The notes below the pieces were generated by a model. It ran no database searches. It was not told the DNA's origin and saw only the letters and a program-made list of their open reading frames with translations. A program made the position numbers and the translations under genes. 64,000 nucleotides of DNA from Candidatus Moraniibacteriota bacterium. Lineage in GTDB: Bacteria > Patescibacteriota > Minisyncoccia > Moranbacterales > GCA-2747515. Below, piece after piece: positions 1 through 64,000 of this stretch; position 1 is the first letter of the stretch, and every line of letters begins with the position of its first letter. The DNA is taken from NCBI GenBank assembly GCA_046116545.1, contig CP175956.1, forward strand, positions 705,734 to 769,733. Direction: 5' to 3'.

Positions 1-489
1 ATTTTCAAACATATCTCTTTCCAACATTTGTTGTACGGTAAAATTACTTGCTAACTCTAAAACTTCAGCTAAATTCAATTTACTTAACCACTCAGAATTA
101 TATTTTATTAAAAAAGGATTTTCCTCATCTTCAAAATCTATGATATTTTTAACTTGATTTCTCCAATCTTTAAAATTTGCTTGAACATCTGCAACAGTTT
201 GTTTCACTCTTGCTGAAGTTTTATCGCTAGGATCTCCAATCATACCTGTAAAATCACCAATAAGGAATATAACTTGATGTCCCAAACGTCTAAAATCCTC
301 CAAAACCAATAGATTTTGAGCGTGTCCTAAATGTAGTGATTTTGCTGTAGCATCAAAACCCATATAAAACTTTAATTTTTCACCACTCAACAGTCTTTCT
401 TTAAATTCTTCTTTTGTAGGCAAAAAATCTTTTAATACCCCCCTATCCAGGATCTCATCAATTTGTTTTTCTAATTTTTTATCTGTCAT
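1..489 (-). CDS. tyrS: tyrosyl-tRNA synthetase, N-terminal part (gene continues beyond window start)
   Basis: Absent from the ORF track because it runs off the edge. Reverse translation from ATG (487-489) gives MTDKKLEKQIDEILDRGVLKDF...FYMGFDATAKSLHLGHAQNL...GDFTGMIGDPSDK...FTVQQMLERDMFEN. It has the class I HIGH motif (HLGH) and a TyrRS-type GDPS-K motif. Confidence 0.8.
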   Translation of the reverse strand, partial: MTDKKLEKQIDEILDRGVLKDFLPTKEEFKERLLSGEKLKFYMGFDATAKSLHLGHAQNLLVLEDFRRLGHQVIFLIGDFTGMIGDPSDKTSARVKQTVADVQANFKDWRNQVKNIIDFEDEENPFLIKYNSEWLSKLNLAEVLELASNFTVQQMLERDMFEN

Positions 490-507
490 AATATTATTTA
501 TAATAAA

Positions 508-540
508 GGTCCAACATTCGGGCAATCCGAAGGTTGGACC
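508..540. repeat. palindromic element, variant copy of the GGTCCAAC...GTTGGACC family
   Basis: ggtccaacattcgggcaatccgaaggttggacc: same 8-nt arms as the copies at 30813, 32534 and 38464, with a different centre. Confidence 0.6.
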
Positions 541-593
541 TTGAATGCACACAATAATTGAACTAAATTTCACTTTTTATCTGTTATAATACA

Positions 594-621
594 ATCATAC
601 TAGTATAAACACCCTTTTGCA
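594..621 (-). promoter_or_regulatory. putative sigma70 promoter for tyrS
   Basis: On the minus strand: TTGCAA (616-621), 17-nt spacer, TATGAT (594-599). It lies about 100 nt upstream of the tyrS ATG. Confidence 0.4.
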
Positions 622-659
622 AGTTGCTAAATTCTTTAATTAAAGTACTTTATCAGCTA

Positions 660-689
660 TTGACAAAATTTACATGATATGCTAATATG
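660..689 (+). promoter_or_regulatory. near-consensus sigma70 promoter reading into the GC-rich ORF-less island
   Basis: TTGACA (660-665), 18-nt spacer, TAATAT (684-689). It is divergent from the tyrS promoter. Confidence 0.5.
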
Positions 690-695
690 CATTGT

Positions 696-1695
696 TGACG
701 TAAAAAACGTCACAAATACATTAACAATTGAAAAATGACTTAGAGACAAATTTCAAAGGAGTCTATCATCTCTGTGGTGAAGAATATACAATTATGTATT
801 CGTATATCTATAAATATATGATACATAATTGTATATTTTTCCCAAATACCTATAAAAGGCACGCCTGTGCCACAAATCAAAGGAGGTGATTTTAAATGAG
901 GAGTCCGCCAATGCAGAACATTCAATCTATTAAAGTAATGTGAATCTACCCCGGCCGCCGGCACACGCCATAAAGTTGCGGTGCCAAACCCGCGCTCCCA
1001 ACCTGTCGCAAGGGAGCATTATAAAAAAAGCGATAAATTCCGGACGTGCCTATATTGAAAACGGCCTTATCCGGAAAGGAGAACACATGAAAATTCCCTG
1101 CCACCAGCGACGATGCTGGCATAGGTGGTTTGGTTAGCTGTTTCAAAAATGAATTACTGTCTACAGTATCAAGTTAGAAGGTCAAAATATGACCACTGTA
1201 GATATTCATTACTGTTGTAATTCATGGCCCGCAGCCGTGTCCGATTTTACGGACAAGCGGGAAAACATACAAATTACACAACCGTTCGTTGACTCCCAGC
1301 CGGCATTCGCCCTATAGGCGGTGCTGACATGGAAGATTTGTCTCTAGTTTCATCTACACTATAAAGCTCACAAACGATTTAGTGAAACAAATCACCGTGA
1401 GCGTAGTAGAGATAGAATTATCCCCACCGCCTCAAACCCGGCCACAGTCGCATCGGGCATTACGTACTCAAGTTTACAAAGAGAGCACGTACGCACCCGC
1501 TGCTATGATTCTGAGAGGCCCCGTAAAAAGGCACAACTGTTTGATGATTTTATCCTGTCCATACCATGACCGCCCCAAATATAATTTGGAGCCGGCCAAG
1601 CAATTTGGAAGGATATATCACAAGTAGTGCCACGCTGGTTGGGAGTCATTTTTTTAAATGTATTGAAATATAACGGGACCATTAGCAAAAGCTTT
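696..1695 (+). ncRNA. candidate large structured non-coding RNA (unclassified)
   Basis: About 1 kb with no credible ORF. GC content is strongly elevated (long stretches near or above 50%) in an otherwise ~30% GC window. It lies between a consensus promoter (660-689) and a hairpin plus T-tract (about 1650-1700). Only short mutually overlapping ORFs on both strands are present. Confidence 0.3.
896..943 (+). CDS. 15-codon mini-ORF (MRSPPMQNIQSIKVM) behind a perfect Shine-Dalgarno sequence
   Basis: AAAGGAGGTGA at 878-888, 9 nt spacing to ATG at 896, stop TGA at 941-943. It sits inside the candidate RNA. Confidence 0.2.
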   Translation: MRSPPMQNIQSIKVM

Positions 1696-1700
1696 TGGCC
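1650..1700 (+). terminator. weak intrinsic terminator-like hairpin plus T tract
   Basis: cgggacc...caaaagcttttg...ggccccg followed by tttttctttatc. Confidence 0.3.
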
Positions 1701-1733
1701 CCGTTTTTCTTTATCTATTTTTATTTTATACTA

Positions 1734-1763
1734 TTGACAAAACAATGAAAATCTGCTATTATT
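1734..1763 (+). promoter_or_regulatory. sigma70 promoter for the 1790 gene
   Basis: TTGACA (1734-1739), 18-nt spacer, TATTAT (1758-1763), about 26 nt before the ATG. Confidence 0.5.
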
Positions 1764-1789
1764 TTTAGTTAAGTTTACAATATATATAC

Positions 1790-2293
1790 ATGACAACAAC
1801 AGAACGACTAAAACAGCATATCGAAGATTTAGAAAAACGTAAAATTGCGTTATTTTTCAACGTACAAAATACTGCAGCCACAATTAATGGTCGTGTTTAC
1901 AATTACTATATAATAATAAGTCTTGCTTCTCTTTTTGTGCTACTTGCAGGACAACTAACTACTGGCAGAGATTCTTTTTTGATATTTTGGAGCGGCTTAT
2001 TTGCATTCACTGCATTAGTTATTTCACTTGCTCAATATCTTTTTGCCTTAGATAAAATATCAGGAAAATTATACAAAAATATTTGCTCTATTTACAAAGG
2101 CTACGATGATGAATTTTATCTACTGAAGAAATTTAATACTGGCGATATCGAAGAAGACATCATTAGACAATTTTACGTAAACAAATCAAAAGAATTAGAA
2201 AGATATGAGTGTCACGTTGCCACACCAAATTGGTTTATATGGGTAAACATTTCACTTCTTGCTGGAGCAATAATTTTACTAATGCTTGCATAA
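1790..2293 (+). CDS. hypothetical membrane protein
   Basis: 167 aa with several hydrophobic helices. It has its own promoter and a downstream hairpin. Confidence 0.5.
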   Translation: MTTTERLKQHIEDLEKRKIALFFNVQNTAATINGRVYNYYIIISLASLFVLLAGQLTTGRDSFLIFWSGLFAFTALVISLAQYLFALDKISGKLYKNICSIYKGYDDEFYLLKKFNTGDIEEDIIRQFYVNKSKELERYECHVATPNWFIWVNISLLAGAIILLMLA

Positions 2294-2314
2294 GCATTGT
2301 TCCTATAAACAAAA

Positions 2315-2352
2315 AACCGATATAAATTTTAGATTATACCGGTTTTTATTTT
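2315..2352. terminator. bidirectional terminator hairpin between convergent genes
   Basis: aaaaaaccgatataaattttagattataccggttttt: stem with an A-run on one side and a T-run on the other. Confidence 0.4.
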
Positions 2353-2390
2353 GTTCAAAATATTAACTAAACTTCACCTTGTCTATTATA

Positions 2391-2966
2391 TTAATAATTC
2401 ATGCTTTGAATTTCAAAATACGATTGAGGATGTAAACATGCTGGACATTTTGTTGGAGCTTCAACACCCTCATGCAAGTATCCACAATTACGACATTTCC
2501 ACACGATTGTCTCCCCAACTTTGAAAACATTTCCATCTTCAAGATTTTTATATAATTTTCGATAACGATCTTCATGAGCCTTTTCAACCTCTGCAATTTT
2601 TTCAAATGTTACTGCAATTTCTACAAAACCTTCTTCACGAGCAGTCTCCGCAAATGCTGGATATAATTCTGTCCATTCTTCATTTTCACCATCTGCAGAT
2701 GCTTTAAGATTGTCCAATGTTGTTCCAATCTTTCCTGCTGGATATGTTGCCGTAATTTCTACCATTTCACCTTCAAGAAACTTAAAAAATCTTTTTGCAT
2801 GTTCTTTTTCATTTAAAGCTGTTTCTGTAAAGATAGCTGCCATCTGTTCCAAGCCCTCTTTTTTAGCAGCACTAGCAAAATAATCATACCTCATACGTGC
2901 TTGTGACTCTCCAGCAAATGCTTTAAGTAAGTTTTGTTCTGTTTTTGTTCCTTTTATTGATTCCAT
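2391..2966 (-). CDS. rbr: rubrerythrin
   Basis: Ferritin-like diiron N-domain (E...EXXH pattern) plus C-terminal rubredoxin-like CRNCGY...CPACLHPQ. Confidence 0.85.
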
Positions 2967-2996
2967 AATCTATATATCTTTAAAAATTATAATTAA

Positions 2997-3911
2997 TTAC
3001 ATATTTTCAAATACTGGTATGATTTGTTTTTTACGAGATACTAATTTGTCTACAAATAAAATATCATCTTTATTTTCAGCTTCAAACAATCTTGTAAATA
3101 ATGCAATTTCTTCCTCGCCTGCACCAAGTGTATAACTTTTTTCATCCAATATATCCACAATAACAAAAAATACACCTTGTAATTTATCAGCTGCCTTAAT
3201 ATCCTTTAATTTTGCAACAATCTCATCTTTTCTATCTAATCCAAAGTCAACATTAGTAGTTTCCATTACACCAATACCATATTCACCATCTTTAAATGTA
3301 AATGATTTATAGTCTAATCTTATTAACTCTTCAACTTCAATATCTCCCAAATTACTTTTTGCATTAAATAATTTCAAACTAAACTCTTCCAAATCATCAA
3401 TTCCAACAATATCATTTAACTTATCAGCCAACATCTTATCGACATCTGTTGTCGTAGGTGAACGGAAAAACAAAGTATCAGAAATAATACCTGAAAGCAA
3501 AAGGCCAGCAATACTCTTTGTAAGCTCAGTATTTGTATCAAAATATTTCTCAGCAATAATAGAACAAGATGAACCAAGTGGTTTTATGAAAATTGAAATT
3601 GGCTTATCTGTTTCAATTTTCACCTTATGATGATCAATAATTTCTACAATATCAAGATCTTTAATATTATCAATACTTTGCTTTTCTTCATTATGGTCAA
3701 GTAAGATAATTTCAGTACCATGTGGTAATTCAGTAATCTGCTCTGGTGCATCCACACCAAACTGCTCCAAAACAAATTCTGTTTCTTTATTTAATTTTCC
3801 TAGTGCAAACGCTTGAGCCTCTACACCCTGTTTAGCAAGAAAATTCTGATAAGCGATCCCACTACAAGTAGTATCTGTATCTGGATTTTTATGCCCTATA
3901 ATATGTTTCAT
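2997..3911 (-). CDS. ppaC: manganese-dependent inorganic pyrophosphatase (family II, DHH-DHHA2)
   Basis: N-terminal HKNPDTDTTCS and DHNE motifs; C-terminal VSRKKQIIPV, typical of PpaC. Confidence 0.85.
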   Translation of the reverse strand: MKHIIGHKNPDTDTTCSGIAYQNFLAKQGVEAQAFALGKLNKETEFVLEQFGVDAPEQITELPHGTEIILLDHNEEKQSIDNIKDLDIVEIIDHHKVKIETDKPISIFIKPLGSSCSIIAEKYFDTNTELTKSIAGLLLSGIISDTLFFRSPTTTDVDKMLADKLNDIVGIDDLEEFSLKLFNAKSNLGDIEVEELIRLDYKSFTFKDGEYGIGVMETTNVDFGLDRKDEIVAKLKDIKAADKLQGVFFVIVDILDEKSYTLGAGEEEIALFTRLFEAENKDDILFVDKLVSRKKQIIPVFENM

Positions 3912-3962
3912 GTTTTTTCTTTATTAACAAATAATTGAATTTCATGTAATACCCTGAGACTT

Positions 3963-4034
3963 GTCATTCCGTAAAATAATATTTATTGCAGAACGAAGTG
4001 ATGCATTATAAATATATTTGTACGGAATCTGTAC
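3963..4034. repeat. hairpin repeat element, GTCATT family, subfamily A (paralog at 55345-55414)
   Basis: GTCATTCCGTAAAAT ... TTTGTACGGAATCTGTAC. Both termini are shared with the copy at 55345; the centre has diverged. Confidence 0.6.
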
Positions 4035-4078
4035 GAATAATTTAAGATGAACTAATGCTTAACCTAATACAAATAGTA

Positions 4079-4390
4079 TCACAAACTATCTTTTTTGCGA
4101 ATCATTCTACCTTTAATATTTTCATATTCTCGGTCTTCATTCTTTTTCATCTTTACAATAAGCTCCTTTTCCAAATCAATTCCCAGCATTTCAGAAAGCC
4201 CTAATAAATAAATAGCAACATCAGCTAACTCTTCCCCTACATTATCATCCTTTTTATACCAAGCAAGCCAAGCCTCATTGACCTCACTATTCATAAGACA
4301 AAATTCCATTGATACATCATCAATATTGAAACCCTTTTCCACTTTATTTTCAAAAGCCTCTGCTTGTAATTTTTTTAAATTAATTGTCAT
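4079..4390 (-). CDS. MazG-like nucleotide pyrophosphohydrolase (small single-domain type)
   Basis: EVNEAW and EELADVAIYLL metal-binding motifs typical of the MazG/NTP-PPase all-alpha fold. Confidence 0.6.
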   Translation of the reverse strand: MTINLKKLQAEAFENKVEKGFNIDDVSMEFCLMNSEVNEAWLAWYKKDDNVGEELADVAIYLLGLSEMLGIDLEKELIVKMKKNEDREYENIKGRMIRKKDSL

Positions 4391-4457
4391 GTGTTTATAT
4401 TAAAAAATATTCAACTAAAAATTCATTCTCAATTTACTTCCTATAAAATTATCATAC

Positions 4458-4793
4458 TTAAACTTCTTTCTTTAGATTATCTTTTTTAACTATTTTTATA
4501 CCTTTTACTCCAAAAATAAATAAAAGTATAATTACTATTTTTAAAATATAATTATCACTTATACTTATAAAGTCTCTAGTCATAGGAGTAATTGTCCCAA
4601 AAATTAAGTGACTTAAAATACTAATTGGCAAAGTTAAAAATAACCAACTTTGCTTTGGCACATAAATTCTCATTTTCAAAAAAATTCTTGATAATAACGG
4701 CGAAAGTAACCAAATGCCCACAAAGGCTACTATAAAATCAAAAATAGCATACTCCCCTATACGAAATTGTCTCAAAAATTCTAACAAACTCAT
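4458..4793 (-). CDS. hypothetical small membrane protein
   Basis: 111 aa with 3 predicted TM helices. Confidence 0.45.
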   Translation of the reverse strand: MSLLEFLRQFRIGEYAIFDFIVAFVGIWLLSPLLSRIFLKMRIYVPKQSWLFLTLPISILSHLIFGTITPMTRDFISISDNYILKIVIILLFIFGVKGIKIVKKDNLKKEV

Positions 4794-4889
4794 ATTTTAC
4801 AAAAATTAATGATATATTATAAAATTTATTATTCACACCCTAATCATCCACCATCCAAATTACACTTCATTCTGAGCCAACTAAATCCT

Positions 4890-5414
4890 TCATAATAAAG
4901 TCTGATTTGAATTAATCTTTTCTATTTTTAATAATTTCTTTTTGACAGAGAGTCCCCCACCGTATCCACCCAGGCCTCCACCACTTTCAATAACTCTATG
5001 ACATGGAATCACAAGTCCAATTGCATTTGCACCATTAGCTGATGCAACAGCTCGTACAGCTTTTTCATTATTTATACTTTTTGCTAATTCTAAATATGAT
5101 ACCGTTTTACCATATTCAATATTCCTAAGAGCATTCCAAACTTGTTTTTGAAAGTCAGTACCCACTGTGATTATTGGCATATCAAATTCTTTTCTCTCTC
5201 CAACTAAATATTCATCAATTTGTATTCTTATATCTTTCAAAATCCCATCATTTTTTTCGATAAATACAGCATCAAAGCCCTTTTGCAATCTGTTATCTAC
5301 AATATTTCTCATTTTTCTATATTGAAAATCCAGCAAACATAATTTATCATTATATGAGCCTAAAATCAACTCTCCTATACTCGTTTTATAATATTGAATA
5401 TTTATGTTACTCAT
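4890..5414 (-). CDS. ogt: methylated-DNA--protein-cysteine methyltransferase
   Basis: Active-site PCHRV motif in the C-terminal DNA-binding domain. Confidence 0.85.
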   Translation of the reverse strand: MSNINIQYYKTSIGELILGSYNDKLCLLDFQYRKMRNIVDNRLQKGFDAVFIEKNDGILKDIRIQIDEYLVGERKEFDMPIITVGTDFQKQVWNALRNIEYGKTVSYLELAKSINNEKAVRAVASANGANAIGLVIPCHRVIESGGGLGGYGGGLSVKKKLLKIEKINSNQTLL

Positions 5415-5447
5415 ATTATTAAAATTTGCTATTAGATTATATACTAT

Positions 5448-5789
5448 CTATTCATCAATAACATCTTGCACTCTTTTTGATTCATCTGATTTTGTAAGAG
5501 TTAATCTAACAACACTGTCTTCTATCGCCTTTAAATCATGTGGTACATCTCCTTCCAATGCTAATAAAGCACCTCTTTCCAAATTTAACATTTCACCTTG
5601 TACACCAAAATCAATTTTACCCTCAACAATTTCAACAACAATTGCAAAAGGTGTTTGATGTTTATTCATTATCTGACCTTCCTTCATAACTATTCTTATT
5701 TCCTTGGTAAATTGTGTTTCAAATAATACATTTATTACAGGCTTATCTTCTGTATAATTCAAATTTTCTAATAAATCTGCTGTTTTCAT
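5448..5789 (-). CDS. cupin-domain protein
   Basis: 113 aa small beta-barrel pattern (G-x-H...E...G), cupin_2-like. Confidence 0.5.
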   Translation of the reverse strand: MKTADLLENLNYTEDKPVINVLFETQFTKEIRIVMKEGQIMNKHQTPFAIVVEIVEGKIDFGVQGEMLNLERGALLALEGDVPHDLKAIEDSVVRLTLTKSDESKRVQDVIDE

Positions 5790-5848
5790 AATAATATAAC
5801 TTTTAAAATTTAATCTTTTTTCTTAAATGACAAGTATAGTATAACACA

Positions 5849-5892
5849 AAAAAATCCCCGCACTGCTTTACATCAGGGATTTTTTGATTTTT
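5849..5892 (-). terminator. intrinsic terminator downstream of the 5904-6452 gene
   Basis: aaaaatcccc...gggattttttgatttt: stem followed by a T-run when read on the minus strand. Confidence 0.5.
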
Positions 5893-5903
5893 ATAAATTC
5901 ATA

Positions 5904-6452
5904 TTACTCACCTTGAACCTCTGCGAAGTAAAGAATATAACCATTCAAGTCCTTAATAACAAATTCATCAGCTCCATACCAGGTCTTATGCAAGTCTTTT
6001 ACAATCTCAACTTTATTTTTTACTTTTTCATAAAAATCTTTTGTATCCTGCATAGAAATATATAGAGTGAATGTTCCGCCAATTTCTCGCCCTTTCATAT
6101 CTTGTAATTCTGCAATAAACCCATCCTGCCTTTGCAACATTATCTCAACCTCACCATTTTTAAGCATTGCCCAGACAAGCGGTTTTCCAGTAGCTCCATC
6201 CCCTTTTTCTTCATCTATTACCATCACAGTCTTAAATCCTAAATTATTTTTGTAATAATCAACAGTTGCGTTCACATCAGCAACCATCATGTTTGGTGAA
6301 ATTTTTTTCATAGTTTTTGTAGTTAAATGATTAATTGACTCATTAGAACTTTGATTGGACCCATAGTTACTGCACTTCAAAAAATTAAACACAGTCAAAG
6401 TAACAATTGTTACTCCCATGGCCAGGATTAATAATCCCCAAAGTTTTTGCAT
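5904..6452 (-). CDS. VOC/glyoxalase-bleomycin-resistance family protein with N-terminal membrane anchor
   Basis: N-terminal TM then a glyoxalase-like betaalphabetabetabeta module (VADVNATVDYY...GGTFTLYISMQD...VKDLH). Confidence 0.55.
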   Translation of the reverse strand: MQKLWGLLILAMGVTIVTLTVFNFLKCSNYGSNQSSNESINHLTTKTMKKISPNMMVADVNATVDYYKNNLGFKTVMVIDEEKGDGATGKPLVWAMLKNGEVEIMLQRQDGFIAELQDMKGREIGGTFTLYISMQDTKDFYEKVKNKVEIVKDLHKTWYGADEFVIKDLNGYILYFAEVQGE

Positions 6453-6509
6453 AGTTTTTTAACATTATTTATTAAATTACTATTTTATTATACCTATTTC
6501 AACTAGTTA

Positions 6510-7271
6510 TTAATTGTACAAAATCGACATAGTCTCATTACTCGGATTATTACCCGTTAATTTTTTATAATCACGATTAAAATGTGCTTGATCAAAATAC
6601 CCCGAAGACAATGCTACTGTAATCAAATTCTCTAAACCTTCTTTAGAAATTTTTTTATGAGCTTTTTGAAACCTCATAATACGAGCAAATTTTTTTGGTG
6701 TTAACCCCATTTTTTTGCTAAAAACTCGTTCTAGATTTTTAGAGGACAAACCATAAATACTTGATAACTTATCAATCATCATATTTGGATTATCGGTCAA
6801 ATCTATTAAAGCGTGCAGAAAATCATCATTCAACTCATGCTCTTCAAAAATATTTTCAAGTAATGGTGTAATTATTGAAACAATCTCATCATTTTCTGCA
6901 AATATATCAATACTCAACTTTTTGTAGATGTCTTCATTTAATTTCCTTAATTCAATCATACTATTAGTTAATTTACTCATATCAGTACCGAGTAAATAAA
7001 ACAAAATTCCAGGTTTGAAACGAATTCCAAAAAATTCCATACCACTAGGAATTGGTATTAGTTGAGCTTCTTCCATAATACCCGTTACAAAAGTATCATT
7101 GACTCCTTCTAATTTTTTAGAGTTATTAAGATAAAATATAATATCACTGCACCCATCAGGTACAACTGGCCAATTTATCACCTCCCCTAAAGTATTTCTA
7201 GAAAACCAAAAAGCATCAATATATTTTTGCAAATTGCTATTTGGTTTAAATTCTATAAGCTGAGTTATCAT
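6510..7271 (-). CDS. AraC-family transcriptional regulator
   Basis: C-terminal AraC-type HTH (KLSSIYGLSSKNLERVFSKKMGLTPKKFARIMRFQKAHK). Confidence 0.75.
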   Translation of the reverse strand: MITQLIEFKPNSNLQKYIDAFWFSRNTLGEVINWPVVPDGCSDIIFYLNNSKKLEGVNDTFVTGIMEEAQLIPIPSGMEFFGIRFKPGILFYLLGTDMSKLTNSMIELRKLNEDIYKKLSIDIFAENDEIVSIITPLLENIFEEHELNDDFLHALIDLTDNPNMMIDKLSSIYGLSSKNLERVFSKKMGLTPKKFARIMRFQKAHKKISKEGLENLITVALSSGYFDQAHFNRDYKKLTGNNPSNETMSILYN

Positions 7272-7274
7272 TAT

Positions 7275-7532
7275 TTATTTTTCAATTCTATCAACAGTTA
7301 TAATTCTAAAAGTATTTGAATTTATAGTTATTTTAATATTATTTTCTATGTTGGTAACATAGAAATTTTTCCCAATTTTTGAGAAAGACTTTATTTCAGT
7401 TTCATTTAAAATTTTAGATATCAATTCTTCTATTTGTTTTTTTGAAAATTTGATATTAAGTTTTTTATTTATTCTCTCATAAACAAGTTCTGTATAACAA
7501 ATATTATTTAATATTTCTTTTTTATCTATCAT
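7275..7532 (-). CDS. hypothetical protein
   Basis: 85 aa, 4 nt downstream of the AraC gene, likely co-transcribed. Confidence 0.4.
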   Translation of the reverse strand: MIDKKEILNNICYTELVYERINKKLNIKFSKKQIEELISKILNETEIKSFSKIGKNFYVTNIENNIKITINSNTFRIITVDRIEK

Positions 7533-7753
7533 TGCAATATGTAAATCAGATTTTTTATAAACATTATCCCCACGTAAAGTTTTTTTAATCTTCTAGTATT
7601 TAATTACATCCCTTTGTGGTGCAATTTCCTTTTTGTAATTTGTGGTTTTTTTGAATTTTTGTTCTTTGTGCCCCTCCTTTATCAAATCACCATAAGTTTT
7701 TTTGCCAACACTTTCATTAAACCAATCTAATAAGTATATTATAGCATAAAAAA

Positions 7754-7792
7754 AGTCCAACTCTTTATTTATAAAGAGTTGGACTGTATGTT
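7754..7792 (-). terminator. intrinsic terminator (14-bp perfect stem)
   Basis: agtccaactctttatttataaagagttggact followed by a T-run on the minus strand. Confidence 0.6.
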
Positions 7793-7812
7793 CTGCTTTT
7801 CATAACATTGTG

Positions 7813-8016
7813 TTACATAACATTTTCACAATAATATTTTCTATGTATTGCAGCCATCTTACTACCATCAGGGTCAATGACTTTTATCATTTTACTTATC
7901 TCCTCTATCGAAGAGACATCATCAGATGTATTTCGTTGTTCAAAAGATTTGTTTCGTCGCTCCCAAAAATCCATCATGTGCATACGTACATGCATTGGTT
8001 GTATAACTTTAGCCAT
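7813..8016 (-). CDS. hypothetical small protein (start revised to MAKVIQ...)
   Basis: GGAGG lies 7 nt upstream of the ATG at 8014-8016. The ORF-track start at 8118 lacks an RBS. Confidence 0.4.
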   Translation of the reverse strand: MAKVIQPMHVRMHMMDFWERRNKSFEQRNTSDDVSSIEEISKMIKVIDPDGSKMAAIHRKYYCENVM

Positions 8017-8136
8017 AATTATCCTCCAATGTTCATTGTGAAACAACGTTAATTTTCTCTCTATTAAAATTATACCACAAAATTCAAAACACATCTCAAA
8101 TGAAATGTGTTTATACAATATTCTTGCAACTGATAT

Positions 8137-8667
8137 TTATTCAAGAACTAATTTTTTGTATTCAAATCTATTTAGATTATCTGCTATGTCTTGATAACCT
8201 TTACCACAAACCATGCCACCAGCAATAAAATCTTCCTCAGTAACGTCAGCAAGACAAAAATCAGGCATCTGAAAATTATCTTTTTCATCTATAGATTCAA
8301 ATTCAACATCCACAAGAATAAGTCCTTTTAAAGCATCCTGAAAAATATCAAACTCAACAATTGTCCCATTATAATCATAATTATATCTTATTTTACGCAC
8401 TCTCTTTCCTTTAATCTGTTGATTTAATGCATCAAATTCTTTTTCAGTAAGAACTATAGTCTGCTCTCTAGCATGTGAATGATCTCCTTCATCAATAAGC
8501 TCTTTTTTTGTTAATTCAAAGTTATCACCATCTTTACGCAATCTTAAACTGGGATGCACACTTGCTTTTGGGATATACACATCAATAATTTCCTTAAACT
8601 TACATTCACCTAAATTTTGAGGAAGTTCTTTCGCTAAATATGTTTTTTCTATTTCAATCATATACAC
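8137..8667 (-). CDS. CYTH-domain protein (triphosphate tunnel metalloenzyme family)
   Basis: N-terminal EIEKTY motif and RLRKDG..ELTKK pattern typical of the CYTH/CyaB-ThTPase fold. Confidence 0.55.
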   Translation of the reverse strand: MYMIEIEKTYLAKELPQNLGECKFKEIIDVYIPKASVHPSLRLRKDGDNFELTKKELIDEGDHSHAREQTIVLTEKEFDALNQQIKGKRVRKIRYNYDYNGTIVEFDIFQDALKGLILVDVEFESIDEKDNFQMPDFCLADVTEEDFIAGGMVCGKGYQDIADNLNRFEYKKLVLE

Positions 8668-8696
8668 ATAAATAAATTATTCTAATTAAACAATTG

Positions 8697-9050
8697 TTAA
8701 TTACCTAATTCTCCACAATGAAAAAAATAATTACATCGATCACTTGAATCAAGGGTAATTAAGTAGACGCCTCTAAAAGTCTTGGTGTTATTATCATCAT
8801 CTGTATATATTAATTGCCATTTAACTGTATATTTGTCATTAACAGCAGAAAACACTTCAGTTTCAATAGAAATATTTTGTTGTCCTTTAACATATTCCCA
8901 TTCTTTTCTTAAATTACCAAAACTAGATACTTTTAAAAATGGTGTTTCCCAATATTCAACATCTTTTGAAAATAGACTTAGTACTTTTTCAATGTCATGT
9001 GTTTTCCAAGACGACTGAAATTGACTTAACCATTTCTCTATTTTTTTCAT
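8697..9050 (-). CDS. NTF2-like (SnoaL/DUF4440-type) small protein
   Basis: 117 aa; W/F-rich alpha+beta cone pattern. Confidence 0.4.
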   Translation of the reverse strand: MKKIEKWLSQFQSSWKTHDIEKVLSLFSKDVEYWETPFLKVSSFGNLRKEWEYVKGQQNISIETEVFSAVNDKYTVKWQLIYTDDDNNTKTFRGVYLITLDSSDRCNYFFHCGELGN

Positions 9051-9152
9051 ACAAACTTAGGACTTATTAAGAATATTAAATACTATTTTGTACAACTAAT
9101 TTTTATATGGAAAATTGTACATTAGTAAAATTATCTATACATTACAGAAATT

Positions 9153-9527
9153 TTATTTTAATCCCAATCGTTTCTTGGCAATTTTGTATTGTTTTGAATT
9201 TAATTGTCCGTTGGCTCGCATCTCTTCTATTTGCTTAGCCATTTCCTCTTTACTTTCACCATCAGCTCCACCTTGTTTTGCAAATGCTTGTGCAAATACT
9301 TCTTGTCGTTTCTCAGGTGACATTTTTTTAAGTCCTTTAAGTGCCATCTTTTGCATTCGTCCCATTTTGGGCATTCCTGGCATATCTCCAGCAAGCATTT
9401 GGTCTATCATTTCATCTGTGATTTCAGGCATTTGACCACCAAGCATTTCTTCAGCTTGTTTTTTTGCAACTGCTGGTTCAATTTCTTTTTTCTTTTCTTT
9501 CTTTTTGAACATGTCCTTAAATCCCAT
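9153..9527 (-). CDS. hypothetical Met/Lys-rich protein
   Basis: 124 aa with a GDMPGMPKMGRMQKM segment reminiscent of the Ffh M-domain tail. Last gene of the secD-secF string. Confidence 0.4.
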   Translation of the reverse strand: MGFKDMFKKKEKKKEIEPAVAKKQAEEMLGGQMPEITDEMIDQMLAGDMPGMPKMGRMQKMALKGLKKMSPEKRQEVFAQAFAKQGGADGESKEEMAKQIEEMRANGQLNSKQYKIAKKRLGLK

Positions 9528-9553
9528 ATTTCTATTATTTTAAATATTATTAC

Positions 9554-10477
9554 TTATTCATCATTTCCTTGTGCATTTTTTTGCACATTATAAATTGATA
9601 CAACTAAAGCTGTTGCTATAAACATTGATGAATATGTACCAATTAATACACCTATCAACAACGCCAATGAGAAATTAAACAATGAATCTCCTCCAAATAA
9701 AATTATCGGGAGTAATACCAAAACAACTGTAAATGAAGTATTAAATGACCTCGCAAGTGATTCGTTCAATGATTTATTTACTAATCCTTCAAAGTCAGTA
9801 ATTGACCTAGTCCTAAGAACATTTTCGCGAATTCTATCATAAACAACAATTGTATCATTTACACTATAACCAAGTATTGTCAAAAGTGCTGCTACAAACG
9901 GAACACCCACTTCTATATCAAAAAAATATCCAAGTGTTGCAAATATACCTAATGTAATAATTATATCGTGCGAAAGTGCAGTTACAGCACCTATCCCATA
10001 ATACCAAGATGATACTGGTACAGATACCTTACGAAATGCCCATGCAATATAAAGTAATATTGCGATGGTTGCAAATATAATTGCCTTTATCGCATTTGCT
10101 TTTAATTGTTTTGAAACAGTTGCTCCTATAAAATCAGCCTTTAATTGAATGCTTCCTTCATCAATTTCAGTCACTGCAACAATCACCTTTTGATTAAATT
10201 CTTCATCTGATTGTTTATATCTGATAATAATACTCTTTCCGTGATCTCCTTCACTTCCTGAAACTACAAAGCTATCATCACAATCTGCATCAATTTTTTC
10301 ACATATTGCATCACGTGTAATTTCTTTATCAGCACTCACAGAAAACTCCATAAGCGTACCACCTACAAAATCAATACCCGGCTTAATGCCCCACATAGCA
10401 ATTGCAAATACACTAAGTCCAACTAAAACAGCTGACAAAACATATGTATATTTTCTTTTTCCTATAATATTTAACAT
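9554..10477 (-). CDS. secF: protein-export membrane protein SecF
   Basis: Typical SecF N-terminus and periplasmic loop, then 5 TM helices. Immediately downstream of secD. Confidence 0.85.
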   Translation of the reverse strand: MLNIIGKRKYTYVLSAVLVGLSVFAIAMWGIKPGIDFVGGTLMEFSVSADKEITRDAICEKIDADCDDSFVVSGSEGDHGKSIIIRYKQSDEEFNQKVIVAVTEIDEGSIQLKADFIGATVSKQLKANAIKAIIFATIAILLYIAWAFRKVSVPVSSWYYGIGAVTALSHDIIITLGIFATLGYFFDIEVGVPFVAALLTILGYSVNDTIVVYDRIRENVLRTRSITDFEGLVNKSLNESLARSFNTSFTVVLVLLPIILFGGDSLFNFSLALLIGVLIGTYSSMFIATALVVSIYNVQKNAQGNDE

Positions 10478-10480
10478 AAT

Positions 10481-12184
10481 CTATTTTTTATTCTGATTTA
10501 GTTTTTCCTTAACATTAGGCATTATTAACCATTGTCTCTTTTCTAACCATTCTCCAGCTACATATTTCATGATAATCTTTACAATTACAATTGCTGTAAA
10601 CATTGACACTAGCACACCGATTATCAAGATAAGTGCGAAACCTTTTACAAAACCAGTTCCCATGGCCATTAGTATCAATGAAGTAATAATTGTTGATAAA
10701 TTACCATCTCGTATAGATGGCCATGCTCGACGAAAGCCTTCATCAACTGCCCTTTTGATATTCTTACCCATTCTTAGCTCTTCTTTAATTCTTTCAAAAA
10801 TAAGTACATTTGCATCCACTGCCATACCTACAGAAAGTACAAGCCCTGCTATCCCAGCCAAAGTCAACGTAATTGACATGGGAGTAAGGCCTGAGAGTTT
10901 AAATATTGAAATAAGTGTTGCCGCATAAATACCTAGAGCCACCGAAGCAATAATCCCAAAGAATCTGTAATACAAAATCATATAGATCATAACCAAGACT
11001 AACCCTAACAAACCAGCTCGCATACCTTTTTGCAACGCTTCTGCTCCAAGAGTCGCTTCAATGCTTTGTTGAGATACTAGCTCAAAGGGCACTGGCATAG
11101 CACCCTCATTCAAACTTCTAGCCAGCTCTTTTGCTTCTTCTATTTCGAAATTTCCTGAAATAACAGCAGTTCCATCAACTATCTCAGCCTGTACAGTAGG
11201 CGCACTAACAACCTGATTGTCAACATAGATTGCTACTGTTTTACCAAGATTTCTCTTTGTAATGTCAGCAAACATCTTTGCACCATCTGAATTAAAAGAC
11301 AATGTAACTTGTGGTTCAGATGCTCCAACTCCATTGCTATACCCAGCCATTGCATTATCTAAAAATTCCCCAGTTAAATCAGTGTTTTTATAAGGATCTG
11401 CAGGCACAGTCATTTTTGCAAACAAAATGTGTTGACCTTTTACTTCTCTGTCATCACCCTCACCCCGAGATTCTAATTTCTTTATAATATGCCAACCAAA
11501 ATCAGTCTCAACTAATTCTTGATTAGTATCACCATCATTCATGTCCTCATTAAACAACACATCATCAAATTCTGGTACATATTGACCTCTTTTTACAAAT
11601 TCAAGCTCACCGCCATTTTCTGCACTTCCTGGGTCCTTACTAAATTCTTTTGCTAACTCAGAAAAATCTTCACCATTTTTTATTCTTTCCAATACAGCAT
11701 CAGCTTCTTCTTTGTTCTCTTCATTCATTGGCGCAAGCATTTCCTCCATTTGTTTTTTATCATTTTCAACCTCTTCCTCAGTCTTTTCTTCTTTAAATTG
11801 CAAAATAGGTGCTTTTTGTATCACATTTTTAACATCCTCAGCATTTTCAACACCAGGGATCTCTACAGTCATAAACGTATCACTACCTCGCTCTGCCAAC
11901 CATACAATAGGCTCTCCTACACCATATGCATTAATTTTTCGCTCTGCTGCTGCTTGTACAGCGTCCTTTGCAGCATCTTTTTGATCATTTGGCGTATTTG
12001 ACAAATCTAACAAATACTCAAGATGTAACCCACCTTGCAAATCAAGTCCTAAATTAATTGCTACTTTATCAAACTTACTTTGAATATTTTCTGGCATATA
12101 CTGAACAAATGGCAATGCTATAATTGCCATAATAAGAGTAAACACCACTACATATATAAACTTTCTTCTATTTTTCTTGTACAT
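10481..12184 (-). CDS. secD: protein-export membrane protein SecD with an inserted parvulin-type PPIase domain
   Basis: SecD hallmarks (DLQGGLHLEY; P1-head segment TVAIYVDNQVVSAPTVQAEIVDGTAVISG; 6 C-terminal TM helices). A PpiC/parvulin signature (FSELAKEFSKDPGSAENGGELEFVKRGQYVPEFDDVLF...FGWHIIKK) is inserted at residues ~150-245. Confidence 0.85.
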   Translation of the reverse strand: MYKKNRRKFIYVVVFTLIMAIIALPFVQYMPENIQSKFDKVAINLGLDLQGGLHLEYLLDLSNTPNDQKDAAKDAVQAAAERKINAYGVGEPIVWLAERGSDTFMTVEIPGVENAEDVKNVIQKAPILQFKEEKTEEEVENDKKQMEEMLAPMNEENKEEADAVLERIKNGEDFSELAKEFSKDPGSAENGGELEFVKRGQYVPEFDDVLFNEDMNDGDTNQELVETDFGWHIIKKLESRGEGDDREVKGQHILFAKMTVPADPYKNTDLTGEFLDNAMAGYSNGVGASEPQVTLSFNSDGAKMFADITKRNLGKTVAIYVDNQVVSAPTVQAEIVDGTAVISGNFEIEEAKELARSLNEGAMPVPFELVSQQSIEATLGAEALQKGMRAGLLGLVLVMIYMILYYRFFGIIASVALGIYAATLISIFKLSGLTPMSITLTLAGIAGLVLSVGMAVDANVLIFERIKEELRMGKNIKRAVDEGFRRAWPSIRDGNLSTIITSLILMAMGTGFVKGFALILIIGVLVSMFTAIVIVKIIMKYVAGEWLEKRQWLIMPNVKEKLNQNKK

Positions 12185-12251
12185 AATATAAAAAAATAAC
12201 CGCTACTGAGATTACCAAACCATTGTACTACCCCACCAAATAAAATGCAAA

Positions 12252-12287
12252 TTTAAAAAATAATGCCAGCATATAATATGCTGGCAT
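12252..12287 (-). terminator. intrinsic terminator
   Basis: gccagcatataatatgctggc: 10-bp stem, T-run on the minus strand. Confidence 0.55.
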
Positions 12288-12313
12288 CTAGCTTCATTTT
12301 TTTATAACACTTT

Positions 12314-12907
12314 TTATTTTACTAAATTTTGCATCATAGCTGATATATCTTGAAATTGTATGTCTGAGGGTATTTCGAACTTCTTTTCATCAAGCTTCCA
12401 AGACTTGCATACAAATTTTATATCTTCATTATTATAAAAATCTGCACCTGTAGGACTTGTATCATTTTGCACTACCGGCATTTTATTAGCCATTGCCTCC
12501 ATATCTGACATATTAGATTTTACACCATGATTTGAAGCACTACTCCACACATACATAAATTCCCTATTAATTATAGCCGTACTATCCATAATACCTACTT
12601 TGCCCTCTATACGTGCCTCACCTGTTGGAGATGCATACAGCACATATTGTGCCTTTCCATCATCACTCGCATAACTACATTTTGCTGTTTTTCCAGCATC
12701 CATCAACTCTTTTAAACTACCGTTAAAACTCTTTTCTGCAACTTTAGCAATTTCTTGTGGCTTGTTTTCTTGCACTTTTTTATCCTGTACTACAGATTCA
12801 ACATTTTTTACACTGTTTTTCTCCTTGCTTAAGCCTTGCATACCATTACAACCACTTAATACAAAAAAAACACTTGCCATAGTTAGGATTCCTAATTGCT
12901 TCTTCAT
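12314..12907 (-). CDS. lipoprotein (hypothetical)
   Basis: Signal peptide with lipobox LSGC. Confidence 0.6.
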   Translation of the reverse strand: MKKQLGILTMASVFFVLSGCNGMQGLSKEKNSVKNVESVVQDKKVQENKPQEIAKVAEKSFNGSLKELMDAGKTAKCSYASDDGKAQYVLYASPTGEARIEGKVGIMDSTAIINREFMYVWSSASNHGVKSNMSDMEAMANKMPVVQNDTSPTGADFYNNEDIKFVCKSWKLDEKKFEIPSDIQFQDISAMMQNLVK

Positions 12908-12913
12908 AATTTT

Positions 12914-13423
12914 TTATTTAATAACTTTATTATCTTCCAATTCTTTATTTGCCTCTATTAAAATATTTCTTGCATTTTTAAATGTTAGTTTATTCAACCC
13001 GTCTTCAAATTTTAACCATTGAAATTTTTGATGTTCATGTGAAATTACCACATCTTCATCCATAGCTTCTACTAAATAAAAAATTGCTTTTTTATAAATA
13101 TAAATACAACTTTTATCTTTTTTTCGATCAATTAGCTCTTGTCCACGAGCTTTGTATGAAAATTTCATATATTCACGAAAACTATTTATCACTCTAACAT
13201 GTGAAATCCCAGTCTCTTCTTCTATTTCTCTTTTCATTGTTTCTTGCTCGCTTTCATTGTCTTCAACTTTCCCACGAGGAAACTCCCAATGTCCATTACG
13301 ATATTTCATTAATAGAAATTCAATTTTTCCATGTGTAATACGAAAAACTATCGCACCAACTGATTTTTCAAATGCGATACAATAAGGAGCTAAAAATTGT
13401 GGAAATTGTCTTCTTTTTATCAT
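12914..13423 (-). CDS. NUDIX hydrolase
   Basis: Canonical Nudix box GKVEDNESEQETMKREIEEETGI. Confidence 0.8.
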   Translation of the reverse strand: MIKRRQFPQFLAPYCIAFEKSVGAIVFRITHGKIEFLLMKYRNGHWEFPRGKVEDNESEQETMKREIEEETGISHVRVINSFREYMKFSYKARGQELIDRKKDKSCIYIYKKAIFYLVEAMDEDVVISHEHQKFQWLKFEDGLNKLTFKNARNILIEANKELEDNKVIK

Positions 13424-13446
13424 AATAATTATTATACCACTTTAAC

Positions 13447-13486
13447 AAAAAAATAAAAACACCAACATTAACTAATGTTGGTGTTT
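13447..13486 (-). terminator. intrinsic terminator (13-bp stem)
   Basis: aacaccaacattaactaatgttggtgtt flanked by an A-run and a T-run. Confidence 0.55.
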
Positions 13487-13500
13487 ATTTTTAAGCGGGC

Positions 13501-13776
13501 TCAATTAAGTCGCATGGAAGCTCCTGGCACACAAAAGTCATCCCTTGCAATATCCCTAATTGGAAGTAATATATCATCTTTTTCTTGACACAATACACAT
13601 TGATGAGTTCTGACATTCTTTGCATTCATGTTAAGTGGTGCAACAATTTTTCTACACGCTATAAATTGTTCCTCACTACACGCACGACAAGGTGTTATCA
13701 GATCATCTGTGCGACAACCTTTCAAAACATTACAAGCACGACATTTGATAAAGATTTTATCTTCATCTGTTTTCAT
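13501..13776 (-). CDS. Cys-rich zinc-ribbon-like small protein (start revised to MKTDEDK)
   Basis: AAAGGAG RBS before the ATG at 13774-13776; multiple CxxC pairs. Confidence 0.45.
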   Translation of the reverse strand: MKTDEDKIFIKCRACNVLKGCRTDDLITPCRACSEEQFIACRKIVAPLNMNAKNVRTHQCVLCQEKDDILLPIRDIARDDFCVPGASMRLN

Positions 13777-13817
13777 TACTTTTCTCCTTTTTTTGTTAAA
13801 AAACTTTTTAACTTCAT

Positions 13818-16466
13818 TTATTTTCCACAACACTTCTTATATTTTTTGCCACTGCCACACGGACAATCATCATTTCTTCCAACTACTTCTTCTTTTTTAA
13901 TTGGCTTTTCAAACTTCGGTACATTTTGCATCATCTGTTGCTTCTCTTGTTCTGCTGCTTCAGCAAATTGTTCTGGATTTTCACTTGCACCAGAAAGCTC
14001 CATAGAACCAGCCATCTGACTCATAGCGCTCTCACCTGGAGTTACAATACTTGCACGAAAAATAGTATGTAATACTGTGTGACGAATATTTGCCACTAAT
14101 TGTGAAAACATATCAAAAGCTTCTTTTTTATACTCAATAAGAGGATCCTGCTGTCCATAACCACGCAACCCAATACCTTGTCGCAAATGATCAATAGCAT
14201 CAAGATGATTCATCCAATGTTGATCTACTGTACGGAGCAGTATGGATTTCTCAATTGCTCGCATAGGCTTATCACCATTTTCTTGTTCTTTTGCACTATA
14301 TGCAACTTTTGACTCCGCAAAAACATATTCTATCACTTCTGATATAATTTCTCGATCATCCTTACTATTATCTGCAATTATCTCTTCTGTTTTTTTAACA
14401 GCATTCTCTGAAAAAGGAAATATCGCTCGAACATCAGCTACTATATTTTTCACTTCCCAACTATGTCTCTCGCCTATTGTATGTGCACCAATCAACTCTT
14501 CCAATTCCTCATGCAATAAATCCAATATCTCAGTCTTCACTTCATCACTCTGCAATGCCATTCGCCTCTTTTCATAAATAACTTCACGTTGTTTATTTAC
14601 AACATCATCATAATCCAAGACATGCTTACGAATATCAAAATTGAATCCTTCTATTTTTGACTGAGCTCCTTCAATTTGTTTTGAAATCATCTTATTTTGA
14701 ATTGGTTGATCTTCTGGGAGACCTAATCTCTCCATAATATTTTTAAGCTTATCACCACCAAAACGAGTCATCAGCTCATCATCAAGTGAAATATAAAATT
14801 GTGTCGTACCAGGATCTCCTTGACGCCCTGAACGCCCTCTCAACTGATCATCGATTCTGCGAGCCTCATGTCTTTCTGTTCCTATTATATATAGTCCACC
14901 AACTTCTTTAACACCTTCTCCCAACTTTATATCAGTTCCACGACCAGCCATGTTTGTTGCAATCGTTACAGAACCTTTTTGTCCAGCATCTGTTATAATT
15001 TGAGCTTCTTTCTCATGAAATTTAGCATTCAATACACTATGTGAAACACCTGCTTTTTCAAGTGCTTTAGACAAAGCCTCTGATTTTTCTATTGCCACAG
15101 TACCCACCAAAACTGGCTGACCTTTTGCGTTCAATTCCTTAATCTTTTCTGCTATAGCATTAAATTTCCCTCTTTCATTTTTATAAACAACATCTGGCAA
15201 ATCATTTCGAATCAAATCTTTATTTGTAGGTATTTCCATCACTTCAAGACCATATACTTTTTGCAACTCTTCTGCACTTGTACTAGCTGTACCAGTCATA
15301 CCAGATAGTTTCTTATACATCCTAAAATAATTTTGAAATGTAATCGTTGCAAGTGTACGAGACTCTCTTTGCACTGTCACTTTTTCTTTTGCTTCAATTG
15401 CTTGATGTAAACCATCACTATACCTACGACCCTCTTGGGCCCGTCCAGTAAATTCATCAATGATAATTACCTCACCATCACGCACCATATAATCCTTATC
15501 AATCTCAAAAAGATATTGTGCTTTCAAAGACTGTTCCAAGTGATGTACGTATTGAATCTTTCCTTGTTCATAAATATTACCGACATTAAGCACATCTTCA
15601 ATTTTTTCAATACCTTTATCTGTAATTGCAACGCTACGTAATTTTTCATCAACTGTAAAATCTTCTTCTTGAACCAATCTTGGTACAATTCCAGCAAACT
15701 GTTGGTATAACTTTGTAGATTCAGAATCAGGTGCAGAAATAATAAGAGGAGTACGAGCTTCATCTATCAAAATCGAGTCAACTTCATCAACAATTGCATA
15801 GTTCGGAGTTCTTTGTGACAATTGTTCTTTTGATTGCGCCATATTATCACGCAAATAGTCAAAACCAAATTCATTATTAGTTCCATATGTAATATCAGCC
15901 GCATAAGCTTCTTTTTTTTCTACAGCATTTAAATTTTCCATTTCAATATCAACTTCGTTATCATCAACATTGTTTGCTTCATATAGAAAACCACCTTCAT
16001 GCGTAATACACGCAGTTTGAAGTCCTAGTTTTTCATATACAACACCCATCCAATTACAGTCACGCTTTGCAAGATAATCATTTACTGTAACAACATGCAC
16101 CCCTTTGCCTGTAAGAGCATTCAAGTAAATTGGCAAAGTTGAAGTCAGTGTTTTACCCTCACCAGTTTTCATCTCAGCGATCTTTCCTTGATGAAGTACA
16201 ACACCACCAATAAGCTGGACATCATAATGACGCTCACCCATAGCTCTATCTGCTGCCTCACGCGTTAGCGCAAATGCTTCCGGTAAAATATCATCAACAG
16301 TTTCTCCATCTTTCAATCGTTTTTGAAAATCTTTTGTTTTTTCTTTTATGTCTTCATCAGATAGTTCCTTCATTTTCGGACCCAGATCATTAATTGCATC
16401 TACAATAGGCTGCATTTTATTAATTTGTTTTTCATTTGAACCAAATAATTTTTGAAAAAGTGACAT
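13818..16466 (-). CDS. secA: preprotein translocase ATPase SecA
   Basis: 882 aa with DEAD-like motor motifs and the C-terminal zinc-binding tail CPCGSGKKYKKCCG. Confidence 0.95.
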   Translation of the reverse strand: MSLFQKLFGSNEKQINKMQPIVDAINDLGPKMKELSDEDIKEKTKDFQKRLKDGETVDDILPEAFALTREAADRAMGERHYDVQLIGGVVLHQGKIAEMKTGEGKTLTSTLPIYLNALTGKGVHVVTVNDYLAKRDCNWMGVVYEKLGLQTACITHEGGFLYEANNVDDNEVDIEMENLNAVEKKEAYAADITYGTNNEFGFDYLRDNMAQSKEQLSQRTPNYAIVDEVDSILIDEARTPLIISAPDSESTKLYQQFAGIVPRLVQEEDFTVDEKLRSVAITDKGIEKIEDVLNVGNIYEQGKIQYVHHLEQSLKAQYLFEIDKDYMVRDGEVIIIDEFTGRAQEGRRYSDGLHQAIEAKEKVTVQRESRTLATITFQNYFRMYKKLSGMTGTASTSAEELQKVYGLEVMEIPTNKDLIRNDLPDVVYKNERGKFNAIAEKIKELNAKGQPVLVGTVAIEKSEALSKALEKAGVSHSVLNAKFHEKEAQIITDAGQKGSVTIATNMAGRGTDIKLGEGVKEVGGLYIIGTERHEARRIDDQLRGRSGRQGDPGTTQFYISLDDELMTRFGGDKLKNIMERLGLPEDQPIQNKMISKQIEGAQSKIEGFNFDIRKHVLDYDDVVNKQREVIYEKRRMALQSDEVKTEILDLLHEELEELIGAHTIGERHSWEVKNIVADVRAIFPFSENAVKKTEEIIADNSKDDREIISEVIEYVFAESKVAYSAKEQENGDKPMRAIEKSILLRTVDQHWMNHLDAIDHLRQGIGLRGYGQQDPLIEYKKEAFDMFSQLVANIRHTVLHTIFRASIVTPGESAMSQMAGSMELSGASENPEQFAEAAEQEKQQMMQNVPKFEKPIKKEEVVGRNDDCPCGSGKKYKKCCGK

Positions 16467-16598
16467 AATTTTTTTGTATAAATAAATATGATCTGTTTTA
16501 AGCTAACAGATTCTTTACTTACAGATTCTATCAAATAACCCTTAAGGAGTCAAAATAAAAAACCAAAAGATGTTATCTTTCGGTTTTATATATTCTTA

Positions 16599-17192
16599 TT
16601 ATAAGAAATGTTTATTGTAATATTCAAAAACATCTTTTGGTAGTTTTTTATACCTCTTTTTTATAATATTTCTTTTTAATTCTATGCTCATCCTGAGACG
16701 ATCATGCTCTACTCTATATCGCACTTCGTTCCTAAGTTTCATAAAATCATTAAAGCCCTCAATGTACATAAGTAAAATATTTTCAAGACTACACGTAAAA
16801 AAAGTACACAAACGTTCTGGAGTTATGTCACCTTTTAAATGCCTGGATAATAACTGAAGTGTGATTAATTTATTACTAGACATGCTCCATAATTGAATTC
16901 TATTCATAAATAAAAGATGAACATCAACATTTTTATCCAGAGATACAAACCATGTTTTGATAACAGAAAATCTTTTTACTACATAATCTGACTTCCTGTT
17001 TAATATAGTTACATTTGCCTCAACAAGAGCCTTTGCATCAAATCCCAATTTGTACAAATTATCAAAACGTACTTCAATCTTATCGCATCCGCATAATGAT
17101 TTCGTATGCTTTGACATTGCTTCAATACTTTTTATTGATAAGCCTGCCTTAACAAGTTCAGCTCTTCGTCTATCAATAACTTCTTGTTTCAT
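16599..17192 (-). CDS. hypothetical protein
   Basis: 197 aa with no recognisable motif. Confidence 0.4.
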   Translation of the reverse strand: MKQEVIDRRRAELVKAGLSIKSIEAMSKHTKSLCGCDKIEVRFDNLYKLGFDAKALVEANVTILNRKSDYVVKRFSVIKTWFVSLDKNVDVHLLFMNRIQLWSMSSNKLITLQLLSRHLKGDITPERLCTFFTCSLENILLMYIEGFNDFMKLRNEVRYRVEHDRLRMSIELKRNIIKKRYKKLPKDVFEYYNKHFL

Positions 17193-17303
17193 TGGTTTAT
17201 TTCCTCCTCTTCAAAAAAGAAATTTAATTTTTAAAATTAACTAAAGCAACTTCACATTATATTGTGAAGTTACCTTTTTGTCAATTCCTATACTATAAAA
17301 ACT

Positions 17304-17507
17304 TTATGCCGTAAACCTATCATCTCCATGAGTATTATCTACTTTTCCACTAGACTTTGCTTGTGCTGTTTGCTTCATCACATCAGAAAATCCTTTTACA
17401 GCTTCTAAAACATCTGTTGGTATCATCCAAATTGTTGTAACAGCACACTTCTCATGCTCTGCCTCTAATTTTTTTGATATTGTTCTTTTTAATTCTTCTG
17501 GAATCAC
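17304..17507 (-). CDS. hypothetical small protein
   Basis: 67 aa, 10 nt downstream of dxr. Confidence 0.3.
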   Translation of the reverse strand: MIPEELKRTISKKLEAEHEKCAVTTIWMIPTDVLEAVKGFSDVMKQTAQAKSSGKVDNTHGDDRFTA

Positions 17508-17516
17508 AATAACAAT

Positions 17517-18668
17517 TTAACAAAATTCTTCAATTTTATTAGTTGACCAATTGATTGCTTTTTCTATATCTTCTAACGTTGGATTTTTCACAACCTCATG
17601 TACATCCATAACATCTTTTATAACTCGTGGTATTTCAAGGTATTCACATTTACCGCTCAAAAATTTTGCAACCATTGCATCATTTGCTGCATTCATAACT
17701 GCTGGCATTGTGCCACCAGATTCCATAGCCTCAAATGCATACCCTAGACATGGAAATCTATCCAAATCAGGTTTTGCAAAGGTATACGATGTATCAAATC
17801 TATGTCTTTTCACAGCCTCTCCCCATCTATCAGGATAACTAAGAGCATACTGGATTGGCAATTTCATATCAGGCTCAGATATCTGTGCAATTATGGAATT
17901 ATCAGAATACTCTATCATAGAATGAATCATGCTCTCAGGATGGATTACAACTTGTATATCTTTTGGCTCTACATCATACAGCCACATAGCCTCAATCACC
18001 TCAAATCCCTTATTCATAAGTGTTGCAGAGTCTATAGTAATCTTCTGTCCCATATTCCATGTCTTATGACCGAGTGCATCTTCTATGGATACATCAGACA
18101 TTTCTTCTTTTGTATAATCCCTGAGAGCTCCACCAGAACAAGTAACTACAAGTGAACGAATTGTTTTTTTATCCTCACCATTCAAACACTGAAATAACGC
18201 ACTGTGTTCAGAATCAATCGGCATAAGCATCACATTATTTTCTCGTGCTTCTCTCATAACAATCTCACCAGCTGCCACGAGAGTTTCTTTATTTGCAATT
18301 GCAACATTTTTCTTCACTCTTATCGCCTCAATAGTAGCTCTTATAATAGTAAGTCCCACAGTTGCAGTTATGAAAGTGTCGTAACCATCCATCACAGCAA
18401 TTTCCTCCAACATCTTCGGACCAGTCAAAACTTTTACATTTGTTTTATTTTCTAACTTTTTTGCCTTTTTCTCATCATGAACTCCCACAATTTCAGGTTT
18501 GAATTCTTCAATCTGTTCCAAAAGTAAATCAATATTATTACCACCAGCAGAAAGTGCAAATACTTTCAATTTATTAGGATATTTTCTAACAACATCTAGT
18601 GTCTGTGTCCCCACAGATCCAGTACTCCCCATAAGTGCTATTTTTTTCATAAACTCATATATTATCAA
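17517..18668 (-). CDS. dxr: 1-deoxy-D-xylulose 5-phosphate reductoisomerase
   Basis: N-terminal GSTGSVG NADPH motif and Dxr-specific C-terminal regions. The true start is probably the internal MKKIALMG at 18650. Confidence 0.9.
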   Translation of the reverse strand: MIIYEFMKKIALMGSTGSVGTQTLDVVRKYPNKLKVFALSAGGNNIDLLLEQIEEFKPEIVGVHDEKKAKKLENKTNVKVLTGPKMLEEIAVMDGYDTFITATVGLTIIRATIEAIRVKKNVAIANKETLVAAGEIVMREARENNVMLMPIDSEHSALFQCLNGEDKKTIRSLVVTCSGGALRDYTKEEMSDVSIEDALGHKTWNMGQKITIDSATLMNKGFEVIEAMWLYDVEPKDIQVVIHPESMIHSMIEYSDNSIIAQISEPDMKLPIQYALSYPDRWGEAVKRHRFDTSYTFAKPDLDRFPCLGYAFEAMESGGTMPAVMNAANDAMVAKFLSGKCEYLEIPRVIKDVMDVHEVVKNPTLEDIEKAINWSTNKIEEFC

Positions 18669-18679
18669 TTAGCTTTAAG

Positions 18680-18800
18680 CACATCCACTCCCCCTTTTTA
18701 AGGGGGAGATGTCCGAAGGACAGAGGGGGTTTTGCAACAATTAAAAATTACATATTCTACAACCACCCCCGGGTCCCCTCCTTTAAAATGAGGGGAGGAT
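18680..18800. promoter_or_regulatory. cluster of GC-rich hairpins in the dxr upstream region
   Basis: Three hairpins: ctccccc-tttttaa-gggggag (18688-18708), gtccgaaggac (18711-18721), and tcccctc-N9-gagggga (18774-18796). Complementary G5/C5 runs are also present. Confidence 0.3.
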
Positions 18801-18855
18801 TTTCTTAATTATTAATTAAAATAAAACTCTCCATAAAAATAGAGAGTTTCAAATA

Positions 18856-19590
18856 TTATCTTAAATAATGTTTCAACGTATAAATCCAATCTTCATCAAT
18901 GTCACCATTTGCAGCATCTGATTCTTTTTGTGTAAGTAACCACTCCAACCATCCTCTATTAGTGCGAGCTACATCCGCAATCAGTTCACCTCTATGCTTA
19001 CCAAATGTTAATCTCTTTATAAGCAATGGCTCACTTGTAATTTTCATCATTTTCTCAATTACTTCAGCATGTGTACTGTCTCGCATCATTTTGTCATACA
19101 TCCTCTCAAATACAGCAGCCAATACTCGCACATCACCCAAAGCATCATGAGCTACAACATTATCCAATTCAATTCCAAGATAATATCTCAAGTACTGCAA
19201 CCTATAAGCAGGTATCTCACTCTTTACATCCAAAGCCTGTGCAACCTTATATGTATCAATAGTCTTTCCTACTTTCAAATTTTCTCTCTCAACCATTCCT
19301 ACATCATAAGGAGCATTATGAGCTATAAAAATAGTCTCATCTTTATCTAAAATTTCTTTTAACCCATCATAAAATTTAGATCCTTGAAATTCTTCCTTCC
19401 CTTCAAGGTGTTTGTTGGTAATATGAGTAACCTCCATAGCCTCCACCTCCATATCACGCCCAGGACTAAACATTGCCTCTTTTTCAGTCCCCTCAAAATC
19501 ATAAGCAACCTGCACAAGTCTATCTTCTTCAGTAAGTCCTGTCGCTTCTACATCAAGAAATAATAAGTTCTTACTTTTTTCTTTATTCAT
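18856..19590 (-). CDS. DEDDh-family 3'-5' exonuclease (DnaQ/ExoX-like) with a C-terminal KHRG...WLEWLL module
   Basis: Exo motifs FLDVEATGL, AHNAPYDVGM and HDALGDV; ExoX-like C-terminal extension. Confidence 0.75.
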   Translation of the reverse strand: MNKEKSKNLLFLDVEATGLTEEDRLVQVAYDFEGTEKEAMFSPGRDMEVEAMEVTHITNKHLEGKEEFQGSKFYDGLKEILDKDETIFIAHNAPYDVGMVERENLKVGKTIDTYKVAQALDVKSEIPAYRLQYLRYYLGIELDNVVAHDALGDVRVLAAVFERMYDKMMRDSTHAEVIEKMMKITSEPLLIKRLTFGKHRGELIADVARTNRGWLEWLLTQKESDAANGDIDEDWIYTLKHYLR

Positions 19591-20491
19591 TTAATTTGTC
19601 TTTAATATCAATAGTGGAAACTGTAAAGCCTTCTTTTTCTACTTGTGTTATGAAATCAGTTTTATATTTGTCAAATATATCATTCTCGGATATGTCCTCA
19701 AGTAATATTGACCGCAACTCTGATCCAGCAGAGGAAAATACATATGCACTCATTCTAAATAATTTTTTACTCTTGTTATCATGTGATATTAGAAATAATT
19801 GCTTACCAATCTTGATTTTAAGTGGTTTCGACGAAAAAATATCAATATTATAACTCAAAGTTGTTGACTGGCTAAATAGCCCTAATGATGCCAAATGCAA
19901 ATATTCATCAAAGCCTAATTTATACTTTTCTAGTGATTTTCTCCCACCTCCCTGTATTGCCATAAGACCCGATTCTGTTGATAAAGCAATAAAATTTTTA
20001 AAGGTCAATAGATCATTTCTTGACAATACTTTCATTATTTCTAAAAGACTAAAGGAAAATGTGCCTGGTTTTTGAATTTCATCAGATAAAATTTTTGCCA
20101 AAACAGCCTGCATTTCTTCCCTACTTATGTCTTGAGCAATATTCAAAAATCTAGAAGTCCAATCTACGTCTACTGGCACATCTGACACCTCTCGGCCTTC
20201 AAGGTTGTCTCTAGATTGTACAATAATATTTTCTAAATTAATTTGCTTGTTATACTGTTCAATCGCAAATCTTTTTTCAGCACGAGACAATATTTCCAAT
20301 GCTTCACTCTGCCCTTCCGCTTGCGCGATAATTTTTTGTTTTTCTGCCTCAGATTCAGTCACCGAAATCCTCTTAATTTTTTTTGCATCAAACTCAAAAA
20401 CTCTGTTACCTACAACACCCACTCCCTCAGAAACTGTCTCAATTAATTTAACAACTGGCTTTTCAAGTCCAGTTAAATTTTGAATATCCAT
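19583..20491 (-). CDS. hypothetical protein, DUF2806-like N-terminal region
   Basis: N-terminal KLIETVSEGVG followed by a Glu/Ala-rich helical segment (IIAQAEGQSEALEILSRAEKRF). Its stop overlaps the start of the exonuclease gene by 8 nt. Confidence 0.4.
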   Translation of the reverse strand: MDIQNLTGLEKPVVKLIETVSEGVGVVGNRVFEFDAKKIKRISVTESEAEKQKIIAQAEGQSEALEILSRAEKRFAIEQYNKQINLENIIVQSRDNLEGREVSDVPVDVDWTSRFLNIAQDISREEMQAVLAKILSDEIQKPGTFSFSLLEIMKVLSRNDLLTFKNFIALSTESGLMAIQGGGRKSLEKYKLGFDEYLHLASLGLFSQSTTLSYNIDIFSSKPLKIKIGKQLFLISHDNKSKKLFRMSAYVFSSAGSELRSILLEDISENDIFDKYKTDFITQVEKEGFTVSTIDIKDKLNE

Positions 20492-20610
20492 AACAAAAGT
20501 TATACAATAATACTAATTAATTTTCCTTAACCAAAAATCACTTTTAAAATTTCTTCTTCATTGTACTTTTTTCCAACATTTTTTGCAACAATTCTATAAT
20601 ATTCTAAATT

Positions 20611-21219
20611 TTATTCCCTAATTACTTCAATATTATCCATATCCATCAAATTCACAAGTCTTGATGGTTTTTGTTTTGGTAATATACCTGCATCTACCAC
20701 AATATCTGGTTTTACGTCTTTGAAATATTTATCTATTTCAGAAATGTCTTCCAATTCTTTTTTACCAGTAATATTAAGACTTGTAGAAACGATTGGAGCA
20801 TCTAGTACTTTTATCAAGTGTAATAAAAATTCACTTTTTGGTAACCGTACTGCAATTCCTTGGTCTTCACTTATTAGTTCTTTTATTACATTATTATTCC
20901 TACCTTTCAATATCACTGTTAGAGCACGTTCTTTTGACCATTCTTTTTTCAAATAATCATATTGTCGTTTAGACAAAAAACAATATTTTCTAATCATGCA
21001 AAAACTTCGCACTAATGATATTAAGTGCTTCTGTTGCTGGGGTGTGCGTTTCTTGATTTTATAAATCTTATCAATCGCATTTTGACTCGTTGCAATAGCA
21101 CTAAAACCATATACAGTTTCTGTCTGCAAAACCACAACATTCCCATCCTTTATCCTACCAGCAACAATCTCAACATCATCACTAGAAAAATCATCTAGAT
21201 CTATTTTTATAATTTCCAT
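20611..21219 (-). CDS. tsaC: L-threonylcarbamoyladenylate synthase (YrdC/TsaC family)
   Basis: ETVYGF motif and YrdC-like fold pattern. Confidence 0.7.
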   Translation of the reverse strand: MEIIKIDLDDFSSDDVEIVAGRIKDGNVVVLQTETVYGFSAIATSQNAIDKIYKIKKRTPQQQKHLISLVRSFCMIRKYCFLSKRQYDYLKKEWSKERALTVILKGRNNNVIKELISEDQGIAVRLPKSEFLLHLIKVLDAPIVSTSLNITGKKELEDISEIDKYFKDVKPDIVVDAGILPKQKPSRLVNLMDMDNIEVIRE

Positions 21220-21222
21220 CCA

Positions 21223-24200
21223 CTATACAACAATGCTGATAAGCTTTCCTTGTACAAAAATTACTTTTCTTACTTCTTTCCCGTCTATGTGTTTTTGTAC
21301 ATTTTCACTTGCTAATGCTTTTTCTGTTGCTTCTTCTTCTGTTATTCCTGTTGCTACACTTATTTTATCTCGTACCTTACCATTTACTTGTACAACTAGT
21401 TCTATTTCATCATCTACCAAATACTTTTCATCATATTCTGGCCAACTTTCTTCTATCAAAAATGTATTATTGCCCATCTCACTCCATAACTCTTGTGTTA
21501 AGTGTGGTGCAAAAGGTGACAGTACTTTTAAGAATTTACCAAAGTCTTCACTAGAAATACTTTTTTCAGTCTCTATTTCATTTGAAAGCATCATCATTGC
21601 ACTTATTGCTGTGTTGTATTTCATGTCTTCTATATCTTCTCCTACTTTTTTGATTGTTTTGTTTAATGTTCCTTTTAGCTTTTTAGATGTTTCAGCTTCT
21701 GTCCATTCACTATGATAAATCTTCCAAATCCTCTCCAAAAACTTTCTCGGACCAACAAGTCCATCAGTACTCCAAGCAACTGACGCATCAAATGGTCCCA
21801 TGAACATTTCATATACTCTGAATGTATCAGAGCCAAACCTATCGATTATATCATCAGGATTTATAACATTACCCCAACGCTTACTCATCTTACGTCCATC
21901 CTCTGCCATGATAAGTCCAACTGTCTGTAATTTTGAAAACGGTTCGTCATATGAAACAACTCCTATGTCATATAAGAACTTATGCCAAAATCGTGCATAA
22001 ATAAGATGTCGTGTAGCATGTTCTGCTCCACCTACATAAAAATCAACTGGTGACCAATATTTTTCTTTATCTTTATCAATTAATGCACTATCATTTTTTG
22101 GATCAATATACCTCAAGTAATACCAACTAGACCCAGCCCATTGTGGCATAGTATTTGTCTCACGCTTAGCCGGACCACTACACTCAGGACACTCAGTATT
22201 CACCCAGTCGTCAATTGCAGCAAGTGGTGATTCACCTGTTCCCGTTGGCTCATAGCTTTCCACCTCTGGAAGTATTAACGGTAGTTCATCTTCTGGCACA
22301 GTAACAACTCCACACTTCTCACAATGAATTAAAGGGATAGGTTCTCCCCAATACCTCTGACGACTAAACACCCAATCACGAAGCTTATAACTAGTAGTCA
22401 TTTCACCACCAGCCTTCTGCGTAATTGCTTCTTTAGCATCTTCTGAATCCATGCCATCAAATTCTCCAGAATTAACCATGATACCCGTTCCTGTAAAAAC
22501 TTTATCATTATTTATTTTATCCCACATAAATCTTTGACCTCCTGCTACAATTGCACTCTCCACTTCTTTCGCTGTCATCCATACGATATCATGTTTTACT
22601 TTTTCTTCATCACTTACTACATTTTGTTCATCACTTTCTAATTCAAAATAAAATGATTCAAAATGTGCAAATCTGTTAACATTTTTTGGATTATGAAAAA
22701 ACTTACTATGTGATTTACCTAAATTTTTAATCAATTTTAAATTTTTATAACCAGTCTCTTCTAAAATCTCAGTTCGTGCTGCTTCTTGGGCAGTTTGACC
22801 TTCTTCAATTCCTCCTGTAATAAATGTAATCCAAGCTACTTTCTTCCACTTTAATGTTAAATATTTATCTTCTTCCCAATGTTTCACAATTGCGGTAATT
22901 GTATCTCTTTCTATAAATTCTAAATCTTTTTTTGGTGCACTACTTTTTGTTTTATCTATAAATAATGGTTCTACAACTTCTTGCATATCAACGTCATATT
23001 TCTGAGCAAACTCAAAATCACGCTCATCATGAGCAGGTACTGCCATAATTGCACCAGTTCCATAATCAGCCAAAACATAATCTGCAATGAAGATTGGAAT
23101 TTCTTCGCCATTAACTGGATTTACTGCCATCACACCCTCAAGCCTTACACCTGTCTTTTCTTTTCCTTCAGCAGTTCGCTCAATCTCAGTTTTTGCTTGT
23201 GTTTGCTTTTGATACTCTGCAACTTCACTTCTATTTACAATCTCTAATTGTTCAAGTAACCCATGCTCAGGAGCAAGTACCATATAAGTAGCACCATATA
23301 AAGTATCTGGACGTGTTGTAAATACTTTGATGGATTTACCATTATCACTTTTACCTCCAACAGAACTCAGAGACAAACTATGACTGAAATCTAAAATTTC
23401 AACTATAACCTCTGGGAGTTCTTGTTTTATCAGCTTACTACCAAAATGCCCTTTATTATCAAATTTCAAAAATTTTGCATCTAATCCTTTTGCATTTTTC
23501 TCTCCATGTTCAAATGGCACCCAATCATCATCATGCGAATGAAGCACAACAAAATCATCACAATGTTGTTTAATTTTTTCAAAATCATATCCATCTTCAG
23601 TATAAAATCCATGTGTATTTTCTTTTGTATGTTTATCATCAATTTTTGCATAATTAGCAGCAACCAAAATAACTTTTTTGACTTTAAAATCTTTTGGCTG
23701 TTTTTCTAACCATCTCAAAATTGCAACACCTCCACGAGAATGTCCTATTAAAACTGTATTTTTGTTTGGCTTCAATTCGTCCAATTGAGCTAACCATTCA
23801 TCCATGTATGGATTTTCAGCATTCTTCAGAACTGGTGCCACAAATAAAATACCTTTTTTATTCATTTCTTCAGCAAGCCATAAATACCACTTTTCTTGTG
23901 GGTTTGTGTCCTTTCCATGCATCAAAATAACGTTTTCTTCTTGTTCTACGACTTTTTTTTGCAATAAACTTAAAATTTCTGGCACTTCTTTAACATTTTC
24001 ATCCTCACTCATGTGTCCATATTCTTTTAATATCTGAATATTAGCAATATCACCAAAATTTTCAATATAATACTCTCTTATCTCATCTGTAATCCAACCA
24101 TCCTTTTCACCAAAAATACAATTCATGTATGTAACATTTTGCTTTACCATTTCAATGTCTAAATTTCTATCTTGATAATTTTTAAAAATAATTAGTTCTT

Positions 24201-25263
24201 CTTTTGTTAATTTTTCTTTGAATTGTTCAAAATATAAACTATCTGGTTTTTCAAAACCAACGGGAGCGACAAGAACAAGGTTTTTTATCTTATATTTTTC
24301 TGCTAATTTCATCGCCAAAAGTCCACCCATACTATGTCCAACAACAGAAAAATCTTGAAGATTATTTTTTGCAATTTTTTCTTCTATAAAATTATACCAC
24401 TCATCAAAATCTGGCGTATCCGTATTTGGTGCATCAAACGCAAATACTCTGTGACCATCTTTTTCTAAAGAATCTTTTAACCACGGAATAAAATCAGTTT
24501 TTGAGCTACTTTCCCAACCATGTAAAATTAAAACATTTTCTTTTAATTCTTCATTCTTAATTCTAAATTCTATATTTGCTCCCTCACTTCGTCCTATCCA
24601 ATTCCTCTGTGATTCTTTGATGCTTTCTTGCCAATCAAGTTTATCTATGTCAGCGAGCATCCTATCTGCATAATCCGTAATTTTTATAACCCATTGTGGA
24701 ATTTTCTTTTTCTCAATCGGTGTATCACATCTCTCACAACAACCATTCTCTAAATCTTCATTTGCAAGTCCCGTTTTGCACGATGGGCACCAGTTAATCG
24801 GTTCATTTGATTGAAATATTAATCCCTTTTTATACATCTGAATAAAAGTCCACTGAGTCCATTTATAAAACTCTGGGTCTGTAGTCGAAATCTCTCGCTC
24901 CCAATCATAATTAAGAGAAATCTTTTCTAATTGTTTTTTAAAGGTTGCAATATTTTTATCCGTTCCTATACGTGGATGTACTTTATTTTTAAGTGCATAC
25001 TGTTCAGCAGGAAGTCCAAAAGCATCCCACCCCATTGGATGAAGTACATTGAAATTTTGCATTTTTTTATACCGAGAGATAATATCTGTTGCAATATAAC
25101 CCTTAGGATGACCCACATGGAGTCCTTCTCCTGATGGATATGGAAACATATCAAGAATATAAAATTTCTCTTTATCAGAGTCCTCTGTCGTTTTATAGAC
25201 ATTTGACTCATTCCATTTTTTACGCCATTTATCCTCAATTTCTTTGTGCTTATAGATTTTCAT
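21223..25263 (-). CDS. leuS: leucyl-tRNA synthetase with inserted tandem alpha/beta-hydrolase domains and a Nudix-like domain
   Basis: HIGH (HVGHPKGY) and KMSKS (KMSKRWGN) motifs; bacterial LeuRS blocks NWIGRSEGA and TTRPDT...AVPAHDERDFEFAQKY. Residues ~236-645 hold two YdeN/RBBP9-type serine-hydrolase domains (GHSMGG, GHSRGG). Residues ~781-920 hold a Nudix-like domain (WITFITGGIEEGQTAQEAARTEILEETGY). Confidence 0.9.
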   Translation of the reverse strand: MKIYKHKEIEDKWRKKWNESNVYKTTEDSDKEKFYILDMFPYPSGEGLHVGHPKGYIATDIISRYKKMQNFNVLHPMGWDAFGLPAEQYALKNKVHPRIGTDKNIATFKKQLEKISLNYDWEREISTTDPEFYKWTQWTFIQMYKKGLIFQSNEPINWCPSCKTGLANEDLENGCCERCDTPIEKKKIPQWVIKITDYADRMLADIDKLDWQESIKESQRNWIGRSEGANIEFRIKNEELKENVLILHGWESSSKTDFIPWLKDSLEKDGHRVFAFDAPNTDTPDFDEWYNFIEEKIAKNNLQDFSVVGHSMGGLLAMKLAEKYKIKNLVLVAPVGFEKPDSLYFEQFKEKLTKEELIIFKNYQDRNLDIEMVKQNVTYMNCIFGEKDGWITDEIREYYIENFGDIANIQILKEYGHMSEDENVKEVPEILSLLQKKVVEQEENVILMHGKDTNPQEKWYLWLAEEMNKKGILFVAPVLKNAENPYMDEWLAQLDELKPNKNTVLIGHSRGGVAILRWLEKQPKDFKVKKVILVAANYAKIDDKHTKENTHGFYTEDGYDFEKIKQHCDDFVVLHSHDDDWVPFEHGEKNAKGLDAKFLKFDNKGHFGSKLIKQELPEVIVEILDFSHSLSLSSVGGKSDNGKSIKVFTTRPDTLYGATYMVLAPEHGLLEQLEIVNRSEVAEYQKQTQAKTEIERTAEGKEKTGVRLEGVMAVNPVNGEEIPIFIADYVLADYGTGAIMAVPAHDERDFEFAQKYDVDMQEVVEPLFIDKTKSSAPKKDLEFIERDTITAIVKHWEEDKYLTLKWKKVAWITFITGGIEEGQTAQEAARTEILEETGYKNLKLIKNLGKSHSKFFHNPKNVNRFAHFESFYFELESDEQNVVSDEEKVKHDIVWMTAKEVESAIVAGGQRFMWDKINNDKVFTGTGIMVNSGEFDGMDSEDAKEAITQKAGGEMTTSYKLRDWVFSRQRYWGEPIPLIHCEKCGVVTVPEDELPLILPEVESYEPTGTGESPLAAIDDWVNTECPECSGPAKRETNTMPQWAGSSWYYLRYIDPKNDSALIDKDKEKYWSPVDFYVGGAEHATRHLIYARFWHKFLYDIGVVSYDEPFSKLQTVGLIMAEDGRKMSKRWGNVINPDDIIDRFGSDTFRVYEMFMGPFDASVAWSTDGLVGPRKFLERIWKIYHSEWTEAETSKKLKGTLNKTIKKVGEDIEDMKYNTAISAMMMLSNEIETEKSISSEDFGKFLKVLSPFAPHLTQELWSEMGNNTFLIEESWPEYDEKYLVDDEIELVVQVNGKVRDKISVATGITEEEATEKALASENVQKHIDGKEVRKVIFVQGKLISIVV

Positions 25264-25324
25264 AATTAAAAATACGATAAAGTTATATCTATAACCTTAT
25301 CGTATTTTGATGTTTTTTTCAAAC
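25263..25324. repeat. 62-nt direct repeat copy 1 (terminator-like hairpin element)
   Basis: taattaaaaatacgataaagttatatctataaccttatcgtattttgatgtttttttcaaac. Hairpin atacgataag/cttatcgtat plus a T-run. About 90% identical to the copy at 26315-26378. Confidence 0.7.
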
Positions 25325-25657
25325 ACCTGTCGTATTGCGAGGAAGCCCCGCTATCCTACACACATATTCGTACCAACCCTCATCTCTGTTTTGATGCTCA
25401 TATGGAAATATTTTTGTGATTATATTAATATCCACAATATCCTCATCACACAACTCCCCTTGGGTCGGAGGATGCTTTTTTTGTTTGTAATAATTGCGTA
25501 AAAACAGAATGACCTCCCAACATCCAGCATCTTTGATGTGACAATCTGGAAAATGACTTCTACTCCACTTTTCATTCCAATCACAAAACCTTAGCAAGTA
25601 CCCATAACTATCGCTATCATAATCTTCTCTTAAATCATCATACGTATTAACGGCCAT
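25319..25657 (-). CDS. hypothetical protein
   Basis: 112 aa, Cys/Trp/Tyr-rich, inside the repeat-bracketed cassette. Confidence 0.4.
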   Translation of the reverse strand: MAVNTYDDLREDYDSDSYGYLLRFCDWNEKWSRSHFPDCHIKDAGCWEVILFLRNYYKQKKHPPTQGELCDEDIVDINIITKIFPYEHQNRDEGWYEYVCRIAGLPRNTTGV

Positions 25658-25724
25658 AATAATTACCTCCTTGATAGCAAGCTTCTGATTTTAATGTTAA
25701 ATTACTTAGTTTTTTTCAAATACA

Positions 25725-26177
25725 TCAGAATTTTTGACGCATCGGCCTTTTACCTGTAATTTTTTTATCTACCGCGTCAAGGATTAAATCTTCCCCGCCA
25801 ATCCATACACTACCTGATTCACTACTACTGAGGTAGTAACCTTGTGAAGAGCTTAGAAACTCTTCTGCAAGTTGATGGTACTGAAGCATGTTAGTACTGT
25901 TATGTTTATGTGCATATAAGATTGCACTTATCATCGCATGTGATCCTGGTTTAATAAAAATCACACAGTCCGTATTACGATCAATAATTGGCCAAAGCTC
26001 ACATACACGCAAGATTTGCGCAAGATCACACCATGTACGTACAAAATCATTTCGCTGAAAAATCGGCACACAACCTCCACACTCTTTTACAAGATGAGCA
26101 TACAACCAATCTTCAAGTTGTTTGCTTACATTGAATTTTTTAACAAATTCATCAATCGTTATAACAATTTCTTTCAT
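25725..26177 (-). CDS. hypothetical protein
   Basis: 150 aa with no recognisable motif. Confidence 0.4.
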   Translation of the reverse strand: MKEIVITIDEFVKKFNVSKQLEDWLYAHLVKECGGCVPIFQRNDFVRTWCDLAQILRVCELWPIIDRNTDCVIFIKPGSHAMISAILYAHKHNSTNMLQYHQLAEEFLSSSQGYYLSSSESGSVWIGGEDLILDAVDKKITGKRPMRQKF

Positions 26178-26314
26178 CTCTTTTCCTCGAATATGTATAT
26201 AATTTAAAAAAATATTATAAAAAATATAAAAGAACCAACTAAAAAGTATATCACTTGTTATCTATTTCGTCAATGATTTTTACAACTAATTTCTTTATGT
26301 TTATAAATTTCTAT

Positions 26315-26378
26315 AATTTAAAATACGATAAGATTATTTCTATAACCTTATCGTATATTTTGATGTTTTTTCAAGTCA
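26315..26378. repeat. 62-nt direct repeat copy 2 (terminator-like hairpin element)
   Basis: taatttaaaatacgataagattatttctataaccttatcgtatattttgatgttttttcaag. Confidence 0.7.
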
Positions 26379-26859
26379 ATATTTTTTGCCTTAATGAATC
26401 AAATACAGATTTTGCAAGAACAATGGATAGTGGTAAGCACACAAAACATGATGCTAAATATGAAATCCACTCTACTACAATCCCAGAACTAACATCATCC
26501 ATGATAACAGCATCCCAACAAATAAATGATGATATCGTCACAATACTAACTCCCACAATAATAGATAAACCACCAACAAACATCTTTGACCACCATGATT
26601 TCAAAGATAACCCTATATCTAAATCATCCTCAAGTATAATGACAAGAGGAAAAATAATCGATGCTACTATGTAACACACAATCCCTATTGCTCCAAATAG
26701 CATTCCCAGCCAATCATTTGCAAAAACATTATCAGTTAAATATACACTAACCATTCCAATAATAGCAATAACTGGAATTACTATAAGTATTATGCAATTA
26801 TGTACGAACATATGTGCAAATATTCCTACATAATCACCTTCAAATTGATATACTGACAA
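26371..26859 (-). CDS. hypothetical integral membrane protein
   Basis: 162 aa with 4 hydrophobic helices. Preferred over the overlapping plus-strand ORF 26255-26674. Confidence 0.45.
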   Translation of the reverse strand: MSVYQFEGDYVGIFAHMFVHNCIILIVIPVIAIIGMVSVYLTDNVFANDWLGMLFGAIGIVCYIVASIIFPLVIILEDDLDIGLSLKSWWSKMFVGGLSIIVGVSIVTISSFICWDAVIMDDVSSGIVVEWISYLASCFVCLPLSIVLAKSVFDSLRQKILT

Positions 26860-26903
26860 AATATTAATAAATAATATGCCAAAAGTGATTATACAAAGTG
26901 TAA

Positions 26904-27188
26904 CTATATGCCTCTTACGCTTGGTTGTAAAATGCCCGTAATGAATATTTCTTGCTCATTTATCCTTACATTCTCACCTTTCCACAATTTCTTTTTTTGC
27001 TCTAAACTCAAAATGATGTCTTTTGGTACAGGCTCTGTTGCAAATTCTCCAATTTTTGTCCAATTTTCTACAATTATAGTACCATCCGCCTGTGTAACTT
27101 CTTCAAATTTTTGTACATCACCTGCAAAAACATTGTTAGCACACAAAATGCTAATCACTACAACTATTATCTTTAATATTTGCAACAT
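26904..27188 (-). CDS. small secreted protein (hypothetical)
   Basis: Signal peptide ending VFAGD. Confidence 0.4.
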   Translation of the reverse strand: MLQILKIIVVVISILCANNVFAGDVQKFEEVTQADGTIIVENWTKIGEFATEPVPKDIILSLEQKKKLWKGENVRINEQEIFITGILQPSVRGI

Positions 27189-27253
27189 CTTCTCTCCCCC
27201 TTTTAATATGAGTTCATTTCTTCATTGTTAAATTACGATAGTTCAATATACCA

Positions 27254-28258
27254 TTATTTATTATCACCGTCAATCACATCAGTCTCATCAACAATCTCCC
27301 CAACTAACTCCTCAATGATATCTTCTAAAGTTATAAGTCCGACGAGATCGTTATCTTGTTTTGATTCTACCAAAAACATATGAGAATGTTTTTTATTCAT
27401 CATACGAAATACTTTTTCTATTTCTAAATCTTCTTTTACGTATTGAACATCTGATACAAACTCTCCAAGTGGTTTATCACGCTCATCAGAGTTCAAAACT
27501 TTCATAATAGTATTTACATGTATATATCCAATCATCTTATCTTCATTGTCTCCCTCATATACTGGATAACGTGAATGTCCTATTTGTGATACTTGGTATG
27601 ATATCTGTTCTACTGGTACAGTAGCTGATAATGCAATAATTTTTTCAAACGGCATCATTACATCAGATACTACAATATCATCAAACTGAAAAATATTTTC
27701 AATCATCTCATGTTCTGATTTGTCTATAATTCCATGTTCTACACCTATACGACTGAGAGTTCGTATTTCCTCTTCACTAACTATCTCAGCAGCACTATCA
27801 ACACCCACAGCTTTGTGTAAATACTTACTCATACGATGCAATACAAAAACAACAGGTATAAAAATTACATACATAACATATATTGGCCACGCTGTAATTT
27901 GTGCTATTTTTTCATTTTTTGCTATTGCAAATGATTTTGGTATTATCTCACCAAAAATAAGAATGAAAATTGTAGTTACACCAGTAGCAATCCCCAATGC
28001 AGCACTTCCAAAAAACCTCCCAGCAACAACCGTTGCATACGATGCAGTAAAAAGGTTTACTATATTATTTCCAATAAGAATCGTTATTAATAATCGTTTA
28101 GGTTTTTTCTTTAAGTTATCTATAATATCAGAAGCAAATTTCTTTTTTGTCACCATTAAATGGACTTTTGCTGGAGTAAGCGAAAAAAACGCAGTTTCCG
28201 CACTCGAAAACAACGCTGATAATAATATTAAAACTGTAAAAATGACCACATCACTCAT
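27254..28258 (-). CDS. CNNM/DUF21-CBS membrane protein (TlyC/CorC family)
   Basis: DUF21 transmembrane domain followed by a CBS pair. Confidence 0.75.
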   Translation of the reverse strand: MSDVVIFTVLILLSALFSSAETAFFSLTPAKVHLMVTKKKFASDIIDNLKKKPKRLLITILIGNNIVNLFTASYATVVAGRFFGSAALGIATGVTTIFILIFGEIIPKSFAIAKNEKIAQITAWPIYVMYVIFIPVVFVLHRMSKYLHKAVGVDSAAEIVSEEEIRTLSRIGVEHGIIDKSEHEMIENIFQFDDIVVSDVMMPFEKIIALSATVPVEQISYQVSQIGHSRYPVYEGDNEDKMIGYIHVNTIMKVLNSDERDKPLGEFVSDVQYVKEDLEIEKVFRMMNKKHSHMFLVESKQDNDLVGLITLEDIIEELVGEIVDETDVIDGDNK

Positions 28259-29695
28259 TTATTTCTCTCTAAACATCCAACCAAACAAGCTGAATGAACT
28301 ATTATATTTATCTACAAAATCATACACATCTTTTTTATTTTTTTCAATAGAGTTAATATTTTTTTGTGCAGAGCCTCTTATAGCATCATCACCAATTAAC
28401 TTTATTTTTTCATTTGCTCTTTTTAATTTCGCATCATAATTTTGAATATTCAAAGCCATCTTTCTTAATTCACCATAATCAGGCCCAATAACAAATATAA
28501 ACACCGATGGTCTACTCTCAACTTTCTCTTTAGAAATAATATCCTCATTATTTATTCCACTTGTCTTCATGGTTATTTCTTCAATTTCTCTTTGGATATT
28601 TTTATCTTCCTGCATTTTTTTTCTCAATTCCTCCTGAGCTTTTCTTTTATGCTCTTCTTCTGTTTCTTGCTTATCGATTTCATCTTGCGTTTTCTGTTTC
28701 TCTGCCTCTTGCTCCGCCAATGTTTTTTGCTGAGCTTCATGTTTAGATTTGCTATATTGTTCTATTTCTTTCTTGGTTCTTGTTGCATTTACAATTTTTT
28801 CTTCTGCAAAATGACAAGTCTCAGAAAATTCTCCGTCTTTATTGCTATAAACCTTATTTGCAAGCATTTCCATTGACTTTGTCCAATAATCCACACCAGG
28901 ATTTCCTCCACTTGGTGCCTTGCAATTTATACCATAATCACTATTGCTAGTTATTGTATTGTCTTTTATTTTTACACCACCAATTTTACCTGCACTCTCA
29001 TAATATTGTGCAGCTATTCCACTTGCCTTATTCTTCTTTATTTTATTATCATAAATTTTCAAATCAGATTTTCCAACTATAACTTCAATACCACTTTCTC
29101 CATTACCAGAAATTAAATTACCACTTATAATTCCATCCACATTCGCTCTTATATCAATACCCTCTTCATCATTGTCATAGACATCATTATTTTTGATTTC
29201 AACATTTTTGCCTCTCTGAAGATACATAGCCTTTCCATTACCATATATCATACAATCTTTTACAGTTAACTTTCCATTTCCAACAGTTTCTATTCCTATT
29301 CTGGCATCTTTAATTTTTGAATCTTCTATTTTTACGCTTGCATTATTACTAACATCAATACCACGTCCAGATACAGTTACACTTCTAATAGACGATTCGT
29401 CGTCCATTGTGACTTTACCTGTAATTATAACATCATCCTTATCATCTCCTTCCACATAAACATTTTCTCCTATAGTAATATCTTCATTATATGTCCCTTT
29501 CTGTACGAGAATATCATCACAATCTTCATCAAGCGCCTCATCAATATCCTTATACGGCTCATCACTGCTACCATCGCCATCATCATCCGCATCTTCATCA
29601 ACATAACAAGTATCTGACGCAATCACAAAAACCGGATTAACAAATAAACCGGCTGACACAATCACTATAAAAAGAAATGTGATAATTAATTTCAT
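28259..29695 (-). CDS. secreted parallel beta-helix repeat protein with C-terminal coiled coil
   Basis: Signal peptide, PbH1-like repeats (GNG/NN ladder), then a long charged Glu/Lys/Gln-rich helical region. Confidence 0.55.
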   Translation of the reverse strand: MKLIITFLFIVIVSAGLFVNPVFVIASDTCYVDEDADDDGDGSSDEPYKDIDEALDEDCDDILVQKGTYNEDITIGENVYVEGDDKDDVIITGKVTMDDESSIRSVTVSGRGIDVSNNASVKIEDSKIKDARIGIETVGNGKLTVKDCMIYGNGKAMYLQRGKNVEIKNNDVYDNDEEGIDIRANVDGIISGNLISGNGESGIEVIVGKSDLKIYDNKIKKNKASGIAAQYYESAGKIGGVKIKDNTITSNSDYGINCKAPSGGNPGVDYWTKSMEMLANKVYSNKDGEFSETCHFAEEKIVNATRTKKEIEQYSKSKHEAQQKTLAEQEAEKQKTQDEIDKQETEEEHKRKAQEELRKKMQEDKNIQREIEEITMKTSGINNEDIISKEKVESRPSVFIFVIGPDYGELRKMALNIQNYDAKLKRANEKIKLIGDDAIRGSAQKNINSIEKNKKDVYDFVDKYNSSFSLFGWMFREK

Positions 29696-29789
29696 AATGA
29701 TATTATATCACAAACAAGTTTTAAACACTATTTTCTATAGACAATCTACTATTTTTATGCTATGTTTATTTTATTATTGATTAATGAAG

Positions 29790-30178
29790 TCCTTTATACA
29801 AAGGATAGGAATATCGAGTTGAGGGTTATCCATCCCTCTAATTTTCTCTCTCAGCAAAGGCGTCACTGATAAAAGAATGGTGATCATTGCCTCTTCATTG
29901 AGGAGTGTCACTATCATACGCGGTCGTCAAATAGACTAATGTATTACCGTCAATTGTGCACCTCTCATTTAAAGAAATTTAATTGAGAGATTGATACTGA
30001 ATGGGTGTTGATTCAAAAAAAGGATCACGGTAACTCCACAAATAGTCTTTTATAAGAAATTTAATTTTTTATTTAAAGATCAGAGAGCCCAGATCGAATT
30101 CCATGACTCGAGGGTCTGGCTGAGCATTATTCAATGATACCTAAAGCATATGTATGCACCATATGCTTTTTTATTTTG
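29790..30178 (+). ncRNA. candidate non-coding RNA (unclassified), ORF-free, ending in a strong intrinsic terminator
   Basis: 580-nt region without any ORF of 60 aa or more; somewhat elevated GC; plus-strand terminator at 30144-30178. Short RNase P-like strings (CACGGUAACUCCAC...AAAUAG) occur but no consistent model. Confidence 0.25.
30144..30178 (+). terminator. intrinsic terminator (plus strand)
   Basis: aaagcatatg-tatgcac-catatgcttt followed by tttattttg. Confidence 0.6.
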
Positions 30179-30204
30179 TCATCATAGCTATAATCATACA
30201 TTTG

Positions 30205-30240
30205 AATAATAGAAAATGACCACAGTAGCTGTGGTCATTA
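30205..30240 (-). terminator. intrinsic terminator for the 30278-30667 gene
   Basis: atgaccacag-tagc-tgtggtcat: 10-bp stem, then ttttctatt on the minus strand. Confidence 0.6.
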
Positions 30241-30277
30241 AATCTAGCGCTAACTTCTTTTGTAAATTTTAATTATG

Positions 30278-30667
30278 TTATTCATCAAAATATGGTGACT
30301 TCCATGATGGATTGCGATTCTTTAATTCATCCGATATACCAAAATAAATACATGTATTTCCAACTTCAGCCTTACCTTTGTCTTTACATTGTTTTGTGAC
30401 ATCATCACAAATTGGCAAACATTCACTTTTTTCTAACCCATACTCACGATATTCTGCCATTAAAGATTCACATTGGAGATGGCACATAACCTCATCTTCA
30501 CTTTGAGGAGGCTCAGAAAGCCGAGAACCAGCAATTGTATCCACTGATGTTTTTATACCTTGTCCTATTGCTGCTTGTTCTTCTGGTGTTTTGTCACAAC
30601 CACCCAGAAGTCCAATTGCAAAAAATACTATACCAACGGCAAATACTTGATAAGTTTTATTTTTCAA
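30278..30667 (-). CDS. lipoprotein with Cys-rich C-terminal region (hypothetical)
   Basis: Lipobox LLGGC plus 8 further Cys residues. Confidence 0.55.
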   Translation of the reverse strand: MKNKTYQVFAVGIVFFAIGLLGGCDKTPEEQAAIGQGIKTSVDTIAGSRLSEPPQSEDEVMCHLQCESLMAEYREYGLEKSECLPICDDVTKQCKDKGKAEVGNTCIYFGISDELKNRNPSWKSPYFDE

Positions 30668-30812
30668 AATAATTCACCTCCTGCCATAATTTTTGTTTTT
30701 ATTTGTACTACTAACTTTTATATTTAATACTGTATCATGCAAAAACACTAATAACAACAACTAGCCACATTAAAAATAAGTCATTGACTTATAGTATTTT
30801 TTCTATCAAAAA

Positions 30813-30843
30813 GGTCCAACCTAGGGTCAACCCTAGGTTGGAC
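30813..30843. repeat. palindromic element GGTCCAACCTAGGGTCAACCCTAGGTTGGAC
   Basis: Near-perfect 31-bp palindrome just downstream of the sortase gene. Confidence 0.7.
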
Positions 30844-30859
30844 ATTGTCTCATTAATAC

Positions 30860-31873
30860 CTATACTTCTTCAAGTTGTGCTTTCACCATAATTCTACGAG
30901 CGTTTGTACCAAGTGGCCAACAAGTTGTAAGTGTTAATTCCTGTGATTGCGTATCAGCAAATATACGACTATCATCTGGAGCAACCTCCTCGTTCAAGGT
31001 TACAACATATTTATAGTTAATCTCTTTTCCATTTTGTTGTTTTGTTTTTACTATTATCTCATCGCCATCAGTAAGATCATTGAGATTTTTAAAAATATTA
31101 TCATAAATCCCCTTTGACCAAATATAATTACTGCTATGTCCTGCCACATACATATTTCCACGTCTACCAGGCATTGCAGTGCCTGGATAATGTATTACAC
31201 CATCATTTAAATCTTCTTGTAACTTCTCTTCTGCTGCATCATTAGATAATACAACTGGCACCTCTACATTTATTTTATTTATTTCTACAATTATTTCTGG
31301 ACGAATATCTCCCAATGCCATGGGATCATACCCATTATTCACCTCATCACCGTCACTATATCCATCACCGTCTGTGTCAGATTTTTTTGGATCTGTTCCA
31401 AATATATATTCATCATAAATAACCAATCCATCATTATCACTGTCATCAAATTCATCACTAACTAACAATCCCATGTTATCAATCTCCCACTTATCTGGTA
31501 TATTGTTTGAATTTGTATCCATAAGTCCACTTCCATTTGGAGAATAGCCATTTTCTATTTCATCACCGTCACTATATCCATCACCATCTGTGTCAGATTT
31601 TGTAGGGTCCGTCTTATATTTATACTCAGCGACAAGTGATAAACCATCATTATCAATATCAAGCTCTGCATCTATAAAATTATTAAGAGTTACATCATAT
31701 TTAGTCAACCATTCCTCAGGCACGCCAAAATCATCCTTATCACGAGGATTACCCTTATCATTTGCAACTGGCACAATAGATTGATTTACTCGACCAAGTA
31801 TCCCACTCAACAGAGAAAAAACTATTATAAAGGTTACAAAAAAAGCAATTGTTGATATTAAAAACCTTTTCAT
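30860..31873 (-). CDS. sortase-family transpeptidase with N-terminal TM anchor and two thrombospondin-type-3-like Ca-binding repeats
   Basis: C-terminal sortase motifs YVAGHS and TLTTCWP. Two copies of KSDTDGDGYSDGDE (DxDxDG Ca-binding loops). Confidence 0.75.
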   Translation of the reverse strand: MKRFLISTIAFFVTFIIVFSLLSGILGRVNQSIVPVANDKGNPRDKDDFGVPEEWLTKYDVTLNNFIDAELDIDNDGLSLVAEYKYKTDPTKSDTDGDGYSDGDEIENGYSPNGSGLMDTNSNNIPDKWEIDNMGLLVSDEFDDSDNDGLVIYDEYIFGTDPKKSDTDGDGYSDGDEVNNGYDPMALGDIRPEIIVEINKINVEVPVVLSNDAAEEKLQEDLNDGVIHYPGTAMPGRRGNMYVAGHSSNYIWSKGIYDNIFKNLNDLTDGDEIIVKTKQQNGKEINYKYVVTLNEEVAPDDSRIFADTQSQELTLTTCWPLGTNARRIMVKAQLEEV

Positions 31874-31923
31874 ATTCTAATATTATTTATCAGCCTATTT
31901 ATAATATTCCCATTTACCCCCAT

Positions 31924-31953
31924 GTCATTCCTGCGAAGGCAGGAATCTTACGG
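31924..31953. repeat. short hairpin member of the GTCATT family
   Basis: GTCATTCCTGCGAAGGCAGGAATCTTACGG: 8-bp stem with a GAAG loop. Confidence 0.5.
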
Positions 31954-32127
31954 TAGACAACATGTTGACCAAATTAATCATAATAAGCAATAATACCACA
32001 TTAAAACCACTTTGTCAAACACATATGCTTGACAATTACTCTTTTTTATGCTATTTTTAAACATCGTACCTAGTACGACACATAATTAGAAAAGTTTTAT
32101 AACAACTCAATATACGGAGGATTACCT

Positions 32128-32334
32128 ATGCAAGCTACCTCAAAAAAACCACCTCATTACATTTGTCCAAATAATTGTGAGGAAGTTTATTTTTATCAAG
32201 ATGGACTACTTGAGGCGACTCGAACTTTTGATGAAGATGGTACAGACATGGCTGATGAAACATTTGATTTCTCAGCAAAAACAGAAATGAAATGTTTTCA
32301 CTGTAACTCTGTTGCCATTATCAATAAATCCTGA
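32128..32334 (+). CDS. small zinc-ribbon protein (hypothetical)
   Basis: GGAGG RBS 8 nt before the ATG; CPNNC...CFHC pairs; a terminator follows. Confidence 0.5.
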   Translation: MQATSKKPPHYICPNNCEEVYFYQDGLLEATRTFDEDGTDMADETFDFSAKTEMKCFHCNSVAIINKS

Positions 32335-32364
32335 CTTGTTTATTAAGTTATAGAAAAATATAAA

Positions 32365-32410
32365 CCGCCAGACAACATATACATGTTACTGGTGGTTTTT
32401 TCTTTTTTTA
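32365..32410 (+). terminator. intrinsic terminator
   Basis: ccgccag-N17-ctggtgg followed by ttttttctttttttac. Confidence 0.55.
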
Positions 32411-32417
32411 CTACATC

Positions 32418-32519
32418 GTCATTGCGAGTGTCGCCATCTTTTGTGCCACAAGCGAAGCAATCTCATTAAGTTTAAAAATATCTTAACGAGATTGCTTCGT
32501 CGTACCTCCTCGCAATGAC
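32418..32519. repeat. MITE-like nested-hairpin element (GTCATTGCGAG...CTCGCAATGAC), family copy C
   Basis: 11-12 bp terminal inverted repeat and inner stem gaagcaatctc/gagattgcttc. The 3' 33 nt are identical to the copy at 58527-58559 except for one base. Confidence 0.7.
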
Positions 32520-32533
32520 CCAAAAGACAAAAA

Positions 32534-32565
32534 GGTCCAACCTAAGATCGACCATAGGTTGGACC
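32534..32565. repeat. palindromic element GGTCCAACCTAAGATCGACCATAGGTTGGACC
   Basis: Copy of the GGTCCAAC family, 14 nt from the MITE-like element. Confidence 0.7.
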
Positions 32566-32585
32566 TTGTCCAGCTAAAATAAAAC

Positions 32586-33692
32586 CTAAAAATTCTTTCC
32601 AATATACTCCATCAACTTACTTCCCTGTAATTCCTGTGTTGCTGCGCCTGCTCTTATGAAAAATTCTTCTTTTTGCCCTTCTTTTAAAAAAACGGGTACA
32701 TCCGAACTAAAACAATCTATTCTAAATACTTGTTTATCATCTATATTAACTACTTCAGACTGTATTGAGCTAGCGAATTGCTCCCCTATATGTTGATTAA
32801 ATAAATTTGTAAAATGTAATTGAAATTTATCATTATTTATAAAATTATCTTTTCCTAACCCTAGCACGTCCCCACCATCATTAACGCCTACAAACAATAT
32901 TCCGCCTTCAGCATTCAAAAACGCACAAATAGTTTTAAGAACTGCATGCTCTATTCTCTTATCCTTCTCATCTGTATGCAAATTCACTCTCAAAGTTGAT
33001 TTGAATTCTACTGTGTTATTTTCCCCTGATTTTATTATTCTTACACTATCATCACCCATTGATTTTAATTTTCCTCCGTGCGATGGATTTGTGGCAAAAA
33101 ACTTTCCCATAAGCTTACCCATGATATTATTTGACCCATTTTCCAAATACTGATATCCAGCAAATGACACTATGAGTGCCCCTACCATAATACTTGCTAC
33201 AGCCCCTATTTGATTCCACACAGAATCTGTCTGCATATTACCTCCAGAAACTAAAGCCTCTATAATATTTTCAAATATGATCCAAAGCAAACTAAATGCT
33301 ATAGAAAAAGTGAATGCAAAAAGTGAAACAAAAAAAGGACTTAATCTAAGTGAATTTTTATGAAATTTATTCATAGCATAAACTAACATAAACGCAATCA
33401 TTCCAAATAACGCTCCACTAATAACATGCATTACGACTTCAAATAAAAGTGATTGCGTATGCACAAAAATAAGTTCGTCAACAATCAAAGACATACCCAC
33501 AAACAATGCTAGTGCTATCTCAATTTCTTGTGGATATCTAACTGTAGACTTTCGAAAAAAGAAACGTAATCCGAAAATAGCTAAAATCGTAATGATTGAA
33601 AGAAAAAATGTAACCCAACTTTCTCGCAAAAAAGCAAGTGTAGTCAAGCTAACTAATAAAAAATATATAAAAAAATAAACTAAATTTTTCAT
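32586..33692 (-). CDS. membrane protein with C-terminal AlbA_2/Schlafen-like domain
   Basis: About 190-aa polytopic N-terminal region, then ENNTVEFKSTL...LKTICAFLNAEGGILFVGVNDGGDVLGL, matching the AlbA_2 (PF04326-like) core. Confidence 0.5.
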   Translation of the reverse strand: MKNLVYFFIYFLLVSLTTLAFLRESWVTFFLSIITILAIFGLRFFFRKSTVRYPQEIEIALALFVGMSLIVDELIFVHTQSLLFEVVMHVISGALFGMIAFMLVYAMNKFHKNSLRLSPFFVSLFAFTFSIAFSLLWIIFENIIEALVSGGNMQTDSVWNQIGAVASIMVGALIVSFAGYQYLENGSNNIMGKLMGKFFATNPSHGGKLKSMGDDSVRIIKSGENNTVEFKSTLRVNLHTDEKDKRIEHAVLKTICAFLNAEGGILFVGVNDGGDVLGLGKDNFINNDKFQLHFTNLFNQHIGEQFASSIQSEVVNIDDKQVFRIDCFSSDVPVFLKEGQKEEFFIRAGAATQELQGSKLMEYIGKNF

Positions 33693-33694
33693 AA

Positions 33695-33859
33695 TTAATC
33701 CTTTTTTATTTCTTCTGTTTCATCATCAACTAAAAATGGGGATGGTTCTTTATTTTCAGTTGTTACATTATTTACTTGTTTATTTTCAGTTACATCTTGC
33801 TGTATGTCATCTGTTAAATCTAATTTTCCACCACCAAACATTTTTGAAAAAAATCCCAT
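33695..33859 (-). CDS. possible 54-aa acidic small ORF immediately upstream of the AlbA_2 gene
   Basis: MGFFSKMFGGGKLDLTDD... Its stop lies 2 nt before the next ATG; no clear RBS. Confidence 0.15.
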   Translation of the reverse strand: MGFFSKMFGGGKLDLTDDIQQDVTENKQVNNVTTENKEPSPFLVDDETEEIKKD

Positions 33860-34015
33860 ATCTTTATAAAACTAATTTAAATAAATACTATATTATCTAC
33901 CCAGTATACCACATGAAGTTCTGCTGACAATGCATGTATTATTTAGTATATTTATTTGTTATACTTATTATAAATAATATAATTTTTGTACATTACAAAC
34001 AAAAGGAGAAACTTC

Positions 34016-34447
34016 ATGCAAAGAATTCCCTACACACCCCTTAATAAAAATATAATTCCAATACAACCAATACATCTTATTAAGTTGGGTAAAAAACAAA
34101 ATTCAACACATCCAGATCCTGAATTAGCTGCAAAATTGTTAGCCAAATCAAAACCATTAGTTACTGGAGGAATGAATCTTAGTTTAATCTTAGGGAGATA
34201 TGTCCCTGTAGTAACTATTTTAAAACTAAAAGAAGCAAATATTCACGGCTGGACATTACAAAAAGAATCAAATGAGTATTTCTTAGAGTATTTTGAAAAC
34301 GGCTCTGATTGTCCCTTTTGTGAACTAAAGTTAACTAATGATTCTCCTTTTTTTCTTGCAGGAGTAACTGATTCATGTTGTGAAGCCACAACAAATCCTT
34401 CTGTAATCATAGGTGTTATAGACTATGTACTTTCACATATGCCTTAA
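34016..34447 (+). CDS. hypothetical protein (start revised to MQRIPYTPL)
   Basis: AAGGAG RBS 7 nt before the ATG at 34016; CPFC and CC pairs. Confidence 0.45.
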   Translation: MQRIPYTPLNKNIIPIQPIHLIKLGKKQNSTHPDPELAAKLLAKSKPLVTGGMNLSLILGRYVPVVTILKLKEANIHGWTLQKESNEYFLEYFENGSDCPFCELKLTNDSPFFLAGVTDSCCEATTNPSVIIGVIDYVLSHMP

Positions 34448-34454
34448 CACAAAA

Positions 34455-34488
34455 AAAAGCTCTTCAACATAATTGTTGAAGAGCTTTT
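34455..34488. terminator. bidirectional terminator (14-bp perfect stem)
   Basis: aaaagctcttcaac-ataatt-gttgaagagctttt. Confidence 0.65.
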
Positions 34489-34514
34489 AACTTTGCAGCA
34501 AAAATAATTATAAA

Positions 34515-35063
34515 TTATTTTTTAGTAGCATAATACATAACTATTATTTCCATTCCAGCAAATACTGCGTATACACCAACTAGAGTTCCTATAAGCAACG
34601 CTGATGCAACAAGTATTTTTGTCAAAACCATAACAGCTAACAAAATTGAAATAAGTCCACTTGTTAGCATCCAACCCCAATGAGCTGGCCTAGTAGCAAC
34701 TGACATGATTGATTTTGACACACCATCAACCAAGAATAATACTCCCAAAAATACAGTTATCGTCACTATTGAAACTATTACTTTTGACACCATCATCAAT
34801 CCCAATACAAATGCCAATATACCCAACAGCATACCTAACCAAACTTTACCATTCTTTCTATCCATGATTGCTCCTATAAATTGCATGATTCCACCAAAAA
34901 GCAAGAACCATCCAAAAAATATAGCTGTTAAATAAGTTGTAGGCACTGGTGACATAATTGCAAACATCCCTGAGAATACCAAAAGTATCCCAAAAGCCAA
35001 TGACCATCCGTCCATTTTTCCTTCTACTGCTTGCGGTGAAGCAGTTGCACATGTTTCTCCCAT
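34515..35063 (-). CDS. HdeD/DUF308-family membrane protein
   Basis: Repeated short TM hairpins with G-rich turns typical of DUF308. Confidence 0.5.
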   Translation of the reverse strand: MGETCATASPQAVEGKMDGWSLAFGILLVFSGMFAIMSPVPTTYLTAIFFGWFLLFGGIMQFIGAIMDRKNGKVWLGMLLGILAFVLGLMMVSKVIVSIVTITVFLGVLFLVDGVSKSIMSVATRPAHWGWMLTSGLISILLAVMVLTKILVASALLIGTLVGVYAVFAGMEIIVMYYATKK

Positions 35064-35119
35064 ATTTTTTTATTATTAAATTAATATTATTTATACTATA
35101 TCACTCATTATTACATTTT

Positions 35120-35162
35120 ACAATAATAAATAACTATATTTTCATATAGTTATTTATTTTAA
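35120..35162. terminator. bidirectional terminator
   Basis: aaataactatat-tttca-tatagttattt flanked by A and T runs. Confidence 0.55.
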
Positions 35163-35172
35163 ATGCCCTCTA

Positions 35173-35799
35173 CTACTTAGCTTCTCCAGGACCTGCCATT
35201 GTTGCAGGATCTTCAAAACAACTATTTTGTTCATCACTCCACACACCACCTGCTTCAGCACAATCTTTTTTATCATTTTCTATTGCACTTTCATCCATAC
35301 AACGTGCTGGCTTCATAGTTTCTGGTGTGCACGCCATTCGTGTACATGCCATTGGCATTCCAAGTTCTCCTACCTTACAATTATTACATCCGTCAAACCA
35401 AGACTGACATCCTGCTGTTACAGTATTTCCATTTGCGTCAACAATAACATCTCCATTCATAACTTCGACACAGCTCAAACTTTGATCTGTTCCTTCCATT
35501 GACAGAGTTGCCTCACCTTGATGAGTCCAAAATGTTACTTCTCCATCGCTATATTTTGCGCCTGATGCAGCTTCAACATTTGGTAATGTCATTTCTTGCC
35601 CTGATATATAAACAGTTGCTGTACTTGGTTCTACATCATTATTAAAATCCGCCTTCACATCTTCTCCTTCACAATCATACGTCACAGCACTTTCACTTGG
35701 TTGCGTCACAACATTTTCTTCTACATCTTTATCTTGTCCTCCACATCCCACTAAAAATATTAGCGCAGCTACTGCACTAACAATCACTTTTTTGTTCAT
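35173..35799 (-). CDS. lipoprotein with MliC-like domain and C-terminal Cys-rich WFDGCNNC module
   Basis: Lipobox LVGCG; SGAKY...FWTHQGEATL (MliC signature); then CQSWFDGCNNCKVG...PMACTRMAC. Confidence 0.6.
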   Translation of the reverse strand: MNKKVIVSAVAALIFLVGCGGQDKDVEENVVTQPSESAVTYDCEGEDVKADFNNDVEPSTATVYISGQEMTLPNVEAASGAKYSDGEVTFWTHQGEATLSMEGTDQSLSCVEVMNGDVIVDANGNTVTAGCQSWFDGCNNCKVGELGMPMACTRMACTPETMKPARCMDESAIENDKKDCAEAGGVWSDEQNSCFEDPATMAGPGEAK

Positions 35800-35884
35800 A
35801 GGTTTTTATCTTTATTAATTATATTACCTCCTATAATTACTATAATAAAACACACTCACAAAAATGCAAGTGTGTTTTACTACT

Positions 35885-35908
35885 GTCATACCTGCACAGG
35901 CAGGTATC
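35885..35908. repeat. short hairpin member of the GTCAT family
   Basis: GTCATACCTGCACAGGCAGGTATC, paralogous to the copy at 31924. Confidence 0.45.
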
Positions 35909-36021
35909 TTTCTATTATTTAAAGCAATTATATACTTTTTATAAGATTCCTGCCTTCAATCCAGGTTGTCTCTATCTTGAGCAAAACTCAATTCACCTTG
36001 ATGCAGGGATGACATACTTTC

Positions 36022-37443
36022 CTAATCATTTTCTGGTTTATCTCCACAATAAAATTTCAAGTATGGAGAAAATTCTGAATAACTATCTAGTGTTGTACAA
36101 TCATCACAATAACTATAAGCATATTCTGTATAATAATATGTATCTTCATCAATGTGGAATGACACCTCAACATCATCACCATCATCATCCGGTTCTTCTT
36201 TTCCAGAATGTTCTTCATTACCATGTTTTTCATCTCCTACTAATATCCAATACGCACGTGCACTATCTACACCAGGATACTTTAAAGTCACTTTATATTC
36301 ATTGTCATCTCTATCTTCGCAAGACACAACAACTGGCTGGCTTGTTGGGTCATCCAAACTCATTTCAGTATTAATTGTCAAATCAATACCTTTATCTGGT
36401 GCTGTTGTATGTTCTTGATGTGATGTTGCTTTTTCTTCACCTTTTCGAAAAAGTTTAGCACGAACATCATATTCTACACCAGTCTTGGCATCTGTGTAAA
36501 CCCACTTTCTTTTACTTTCTGCTGGAAATGAATCAACTTCTGTAAACCCACCTGCACCGTCCTCTCGAACCTGCACAGAAACAGTGCTATCACTCTTATA
36601 ACTACCATTCAATGTCACTGTACCACTCAGAGGCGTTTTTGTTGGCTCTGTTATGGCACTTGATTCCAAAGAAAGTACGACATCATTCTGAGGAACAACT
36701 GCATCCACATTATTCGATGAACCTAAATAATTCCCATTTACGTCATACAATTCTGCTTGTACTTTATAATCAACTTTTGCCAAAGCATCATCCCATTCCC
36801 AATTATTTGTCGCAGCAGCAGGAAGTCCTACAAGTTGTTTTGTAAATTTATAACCATTTGCAACAACTTGTGAATCTGCATCTGACAAATCTTGCACAGG
36901 AGCTGTAAAAATTGTATAGGTCGACCCACTTGGAATATGTCCTGCAATATTCAATGAACCTGCAACAGTTTTATTTGCTGATGCATTCACACTATCTTCT
37001 GGTAACTCTTTCCAAGTTACAGTAAGTACTAAATCAACATCACTTGCTGGAGCAGTAACTGTTACTACATGTGATTCTGTTATCTCTTCTCCCTCTATAA
37101 CAAGGACTGCTTTTAGATCATATAATTTATTTGCATCAAGTTCATCTATCATCCAAGTTCCGCCATTTGTAAGTGACGGCGTTATAGCAGCATCTACTGA
37201 CTCAAATACTGCTCCAGTATTATGCTCACGAATCTTAAAATCTATTGAACCCTCATCTCCTTGTTCTGGCTTTAATGAGTTAAATGATATATCACCACTT
37301 ATTCTAACAGACCCTTGATCAATGTCTTCTTCATTATCAGTATTGGCTTTATTACCAAAAATAAGCCAAGCAATGACAAACGTAATCACAATAGCTCCAA
37401 GTACCATCCACATGGATTTTTTTTGTTGTTCATCCATAAACAC
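36022..37443 (-). CDS. large surface/secreted protein with N-terminal TM anchor (hypothetical)
   Basis: 473 aa, Thr/Ser/Asp-rich beta-rich region, C-terminal acidic and Cys cluster. Confidence 0.5.
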   Translation of the reverse strand: MFMDEQQKKSMWMVLGAIVITFVIAWLIFGNKANTDNEEDIDQGSVRISGDISFNSLKPEQGDEGSIDFKIREHNTGAVFESVDAAITPSLTNGGTWMIDELDANKLYDLKAVLVIEGEEITESHVVTVTAPASDVDLVLTVTWKELPEDSVNASANKTVAGSLNIAGHIPSGSTYTIFTAPVQDLSDADSQVVANGYKFTKQLVGLPAAATNNWEWDDALAKVDYKVQAELYDVNGNYLGSSNNVDAVVPQNDVVLSLESSAITEPTKTPLSGTVTLNGSYKSDSTVSVQVREDGAGGFTEVDSFPAESKRKWVYTDAKTGVEYDVRAKLFRKGEEKATSHQEHTTAPDKGIDLTINTEMSLDDPTSQPVVVSCEDRDDNEYKVTLKYPGVDSARAYWILVGDEKHGNEEHSGKEEPDDDGDDVEVSFHIDEDTYYYTEYAYSYCDDCTTLDSYSEFSPYLKFYCGDKPEND

Positions 37444-37559
37444 AAGTATATTATTAAATTAATCTCATTTCATATTAACATTAATCAAAAATTACGCAAT
37501 AAAAAATATTACAATATATACCCCGTTCGAATCCTATTGACCCAACTCGATTTTTGCAA

Positions 37560-37607
37560 AATAAAAGAGCTTTATATTAAATAATAAAGCTCTTTTATGA
37601 TTTTTTA
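37560..37607 (-). terminator. intrinsic terminator
   Basis: aaagagctttat-attaaat-aataaagctcttt then a T-run. Confidence 0.55.
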
Positions 37608-37629
37608 CAACTAAACTATAATTGTATAA

Positions 37630-38166
37630 TTATTTTACAGCATTTGTTGTAGCTGTAGCATCTGTAGTAGTATCAGTTCCACACTGAGTCTCAAGTTCAG
37701 TGATTTCTGCATTTACTAAAGTAACTTGTTCTTGAGTTTCTGTTAATTCTGTATTTTTACCTTCCATAAATACATCTACTTTGTCACTACATTCAGGCAC
37801 TGAAAGTCCTGGATTCAAATTTCTGCATGTTTCAATTGCAAAATCTGGACTTTGTTCTACTTTACCTTCTAAATTCTCTAGAGCTGCTACGTGAGCATCT
37901 AGTAACACCAATTGAGTTTTCTTTAACTCTAATTGTTGTGCACAACTTTGTTCTTCCAATTTTTCAGCCTCTTCAACCATCATTTCTGCTCCTTTTTCCA
38001 AATCTGCTTTTGCTTCATCTATTTCTACCTGTTGAGTTGCTAATTCATCTTGCAACCCTGCAATTTCTTTTTCTACATCAGCCTGTGATGTATCACTTTC
38101 TCCACAACCAGTTAATGCCACTATTGCGAACATAGCAACTGATAAAATTACGATCTTTTTATTCAT
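37630..38166 (-). CDS. coiled-coil lipoprotein (hypothetical)
   Basis: Lipobox LTGCG; Glu/Leu/Gln-rich heptads. Confidence 0.55.
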   Translation of the reverse strand: MNKKIVILSVAMFAIVALTGCGESDTSQADVEKEIAGLQDELATQQVEIDEAKADLEKGAEMMVEEAEKLEEQSCAQQLELKKTQLVLLDAHVAALENLEGKVEQSPDFAIETCRNLNPGLSVPECSDKVDVFMEGKNTELTETQEQVTLVNAEITELETQCGTDTTTDATATTNAVK

Positions 38167-38463
38167 AGTTATTTTTTATTAATGATTAACTATTTATATC
38201 TAGATTATACAAAACTTTATTTTTTTATGCAATATTAAAACCAAAGATTCCTGCCAAAATAATTATTAATATATCACATCTTAATTTTGCTCACCAATCA
38301 TATTGCCAAAACCTATTTTCTGTGTTATGATACATCGTTATGTTATTATAAATTTACATTGTTAAATCCAAGCTGAAAAATGTCTAGATATGAGATAGAT
38401 AATGTATAATGAAAATAACTATTATTTAGTAAGTAATCTTGATCTACTTATAGTCTCCCCTAA

Positions 38464-38495
38464 GGTCTAACCTAGGGTCGACCCTAGGTTAGACC
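38464..38495. repeat. perfect 32-bp palindrome GGTCTAACCTAGGGTCGACCCTAGGTTAGACC ending 10 nt before the 38506 ATG
   Basis: The sequence equals its own reverse complement; central GTCGAC flanked by CCTAGG. It sits at the minus-to-plus strand-switch region. Confidence 0.75.
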
Positions 38496-38505
38496 TTTAT
38501 ATAAA

Positions 38506-39771
38506 ATGAAAAAAATATCTGAAAAATATGATGTAGTTGTAATAGGTGGCGGACCATCTGGCATGATGTGTGCTGGACGAGCTGCTGAGCTTGGTGCACG
38601 TGTTTTATTGTTGGAAAAAAATGCATCTCTTGGCAATAAGCTTATGCTTACAGGTGGTGGCCGATGTAATATTACTAATGCTGATTTTAATACTGATTCA
38701 TTTTTGAATAACTTTGGTGATGCTAAAAAATATCTCTTTTCCCCATTCTCACAATTTTCTGTTGAAGATACTTTTGACTTTTTCCAACAACGTAACCTTC
38801 CACTAGTAACAGAGGCTAGAAATCGTGTTTTTCCAGAAACACAAAATGTACAGGATGTATTTAATGTTCTAACACAATACATGAAAGATGGCAGTGTAAC
38901 CGTAAAAACTAATACGCAGGTTTTATCACTAGAACGTGATGATAAAAAAATATTGCTAGTAACTGATACGGACCATAATAAATATGAAGCTAATAGCTTT
39001 GTAATTGCAACTGGCGGGCTTGCTGCTCCAGAAACAGGTGCTACTGGTGCTGGGCTTAACTTTTTAGAAAAGATGGGTCATAAAGTTCATGCTTCCAATC
39101 CAAATTTAGTACCACTACGAACAAGTGCTAAGTGGGTTAAAAACCTTTCGGGAATCACATGGTCTTTCATGAAAATACGATTCGTACAAGATGACAAAAC
39201 TCAAGTTCGCAAAACTGGTAAAATTCTCTTTACTCACTTTGGTGTTTCTGGACCACTTATCATAAATTCAGCTAGTGAAGTTAAAGAACTGTTGAAAAAA
39301 GGACCTGTCACAGCAGTTATTGATCTATTTCCTGACACTGATGAAAAAGTTCTCGATAAACGAATCATCAAATTATTTGAAAAAAATCAAGATAAAAAAT
39401 TGAAAAATCTTTTACCTGAAATGATTTTTAAAAGTATTGCCCTTGAGATACTGGCTATGCCCCATTTAAAGCTAAGTTATACCGAAGCAAAATTCATAAC
39501 AAAAGAGAAAAGAAAAGCTCTTGTACACACATTAAAAAATCTCACATTTCCTATTACAGGTACTTGTGGGATGGACAAAGCGATTGTTGCTGATGGTGGT
39601 ATAGAGTTATCAGAAGTTGATTTCAAAAATATGACTTCACGTAAATATTCGAATCTTTATCTAACTGGTGATATACTAAATATAAATAGACCTTCTGGCG
39701 GTTTTTCACTACAACTATGTTGGACAACTGGATTTGTAGCAGGAACCGATATTGGAAATAAAACAAAATAA
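38506..39771 (+). CDS. HI0933-like FAD-dependent oxidoreductase (aminoacetone-oxidase family flavoprotein)
   Basis: N-terminal VVVIGGGPSGMMCAGRAAELGARVLLLEKN dinucleotide-binding motif; GGGRCNITN typical of the HI0933 family. Confidence 0.8.
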   Translation: MKKISEKYDVVVIGGGPSGMMCAGRAAELGARVLLLEKNASLGNKLMLTGGGRCNITNADFNTDSFLNNFGDAKKYLFSPFSQFSVEDTFDFFQQRNLPLVTEARNRVFPETQNVQDVFNVLTQYMKDGSVTVKTNTQVLSLERDDKKILLVTDTDHNKYEANSFVIATGGLAAPETGATGAGLNFLEKMGHKVHASNPNLVPLRTSAKWVKNLSGITWSFMKIRFVQDDKTQVRKTGKILFTHFGVSGPLIINSASEVKELLKKGPVTAVIDLFPDTDEKVLDKRIIKLFEKNQDKKLKNLLPEMIFKSIALEILAMPHLKLSYTEAKFITKEKRKALVHTLKNLTFPITGTCGMDKAIVADGGIELSEVDFKNMTSRKYSNLYLTGDILNINRPSGGFSLQLCWTTGFVAGTDIGNKTK

Positions 39772-39789
39772 ACTTCATCTCATTACATT

Positions 39790-41016
39790 ATGAACGAGCT
39801 ACTAAAAGAAACTCAATCACACATCAAAGAAACTTTACAGCTGACCAGTAAAAGTCTTTACAAAACCATTGAGTTTCAATTGCTTTTTAAGATTTTTTAC
39901 ATAAGTATTTTTATATTTATTATCAATTTTTTAATTGGTACTTTTTTAGATGTTATTGATTTACTCATTACAAAAATGCGACTTGGAGAAGCATTGAAAG
40001 ACATTCCCATTATTTCTCTTTTTGATTTTAATATTATTTTTGTATTATTAACTTCCCTTTTTATAATTATATATATCTACCTACTTGAAAAAAATGGTGT
40101 AATTATAATTACTAGCAATTATTATAGAAATAATTTTATATCTTTTTTCAAAACATTATTATTATCAATTAGAAAAACTCCCCGCTTCATATTTAGAAGA
40201 TTGTATGAAATGCGAATTATTATACTTATATATGTACTAATGTATATATTATGGAAAATTCTTGAACTTTTTTCATTGCCTGAACTTATAATGACAACTC
40301 TATCAATATTTTTAGTTTTATATGGCGCAGGTATATTTTTTGCAGTTTTATTTAGATATACATTTACAGCTTACACAACATGTCTAGAACCAGATGAATC
40401 TTACCAAGAATTCAATGAAAAAATGCCCTATAAATTCCTAAGAAAAAGAACGTATGCAACATCTATCTTTTATATTACATTTTTTATAGGAGCACTCTTA
40501 TGGCTCTTTATATTTTATGGCATAACCCAAGTATTACTACATCTTGTTTACTCTTACCCCGAAGCAATTTCTATTGCATTTGCATTTTTCATAGCATTCA
40601 CGATTATGAGTGTACTGATAATGCTTTCAATGTTCAAAACATTAAAAGTCTCTCTTATGACAATTCTATATTATGAAGAGAGAAAACGACAAAACAAACA
40701 CATTGAAATGAAACATGCTCAAAAACAACCGCTTCTATCAAAAAATATTTACATGGCACTTATAACAATTTTAGTAATAGCACTTTTTGGAGGAGTCTTT
40801 ATTACAACAACTATAAAAACAAAGACTGATTTAATAATAACTAATGCACAAGCTTACATAGAAGAAGTACGAGAAAATAATACATTACATGAGATAGATA
40901 TTGAAAATATAAATTTACAGTATATACTAAAAGAATCAATATCTAATGATACATCAACATTGGAAACTATTGAGAGGGTGATTTTTACATTCTTAGCATA
41001 TATTATTATTAAATAA
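39790..41016 (+). CDS. polytopic membrane protein (hypothetical)
   Basis: 408 aa, about 9 TM helices, very Ile/Phe/Leu-rich. Confidence 0.5.
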   Translation: MNELLKETQSHIKETLQLTSKSLYKTIEFQLLFKIFYISIFIFIINFLIGTFLDVIDLLITKMRLGEALKDIPIISLFDFNIIFVLLTSLFIIIYIYLLEKNGVIIITSNYYRNNFISFFKTLLLSIRKTPRFIFRRLYEMRIIILIYVLMYILWKILELFSLPELIMTTLSIFLVLYGAGIFFAVLFRYTFTAYTTCLEPDESYQEFNEKMPYKFLRKRTYATSIFYITFFIGALLWLFIFYGITQVLLHLVYSYPEAISIAFAFFIAFTIMSVLIMLSMFKTLKVSLMTILYYEERKRQNKHIEMKHAQKQPLLSKNIYMALITILVIALFGGVFITTTIKTKTDLIITNAQAYIEEVRENNTLHEIDIENINLQYILKESISNDTSTLETIERVIFTFLAYIIIK

Positions 41017-41022
41017 ATTTCT

Positions 41023-42501
41023 ATGGAACCAGAAGTAACAATGATAGAGAGTGGACTTGTTCTTTTAGGGACAATAGTATTTTATGTATACTGGGTCATC
41101 GCACTTTTTGTAATACTTATGGATGAAGATCGTGAATCAACAAGTGTTGTCTCTTGGTTATTGATAATTTTTATATTTCCAATATTTGGTTTTGTTCTAT
41201 ATCTTTTATTTGGCTACAATCACAGACATAAAAAAATGATAGAAACGAAACAACCTCCTGAGAGTAAAACTGTGATGACTTACAATAATCTAGTGGAACG
41301 TTTTCAAAAGAAAGCCTCCTCACTTAAAACTGTACCAGATGAGGCATCTCTGAAATTAGCGACACTTGTAAAAAGTAGTTGTGACTCAATAGTGACAACA
41401 CATAACACATTAAAGATTTTAAACTCTGGACAAGAAAAATTTGATTATCTCTTAAAAGATTTAAGAAAAGCAAAAAGTTTTATCCATATGGATTACTTCA
41501 TATGGAGGGATGACAAATTAACAAAAGAAGTAAAAGATATTTTAATTGAAAGAGCAACAGATGGTGTTGAAGTTCGTATAATAATGGACTCACTTGGCGC
41601 GTTAAGACTACGTCGCAAATATATTAAAGAACTGAAAACACATGGAATCAAAGTCCATTTATTTTATAATATATTTTCCCCTTCAAAAATACTTTTTTTC
41701 AATCATCGCTCCCATAGAAAAATTGTAGTTATAGATGGAATCATCGGATACACTGGAGGTATGAATATGGGCCAAGAATATATTGATGGAAAACCCATGT
41801 ATACAAGCTGGCGAGATACGCATTTACGATTAACTGGAGAATCTGTACTACTTTTACAAAAAATCTTTATAGAAAACTGGTATGACATGTCCCGAGAAAA
41901 CTTATACCATACACGTTATTTTCCATATGCTACTGAAAACTTACCTGAACAAGAATTACCTATACAAATAGTTCACTCAGGTCCAGACAGTACATGGCCA
42001 TCTATCCAAAAAATGTATTTTTCTATGATAAACTCTGCGACAAAATATGTTTATATTCAATCCCCTTATTTTGTACCAGACAAAAGCATTATTTCTGCTA
42101 TCTCTACAGCTGCTCTAAGCGGTATTGATGTACGAATAATAGTAACGGGAGTGCCAGACAAAAAAATACCCTATTGGACTGCTTTCACTTACTTTAGAGA
42201 TATTTTACAAGCTGGTGGTAAAATCTATCATTACAATGCGGGTTTTATGCATTCAAAAAGTATAGTCATTGATGACAAAATTGGCTCAATTGGAACAACT
42301 AACATGGATATCAGAAGCTTCAAGTTAAACTATGAAGTTAACACTTTATTTTATGATGAACACAAGACTCACGAAATGAAAAATATATTCAAAGCTGATT
42401 TAAAAAATTGTACAGAATTCACATTAAAAGATTATGAAAATATTAGTAGACTAAAACAAGTGCGAAATTCAATGGCAAGACTTGCATCTCCATTGCTTTA
42501 G
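41023..42501 (+). CDS. cls: cardiolipin synthase (PLD superfamily, two HKD motifs)
   Basis: Two N-terminal TMs; HRKIVVIDGIIGYTGGMN and HSKSIVIDDKIGSIGTTNMD HKD motifs. Confidence 0.85.
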   Translation: MEPEVTMIESGLVLLGTIVFYVYWVIALFVILMDEDRESTSVVSWLLIIFIFPIFGFVLYLLFGYNHRHKKMIETKQPPESKTVMTYNNLVERFQKKASSLKTVPDEASLKLATLVKSSCDSIVTTHNTLKILNSGQEKFDYLLKDLRKAKSFIHMDYFIWRDDKLTKEVKDILIERATDGVEVRIIMDSLGALRLRRKYIKELKTHGIKVHLFYNIFSPSKILFFNHRSHRKIVVIDGIIGYTGGMNMGQEYIDGKPMYTSWRDTHLRLTGESVLLLQKIFIENWYDMSRENLYHTRYFPYATENLPEQELPIQIVHSGPDSTWPSIQKMYFSMINSATKYVYIQSPYFVPDKSIISAISTAALSGIDVRIIVTGVPDKKIPYWTAFTYFRDILQAGGKIYHYNAGFMHSKSIVIDDKIGSIGTTNMDIRSFKLNYEVNTLFYDEHKTHEMKNIFKADLKNCTEFTLKDYENISRLKQVRNSMARLASPLL

Positions 42502-42514
42502 ATATATATTTCCA

Positions 42515-42556
42515 CAAAAAAAGCTACCATACTTTAAAGTATGGTAGCTTTTTTAA
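42515..42556. terminator. bidirectional terminator (17-bp stem)
   Basis: aaaagctaccatactttaaagtatggtagctttt. Confidence 0.65.
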
Positions 42557-42560
42557 AATC

Positions 42561-43475
42561 TTATTTTTCTTCCCAAGGTCTTATGCATTCTTGTTTTTCT
42601 TCACTCCAACTATACCCAGCTGAACCGATACAACCATGTTCATCTTTATCATTCCCCACCATTTGTTCTTCTGGTGTAATTTCTTGCACCGTTGTCTCAA
42701 GAGGAGTTACATCCATCAAAACAAAGTCTGTTGTACCTATGCCTTTTGTTGAATATTGCTTTGTGATTTCTATAGTTGGCTTTGCACTCATCGGTTCATC
42801 ATCTTCACGAACAAGGTATGTCACATGAATCATGCGTCCATCAACTTTAAGTTCTTTAATTACAATACGATCACCCAACAAATATGTCCCATCAGCTGCA
42901 AGATATGTTCCATCTGGTTGCTGAATGATTGCACCCACATAATAAAATGTACCACTTCCTCCAGGATCTTGCGTAAGTACAACAGCGCCATCAAGCGTTG
43001 CACCTGTCCCCTGTTGCAAATCACCTTCTGCCATAAAATCAGTTGTCTGTGTAACAATTTTTGTTGCAGAACCTGGAGCAGCCTCTTCTTCAGATTTTCC
43101 ATCTACTAGTGTAACTTCTTCAATTTCTATTCTATATGTTGCATTTTTAATACCAACTTCAACCTCATCAGACACTGATTCTATTTCAGTTGGCGCATCA
43201 CTGCTACCATCTTCATATTCTGCACAGTATGGCTCTTGTGTTTGTGCACATGCCATCATAGTGCACGCCATTGGACCATCTGGATTTGCTCCAACACTAC
43301 ACATATTACACCCATCAAACCATGATATACAACCTTCTGGTGGAGTTGCTCTGTCATTTGTAGGATTTTCAACATCGACATCCTTTGGAGGTTCGACTTG
43401 TTCTGACGTATTACTTCCACATCCCGCCAAGAATATAATGACTGCAAACACAGGTATAATTATTTTTTTATTCAT
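42561..43475 (-). CDS. lipoprotein with N-terminal Cys-rich WFDGCNMC module
   Basis: Lipobox LAGCG; CISWFDGCNMCSVG...PMACTMMAC, paralogous to the module in the 35173 gene; C-terminal CIGSAGYSW...C. Confidence 0.55.
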   Translation of the reverse strand: MNKKIIIPVFAVIIFLAGCGSNTSEQVEPPKDVDVENPTNDRATPPEGCISWFDGCNMCSVGANPDGPMACTMMACAQTQEPYCAEYEDGSSDAPTEIESVSDEVEVGIKNATYRIEIEEVTLVDGKSEEEAAPGSATKIVTQTTDFMAEGDLQQGTGATLDGAVVLTQDPGGSGTFYYVGAIIQQPDGTYLAADGTYLLGDRIVIKELKVDGRMIHVTYLVREDDEPMSAKPTIEITKQYSTKGIGTTDFVLMDVTPLETTVQEITPEEQMVGNDKDEHGCIGSAGYSWSEEKQECIRPWEEK

Positions 43476-43573
43476 ATATTTTACTTATTTATTTGATAAT
43501 ATTTTAAGTATACAATATTTACAAAACAATACAATAATGTTAAATTTTATCTATAAAACGTTACTAATTTATT

Positions 43574-45175
43574 ATGAAAATACCTCAAAAATGGAATGTG
43601 TTAATCATTCTTTCTCTTGCTATGTTCATTGTTGTTATTGATACAACAATTATGAATGTTGCCATTAACGCTCTTGTCGAAGACTTAAATACAACTATAA
43701 CAGGAGTACAAACAGCCGTAACTCTATATGCACTTGTAATGGCATCTCTTTTTATTACTGGTAGCAAAATTGGTGATATAATTGGACGTAAAAAAGCATT
43801 TATCATTGGTTTACTGATTTATGGAGTTGGTACAACAATGACTGCATTTTCACAAAATCTGGGTATGTTAATGTTTGGTTGGTCAATCCTTGAAGGTATA
43901 GGCGCTGCACTAATGCTTCCAATTCTCCAAACACTTCTTCGTGGAAATTATTCAAAAAAAGATTTACCACTTTGTTACGGTGTTATAGGTGGTGTTGCTG
44001 CTGTAGGCGCTGCACTTGGACCAATTGTTGGTGGATATTTAACAACCTATCACAGTTGGCGTTGGGCATTTATAGGCGAATTAATTATTGTTATTATTGT
44101 ATTAGCATTTATTAAAATAATTAAAGACGTTGCTTATGAGTCTCCAATAAAACCTAAATTGGACCTAGTTGGAGTTTTTCTTTCAATTGTTGGTCTTTCT
44201 TCTATAATCTATGGAATTATACAGGCACAAACATATGGATTTTGGATGGCACAACAACCATTTATGATCAATGGACAAGAGTTTGCACCATTTGGGCTTT
44301 CTATCACACCAATTCTAATATTCTTTGGAATTACTGTTCTTGCGATTTTTGGATGGTGGCAATTACGACGAGAAAAAAACAATAAAGCACCACTTATTCG
44401 AATGTCCATGTTCAAAACTTCTGGACTAAAACCAGGTCTCACAATTGCTTTTATACAATCATTTGCACAAATGAGTGTTTTATTTACTTTACCGCTTTTA
44501 TTACAAATTAGTTTTAGTTTTGATGCTTTTGAAACAGGTGTCATCATGTTACCTCTTTCAATTGGATTACTGATTGCTTCTCTATTTGGTGCAAAACTAG
44601 CACAAACAATGTATCCTCGTACAATTATTTTAATTGGTATTTCTCTTATGGTTGTTGGAACATTTGTACTTCTTCACAATATTACGGAGTCATTAGATAC
44701 AACCAAGTTATGGCCAGGCCTTCTAATTATTGGTTCAGCAATGGGACTTGTTGTATCACAAATTATCAATGTTATCCTTTCACTTGTTAAACCAAATGAA
44801 ACAGGAGAAGCAGCATCTCTCATTACAACATTTCAACAACTTGGAACATCCCTTGGAACTGCAATAGCTGGTACTATTTTAATGATATCACTATCTGCAT
44901 CTGTTGCTTTACAAGTTAATGGCAATGAAATATTCACAGAAGAACAACAAGCTACTGTTATAACTGCAACAGAACAAGGAATTGAATTTGTTAGCAATGA
45001 CTACGTAGAAAACGCCTTACAAGATCAACCAGAAAATATTACAAATGAAATAATTAGCATCAATGAAACAGCACGTATTCATGCAATTAAAATGACTCTA
45101 TTTGCGATTGCAATTATTACAACTTTTGGAGTTATTGCAACACTATATCTACCAAGAAAAAAACTTTTCACTTAG
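43574..45175 (+). CDS. MFS transporter, DHA2 (14-TM EmrB/QacA-like) family
   Basis: 533 aa, 14 predicted TM helices, MFS motif A (GDIIGRKK). Confidence 0.75.
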   Translation: MKIPQKWNVLIILSLAMFIVVIDTTIMNVAINALVEDLNTTITGVQTAVTLYALVMASLFITGSKIGDIIGRKKAFIIGLLIYGVGTTMTAFSQNLGMLMFGWSILEGIGAALMLPILQTLLRGNYSKKDLPLCYGVIGGVAAVGAALGPIVGGYLTTYHSWRWAFIGELIIVIIVLAFIKIIKDVAYESPIKPKLDLVGVFLSIVGLSSIIYGIIQAQTYGFWMAQQPFMINGQEFAPFGLSITPILIFFGITVLAIFGWWQLRREKNNKAPLIRMSMFKTSGLKPGLTIAFIQSFAQMSVLFTLPLLLQISFSFDAFETGVIMLPLSIGLLIASLFGAKLAQTMYPRTIILIGISLMVVGTFVLLHNITESLDTTKLWPGLLIIGSAMGLVVSQIINVILSLVKPNETGEAASLITTFQQLGTSLGTAIAGTILMISLSASVALQVNGNEIFTEEQQATVITATEQGIEFVSNDYVENALQDQPENITNEIISINETARIHAIKMTLFAIAIITTFGVIATLYLPRKKLFT

Positions 45176-45213
45176 TGAAAAATTAAATATTATCAATCTT
45201 ACATTCTTTATAT

Positions 45214-46632
45214 ATGTATACAAAAATAAAACAAGTTTATATACTTCCTGCAATAATTTTGATATTTATTTCATTCTCTCCTTCAATTGCATCTGCAGAC
45301 TCTGTAAAGCTTCTAGAAGATCCACATGAAGCTTGGCAAGCACGTATTGACCTCATTGAACAAGCACAAGACACAATTGAAGTTGAATACTATGCAATTG
45401 AACCAGATACCGCTGGAAAAATTTTCATAGGTTCACTTTATGAGGCCGCTAATCGTGGTGTAAAAGTGCGTATTTTAATAGGCGGTCTCACACATTCTAC
45501 TATTCCAGATGAAGCAATTGGTGTGCTAATACAACATCCCAACATAGAATTACGATTTCACAATACTTTGGAAAAATGGTATAAACCATCTCACTGGCTC
45601 AAAGCACTTCATGACAAAGTGTTACTTGTTGATGATAAATATTTAATTAGTGGTGGACGCAATATTGCAGATAAATATTTTGATATGACACCACCCGAGA
45701 AACAACAAACAATTGACCGAGATGTATTATTCGTTGGTGCTGAAAATTCTGATAATATCCCAATGCAAGTAAAAAAATATTTTAATAATTTGTGGATGAG
45801 TAGATACGTATCCCTCACACCAACCGAAAATCACATTACAAAACCTTGCAAAGGAACTCCCCGATTTTTATACAATGATTTTATCATATGTACTTATGAC
45901 AAATGGAAACTTTCAAACAAAATACCACAAACAAAAGAGGACTTACAAATATTTTTGAATCAATATAAACAAGAGCACCCTGAACAATTCGATACAAAAA
46001 CTAACTGGGCACAACAAACACAACCAGTTAACTCAATACGATTTGCACATGACCCAACAGATGTGCCAAAAACATACAAGAATGGAACTTCCCTAGCCCT
46101 AGCTACAGAACTACGTAACGCAAAAAAATCAATACTATACTTTACACCATACATAGTAAAAACAAGAAGTTTTTTGGAAACTGCCGAAATTGCAAAACAA
46201 AATGGCGTTAAACAAACAGTTCTTACTAATTCTGCTTACTCTGGTGCAAATGTTTTTGGTATGGCTGGCACAGAGCTAGATTATAAAGACTTTCATAGTA
46301 GTGGACTTGAATATTGGACATGGCAAGGATTCCACAGCATGCACCACAAAACATATATAATTGATAATCACATTACAATTTCTAGCACATTTAATTACGA
46401 CCCTAGAAGTCAAAATCTCAATACAGAAATGCTTTTTATAATTGATGATGCAGATTTCACAAAAATTGTACAAGAAGCAAATCAAGTACTTTTTGATAAC
46501 GCTCTACAATTAGATACCCAAGGTAACACAATTCCAAGAGATGATGTCACAGAAGAATCTACTACATTTATTGATAATATTATTATGTTTCTTGCAAAAA
46601 TACCCTTTCCAATTATTCGTTGGGCAATTTAA
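45214..46632 (+). CDS. secreted phospholipase D-like protein (two HKD motifs)
   Basis: Signal peptide; HDKVLLVDDKYLISGGRNI and HHKTYIIDNHITISSTFN. Confidence 0.7.
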   Translation: MYTKIKQVYILPAIILIFISFSPSIASADSVKLLEDPHEAWQARIDLIEQAQDTIEVEYYAIEPDTAGKIFIGSLYEAANRGVKVRILIGGLTHSTIPDEAIGVLIQHPNIELRFHNTLEKWYKPSHWLKALHDKVLLVDDKYLISGGRNIADKYFDMTPPEKQQTIDRDVLFVGAENSDNIPMQVKKYFNNLWMSRYVSLTPTENHITKPCKGTPRFLYNDFIICTYDKWKLSNKIPQTKEDLQIFLNQYKQEHPEQFDTKTNWAQQTQPVNSIRFAHDPTDVPKTYKNGTSLALATELRNAKKSILYFTPYIVKTRSFLETAEIAKQNGVKQTVLTNSAYSGANVFGMAGTELDYKDFHSSGLEYWTWQGFHSMHHKTYIIDNHITISSTFNYDPRSQNLNTEMLFIIDDADFTKIVQEANQVLFDNALQLDTQGNTIPRDDVTEESTTFIDNIIMFLAKIPFPIIRWAI

Positions 46633-46651
46633 TATTAATACTACATATATA

Positions 46652-46688
46652 CAAAAAAACAACTGCCCTTAAGCAGTTGTTTTTTATC
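46652..46688. terminator. bidirectional terminator
   Basis: aaaaaaacaactgcccttaagcagttgttttttat. Confidence 0.65.
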
Positions 46689-46700
46689 AAAAGATATTCT

Positions 46701-47027
46701 TTATTTTTTCTTTTTCTTTGATGCTCCTACAGCCGCTGCTGTTGCAGCTGCTGCCAATGCCGCACCTACTGCAGCTGCTATTGCAGTTGCCTTATGTGGA
46801 TTTTTCTTTATATAACTAGTTGCTTTTTTATCTACAGCAGCTAATTGCTTTTTAACTTTTGCAGCTTGTTTATCTGCATTTTTTTTCATTTTTATAGCTT
46901 CTACTTTTGATTTCTTCTTAGCCTTTGCTGCATCTGCCACAGCTTTTTTCTTAAGTGCTAATGCTTTTTTCTTTGCTACATCAGTTTTTGTTGCCTTTTT
47001 CTTTGCAACCTTCTTTTTTGCTGCCAT
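46701..47027 (-). CDS. Lys/Ala-rich histone-H1-like basic protein with hydrophobic Ala-rich tail
   Basis: AKKK/KKAV repeats over about 75 aa, then ATAIAAAVGAALAAAATAAAVGA and a KKKKK tail. Confidence 0.45.
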   Translation of the reverse strand: MAAKKKVAKKKATKTDVAKKKALALKKKAVADAAKAKKKSKVEAIKMKKNADKQAAKVKKQLAAVDKKATSYIKKNPHKATAIAAAVGAALAAAATAAAVGASKKKKK

Positions 47028-47138
47028 TGTTTATTTATTACTTATTAACAAATAAATTATAACATATTTTACAATAACATGCATGGACAACACCCTTGAA
47101 ATAAAGTATTATTTAAATATTATTATTGATTTTTATTT

Positions 47139-47441
47139 ATGAAAAAACCCAGTTTTACAACAAAAGTACCCGTACCCTTACTAATTGTTTTTACATGGAT
47201 ATTAATTGGAATGTTCACAATGCACCGATTAGAAGATTGGACGTGGATTCAATGCTTTTACTATTCTGTTATCACACTTACAACTGTTGGCTATGGTGAT
47301 TTTGTTCCATCAAGTGATCCTAGCAGACTTTTTGCTGCATTTTATATACTGATTGGCGTTACCATTACTCTTGGTGCTCTAGGATATATTGGTTCACGAT
47401 ACCTTGAAAAAAGAAAAGATTCTCATTGGTCACAAAAATAA
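47139..47441 (+). CDS. minimal two-TM potassium channel (Kcv/KcsA-pore-like)
   Basis: 100 aa: TM1, pore helix, selectivity filter TTVGYGD, TM2, with almost no cytoplasmic domains. Confidence 0.8.
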   Translation: MKKPSFTTKVPVPLLIVFTWILIGMFTMHRLEDWTWIQCFYYSVITLTTVGYGDFVPSSDPSRLFAAFYILIGVTITLGALGYIGSRYLEKRKDSHWSQK

Positions 47442-47460
47442 TTTCATCAAATTTCATACT

Positions 47461-48516
47461 ATGCAAAAACGTACACCACAAACAGAACAATATATAACTA
47501 TTGGATTTTTCATCTTACTTAGTATTTTTGGTTTTGCTGCATTTATTTCTACACAAAAATATATAGGAATGTTTTTTATAGCATTTGTTGTAACAATTGT
47601 TCTACACCCCGTTTACAAATGGCTCCTAAAAAAAGTACACTATAAAATAATTGCCTCTTTCATAACTATGGTATTTTTTATAATTATATTAATAATACCT
47701 TTATCAGTTATTGGATTGGTTGCAATAAATCAAGGAATTTCATTATTTACAGATTTAACTCAAAATATATCAATAGTTAAAACTAGTACTGAAATCACTA
47801 ATTTCATTACTACAGATTTATTTCCTGCAATTAATACAACCAGCGAATTTGATATTGAACAACTAATACAAAACACAACATTGAACATACTTGGACTACT
47901 ATCTGGAGCTGCGTTTTACTTAATTAGTAATGGGATGATTCTACTGATTGAATTTGGTATATTTTTATTATTTTTAACTTTTTTCTTTCCTGAAAAAGAT
48001 ACCTTATTAAATCAATTAACAAAAATTGCACCACTAACAGCTGAAGAAAGCTCTAGATTTGTAAATAGATTTGCTGCAATAACTAAAAAGCTATCTGTAA
48101 GTATTATAATTGTACCCCTGGTACAAGGAACACTTATGTGGTTTATATTTATGTTACTTGATGTTCCTGGTGCTATTTTCTGGGGCGTTGTTACTGGTGT
48201 AGTATCCTTATTTCCTGTTATTGGCGTATCCCTTATATGGATTCCTGCAACAATCATCTTTGCCATACAAGGCGACTGGATTAACGCTTCTATAATTGGA
48301 TTATACGGACTTATAATAATGAATTTTTCCGATAACCTGGTTCGTGCATGGCTACTCAAAGGTAAGGAAACGCAAGTGCCTGAACTTGTCACATTACTTT
48401 CTGCAATTGGCGGAATCTTTGCTTTTGGATTCTTCGGACTTTTTTACGGACCAGTCATAGTGGTAACATTTCTAGCTCTACTAGACATCTACAAAACAAG
48501 AATCGAAGCAAAATAA
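47461..48516 (+). CDS. AI-2E family transporter (UPF0118/TqsA-like); start revised to MQKRTPQ
   Basis: 8-TM architecture with the characteristic Gly/Pro-rich C-terminal half; the original start overlapped the channel gene. Confidence 0.65.
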   Translation: MQKRTPQTEQYITIGFFILLSIFGFAAFISTQKYIGMFFIAFVVTIVLHPVYKWLLKKVHYKIIASFITMVFFIIILIIPLSVIGLVAINQGISLFTDLTQNISIVKTSTEITNFITTDLFPAINTTSEFDIEQLIQNTTLNILGLLSGAAFYLISNGMILLIEFGIFLLFLTFFFPEKDTLLNQLTKIAPLTAEESSRFVNRFAAITKKLSVSIIIVPLVQGTLMWFIFMLLDVPGAIFWGVVTGVVSLFPVIGVSLIWIPATIIFAIQGDWINASIIGLYGLIIMNFSDNLVRAWLLKGKETQVPELVTLLSAIGGIFAFGFFGLFYGPVIVVTFLALLDIYKTRIEAK

Positions 48517-48559
48517 TTCTCAACCAATTCATTATTTCCATTACAATATATAGCCATTA

Positions 48560-48600
48560 AAAAACAGACTCAATATTAAGTCTGTTTTTCATTTTTAGTT
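48560..48600. terminator. bidirectional terminator
   Basis: aacagact-caatatta-agtctgtt then ttttcattttt. Confidence 0.5.
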
Positions 48601-48605
48601 TAAAC

Positions 48606-49844
48606 TTATTTTTTAGATATCATTCCTTTAAATTTCTTTTTAAGGACTTCCCTATTTTCGTAAAGTTTAACTCCACCAAAAGCTAGTGAACTAAGAATTG
48701 TCATCCATACACCTATCACAAAACTAAGTTTCACTATACCAGTGACAATATACTCAACAATAAACTTTATACTATTAGTAAGGAGTGCTGCCTCTGCACC
48801 TGTTAATATATTTGTCCCCAGTACGATATTTTCAAATGGTATCACTCCAAGTAATAGCTTTGAAAGCAATATATAATGCAATACTGCTATAATAGCAATT
48901 GTTAATCCTGATGCAAATGTTATTGTTATTGTCTGTACAGTTCTACCTCCTGACTCTTTTCTATAAATTGCAAATCCACCAATTACCACTGATAAGAATA
49001 ATACAAAATAAGACCATTTTAAAATACCTTGTACATCCTGTCTCACATCAATTGCAATTTGTTTAATCTGTGCAATGGCATAACTAACATTGTATACATC
49101 TGTAAGTAATTCGTTCACACTAGAGTTCTGAGCCAATTCCTGAGCTCCTGAGCCAACCTTATCAACCACTGTACCAATTCCAGAATTTTTCATACTTTCA
49201 TTCATAACCATATCTATTTGTTCGGTAGTACAAGTCACCTCTGCTATATTCCCATTTGCAATTCTCAAAATATTTGCATTTACCTCATTCATACTTTTAC
49301 ATTCAGGTAAATTCTGAACTCCAAATGCATTTTTTGCAACATTTCCTAAAATTTGAGTAAAATTACTTTCTTTTATTCCTTCAATTTGTTCAGGAGTTGG
49401 TATATAACCAAACGCCTCATGAGCGTCTATTTCTCCCTTTAACCACTGTAAATCCGTCTCAATAGTTTTTTCAGTCACATTCTGAAATACGTCAGCTAAA
49501 CCGATCTTACCAAAAATATTTGATACCAAATCTGGAGTTTGTTTTTCTATAACTGTATCAAGTACAAAAGATAGTGCTGTATTTGCCAAGGTGTTATTTT
49601 TTACTGGTTCAGGCATTAAATTATTAACAAGATCTTTTTCCCAAGCAATAATCGCTTCAGAAACATTCCTTTCAATAACATTAGCTACTATTTCATAAAT
49701 ATGAGATTGATTAAGTGCTTCTTTGTATAATTCTTCATCAAGTGCTCTTTTATAAACAGTTATCGTAAATATTGACAACGACATCAATACTATAGATGCA
49801 ACACTAAGTACCCTTACCAATATTTTGTTTTGTTTTTTGGTCAT
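48606..49844 (-). CDS. hypothetical membrane protein (N-terminal and C-terminal TM clusters)
   Basis: 412 aa; soluble middle region. Confidence 0.45.
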   Translation of the reverse strand: MTKKQNKILVRVLSVASIVLMSLSIFTITVYKRALDEELYKEALNQSHIYEIVANVIERNVSEAIIAWEKDLVNNLMPEPVKNNTLANTALSFVLDTVIEKQTPDLVSNIFGKIGLADVFQNVTEKTIETDLQWLKGEIDAHEAFGYIPTPEQIEGIKESNFTQILGNVAKNAFGVQNLPECKSMNEVNANILRIANGNIAEVTCTTEQIDMVMNESMKNSGIGTVVDKVGSGAQELAQNSSVNELLTDVYNVSYAIAQIKQIAIDVRQDVQGILKWSYFVLFLSVVIGGFAIYRKESGGRTVQTITITFASGLTIAIIAVLHYILLSKLLLGVIPFENIVLGTNILTGAEAALLTNSIKFIVEYIVTGIVKLSFVIGVWMTILSSLAFGGVKLYENREVLKKKFKGMISKK

Positions 49845-49909
49845 AAATATATATTATTAATTATTATCTATATAATAAATCATATACACTGAAGTATCAA
49901 GAAAAATAA

Positions 49910-50947
49910 TTAATCACACTTATTTTTTCCAGCTAATTGTCCACAAGCACCATGAATATCATCTCCAATGCTTTTCCTTATCGTACAAGCTATTCCACCT
50001 CTTTTTACTAAATCCTTAAATCTTTGCACACTACCCGCAGTTGATGGCATAAATCCCTCATCAATTGAATTATATTTTATAAGATTGACAATTATCAACT
50101 TCTTGTCTCCAATTGATCTTAAATATTTTGTAAGCGCTATTGCATCTTCATTGCTATCATTTATACCATTAAGCATTATATATTCTATAAACAATCTCCT
50201 CTTATTCTTTGACAAATAATATTGCAATGACTTCTTTAGTCTTTCCAAATTATACGCTTTATTTACCGGCATATACTTATCTCGCTTTTCATCAAAAGCA
50301 AAATGAAGTGAAATAGCTAAATTAATCTGTCCAAACGCATCTGCGAATTTCTCAATACCAGGAACTACACCAGAAGTTGAAACAGATACTCCACGATTTG
50401 GAAAATTGCATAAACTTTCATCTGTTAATGCCTCAATACTTTCTTTCACATTCTCCCAATTCATAAATGGTTCTCCCATACCCATATACACAATATTTGT
50501 ATATGTACCCGCTATATCATTCTCTCGTAAATATCCTCGCCAAAAAACAGCCTGACTTACTATCTCATCAGTAGTTAGGTCTCGCCCAAGTCCAAGTTTA
50601 CCAGTAGCACAAAAATCACATGCCATCGCACAACCAACTTGAGATGAAATACATGCGGACCAAGTATCTGGCTTTGGAGAAATAAGAACAGATTCAATAA
50701 CATTTCCATCTTTGAGCTCAAATAATGCTTTTATTGCTCTTTTGTCACCAGACACAACAACTTCTTTAACGCTAAATGGATAAACATCCAATTCTTCACT
50801 TAACATTTTTCGCAAATCTTTTGAAATGGTCGTGATCTCATCAAAACTGCTAACGCCATCATAAAAAACAGCTTTCGTAATTTGCTTAAATCTAAATGCT
50901 GGTTGTTTATTGTCTTCTAAGACTTTTTCTAATTTTTTATAATCCAT
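49910..50947 (-). CDS. rlmN: 23S rRNA/tRNA adenine-C2 methyltransferase, radical SAM (RlmN/Cfr family)
   Basis: Radical SAM cluster CAMACDFCATG plus the RlmN-type downstream Cys. Confidence 0.8.
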   Translation of the reverse strand: MDYKKLEKVLEDNKQPAFRFKQITKAVFYDGVSSFDEITTISKDLRKMLSEELDVYPFSVKEVVVSGDKRAIKALFELKDGNVIESVLISPKPDTWSACISSQVGCAMACDFCATGKLGLGRDLTTDEIVSQAVFWRGYLRENDIAGTYTNIVYMGMGEPFMNWENVKESIEALTDESLCNFPNRGVSVSTSGVVPGIEKFADAFGQINLAISLHFAFDEKRDKYMPVNKAYNLERLKKSLQYYLSKNKRRLFIEYIMLNGINDSNEDAIALTKYLRSIGDKKLIIVNLIKYNSIDEGFMPSTAGSVQRFKDLVKRGGIACTIRKSIGDDIHGACGQLAGKNKCD

Positions 50948-50965
50948 AAATATATACTCAAATAT

Positions 50966-51014
50966 GTCATTACGAGAAATCGCTACAACAACGACATATT
51001 CTCGTTAGAATGAC
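50966..51014. repeat. short hairpin member of the GTCATT family (copy E)
   Basis: GTCATTACGAGAA...TTCTCGTTAGAATGAC. Confidence 0.55.
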
Positions 51015-51018
51015 ATTA

Positions 51019-52014
51019 TTATTTTAATAATGTGTTACCCGATGGTGTTAATTTCACTTGATGTTCTTCAAATGTAATTGTATCCTTATCAGTGTCAAAA
51101 GTGGTTTGAACTAACAAACCTTGTTTTGTTTCTTCTGAAAAATATTGATCAAATATAAAATTACCCAAAGAATAATAAATTGTCTTACCTTTATATACTT
51201 CTTTTTCTTGAATAACATGAGGGTGTGAACCAATAATAACATCTACACCCGAATCAATAATTTGATGTGCAATATTTTGTTCATTTTGTCGTGAAGATGT
51301 TTTATATTCTTCACCCCAATGTGTATAAGCAACAACAAAATCTGATTTATCTTTTACATTTTGAATATCATCCAAAGCATTTGGAAGAGCATTTTTAACA
51401 AATTGATTGTAATTAATAAATGCAATTTTTACACCATCAAAATCTTGTATAAAATATCTCTGTTCATCTTCTACGCCAGTATCACCAAAATAATATAAAC
51501 CACCTGCACGCATAAAGTTTTTCGTCTGCGCAATACCTTCCACTCCAAAATTACCAATGTGATTATTACCCAAGTTAACAATACAGAAATTATTATCCTT
51601 TAACATTTGTACACTACTAGAATCAAACGTAAAACGATAATTATCTGGTGAACCAAATTCTGAATTAACCGACACTGAATCATTTTTTGTAACTGGGCCT
51701 TCCAAATTTGCAACAACACAATCACTCTCATTAAATAATTCCGTCATATCAGAAATAATATATCCATATCCTTTATTTTCACCAGTTTGACGGATATATC
51801 TATCAAACATCATATCGCCACCAAAAAGAATTTTTACAGGTTCCCTATCCTCAATAGCATTAATTGCAATTACTGACATATTTTTTTCATCTTGTTGATA
51901 TTTAATATTTGATATACTTAATACCTTTAACGGTTGCACACTTTGAAAAGCAAAAAATACTAGAAAAATTCCAGTAAGTGAAAGCGCGAATATAGTAATA
52001 ATAATTTTATTCAT
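51019..52014 (-). CDS. CapA/PGA_cap-family metallophosphoesterase (poly-gamma-glutamate capsule-type)
   Basis: Signal anchor; VANLEGPVT, NLGNNH and GSHPHVIQ metallophosphatase motifs. Confidence 0.7.
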   Translation of the reverse strand: MNKIIITIFALSLTGIFLVFFAFQSVQPLKVLSISNIKYQQDEKNMSVIAINAIEDREPVKILFGGDMMFDRYIRQTGENKGYGYIISDMTELFNESDCVVANLEGPVTKNDSVSVNSEFGSPDNYRFTFDSSSVQMLKDNNFCIVNLGNNHIGNFGVEGIAQTKNFMRAGGLYYFGDTGVEDEQRYFIQDFDGVKIAFINYNQFVKNALPNALDDIQNVKDKSDFVVAYTHWGEEYKTSSRQNEQNIAHQIIDSGVDVIIGSHPHVIQEKEVYKGKTIYYSLGNFIFDQYFSEETKQGLLVQTTFDTDKDTITFEEHQVKLTPSGNTLLK

Positions 52015-52089
52015 TAGAAAAAGTATATCACAAATATCATATTTTTTCCATGCTTTAATGTGTAACCACTCACACTTCTAAACAAATGC

Positions 52090-52235
52090 GTCTTTGCGAG
52101 CAACTGTAACATTATATATGCCAAAGCGAAGCAATCTTAGCTTTATATATAATGTAAACTTTCAGAGGGATGATTATTCTGGACAGATAGCTTACTTCGC
52201 AAGACATGTTGATTATTACTTCTGCTCGCAAAGAC
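52090..52235. repeat. MITE-like nested-hairpin element, family copy F
   Basis: GTCTTTGCGAGCA...TGCTCGCAAAGAC: 13-bp terminal inverted repeat; inner aagcgaagcaatct is shared with copy C. Confidence 0.65.
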
Positions 52236-52342
52236 ATATTTGAGGTGTGAGGGGTTACTTTGATGTATACTTAAAAATCTAACAAAAAAGATTCAAACTG
52301 AAATTAATCCCAGTTTGAATCTTTCAAAAATCATTAAGCCAA

Positions 52343-52948
52343 CTATACTATTGGATTTTGATTTTCTGCTTGAATAGTTTCTTCTGGTTGATGTGGAGTT
52401 TGTGGAGGAGTATTTCCATCATCTTTCTTTTGTCCATCTGGTCCTATATACTCAGCTGATCCAAATGCTAATACTGGAACAATTATAATATTTACTACTG
52501 GAACTAAGAAAAAGAGTATCCACCACCAAGGCTTTCCGAATGATTTAAATAATGCAAGCCACATCATTATAGCAACTACAATGTTTACAAAAGGTATGAA
52601 CATTAACAATAACCACCACCAAGGCTTTCCAGCAATTCCTAAAAGCACAATTGTATTATAAATTGGAATAATTGCTTTCCAACCATCTTCACCTGCCTTT
52701 GTAAATATCTTCCACAATGACGCAATCATAAGTGCCATCAATGCAAACATAAATATAAACCACACTACAAATATTCCCGCTCCCATCGCCATCGCTGCAC
52801 CATCAATATCTCCCATTGGTATAGAATCCATTGAGCCTGTTTCCATATAATAATCAAACTCTGCCATATCATCCATATACAGTTCCGGCGTTACTCCCAT
52901 TGTATCGTCCATATAAAGTTCTGGCACTGCGTCCATTGTATCATCCAT
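52343..52948 (-). CDS. DUF5684-like membrane protein with N-terminal tandem acidic repeats
   Basis: GKPWWW-LL-F-P-VN-I motif twice; N-terminal MDDTMDAVPELY / MDDTMGVTPELY repeats. Confidence 0.5.
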   Translation of the reverse strand: MDDTMDAVPELYMDDTMGVTPELYMDDMAEFDYYMETGSMDSIPMGDIDGAAMAMGAGIFVVWFIFMFALMALMIASLWKIFTKAGEDGWKAIIPIYNTIVLLGIAGKPWWWLLLMFIPFVNIVVAIMMWLALFKSFGKPWWWILFFLVPVVNIIIVPVLAFGSAEYIGPDGQKKDDGNTPPQTPHQPEETIQAENQNPIV

Positions 52949-53001
52949 ATATTTATTTATTATATAATTACATTTTCATTATATCATGATATACGTTTTT
53001 A

Positions 53002-53172
53002 TCAATCATTTTTACAATTTTCAACTATACAAATTGGATGTCCTCCTGGATTCTTACCACCTCCCATATCTAAACATATATCATTATACTGAAATTTCTG
53101 CCATTGCATTCCAAGTACAAATGAAAGCCCTATACAAACAAAACCAATGCTTACCAAGAATAATTTATTCAT
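53002..53172 (-). CDS. possible 56-aa small secreted/membrane protein (not in ORF track)
   Basis: MNKLFLVSIGFVCIGLSFVLG... with a hydrophobic N-terminus and 3 Cys. Below the 60-aa track cutoff. Confidence 0.25.
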   Translation of the reverse strand: MNKLFLVSIGFVCIGLSFVLGMQWQKFQYNDICLDMGGGKNPGGHPICIVENCKND

Positions 53173-53334
53173 AATATCTTATATTACTTACTTACACTTA
53201 TTTTTTATCATGATTTTACTAAATATCTTTCCTCTACCTAACATCACTCCTTCACCGTCAAACATATCTTTCAATACAAATTGATTATTTTTCATCTCAT
53301 CTTCTCCAACACAAATCACAGATAGAATATTTCC

Positions 53335-53787
53335 TCATAAACAATCTTGATTTATAATTTCTTTAATATTAGTAATTACTTTATTTGGTTTATCTTCCAC
53401 ACATTTTTCTTTCATATTTCTAAATTTACCATTTCTAAACCAAATTGTATTAACTCCACATATATTTCCATACCGAATTTCCTCATGCAAATAATCACCT
53501 ATGACATAAACTTGTTCTGTTTTTACTCTTTCCTCTTTAATGATTCTTTTAAATAATTGTACATTTTTTTTATCAACAAATAATACTTCTTTGAAATATT
53601 TTTTTATTTTAAATTGCTCCAAAATCAATTCTCGCTTTTCTTCTCCTTCATTCCTAGAAATGAGATAGAGTATATTGTTTTTTTCAGAATATAGTTTTGT
53701 TAATACATCAAAAGCTCCTGATATAAGTTCCTTATTTTCAGGATTATAAATTGTTCTATTAAAATCAAAAATTATAACTTTTTTCAT
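53335..53787 (-). CDS. HAD-like hydrolase (divergent motif I)
   Basis: IIFDFNRT near the N-terminus and VIGDY (motif IV-like). Confidence 0.45.
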   Translation of the reverse strand: MKKVIIFDFNRTIYNPENKELISGAFDVLTKLYSEKNNILYLISRNEGEEKRELILEQFKIKKYFKEVLFVDKKNVQLFKRIIKEERVKTEQVYVIGDYLHEEIRYGNICGVNTIWFRNGKFRNMKEKCVEDKPNKVITNIKEIINQDCL

Positions 53788-53805
53788 AATACTATTTATA
53801 TTAGC

Positions 53806-53832
53806 ATAGCCACATAGAATTTCTATGTGGCT
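53806..53832. terminator. hairpin terminator
   Basis: agccacatagaa-tt-tctatgtggct. Confidence 0.5.
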
Positions 53833-53852
53833 ACCTTATTATTGAGAAGAAT

Positions 53853-55022
53853 TCACTCCAAAATTGCAGGTAATTGTATGCAATCAGGAGCACCATGAAC
53901 AATTCTATCTGGACGACCTGTGATATCCAATCCCAAAATACCATCTTTAGTGATTTGAGCTGTTATCCTAAGATAATATTTTTTCATCTTTATCTTGCCT
54001 AAATTATCAAAGATTTTTAATTCCAAAGATTCTTGTTCAACTTGTTTTTGCAATACCCAAGAAGCTTTTTTTGCCTTGGAACATTGCTCAAGTTGTTTTG
54101 CAAATTTTTCAGCATCTAAGTCAGAAAAAAGAATTCCTTTCATACCTGATGACATAGTAGCCTTTAAGATAGATGCTCCCTCTATATCAACTTCATGTCG
54201 TTTACTCACTAATTGTGTTTTGGGAATGAAGTTTTCCATTCCATCACAATTAGATAAAAAAGGTAAGAAACCTTTTGCACCTAAATATGCTTTTGGTGGA
54301 AAAAAAGTTTCACATTCATCCAATAAATTTGCCCTCACATCTTTTGAACACCTGGTCAAAGAGTCCGGTATAATTACCGCCTTCTTAGGACTTCTGGTTT
54401 CAAGTTCACTCTCTACTACTAACGGCATATCTATTCCATAATTTACTAGAAGTTTTTGCATAACTTCAAATGCAGGAAGATAATAGAACTCCTTTTCAGA
54501 GTAGATATACTCATACCTTTGACCACGAAGCATCTTTGCAAATCCTTTCAGTCCAGAATACTGTTCCAAATCAAGATTTTTTACAGTCTCATCAAGAATC
54601 GCCATAAATGCAAGTCCTCGAGGATTATATGCATCTACCTCTGCAATTTTGAAATCACCTTTAGGTGTCTGCATCAAATCTAACTTCATCACTTTTGGAA
54701 TACCAGCAGAAAAAACACCTGGCTTAGCTAATCCATTGCAAGCTCTACTCGCTAGACTAAATAACTCCTGTTCATATCTGTCCCGTGGTTTATTTTTTGC
54801 AATCTCAATCAGAACTTTGTCCAACGTTTCAATTGCAGCATAAACTGATTTAGCAATTACTAACAACTGCTCCTGTTGTTGCTTTGTAACCAAATAAGCA
54901 CATGGTGACAAAATATAATTATGACGCCTCCTTTTTTCTGGTGTATCCCAGAGTCCACATTCAATCAAAGATTGTTCGATGTCACTTTTTTCCATTTTCA
55001 AATCAACAAATTGCTTGTTCAT
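53853..55022 (-). CDS. hypothetical protein (start revised to MNKQFVDLKMEK)
   Basis: GAGGAG RBS 6 nt before the ATG at 55020-55022. The ORF-track N-terminus (to 55181) runs through a terminator-like hairpin (gccctttcagaaagggc) and lacks an RBS. Confidence 0.45.
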   Translation of the reverse strand: MNKQFVDLKMEKSDIEQSLIECGLWDTPEKRRRHNYILSPCAYLVTKQQQEQLLVIAKSVYAAIETLDKVLIEIAKNKPRDRYEQELFSLASRACNGLAKPGVFSAGIPKVMKLDLMQTPKGDFKIAEVDAYNPRGLAFMAILDETVKNLDLEQYSGLKGFAKMLRGQRYEYIYSEKEFYYLPAFEVMQKLLVNYGIDMPLVVESELETRSPKKAVIIPDSLTRCSKDVRANLLDECETFFPPKAYLGAKGFLPFLSNCDGMENFIPKTQLVSKRHEVDIEGASILKATMSSGMKGILFSDLDAEKFAKQLEQCSKAKKASWVLQKQVEQESLELKIFDNLGKIKMKKYYLRITAQITKDGILGLDITGRPDRIVHGAPDCIQLPAILE

Positions 55023-55344
55023 TATTTTCTCCTCAATTTTTAAAAAACGTGACACTTCCAAGCCTATCTTAGAAATATCTTGCCAGGCCGTTCGCGACAG
55101 GCCCAGCAAAACATTTCCAAAATACAAAAAAGCCCTTTCAGAAAGGGATTGAGTATTTTTACAAGTATATTTATTACACACACGAAAACATAAACCAATC
55201 TCTTCCTAAAAGAGTTGAGTATGCCGCCAGTTATTCTTTTGTGTAATTTCTTTATTCATATTAATTATATTTATAACACATATAAAATATTTGTCAAATT
55301 CATAATTTTATTTCAAATCTTAATTACAAACAATAATGAGATTT

Positions 55345-55414
55345 GTCATTTCGTAAAATATATTTTCTCTGTGAGGTATGAACAGATAGAAAATCATTTG
55401 TACGGAATCTATAC
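55345..55414. repeat. hairpin repeat element, GTCATT family, subfamily A copy G
   Basis: GTCATTTCGTAAAAT...TTTGTACGGAATCTATAC; termini shared with 3963-4034. Confidence 0.6.
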
Positions 55415-55504
55415 TTTAATATTACAGCAAAAATTCCGAATGATGAGTTACTTTTATTACTAATTGTAAGTTAGGATTGGGTTAAAAATTAGGATTTTTA
55501 AATT

Positions 55505-56158
55505 TTAATCCCAACTATCACCACTATCTCCTGTAATTAGAATTTTATCTCCCAAGAATTTTGGTTTAGCATTAAAATTCACATTCAAAAAAGCCTTCAC
55601 TCTTGCAACACTTTCTCTAATTTGATTTCTTTCTTTGTCACGGTAATCTCTTTTATCTGCTATAGTTCCACTATTTTTAATATCTAGAGAATTTGCGATG
55701 TACACAGCCCTTGGTAAATGAAATTTCTGCGTAACAATAATCATAGAATCAACTTCAAAAATATCTCTTGCACGATAAACACTGTCATAAGTATCAAACC
55801 CAGCATGATCTGTAAAAATATCCTCTTGTGAAACTTCTTTATTCATCAAGTAATCTTTAATAGCATTAACTTCATCATACTGACTTGTCCCATGATCACC
55901 ACTAATCAAAATCTTATCAACCTTTCCATCTTCATACAATTCAATAGCTGTAAGTGCCCTATCCTCCATAATATGACTCAATCTCCCATCATCATAAACC
56001 CTAGCACCAAGTAAAAGTGCTGTTTGCTGTTTTGGTACATTCTCCAACTTAAAAAATATTTGCCCATTACTAGATTTAATAACATAAAAATTAATTGCAA
56101 AAAAAACTATTACAACAACAATGCTCAACCATAATATAATTTTCACAACTTTATTCAT
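55505..56158 (-). CDS. SanA/YdcF (DUF218) family membrane-anchored protein
   Basis: N-terminal TM; DUF218 core (LLLGARVYDDG...ILISGDHGT). Confidence 0.7.
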   Translation of the reverse strand: MNKVVKIILWLSIVVVIVFFAINFYVIKSSNGQIFFKLENVPKQQTALLLGARVYDDGRLSHIMEDRALTAIELYEDGKVDKILISGDHGTSQYDEVNAIKDYLMNKEVSQEDIFTDHAGFDTYDSVYRARDIFEVDSMIIVTQKFHLPRAVYIANSLDIKNSGTIADKRDYRDKERNQIRESVARVKAFLNVNFNAKPKFLGDKILITGDSGDSWD

Positions 56159-56169
56159 AAATACTACAT

Positions 56170-57039
56170 TTAAAACTCATCAACAAAAAAATCCCGATAC
56201 CAAAGTTGCAAATTCTTTTTTGTTTTTTCTAATTCCTCGATTGATTCAAAAATACCAAAAACTGTTGGACCTTTTCCTGATATGGATGTAACTCGTGCGC
56301 CAAATGCCTGCATTGCATTTTTTATTTCTCCTATTACATAACATTGCTCTTGTGCAACAAATGCAAAATCATTATATACATATTGCACGATATCATCCAA
56401 TGTATGATGACTTTCTTTCATACTAAGTGTAATATTTTTTCTGTCATCATCACTCATAAACCATTGTCTTTGGTCTAACTGTCCGTATGCCCATGGCGTA
56501 CCAATTTCTTCTTTTGGATTTACTACAAGTATTGACAATTGAGGGAAATCAAAAAGGCTCTCCACATCTTCTCCAGTTCCACTTACATAAGCAGCGAATG
56601 CATCTTGAAGAAAAAATGGAATGTCCTTACCTACTTCAGATGCTATTTTAACAAGTTCTTCATTACTAAGTTTATCTTCAAAATACTCATTAAGCGCCAA
56701 AAGCACACTTGCGCCATCAGAACTGCCACCACCCAAACCGGCCAACATCGGGATTCTTTTTGTAATTATCATTTTCACACCAACTCGCCTCCCAATTTTA
56801 GCAAAATACTTCTGTGCAATTTTCCAACAAATATTTTGCTCATTTGTTGGCACATCAGGATTATCACACTCAATCGAAATACTCTCACTATCCTCATCAA
56901 ACTCAATAACCACAGTATCATACAAGTTTTGAGATTTCACCATAATAGACCGAATCTCATGAAATCCATCAGGATATTTCTTTACAACCTCCAAACAAAG
57001 ATTAAGTTTCGCCGGCGCCGTCATTTGAATCTTTTTCAT
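56170..57039 (-). CDS. ispE: 4-diphosphocytidyl-2-C-methyl-D-erythritol kinase
   Basis: GHMP kinase motifs PAKLNL and PMLAGLGGGSSDGAS. Confidence 0.85.
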   Translation of the reverse strand: MKKIQMTAPAKLNLCLEVVKKYPDGFHEIRSIMVKSQNLYDTVVIEFDEDSESISIECDNPDVPTNEQNICWKIAQKYFAKIGRRVGVKMIITKRIPMLAGLGGGSSDGASVLLALNEYFEDKLSNEELVKIASEVGKDIPFFLQDAFAAYVSGTGEDVESLFDFPQLSILVVNPKEEIGTPWAYGQLDQRQWFMSDDDRKNITLSMKESHHTLDDIVQYVYNDFAFVAQEQCYVIGEIKNAMQAFGARVTSISGKGPTVFGIFESIEELEKTKKNLQLWYRDFFVDEF

Positions 57040-57089
57040 ATATTTTTATATTAACCTTTATTAAATGAGACTAATGTTCTCAATTGATA

Positions 57090-57962
57090 TTATACCAATA
57101 AAAACACTCCGATAATAACTAATATTGCAGCAATACTTCTTTTTATTGGATCATTTTTTTCTTTCAAAAACAGATACCCCACCAATACATTCAGAGCAAC
57201 AACGACTGAACTAAGCGGTGCCACCACCGAAACCTGTCCTTGACGCAACGCCATTAGATAAAATAATATTGCAAATGCAAAACTTATCCCTGTAATAAAG
57301 TAGTGTTTTTGAGTATCCTTATTGAGATTGTATTCTTTTTTTAAATTATGAATATCTTTACGTTCCACAACAAATACAATAACTGCTGGCAACGCAAATG
57401 TTACTAGCAAATAAAGTGCGAGGTTGAAGTGTTTAGAAATAGCAACATCAATAGACAACGCCGTAGCCATTGCTAATGCCGCCACAATAAGCAAAACTAC
57501 ATACTTATTAAATACAAAAACACCTTTTTTAAATGTAATTATTATACCTCCTAAAATAATCAGAATCGCTCCAATAGCATTTTCCAAACTTACATATTCT
57601 TTAAAAATAAATACTCCATACAACATAAGGAAAACCTTTGAAAGCTGAGTAAGAACTGAGACCTCTGATACATCTAAATGTTTAAATCCTACAGCCTTAA
57701 ATCTATCGTTAACCGTATAAAACAAAATCGCCAAAACAAGCCATGCATAAATTGTCCAATCCATTGGCAATTTCATTTTAAAGAAAGGAATTAACAACAC
57801 AAAGACTGCACTGACTACACTAAAAACAACAATTAACATACTTGCAGTGTCTTCCGATTTTTTCGCAATTAAACGATACGACTGATTAAAAATCACCATA
57901 AATAATATCGCTAAAACCAAATTCACTTGCCAATATTGAAAAATTTCTAACATAAATATCAT
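57090..57962 (-). CDS. EamA-family (DMT superfamily) transporter
   Basis: 290 aa, 10 TM helices in two 5-TM repeats. Confidence 0.65.
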   Translation of the reverse strand: MIFMLEIFQYWQVNLVLAILFMVIFNQSYRLIAKKSEDTASMLIVVFSVVSAVFVLLIPFFKMKLPMDWTIYAWLVLAILFYTVNDRFKAVGFKHLDVSEVSVLTQLSKVFLMLYGVFIFKEYVSLENAIGAILIILGGIIITFKKGVFVFNKYVVLLIVAALAMATALSIDVAISKHFNLALYLLVTFALPAVIVFVVERKDIHNLKKEYNLNKDTQKHYFITGISFAFAILFYLMALRQGQVSVVAPLSSVVVALNVLVGYLFLKEKNDPIKRSIAAILVIIGVFLLV

Positions 57963-58438
57963 TTTTTAATTAAGCTCACAATCACAAAAACCTGTACACC
58001 TTCACCCCTACCAAACGCTGTCATGCCTTCTCCTGTTGTTGCATTTATTCCAATGTTGGTAATATCTGTTTTCAAGATTGGTACAAGATTCTGTTTAATT
58101 TCATCTTCAATCGGTAATATCTTTGGAGTTTTACACTCAACTGATATTCCTACGTTATTTATTTCAAAACCAACTTCTTTCATATGACTAATAGCTACTT
58201 TTAAATATTCTGCACTATCTGTGATTCCATCTTTACACATATCATCAGAATATGTTGAGAAATTTTTTCTTCCAAGTGATTGCTCAATAGCCGCACAAAG
58301 TGCATGCATTATTACATCACCATCTGAATTCCCCTTAAATCCAATAACATCATCAACTTGCACTCCACCAAGCACACATCTTTTATTTTCATCTTCACCA
58401 AACGGATGAGAATCTTGTCCTATTCCTACTCTAAACAT
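57959..58438 (-). CDS. ispF: 2-C-methyl-D-erythritol 2,4-cyclodiphosphate synthase
   Basis: GIGQDSH...D...H zinc-site motifs; 159 aa; overlaps the EamA start by 4 nt. Confidence 0.85.
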   Translation of the reverse strand: MFRVGIGQDSHPFGEDENKRCVLGGVQVDDVIGFKGNSDGDVIMHALCAAIEQSLGRKNFSTYSDDMCKDGITDSAEYLKVAISHMKEVGFEINNVGISVECKTPKILPIEDEIKQNLVPILKTDITNIGINATTGEGMTAFGRGEGVQVFVIVSLIKK

Positions 58439-58467
58439 AAATTTAGTATATTAATGATTGCTATATC

Positions 58468-58559
58468 GTCTTTGCGAGGAGCGTTTAGCAACGTGGCAAT
58501 CTCAATAAGCACATCAGATACCTTACAGAGATTGCTTCGTCGTACCTCCTCGCAAAGAC
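58468..58559. repeat. MITE-like nested-hairpin element, family copy H
   Basis: GTCTTTGCGAGGA...TCCTCGCAAAGAC, inserted between ispF and ispD. The 3' 33 nt match copy C. Confidence 0.7.
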
Positions 58560-58560
58560 A

Positions 58561-59253
58561 CTACAGTTGGCTCAATATCACTTCAGCAAGTGCTAGGTCA
58601 ATTGGTGTAGTTACTTTAAAATTATTATCAGATGCTTCCACAATAACAACAGCTCCTCCAAGCTCCTCAACAAGTGACACATCATCAGTTCCTAAAAAAT
58701 CTTTTTTATCTGCCCTATCAAAAGCATTTAATGCTAGCTCCAATTGTATTGCTTGTGGTGTCTGCATGTTCCAAAGTTCACTTCTATCTATTACACCCTT
58801 CGATACATTATCTTCATTAACTTTTCTTATTGTATCCTTTGTTTTATGTGCCACTACTGCTGCTCCACCATTTCTTGCTGCTTCTGCTACACATTTTATT
58901 TCTTCAGCACTTACAAATGGATTCGCTCCATTATGAAATAACACAACAGTATCAGAATCATCATAATTATTAGCAACACATGTAACTCCATTATGTCCTG
59001 AATTTTGACGTTCCTTTCCTCCTGCGATAATATGTGATACTTTTTCAAATTCAAATTCATCTATAAGTTCCTGCATATCAGTAATTTCATTTTCTTTTGC
59101 CACAATAACAATCTCATCAATGTCCTCAGACCTCTCAAAATTATCTATGGTATAAAAAATAAGCGGTTTCCCGCCCAATTCCAAAAACACTTTATTTTTA
59201 TTGGCTCCCATTCTCTTTCCCATGCCAGATGCAAGGATAATCGCAATATTCAT
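58561..59253 (-). CDS. ispD: 2-C-methyl-D-erythritol 4-phosphate cytidylyltransferase
   Basis: N-terminal ILASGMGKRMG nucleotidyltransferase motif. Confidence 0.85.
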   Translation of the reverse strand: MNIAIILASGMGKRMGANKNKVFLELGGKPLIFYTIDNFERSEDIDEIVIVAKENEITDMQELIDEFEFEKVSHIIAGGKERQNSGHNGVTCVANNYDDSDTVVLFHNGANPFVSAEEIKCVAEAARNGGAAVVAHKTKDTIRKVNEDNVSKGVIDRSELWNMQTPQAIQLELALNAFDRADKKDFLGTDDVSLVEELGGAVVIVEASDNNFKVTTPIDLALAEVILSQL

Positions 59254-59295
59254 AAATTATAAAAAAATGAGTTATTAACTACCATTATACCACAA

Positions 59296-59330
59296 AATAA
59301 AAAATGCTTATTTTATAAGCATTTTTCATA
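59296..59330. terminator. bidirectional terminator
   Basis: aaaaatgcttat-ttta-taagcattttt. Confidence 0.6.
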
Positions 59331-59339
59331 AGACATTCC

Positions 59340-59669
59340 TTAAAAAACAATGTCATCCATATCAATATCCGTAGGCACATTTCTTTCCAAGTCTTTTGGT
59401 GGTTGTGGCTGTTCTCCTGCTTGTGGTTGTTGTGACTGCTCTTGTTGGCCTCCACCTTGACCTCCTTGAGGTTGCCAATCATTCACCTGTGCATACCAAC
59501 TTCCCTTTTGTGACTCTTTTATATCTATATTAATCCATTCACCAGATTCTCCTTGCAACCAATTTATCAATTCTTCTCTTTTAATAGATAAACTACCCTT
59601 CACAAAATCAGGTGCATTTTGATGTGGTTTCTTCACCATTAACCCATCTACAAATTTCACTTCACTCAT
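59340..59669 (-). CDS. hypothetical protein with Gln/Gly-rich linker and acidic C-terminal tail
   Basis: C-terminal DIDMDDIVF resembles an SSB-type acidic tip; QGGQGGGQQEQSQQPQ linker. Confidence 0.4.
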   Translation of the reverse strand: MSEVKFVDGLMVKKPHQNAPDFVKGSLSIKREELINWLQGESGEWINIDIKESQKGSWYAQVNDWQPQGGQGGGQQEQSQQPQAGEQPQPPKDLERNVPTDIDMDDIVF

Positions 59670-59726
59670 AAAAATATATTACTCAATTAACTTCTATCCA
59701 TATTACCACAACTCTCTTACAAATTG

Positions 59727-60455
59727 CTAATTAAATTTTTTCCACTCACCTTCAGAAATAACAGTCACTTCCTCATCAATAACTTTGACAGCGGTATTAT
59801 CATCAATTACATAAAAGGCTCCTTGTATATCTTTTGCTCTTTGATCTAAATTATCAACACTGACATTTGGAAAGTGTGGAGAACCTAAATGTGGAATAAT
59901 TGAAAAATCAACAAATTTCATGCCCTCACTTCTTTGACGCTCATCAGAATACTCTCCATACAATTGCTCCGACATATTCAAAGCCAAATCATTACATGTA
60001 ACCATACTTCCCGCACTCACACCAACGTACACCTTCTCCCTCAACATCTCAGGTAACAATTCTTGCAACCCAGACTTTGTCATCCAATACATCAAATGTG
60101 CTGTATTTCCACCCTCTACATATAAAACATCTGCATCCTGCAACCGTGGAAGCCATACATTTTTAGAAATTGCAGAGATATCTACAATATCAATTGATTT
60201 GAATCTGAGATTTTTTAACCTAATTAGATCTTTTATAAACCAATTAGTTTTGTCTCCACCTTCAACATTTGCCGCCGTAGGTATAAATGCAATATTTAAC
60301 TCTGCAAATGGTTTTCCTGTCAATTCCAATAAAGCAGCCACAATAGATTCATTTGACAGTCCTGCTGATGTTAGTAATAATTTCATACAATATTTTTCAA
60401 AACTTATACTCCCAGTGTAACTTATTTTTATTTCTATGTCATTAATAAATTCCAA
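59727..60455 (-). CDS. peptidase S51 family (dipeptidase E-like) protein
   Basis: GGNTAHL and GVSAGS motifs. The true start is probably MKLLLTSAGL, about 23 codons in. Confidence 0.7.
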   Translation of the reverse strand: MEFINDIEIKISYTGSISFEKYCMKLLLTSAGLSNESIVAALLELTGKPFAELNIAFIPTAANVEGGDKTNWFIKDLIRLKNLRFKSIDIVDISAISKNVWLPRLQDADVLYVEGGNTAHLMYWMTKSGLQELLPEMLREKVYVGVSAGSMVTCNDLALNMSEQLYGEYSDERQRSEGMKFVDFSIIPHLGSPHFPNVSVDNLDQRAKDIQGAFYVIDDNTAVKVIDEEVTVISEGEWKKFN

Positions 60456-60480
60456 AAAAACCGGTAAAACCGGTTTTTTA
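60455..60480. terminator. bidirectional terminator
   Basis: aaaaaaaccggtaaaaccggtttttt. Confidence 0.6.
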
Positions 60481-60504
60481 GTATATAATATTCAACTACT
60501 TTGT

Positions 60505-60840
60505 TTATTTCTTCTCAACAGTTGTATCATTAATTTCTCCAGCTTTTGCATTAGTGGCAACTGACCGTAGTCCACAGCTAGCACCTCTTTTTGCAGCATA
60601 CATTTGACTAGTTCCAATCACCTGACTATTCTTTGCCTTAAGCACAAAATGAGCTTTACCGTTCTTTGCTTCTTTCACCTCAAACATTTCTTTTTCCTGA
60701 CTATTCTTTGCTACTGATGCAATTCCATTTTTGCAAGCAGCCTTTGTTTTATATCCTTCTGAAGCCAAAATTGGCTCTTTATTCTTAGCTAATAATCGAA
60801 ATCGAAACTCACCAGCCTTGTCCTTATATATTTCAAACAT
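60505..60840 (-). CDS. YegP-like tandem DUF1508 protein
   Basis: Two copies of the FE-YKDKAGEFRFRL / F-LKAKNSQVIGTS motif. Confidence 0.75.
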   Translation of the reverse strand: MFEIYKDKAGEFRFRLLAKNKEPILASEGYKTKAACKNGIASVAKNSQEKEMFEVKEAKNGKAHFVLKAKNSQVIGTSQMYAAKRGASCGLRSVATNAKAGEINDTTVEKK

Positions 60841-60929
60841 AATTTTACATTTATTTACATATTATTTTCTCATTGTAACATGCAAGTAAATATTTGCAAT
60901 AATATAGGCTTATATTTTTGTAATTAAAA

Positions 60930-60990
60930 AACCGAATTCACATTCATGAATTCGGTTTCCAAATTTTGCACTTACTTTAGTGCAAAATTT
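60930..60990 (-). terminator. tandem hairpin terminators downstream of the 60989-61726 gene
   Basis: accgaattca-cattca-tgaattcggt and aattttgcac-ttactttag-tgcaaaatt. Confidence 0.55.
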
Positions 60991-61726
60991 AAAATAAAAT
61001 TGACAATTTCATTGAAACTTCAATAGATTGTTTCTGATCCAACCAAACGCCATCTTTTGTATTAAAACAAGATGGTGATGTTAAGACTGGTTCTACACAA
61101 AAATACTCTTCTGCATCACCCCACAAATACAAACAAGTATCATAATCATATCCAGATAAAATCATCTTGATACGAAATTTACCGGTATCAATAATAATTT
61201 CATCGTTTGAATTAATTTTGACACACTTTGCCTTTGTAGAAACATCCACTACATGTTTTTCTCCGTTGATAAAAACATCTCTCTTGCCATCTGATTTAAA
61301 ATAAGGGTGAAAGGCAATATTTATTGGCATCTCCCCCTCACTAGACACTCTATATAACTTTAATCGAGTATCTAATATATCCTCATTGCGATGAGATGTC
61401 ACTTCGTGAGCAATATTTGCCACTAACCACCAAGGAAAACTCTTATATTCTCCTTTATATGATTTATGTGATGCAACTTTTGCCTGAGTCTCATGATTCC
61501 ATGTGGTTTCAAGATTTCGAAACCAACCATGCTGTGAAATATCTTCAAATCCCTCTGGCGATGAACCAAAAAATGGACAACAAATTGGAATACCTCCTCG
61601 CTGTTTCTCACCAATATACCGAAAAGGATAAATAATATCTTCACCCTCAAGTGACCATTTGGTCAGTGTTGCACCAACATCTGAAACATTAGCAATGCCT
61701 TCTCCTGCAGAAATTATAGCTTCCAT
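60989..61726 (-). CDS. aldose 1-epimerase-like / D-hexose-6-phosphate mutarotase (YeaD family)
   Basis: GGIPICCPFFG and QHGWFRNLETTW motifs. Confidence 0.65.
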   Translation of the reverse strand: MEAIISAGEGIANVSDVGATLTKWSLEGEDIIYPFRYIGEKQRGGIPICCPFFGSSPEGFEDISQHGWFRNLETTWNHETQAKVASHKSYKGEYKSFPWWLVANIAHEVTSHRNEDILDTRLKLYRVSSEGEMPINIAFHPYFKSDGKRDVFINGEKHVVDVSTKAKCVKINSNDEIIIDTGKFRIKMILSGYDYDTCLYLWGDAEEYFCVEPVLTSPSCFNTKDGVWLDQKQSIEVSMKLSILF

Positions 61727-61879
61727 TTCATCTCTCCTCTATTTTTTATGCAAAATGCATTTGTTATTAAACAACTTTAATTAACATACTATAATACATC
61801 AAAACATCCATATAGTCAATAGCTGCAACAAAAAACCGCCTCAACCTTTTTGGTATATTAGCGGTATATGTATTGACCA

Positions 61880-62086
61880 TTAGATTTTTCTCTTGGCAAT
61901 GACATGTTGAAATTCTTTTTGCTCTTTCTCCACTATGCTTCTCGCACAATCTGTACACATACTAAAACATTCTTGCATAAAAATTTTCTCACAAGAAGGA
62001 CAAAGTACTTCCCTAATCTTTTTTGTCTCTCTAACAATTTGCATAACATGCTCCATACAATATATTTTCCTGCGATAAAACAGCAC
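61880..62086 (-). CDS. small Cys-rich zinc-finger protein, paralog A
   Basis: VLCPSCEK...CFSMCTDC. Its 3' end and downstream 40 nt are paralogous to the neighbouring gene. Confidence 0.4.
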   Translation of the reverse strand: MLFYRRKIYCMEHVMQIVRETKKIREVLCPSCEKIFMQECFSMCTDCARSIVEKEQKEFQHVIAKRKI

Positions 62087-62109
62087 ACTTCTATCCCTGT
62101 TTTTTAATT

Positions 62110-62518
62110 TTAACAGTATATATACGCACCATCAGATTTTTCCCATGGCAGTGGTATATTATAATTCTTTTTGAACCATTTATATGTTTTGACTTTATCA
62201 CCACCATTACAGCGGTGTTCCAAAAAATCATGAACAAAATCAAAAACATCTCCACTATGACCACATCCAAAGCAATGAAATGTACATGTTCCTTTTATGA
62301 AATGGACATAATATTACAAAATCACCACGACCAGAAGAATATATATTTCTATGTTTCTTCCTAATCTTTAGCCCTAATTTTAATAATACTTGCCATCCAA
62401 CTTTTACTGCAATCTCCCTAAAGTATGAAGGAGGTGTTTCCATTTTATGAAAAGACATGCTCAACCTCCTTTTTGATTTTAAATAACAAAAAATATCTCT
62501 TATCCTGACTCCAAACAT
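62110..62518 (-). pseudogene. CHC2-type (primase-like) zinc-finger protein, paralog B, split by a frameshift in an A4/T4 run
   Basis: Frame 1 ends ...ILCPFHKRNMYISLLWMWS*. The +1 frame continues ...GTCTFHCFGCGHSGDVFDFVHDFLEHRCNGGDK... to a stop at 62110-62112. CPFH and HCFGCG..GD..F together form a zf-CHC2 signature. Confidence 0.4.
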
Positions 62519-62659
62519 TCAGAGCCAACCATACATCTATAACCCATACACCGAAGATCCTCAGTTCGTGGCATGGACAAGAGAAAAACTGACTCCTTCC
62601 GGCTATTTGTGCAATACGGTTACTATATATCATTAAGTTAGATATTTCAACTCTCTCAA

Positions 62660-62702
62660 TAAAAAATATAAAAGGACATTTTCAGTATGCTGAAAATGTC
62701 CT
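62660..62702 (-). terminator. intrinsic terminator
   Basis: aggacattttcag-tatg-ctgaaaatgtcct then a T-run on the minus strand. Confidence 0.6.
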
Positions 62703-62713
62703 CTAAGACAAAC

Positions 62714-63505
62714 TTATTGTTCAAGTATCCACCTGAAACAATATCCTAATCCAATTGTATGTTTATAATCTGAAACAAATAGCGACCTATTTTTTAATTC
62801 TTGAGATGCATTATTAACTGCAAGATGTATTACATCATGGTCATTTATGATATCCATATCAGAATCACCTATCATAAAAAATTGTGCATTTGGATACTTT
62901 TGCTTTAAAAATAAATATCCAGATGTTTTTGAAACAATTGCAATACTACTTATTGCAATTCCATATTTATGATTATAAACAAAATCACCTAATGCCTGCG
63001 GCTTGTCACATAGCAATAAAGAAGTTAAGCATTGTCCACTCCACTTCTCATCAATATACAACTTTCCTTCACCATCAGTTATCAGAAAAAACATTGAAAT
63101 TGACATTCGTCTAAATTTATCAATTAAAATAAATTTAGTATTAGGCTGTAATCCCTTGTGCTCTCTAACTAGTATTGGAGCGTCACATTCAAGAATGCAA
63201 CAATCAAATTTAGAAAACACTCTTTTCATCTCATGTATATACTGACTAATATCAATATCTTTATGTGTGAAATCAATATTATCAAAATACTTAATAACAG
63301 CTCCATTTTCACCAATCACAATATCACTACTAACTCCTATAGATTGCTCGAAAAAAGTAGCCAATCTTTCTACTGGAGTATCTGAATTTGGTACAATATA
63401 ACTTACCTCACTTAGTTTATTGGCAATATTGCAAATATCTCCTGTTGTTTCATATCGCTTATTTAAAACAACTCCATCCAAATCAACCATTGTAATTTTA
63501 TCCAT
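62714..63505 (-). CDS. HAD-IIB (Cof-like) hydrolase
   Basis: MVDLDGVVLN (motif I) and MIGDSDMDI (motif IV). Confidence 0.6.
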   Translation of the reverse strand: MDKITMVDLDGVVLNKRYETTGDICNIANKLSEVSYIVPNSDTPVERLATFFEQSIGVSSDIVIGENGAVIKYFDNIDFTHKDIDISQYIHEMKRVFSKFDCCILECDAPILVREHKGLQPNTKFILIDKFRRMSISMFFLITDGEGKLYIDEKWSGQCLTSLLLCDKPQALGDFVYNHKYGIAISSIAIVSKTSGYLFLKQKYPNAQFFMIGDSDMDIINDHDVIHLAVNNASQELKNRSLFVSDYKHTIGLGYCFRWILEQ

Positions 63506-63545
63506 TTGTTCAGTCCTCTGTGCAAAGTTTAACGAACTATTTCTA

Positions 63546-64000
63546 CTAAATATACTTTTCTATTCTCTCTATATACACATCATAGCCATCTTTCATTTCA
63601 TCATAAAGCCATTTCCGTTTTTTTGATGTGCAATACTCACACTTACATGCGAGATAAACACTATACCAGAAAAACACTGTTAAGTCAATCAATTGCCTAT
63701 TTATTATTTTTCTATTTATATAACTTTCAATTTCTTGTTCAATCAATATTTTAGCATTCATCAATGAACTATCACTAAATAATTCTCTGTGTTCCATTTC
63801 TTTTCTTAGAATTGTGACATAATAACCAGCAAGATCCACACTTACATTTCCCATACAAAGAGATTTGTCCAAATAAGGCATTGCATTTCTAGGATCTATA
63901 AAACGAACTGGATTATCCTTTGTTAAGTTTATAATAATATTGCCAGCAGTTAAATCTTTATGTGCTAAGCTTCCAATTGCATTATTTATAAATATTTTTT
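63546..64000 (-). CDS. protein-kinase-like fold phosphotransferase, C-terminal part (ORF open to window end)
   Basis: In-frame upstream of the ORF-track Met the frame stays open: ...INNAIGSLAHKDLTAGNIIINL...VRFIDPRNA, resembling the HxDLxxxN catalytic loop and DFG-like IDP of APH/Kdo-kinase-type enzymes. Confidence 0.4.
   Translation of the reverse strand, partial: KIFINNAIGSLAHKDLTAGNIIINLTKDNPVRFIDPRNAMPYLDKSLCMGNVSVDLAGYYVTILRKEMEHRELFSDSSLMNAKILIEQEIESYINRKIINRQLIDLTVFFWYSVYLACKCEYCTSKKRKWLYDEMKDGYDVYIERIEKYI

Follow-up and report, generated by a model that had tools for sequence, protein, structure and literature searches.

The four palindromes dispersed over the 64-kb stretch of DNA analysed here (in its full length, the window) are probably REP/REPIN-like hairpins, i.e., non-autonomous mobile elements that depend on a RAYT-like transposase acting in trans. 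The same hairpin repeat occurs throughout CPR bacteria, beside as well as inside genes for REP-type transposases, which makes mobile elements its most likely identity rather than a regulatory site. REP-like elements were among the possibilities raised in an earlier note on this DNA, and this suggestion is supported by the dispersal of the copies, by conserved ends around centres that vary yet remain paired, by presence and absence in relatives, by in-frame copies within genes and by the association with a RAYT-like Y1 gene.

Four palindromes in the window

All four palindromes of the earlier note were recovered at their positions. They have the arms AAGGTCYAAC...GTTRGACCTT in common and, with the flanking AA/TT included, measure 36-37 bp each. 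The first (c1, 506-542) is a 37-bp palindrome, AAGGTCCAACATTCGGGCAATCCGAAGGTTGGACCTT, with the centre TTCGG-GCAAT-CCGAA and one A.G mismatch. The second (c2, 30811-30846) is a 36-bp palindrome, AAGGTCCAACCTAGGGTCAACCCTAGGTTGGACATT, with one mismatch in the right arm, which places it outside the strict pattern given below, and the third (c3, 32532-32567), likewise of 36 bp, AAGGTCCAACCTAAGATCGACCATAGGTTGGACCTT, has three substitutions in its centre. The fourth (c4, 38462-38497) is a perfect 36-bp palindrome, AAGGTCTAACCTAGGGTCGACCCTAGGTTAGACCTT, whose arms GGTCTAAC and GTTAGACC display a compensated C>T / G>A change. With its left extension CCCT (entry 38458-38497) c4 corresponds to the 40-nt form of the locus L122, and 38 of the 40 nt are identical to the hairpin within the RAYT gene of that locus. 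Relative to the master sequence AAGGTCCAACCTAGGGTCGACCCTAGGTTGGACCTT, c2, c3 and c4 are each two to three substitutions away (in c2 two, namely loop G>A and right arm C>A), which gives the copies the appearance of an old or decaying population.

The strict pattern GGTCYAAC-N10-20-GTTRGACC matches three times in the window, compared with 0.00 matches in 100 shuffles. The arm 8-mer GGTCYAAC occurs nine times where 1.09 are expected, a count reached by no shuffle; seven of the nine occurrences fall within the four palindromes, and the remaining two half-sites (56264 and 56472) are intragenic and at chance level. The window, which belongs to a Candidatus Moraniibacteriota genome (CPR/Patescibacteria), has a GC content of 32%. 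Folded as RNA, each palindrome forms one long hairpin (-23 to -29 kcal/mol, z -5.2 to -7.0), and folding as single-stranded DNA yields -13.6 to -16.6 kcal/mol (z -6.3 to -7.7).

BLAST of the 250-nt flanks revealed no extended homology among the four copies, and a few extra flanking bases (CAAAAAGG...TTGTC) are shared by c2 and c3 alone. Rfam, searched over the whole window at the gathering threshold, placed no RNA family at any of the palindromes, and ARAGORN found no tRNA or tmRNA in the window that coincides with them. The density amounts to four intergenic copies in 64 kb, and a further 10.8 kb from this lineage contains no copy. A second nested palindrome, unrelated to the four, is located at about 32410-32520 and directly adjoins c3.

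Distribution and structure of the hairpin family in CPR bacteria

A scan of one genome per species with the pattern AAGGTCYAAC-N10-20-GTTRGACCTT yielded at least 117 loci. Among the matches listed, about 30 are CPR loci, belonging to Saccharibacteria, Collierbacteria, Minisyncoccales, UBA6102, UBA5738, Moranbacteria and a 'Pacearchaeota' bin. About one third of the listed matches represent a conserved Clostridia element (AAGGTCTAACTGATCAGCAAAAATCAGTTAGACCTT) with fixed flanks, and many others are ordinary A-run/T-run terminators of Bacillota and Bacteroidota; both groups were set aside as non-homologous. The single match in a scan of viral contigs (L123) is an unrelated, terminator-like hairpin of the Oscillospiraceae type. 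The RNase P RNA found in the 'Pacearchaeota' bin is of bacterial type.

The arms of all CPR copies are lengthened alike, to AAGGTCYAACC(T/C)T...A(A/G)GGTTRGACCTT, and the centres differ in sequence and length and nevertheless pair. The centre of c1 had been singled out in the earlier note as different; its type, TTCGG-loop-CCGAA, is not unique to this copy and is the common form in other Moranbacteria, where it was found in L085 and L101 and also in the hairpin within the RAYT gene of L133. Each end of the element is a nested palindrome, AAGG-N5-CC(T/C)T, with AAGG/CCTT placed around TCYAA; it comprises 4 bp in the window copies and is longer in L076 and in L101, where the nested arm reads TCCGAAGG-TCCAA-CCTTCGGA. 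As the arms are themselves palindromic, the whole element consists of two inverted nested palindromes around a spacer. In several CPR lineages a sub-family forms a conserved two-hairpin element of about 150 nt, which adjoins unrelated genes. Searching the 30 CPR loci against Rfam at the gathering threshold produced no family at the palindromes, the only matches being RNase P RNA beside one copy and tRNAs, and the matches to the arm sequences in the literature searched were all to unrelated primers and miRNAs.

Pairing was assessed in 29 distinct family sequences trimmed to 15 nt per arm. In these, 98.2% of the cells are paired and both sides change in eight of the 15 pairs, whereby the first 30 CPR loci were chosen with a pattern that fixes most arm positions, and the variants at arm positions 5, 6 and 8 derive from loci found independently via the transposase gene. 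The covariation score is 0.353 versus 0.124 in shuffles, of which none in 500 reaches the observed value, and sliding the partners against each other abolishes the pairing.

These patterns bear on two other readings of the palindromes. The first regards them as operators for a symmetric dimeric DNA-binding protein, or as DNA-uptake signals arranged in inverted pairs. The arms do form a perfect dyad, two copies are located just upstream of start codons, and CPR bacteria presumably rely on DNA uptake. However, family members differ in the distance from arm to arm (8 to 18 nt), substitutions in the arms are compensated by their pairing partners, some copies are located 3' of genes or within coding sequence, and the adjacent genes are functionally unrelated. 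The density is likewise far below that of known uptake sequences, and isolated arms are at chance level. We consider this reading highly improbable, and the dimeric protein-binding site offered in the earlier note fits poorly on account of the same variable spacing, co-varying arm bases and copies in coding sequence.

The second reading takes the elements for integron attC-like recombination sites. The attC core consensus is RYYYAAC for R'' and GTTRRRY for R', and the arms fit these cores in all four copies (GTCCAAC, GTTGGAC). Yet no tyrosine recombinase is present among the window ORFs scanned and no integrase was found in the window. The copies, spaced 30 kb, 1.7 kb and 5.9 kb apart, do not constitute a cassette array, and they are almost perfectly paired over 36 bp, whereas known attC sites have a length of at least about 55 nt and contain extrahelical bases. 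Despite the fitting cores, the missing recombinase, the missing array and the near-perfect 36-bp duplexes make an attC identity extremely unlikely, and we reject it.

Association with a Y1 transposase gene

A metagenome scan with the window-type centre, over a collection that evidently does not include the source metagenome, resulted in a single match, L122, which is located inside the ORF of a 229-aa, IS200-like Y1_Tnp protein (PF01797, 6e-9) and there encodes DKVQPRVDPRLDL. More than 6000 homologues of this protein exist, many of them from CPR genomes, and some carry the JGI label 'REP element-mobilizing transposase RayT'. In the same loop upstream of the HUH motif, many homologues possess the peptide P-K-V-Q/R-P...R-L/S-D/N-L-R, which is CCT AAG GTC CAA CC...GG TTG GAC CTT AGG read in frame. 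The DNA of six such genes contains perfect palindromes with the compensated arm variants GGTCCAACC, GGTCCGACC, GGTTCGACC, GGTTCAACC and GGCTCAACC. In 17 homologues the codon pairs co-vary: Q is combined with L ten times and R with S five times, while mixed combinations are absent, and in the same proteins V/I accompanies D/N in 14 of 14 cases and A accompanies S/C in three of three. We interpret this co-variation of codon pairs, which alters the encoded amino acids, as an indication that the in-gene hairpin is selected at the nucleic-acid level.

Palindromes are found around the gene as well. In L135, five of them share the lineage-specific arms AAGGCTCAACC/GGTTGAGCCTT (the GGCTCAACC variant), one being located 17 nt before the ATG, two inside the ORF, one 48 nt after the stop and one after the next gene. 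The in-gene copy of L129 and a copy 1.9 kb away both belong to the GGTTCAACC variant. In L017 the gene is preceded at a distance of about 10 nt by a palindrome, about 18 nt of which recur in an in-gene half-unit, and the stop of the transposase gene is followed by a mini-palindrome. The arm variants of the gene and of the dispersed copies therefore match in L135, L129 and L017, but differ in CALNYG01, where the gene (L134) contains GGTTCGACC and the copy outside the gene (L085) has GGTCCAACC, with similar centres.

In four Moranbacteria lineages (L122, L133, L134 and L141) the transposase gene directly follows LeuRS, and this constant position agrees with the behaviour of single-copy, vertically inherited RAYTs. 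The corresponding slot in the window is occupied by a Sua5/YrdC gene. Neither tblastn nor Pfam detected a Y1 transposase gene or its remnant in the 64 kb, and tblastn with eight RAYT homologues (E <= 50) recovered from the window only the peptides encoded by the palindromes. A tnpB partner was not seen beside the transposase gene in the loci examined.

The transposase protein

Judged from its structural model, the transposase is RAYT-like. The match to the Y1_Tnp profile (PF01797) exceeds the cut-off of the profile (6e-9 to 1e-10), and the NHYH motif is invariant in 54 homologues. The NCBIfam family NF047646 ('REP-associated tyrosine transposase') is the best NCBIfam match for all four proteins tested and the sole match for three of them, with scores of 27-43 bits that remain below the 80-bit equivalog cut-off. 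A search of the CPR RAYT sequence against PDB sequences gave no match. The AlphaFold model, built from 54 homologues (pLDDT 84.3), has its closest fold in 4ER8_A (E 1.1e-4, probability 1.00, TM (target) 0.60), the complex of the E. coli RAYT with a REP hairpin, followed by the TnpA of ISDra2 and IS608. The residues encoded by the palindrome (about 66-78 of P0121) lie between two helices in this model and are predicted with lower confidence; the strand running into the HUH motif comes after them. With a length of about 222 aa, the motifs NHYH, FQ and YIHLNP or YVNxNN, and a YSS tail, the protein resembles, by the published motif table, subclass 2.1 of Quentin et al. 2018, a subclass for which no REPs have been reported (PMC6006769).

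Signs of mobility

Four relatives with a flavoprotein of 74-89% identity lack c4 in the orthologous leader, and in about 64 kb of mostly syntenic DNA of these relatives the count of GGTCYAAC is zero. In L124 a conserved promoter-like sequence, TGTTATGAT, lies about 30 nt from the ATG; compared with this locus the window possesses an extra segment of about 144 nt (38353-38496, plus strand), which is situated between the conserved promoter-like site and the ATG and ends in c4. The segment holds a 17-mer, AGATATGAGATAGATAA (38386-38402), with an exact match at the LeuRS-RAYT junction of L141. It is flanked by a possible 7-nt direct repeat, TTATAAA/TTATATA; direct repeats of such a kind are not made by Y1 transposases, which counts against a mobilisation by Y1. 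The copies c2 and c3 are situated at borders of lineage-specific gene content, where a 129-aa gene and an AlbA_2 gene are absent in L128 and L133.

Further copies occur in frame within genes. The uvrC gene of L101 contains a palindrome that encodes KSEGPTFGIPKVGPSD, a peptide present in three of 23 close UvrC homologues and absent from the nearest ones (82-88% identity). In wecB of L084 an in-frame copy is located in the interdomain linker, and another was found in a glycosyltransferase gene of L024. The net length change associated with the uvrC and wecB copies is only 4-5 residues, and because these palindromes are located in variable linkers, the comparison with solved UvrC and WecB structures demonstrates no clean insertion.

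Alternatively, the window copies may be relics of decayed RAYT-like genes, in which the in-gene hairpin is the last recognisable piece. The window centre CCTAGGGTCGACCCTAGG is indeed otherwise found only within two RAYT-like ORFs, those of L122 and L141, and the 17-mer shared with the LeuRS-RAYT junction of L141 points in the same direction. A decay of genes is, however, difficult to reconcile with the lack of residual protein similarity beyond the palindrome around any copy and of flanking homology common to the four, and it cannot account for copies that adjoin unrelated genes or are read in frame within uvrC, wecB and the glycosyltransferase gene. We regard such an origin as quite improbable.

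Gene context and possible transcription termination

All four copies are intergenic, as the earlier note had claimed, and its statement that they are mostly located downstream of minus-strand genes holds for c2 and c3, whereas c1 and c4 lie upstream of starts. The hairpin c2 is located 13 nt past the stop of a sortase gene (30860-31873, minus strand) and c3 18 nt past the stop of a gene with DUF2238/AlbA_2 domains (32586-33692, minus strand). On the minus strand c2 is followed by CTTTTTGATA and c3 by TTTTTGTCTTTTG, so that TTTTTG succeeds both hairpins on the strand of the neighbouring gene. In a terminator scan c2 passes on this strand, while c3 has the T tail and a stem that fails the rules of the scan. 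In turn, c1 precedes the ATG of tyrS (489, minus strand) by 16 nt, with promoter-like sites at 630-594 (minus strand) upstream of it. A distance of 8 nt separates c4 from the downstream ATG (38506, plus strand) of an HI0933-like flavoprotein gene, which extends to 39771, and c4 is itself preceded by a promoter-like site with a TG-extended -10 element, also conserved in relatives. The T stretch of these two copies, 5' of their genes, is only TTTAT, and both would be transcribed as strong stem-loops in 5' leaders.

This arrangement raises the question whether the four palindromes are primarily intrinsic (Rho-independent) terminators or mRNA-stabilising stem-loops, in which case their shared sequence would stem either from selection on terminator quality or from a factor that binds RNA in a sequence-specific way. 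The position of c2 and c3 shortly after stop codons, the subsequent TTTTTG and the scan result for c2 are in agreement with such a function, as are a family member directly 3' of the RNase P RNA gene in L031, another 12 nt after a stop in L085, and the orientation of all four window copies, whose T-rich side faces the transcription direction of the neighbouring gene. By contrast, c1 and c4 are located between promoter and start codon, most CPR family members lack a T tract after the stem, some members reside inside ORFs, and the other terminators of the window are unrelated in sequence. Termination likewise leaves unexplained why the hairpins cluster around and inside a transposase gene, and the absence of c4 at the orthologous position in the four relatives also speaks against it. 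As a primary function we therefore consider it unlikely. Nevertheless, c2 and c3 probably also act as transcription terminators, and of the terminators envisaged in the earlier note there remains at most such a side effect, for c2 and perhaps for c3.

Proposed mechanism of dispersal

We return to the interpretation of the palindromes as REP/REPIN-like mobile hairpins. The element would fold into a hairpin on single-stranded DNA, e.g., on the lagging-strand template, and a RAYT-type Y1 HUH transposase would recognise, cut and rejoin this hairpin, as we infer from the protein family. The transposase would be encoded elsewhere in the genome and act in trans, the window copies being orphans with no transposase gene within 64 kb; the genome presumably has, or once had, a cognate transposase gene.

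Conserved ends, a variable spacer, a conserved hairpin and nested palindromes characterise the REPIN as published (10.1101/2022.05.22.493013), and the same architecture of conserved inverted ends with nested palindromes, a variable spacer and a maintained hairpin was found here. A RAYT gene flanked by repeats within about 200 bp (REPtron) is present at the level of the family (L135, L017) and not in the window. None of the copies has GTAG or GTGG at the foot of the hairpin, i.e., the canonical 5' GT[AG]G of REPs is absent.

More tentatively, and with some doubt on our side, the palindromes can be seen as the dispersed offspring of an undescribed, ancient REPIN-RAYT-type system of Patescibacteria with a subclass 2.1-like transposase. 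Selection would then keep the hairpin inside the transposase ORF, and the ends would stay near constant across CPR classes. The in-gene hairpin might serve as master or self-recognition copy, or as an autoregulatory structure, and the genome of the window would either have lost its transposase or keep the gene elsewhere.

Comparison with known systems

The in-frame palindromes in uvrC, wecB, the glycosyltransferase gene and the transposase gene are reminiscent of Rickettsia palindromic elements (RPE). RPEs measure about 100-150 bp, and no transposase is known to be linked to them; unlike RPEs, none of the four window copies is intragenic. IS200/IS605 elements carry subterminal hairpins on each side of a Y1 gene and have short non-autonomous derivatives (PATEs). 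The CPR family parallels them in the hairpins that flank a Y1 gene and in short derivatives such as the two-hairpin sub-family of about 150 nt, but it differs in that its gene is syntenic after LeuRS in four lineages and in a fold that is nearer to RAYT than to the TnpA of IS608 or ISDra2.

Similarities to the REP/REPIN of Gammaproteobacteria (E. coli, Pseudomonas, Stenotrophomonas) comprise short, dispersed intergenic palindromes with conserved nested ends and a variable, paired spacer, and, as in the REP-RAYT systems of this group, a low-copy Y1 HUH transposase gene that is flanked by the repeat, in L135 by a variant of its own. In contrast to gammaproteobacterial REPs, the CPR elements have no GT[AG]G foot and are much shorter (36 bp overall), and in contrast to typical REPs, which are species-specific, their arms are conserved across whole classes. 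The CPR protein also falls far below the NCBIfam cut-off, and no RAYT gene is located near the window copies. A GT[AG]G foot is likewise absent from the atypical REPs of subclasses 2.6 and 3 (PMC6006769). In the tnpAREP genes of subclass 2.4, known from Cyanobacteria and Bacteroidetes, the coding sequence contains REP insertions that keep its frame (Quentin et al. 2018, PMC6006769), and the CPR hairpin is similarly situated inside the ORF of its cognate transposase, in a peripheral loop and with the frame intact. It differs from the hairpins of subclass 2.4 in its position upstream of HUH, which is the same in many homologues, and in its compensatory, amino-acid-altering changes.

Precedents exist for REP-RAYT systems, for REPs located inside tnpAREP genes and for palindromic elements in frame within genes. 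In the literature searched by full text, no paper connects Patescibacteria with REP, REPIN or RAYT. The occurrence of a REP-RAYT-type system in this group, the link to a subclass-2.1-like transposase, the footless hairpin and the very wide conservation of the ends appear to be undescribed in the searched literature, and the same appears to apply to an ORF-internal hairpin upstream of HUH with compensatory changes that alter amino acids.

Implications for CPR genomes

CPR genomes, with a size of about 1 Mb, are commonly portrayed as streamlined. If our interpretation is correct, a layer of mobile DNA, consisting of selfish or domesticated hairpins and a cognate single-stranded DNA transposase, would have to be added to this description, and odd 'in-frame palindrome peptides' in annotated CPR proteins would find an explanation. 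In practice, the motif would aid the annotation of metagenome-assembled CPR genomes, as a marker of variable regions, of assembly breakpoints and of hairpins that resemble terminators. The in-gene hairpin would further constitute a clean natural case of a nucleic-acid structure that is kept in coding sequence at the expense of the amino acids, and the biology of REPIN and RAYT would reach well past Proteobacteria, into a branch of transposases that has been reported to be devoid of REPs.

Two of the palindrome copies lie where gene content changes between relatives. When the window is compared with L128, a relative, and L133, another Moranbacterium, the borders of the variable segments coincide with the sites of c2 (30811-30846) and c3 (32532-32567). 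A gene for a 129-aa lipoprotein-like protein and a DUF2238/AlbA_2 gene are lineage-specific additions (window 29696-30859 and 31874-34500), both surrounded by the conserved neighbours beta-helix protein, sortase and DUF308. Directly adjoining c3 is a nested palindrome of different sequence (32400-32525), laid out as GTCATTGCGAG...CGAAGCAATCTCATTAAG-11 nt-CTTAACGAGATTGCTTCG...CTCGCAATGAC, which looks like a member of another short palindromic repeat family.

The 144-nt segment that ends in c4 (window 38353-38496) carries, 5' of the palindrome, a 17-mer, AGATATGAGATAGATAA (38386-38402), that recurs exactly at positions 6681-6697 of L141, from another Moranbacterium. There it is located directly past the LeuRS stop and 160 nt upstream of a RAYT-like (Y1 transposase) gene. 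Among 142 loci the 17-mer is confined to these two lineages. Because it is common to the c4 segment and the L141 junction, the sequence hints at a derivation of the c4 segment from a LeuRS-RAYT junction.

RAYT-like genes were likewise observed in other settings. In L129-L132 (about 6000-10700) the gene adjoins a diversity-generating retroelement consisting of reverse transcriptase, bAvd and 23S_rRNA_IVP-type genes, with one palindrome copy in the interval that separates bAvd from the reverse transcriptase gene. In another lineage (L138-L140) it lies in a cell-wall gene cluster, with a Mur ligase gene on one side and murB on the other. The conservation of this position on three contigs suggests a stable, vertically inherited placement.

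Copy c1 (506-542) adjoins a GC-rich segment on the plus strand (window 690-1712, core 850-1650), in which G+C reaches 45-52% over about 1 kb in a genome of 32%. Its longest ORF does not exceed 81 aa, and Rfam returned no match to 690-1712 even at E<=1. A near-consensus promoter-like site precedes the segment (660-688), a terminator-like hairpin and its T run occupy about 1676-1712, and folding of 850-1712 gave z = -8.0 (20 shuffles). The segment may represent an undescribed large structured RNA.

Within 120 nt on either side of the palindrome, L007, L023, L040, L057 and L114 display a conserved element roughly 150 nt long, composed of two related hairpins and conserved flanks (TTCGGATTCTCTGGGA...TTTAAAATACAAAT...CCCAGTGAGC). 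It is common to different CPR lineages, its neighbouring genes are unrelated, and it may be either a miniature element of larger size or a small RNA. L040 and L057, together with L013, L031 and L070, originate from DAOSDI01, labelled Candidatus Pacearchaeota archaeon. This bin possesses many copies of the CPR palindrome and a bacterial class-A RNase P RNA (L031, 4183-4578), and probably represents a CPR bacterial bin that is mislabelled or contaminated.

A highly conserved hairpin with fixed flanks, AAGGTCTAACTGATCAGCAAAAATCAGTTAGACCTT, was set aside as unrelated to the CPR family. It occurs in Oscillospiraceae and other Clostridia genomes (L005, L006, L009 and at least about 40 more loci among the genome-scan matches listed) and in one viral contig (L123), and probably belongs to a mobile element that is widely shared.

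The LeuRS ORF of L122 (11-2374), from another Moranbacterium, contains in-frame peptides including SRLRGNDN and CHSELDSES...IPDQVRDD, which look like translated short palindromic repeats of other kinds. In that case, CPR genes would receive in-frame insertions from more than one repeat family.

Follow-up and report, generated by a model that had tools for sequence, protein, structure and literature searches.

The eight short intergenic repeats of the window (the whole 64-kb stretch of DNA analysed here) are probably members of the superfamily of CGTC-tagged REPs, or Ssn-related motifs (SRM/NTS), which arrived at their present positions by intergenic insertion and stand there as orphan or non-autonomous copies. 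The family membership of the window units is demonstrated by their sequence and structure, and it bears out the core of the original prediction, which had described a dispersed family of nested-hairpin repeats. The motif GTCWTTVCGAG occurs seven times over both strands against an expectation of 0.06, and none of 100 dinucleotide-preserving shuffles reaches this count, so that chance is excluded. The coordinates proposed for the eight elements were all confirmed in the sequence, and the elements are composed as follows.

32418..32519, no strand assigned: element A, an inverted doublet with a left module (32418-32464; GTCATTGCGAG, a 24-nt P2 and CGAAGCAATCTC), a spacer (32465-32487) and a right module (32488-32519; GTCATTGCGAGGAGGTACGACGAAGCAATCTC on the reverse strand); tags CGTC/GGTC.
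58468..58559, no strand assigned: element B, an inverted doublet with GTCTTT/AAAGAC ends, a left module (58468-58503; variant ...GTGGCAATCTC) and a right module (58528-58559); tags CGTC/TGTC.
52090..52235, no strand assigned: element C, an enlarged degenerate doublet with ends GTCTTTGCGAGC / GCTCGCAAAGAC; tags CGTC/TGTC.
52062..52258: an outer 14-nt inverted repeat around C, with GTAACCACTCACAC at 52062-52075 and GTGTGAGGGGTTAC at 52245-52258.
50966..51014, no strand assigned: element D, a minimal 49-nt doublet, GTCATTACGAGAA / TTCTCGT-TAG-AATGAC; tags TGTC/TGTC.
3963..4029, plus strand: element E, a long-loop single unit made of TGTC, ATTCCGTA, a 47-nt loop, TACGGAAT and C.
55345..55409, plus strand: element F, an E-type copy with one stem mismatch, GTCATTTCGTA...GTACGGAATC; tag TGTC.
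31924..31947, plus strand: element G, a short CGTC-1 / NTS-like single unit made of TGTC, ATTCCTGC, GAAG, GCAGGAAT and C.
35885..35908, plus strand: element H, a short single unit made of TGTC, ATACCTGC, ACAG, GCAGGTAT and C.

Elements A to D are doublets and E to H are single units. The module of A and B consists, in this order, of an unpaired YGTC, a 5-bp stem strand ATTGC, GA, a variable hairpin (P2), GAA, the complementary strand GCAAT and a C, and the resulting two-stem module runs GTCATTGCGAG...GAAGCAATC. It is found singly or as two inverted copies with their tags outward, and the spacing of paired arms lies mostly between 50 and 150 nt. What had been taken for terminal inverted repeats is in fact a pair of self-folding modules in inverted orientation, of a kind that is also found alone. 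Elements A, B and C fold into long nested hairpins (-43.3, -44.5 and -41.7 kcal/mol, respectively), whereas D folds more weakly (-11 to -17 kcal/mol) and retains only the first 13 nt or so of each arm. The left module of C is still recognisable and its right module has decayed; the outer inverted repeat around C, complementary at 13 of 14 positions, is absent from relatives. A covariance model (R1) made solely from copies in other genomes and phage contigs recovers the right arms of A (42.1 bits, E=7e-9) and B (33.9 bits, E=1e-6) far better than their left arms (23.3 bits and E=6e-4 for A, E=0.07 for B), and both elements are hence heterodimers of two unlike modules. On this model alone C (E=0.56, left arm only), G (1.7) and D (2.2) do not reach significance, and two further matches, at 57019 and 61881, fall within ORFs and were dismissed as chance. 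The near-identity that had been claimed for the 3' ends of A and B survives in a slightly shorter form, with a single difference over 32 nt (32488-32519 versus 58528-58559) and two differences over the 33 nt originally proposed.

The structure of the module was further characterized on 374 instances from other genomes, which were collected with search patterns that demanded GTC and left the preceding base free. This base is C in 199 of them and T in 148, and the tail that follows the stem is CCA in 145, CTC in 107 and CCC in 37, its first C being constant. All arms of A and B, as well as E to H, have GTC before the palindrome and C after it, and both features are invariant or nearly so in the module alignment (A1), partly through the design of the search. 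The ATTGC/GCAAT stem is uninformative on covariation because the same patterns fixed it, and it is P2 that carries the signal. The 374 instances hold 176 distinct P2 segments, in which hairpin closure is far commoner than in shuffled sequences (2.26 closing pairs observed versus 0.50). Within the 13-nt class of P2, four of the five pairs vary on both sides (18 cells), a result matched by none of 500 shuffles, and structures with the 3' partners shifted by one to three columns give a far lower covariation score. A common G-A/A-G tandem is, moreover, swapped for Watson-Crick pairs in some copies. The P2 hairpin is under pairing constraint.

The single units had been assigned to the same family as the doublets, and this assignment holds in part: E to H are related to A to D at superfamily level only, through the tag, the stem started by A-T and the C after the stem, and significant sequence similarity between the two sets is lacking. 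E and F have GTCATT(C/T)CGTAAAAT and ATTTGTACGGAATCT in common, and E was recovered by a relaxed scan for tag, stem and C. G and H differ by a compensated stem change (ATTCC/GGAAT versus ATACC/GGTAT), and they are the two occurrences in the window of GTC followed by a perfect 8-bp stem with a 4-nt loop, for which 0.095 would be expected. A more naive scan, for GTC and any 7-bp stem within 160 nt, performed at chance level (14.7 expected) and was abandoned.

The genomic setting of the elements is that of an AT-rich genome, with a G+C content of 28-36% along the window (about 32% on average), genes mostly on the minus strand and products such as SecA, a SecDF-PPIase fusion, a sortase, RlmN, CapA and a 1346-aa LeuRS; no tRNA was detected in the window. 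The intergenic position proposed for all eight elements holds, with A located between convergent genes and the other seven between co-directional ones. B adjoins the ORF at 58561-59253, beginning 1 nt past its stop codon. The forward motif of E to H lies on the plus strand, antisense to the surrounding genes and opposite the G-rich strand; four single units are too few for a reading of orientation.

The CGTC-tagged REPs, to which these units are assigned here, were described by Di Nocera, De Gregorio and Rocco (2013, BMC Genomics 14:522; PMC3733652) and include the Neisseria dRS3 and the Rickettsia RPE-4 and RPE-6 repeats. They are defined by an unpaired CGTC (or TGTC/CCTC), a stem of 8-9 bp started by A-T, a loop of 4-5 nt and a short, unpaired tail with consensus CCA (PMC3733652). 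Like them, the window units have a CGTC/TGTC tag and a short tail with initial C, frequently form inverted pairs with outward tags that are often heterodimers, occupy intergenic spacers between co-directional or convergent genes and belong to a family spread over many phyla, and G and H share with CGTC-1 the 8-bp stem and the 4-nt loop. The suggestion that the elements might be a REP family hence pointed to the right class. The differences are nonetheless several. The stem of A to D is in two parts (5-bp ATTGC/GCAAT, a GA/GAA internal loop and a variable second hairpin), the loops of E and F reach 47-50 nt, the stems of B and C begin with T (those of A, D, E and F begin with AT), the tail is CTC or CTT rather than CCA, and the host, a member of the Patescibacteria with 32% G+C, belongs to a group outside the coverage of the 2013 survey. 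That survey itself says that bulged CGTC REPs may have been missed, and it mentions a Bradyrhizobium "CGTC-1 with unusual loops" (PMC3733652), which may or may not equal the two-stem module.

The second point of comparison is provided by the Neisseria NTS and the SRM. With these the window units share an oriented hairpin in which GTC precedes the palindrome and C follows it, the motif-ssn-motif layout seen elsewhere, and an abundance of hundreds of copies in some genomes. The published SRM pattern, HGTCWYN(0-2)YYVSBRHN(0-5)WNVSBRGN(0-2)RNCYNB, yields nonetheless zero hits across the window; tried one by one, A, B, G and H fail it, whereas the Neisseria NTS and an Azospirillum unit, used as positive controls, pass. 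The pattern calls for simple stems rich in G+C. The two-stem module is not described by Chenal et al. 2025 (PMC11893778), whose main text makes no mention of Bacteroidota, Patescibacteria, cyanobacteria or the 2013 REP survey. A text search of the literature with GTCATTGCGAG and its complement returned PCR primers only. Among other hairpin-bearing systems, integron attC sites, which are also nested hairpins among co-oriented genes, were rejected on account of the missing GTTRRRY/RYYYAAC core and the housekeeping nature of the neighbouring genes, and a tRNA-like minihelix with a CCA tail was set aside because the discriminator base plus CCA is missing from the tail and the window yielded no tRNA.

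The evidence that ties these motifs to a specific enzyme comes from the sequences enclosed by paired arms. Seventeen arm pairs spaced 250-5000 nt apart were available, and among those more than 250 nt apart four fall at 367-393 nt; three of these four enclose an ORF of 96-99 aa with a Pfam GIY-YIG domain. An HMM built from the arm-enclosed ORFs found 15 of them in 2.8 Mb of module-centred loci, most directly beside arms, and a GIY-YIG ORF is present in 12 of 118 loci with the exact 30-mer of the window. In the reverse test, which took 50 IMG/VR loci by protein similarity alone and left 45 testable ORFs, an inverted repeat of at least 14 nt flanks 32 of the 45 ssn-like ORFs but not one of the 77 further ORFs of those loci (Fisher p=3e-19). 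The motif-ssn-motif layout was recovered for the ATTGC type (arms around a GIY-YIG gene in loci L281, L311, L185, L369, L370, L419 and L420) and for seven other stem types, and the type of hairpin follows the protein lineage, with a mean identity of 72% between proteins of the same stem type versus 54% between those of different types; shared host ancestry may add to this match. A four-helix-bundle cargo, of the kind found in 23S rRNA intervening sequences, was discarded, the only recurrent ORF between arms being GIY-YIG. Organisms with ssn genes in this type of setting include the following.

Algoriphagus kandeliae (gene at 1201-1500 of locus L419) and a Prolixibacteraceae MAG: ssn gene with ATTGC-type arms.
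Neisseria gonorrhoeae: ssn gene with dRS3 on either side.
Azospirillum lipoferum 4B: ssn gene with a full CGTC doublet on either side.
Sinorhizobium meliloti: ssn gene with CCTC-tagged doublets on either side.
Novosphingobium aromaticivorans: ssn gene exactly between two arms.

The protein associated with ATTGC-type arms is 45% identical (E=2e-27) to the homologue of SsnA in N. gonorrhoeae, and it belongs, hence, to the Ssn family. Among solved structures, the UPF0213 proteins 1ZG2 and 1YWL come closest to it, and the nuclease family comprises some 2,457 clusters (50% identity, E<=1e-10). Two Tyr residues and one each of Arg, His, Glu and Asn are invariant in the protein alignment (A2), and we take them to be the catalytic positions by analogy with I-TevI. 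The link between GIY-YIG nucleases and these hairpins was already in the literature (Chenal et al. 2025, Nat Commun 16:2388; PMC11893778), in a study that named the family Ssn (cd10448) and showed that SsnA of N. meningitidis binds the 28-nt NTS hairpin (dRS3 included) strictly in single-stranded form and on the forward strand alone. SsnA cuts a few nucleotides upstream of the NTS, requires the three bases before the palindrome (GTC) to cut and the C after it to bind, and ignores double-stranded DNA and RNA (PMC11893778). The enzyme reduces transformation by NTS-bearing DNA, three Ssn homologues cut their own motifs, and the NTS-ssnA-NTS layout has been called IS-like (PMC11893778). The role shown for the enzyme in Neisseria is the trimming of transforming single-stranded DNA (PMC11893778). 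The suggestion that a homing endonuclease recognising GTCATTGCGAG should be sought thus named the right kind of partner, given the small GIY-YIG genes lying between identical arms elsewhere. No GIY-YIG ORF is found within the window, out of a source genome of 1.29 Mb, and the copies there therefore look orphaned or non-autonomous, the latter much as the original prediction had supposed.

The same observations weigh on the label of miniature inverted-repeat element under which the repeats were first proposed. According to this explanation they would be deletion derivatives of an insertion sequence, mobilised in trans by a DDE transposase that binds terminal inverted repeats of 11-13 bp. The elements do resemble bacterial MITEs such as Correia/NEMIS and Nezha in their small size, inverted ends, intergenic location and capacity to fold when transcribed, and their presence or absence among relatives is also in keeping with such an origin. 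Yet inspection of the flanks of A to D revealed no target-site duplication, the arms are autonomous, self-folding hairpin units that are common as singlets, and paired arms most often span 50-150 nt. Furthermore, no long version bearing a DDE gene was seen among the 17 arm pairs, in which the sole recurrent ORF is the GIY-YIG nuclease, and none of 20 ORFs tested in the window (19 larger ones and one of 68 aa) has a transposase domain, in agreement with the earlier statement that the window holds no transposase. A MITE in the usual sense, with target-site duplications and a DDE-type parent, is accordingly the least credible of the explanations considered and can be regarded as highly improbable.

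A closer parallel is offered by REPINs and their RAYT partners, and by the palindrome-associated elements derived from IS200/IS605, in which the doublets would be moved as single-stranded hairpins by a Y1 (HUH) tyrosine transposase. Hairpin doublets together with abundant singlets, an unpaired tag adjacent to the 5' side of the stem, the absence of duplicated target sites and a partner gene of low copy number between its own repeats are all features that the two systems have in common (for the parallel, see PMC3733652). On the other hand, the tag is YGTC and not GTAG, the 2013 survey found neither a tyrosine transposase gene flanked by CGTC repeats nor any associated transposase (PMC3733652), and the gene that lies between the arms encodes a hydrolytic GIY-YIG enzyme instead of a strand-rejoining Y1 HUH transposase. 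Mobilisation by a RAYT is thus very unlikely.

A different type of explanation holds that the repeats act at the RNA level, as mRNA stabilisers, terminators or riboregulators maintained by selection, and that the link to a nuclease is irrelevant in this host. The genomic distribution of the singlets lends it some weight. They are found just downstream of genes, 20 times in convergent spacers versus twice in divergent ones, are sense in 30 cases versus antisense in 15 between co-directional genes, and in phage contigs often stand immediately ahead of a ribosome-binding site; the covariation of P2 is also what a functional RNA would display. Other data point away from it. Neither the window nor 11 loci with canonical copies contain a match that reaches the gathering threshold of any Rfam family, and matches below threshold do not exceed chance level, including a resemblance to the SAH riboswitch (26 bits against a cut-off of 37, E=0.04) that was taken as chance. 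P2 mismatches of the G:T type (7) and of the A:C type (4) give no sign of a constraint on the transcribed strand, SsnA does not bind the RNA form of its motif (PMC11893778), and the four singlets of the window are antisense to the neighbouring genes. Element A sits between two hairpin-plus-T-run structures that were judged by eye to be terminators, and is therefore not needed as one, even if a consensus terminator scan flagged neither of the two; no T-run follows B. The RNA-structural role that had been put forward as an option has no specific evidence in its favour, and we consider an RNA-level function improbable, if less so than either type of transposase-driven element.

That the repeats are inserted DNA is indicated by the comparison with related genomes. 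The gene order DUF5684-CapA-RlmN is conserved in three relatives, whose CapA proteins are 68-79% identical to that of the window. At the site of D, the CapA-RlmN spacer measures 71 nt in the window, D included, versus 8 nt in one relative (L247), while another relative (L248) carries there a different CGTC-type hairpin. At the site of C, about 230 nt that include the element are missing from the DUF5684-CapA spacer of all three relatives. Empty sites, which had been proposed as a check, thus exist at both C and D, and the copies come and go between related genomes. Contigs that encode an identical sortase are all 100% identical to the window, so that they offer no strain-level variation to compare. 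A similar picture emerges in Azospirillum lipoferum 4B, where an entire repeat-ssn-repeat unit lies between sufB and sufC. The unit is absent from A. ramasamyi, A. oryzae (judged by span only), B510 and A. brasilense, the sufB-sufC flanks of Azospirillum genomes lacking it are 90-97% identical, and the three spacers that were read (32-129 nt) are free of repeats. The repeat-ssn-repeat unit of A. lipoferum 4B is therefore an insertion.

The distribution of the module beyond these groups is very broad. In a scan of one genome per species, the 80 matches listed cover at least 11 phyla (Pseudomonadota, Chloroflexota, Desulfobacterota, Bacteroidota, Cyanobacteriota, Patescibacteria, Planctomycetota, Campylobacterota, Bacillota, Zixibacteria and Latescibacterota), which places the two-stem form among the most widely spread small repeats sampled. 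Plasmids of Trichormus, Tolypothrix and further Nostocales carry the 30-nt right arm of A with 100% identity, more than 118 metagenome stretches whose G+C contents range over 30-60% contain the exact 30-mer, and the arm motif is present in more than 120 IMG/VR contigs. The identity of a 30-nt arm across phyla points to horizontal movement or to very tight constraints on recognition.

This distribution also feeds the most serious of the competing explanations, namely, that the window elements are inert relics, acquired horizontally (for instance, from Bacteroidota or cyanobacteria by way of phage or transforming DNA) and now decaying without partner or function. This explanation agrees with the lack of an ssn gene in the window and in 64 kb of loci from the relatives, with the degenerate state of C and D, with an arm identical to copies in unrelated phyla and viral contigs, and with the origin of the named ssn genes that have ATTGC-type arms, all of which are from Bacteroidota and none from Patescibacteria. 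Against it, A and B retain both arms, and their right arms match the 30-mer exactly (A) or at 29 of 30 positions (B); arms so close to canonical in a genome with 32% G+C imply either recent arrival or continuing constraint. The coexistence of eight units of four sub-types within 64 kb, in turn, speaks for repeated activity rather than a single transfer. An origin as functionless debris hence seems unlikely, although it deserves more credit than an RNA-level role.

Under the preferred explanation, in which the repeats are inserted members of the CGTC-tagged REP superfamily, the basic unit would be an oriented single-stranded DNA hairpin with an unpaired YGTC on the 5' side of a stem started by A-T and a C directly on its 3' side, and A to D would each combine two such units, inverted and with tags outward, into a REPIN-like heterodimer doublet. 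Elsewhere, the units would serve as recognition sites for an Ssn of about 95 aa, whose gene typically lies between two units of its own. Judging from the literature, the enzyme would bind the forward strand only when single-stranded and cut a few nucleotides upstream, and an inverted doublet would present only one arm per strand in cleavable orientation. Presumably, an Ssn encoded elsewhere in the genome, or formerly present in it, acts on the window copies, and it might also take part in their spread and multiplication, even if this last step is mechanistically weak. As hydrolases, GIY-YIG enzymes break DNA strands but do not join them, and cutting alone does not account, hence, for the multiplication of copies.

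Since the class has been known from 2013 (dRS3 for longer) and its partner enzyme was reported in 2025, the repeats described here do not open a new category. What is new is a two-stem form of the motif that tolerates A+T and is undetectable by the published SRM pattern, the great breadth of its distribution, a 30-nt arm being identical from phylum to phylum, and its occurrence in a reduced genome of the candidate phyla radiation (Candidatus Moraniibacteriota, Patescibacteria). In practical terms, units of this type, once recognised, account for many spurious short ORFs and broken assemblies. More generally, the empty sites in relatives and the insertion in A. lipoferum 4B bear on the mobility of the motif-ssn-motif unit, a question raised by Chenal et al. 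Here we build on these observations to suggest, if only tentatively, that the two-stem ATTGC module and its ssn gene of about 97 aa might constitute an active minimal selfish element of some 370 nt, which would cross phyla (Bacteroidota, cyanobacteria, Patescibacteria and phages) and shed ORF-less doublets like A and B along the way. We hold this proposal to be possible and somewhat doubtful. Were it true, Ssn would be the mobilising enzyme that has long been missing for the CGTC REPs, and more than a domesticated modulator of transformation.

Among the CGTC-tagged REP hairpins of other genomes, which consist of a YGTC tag, a stem and a C after the stem, four metagenome loci (L252, L320, L329 and L368) carry a sister module, GTC-ATGCT-GAGCGAAGTCGA-AGCAT-C, which adjoins modules of the ATTGC type (the two-stem variant with an ATTGC/GCAAT outer stem) and keeps their frame while its outer stem differs. 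Comparison of the two sequences suggests that the outer stem covaries across sub-families. Modules are also found singly or in larger assemblies. In phage genes, single modules directly precede the ribosome-binding site, as in GTCATTGCGAGGAGCGCAGCGACGAAGCAATCTCAAAAGGAGGAAACCATG (L005, L008, L037 and other IMG/VR contigs), and two Nostocales plasmids carry a solo arm within a larger inverted repeat, AAGTAGGCACGAATAAAC ... GTTT(T/A)TT(A/T)ACGCCCACCTACTT, an arrangement that looks like a cyanobacterial composite repeat. The positions of these arms, of a widely spaced pair in a Patescibacteria contig and of a hairpin in L248, a relative of the source genome, are as follows.

L001 2430-2570 and L002 1350-1490: solo right arm identical to that of element A, an inverted doublet of the window, nested in the larger inverted repeat
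L169 556-1838: two inverted modules, 1283 nt apart, around a 184-aa ORF
L248 6478-6540: CGTC-type hairpin at the CapA-RlmN site, with the sequence GTCATTCCCGC...GGCAGGAATC and a 41-nt insert

Judged by eye, the ORF of L169 resembles a transposase fragment, and this candidate probably represents an insertion between the two units that is unrelated to them. At the CapA-RlmN site, the window holds the minimal doublet D whereas L248 holds a different CGTC-type hairpin, and hence this spacer was either struck independently or turned over.

Beyond these hairpins, the window contains a second repeat family, two small Cys-rich (CxxC...CxxC) ORFs in otherwise non-coding spacers, and two multidomain fusion proteins.

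30811-30846, 32532-32567 and 38462-38497: 36-nt near-perfect palindrome AAGGTCCAACCTAGGGTCGACCCTAGGTTGGACCTT
505-543: sequence related to this palindrome family
32128-32334, plus strand: small Cys-rich ORF
61894-62055, minus strand: small Cys-rich ORF
21223-25263, minus strand: leucyl-tRNA synthetase, 1346 aa
10481-12184, minus strand: SecD/SecF-type protein with an inserted PPIC-type peptidyl-prolyl isomerase domain

With up to three mismatches allowed, the palindrome has six matches in the window against none expected. Two copies lie directly 3' of the stop codons of a sortase gene and a Schlafen-like gene, and the third falls within the spacer 38167-38505; the copies may be terminators, though their sequence is common to them. 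The Cys-rich ORF at 32128-32334 is preceded by a good ribosome-binding site and followed by a terminator of its own; it gave no Pfam match. The synthetase is an unusual fusion, its editing domain being surrounded by insertions of two alpha/beta-hydrolase-like regions (residues ~244-620) and a NUDIX domain (~810-900), and the isomerase domain is inserted near the N-terminus of the SecD/SecF-type protein.

Element G, a single short unit, overlaps a promoter-like arrangement directly upstream of the sortase gene.

31901-31928, minus strand: -35-like ATGACA, from the tag end (AATGACA) of element G, with TATTAT 16 nt downstream

The ...AATGACA ends of the CGTC-type repeats could serve as promoter -35 boxes.
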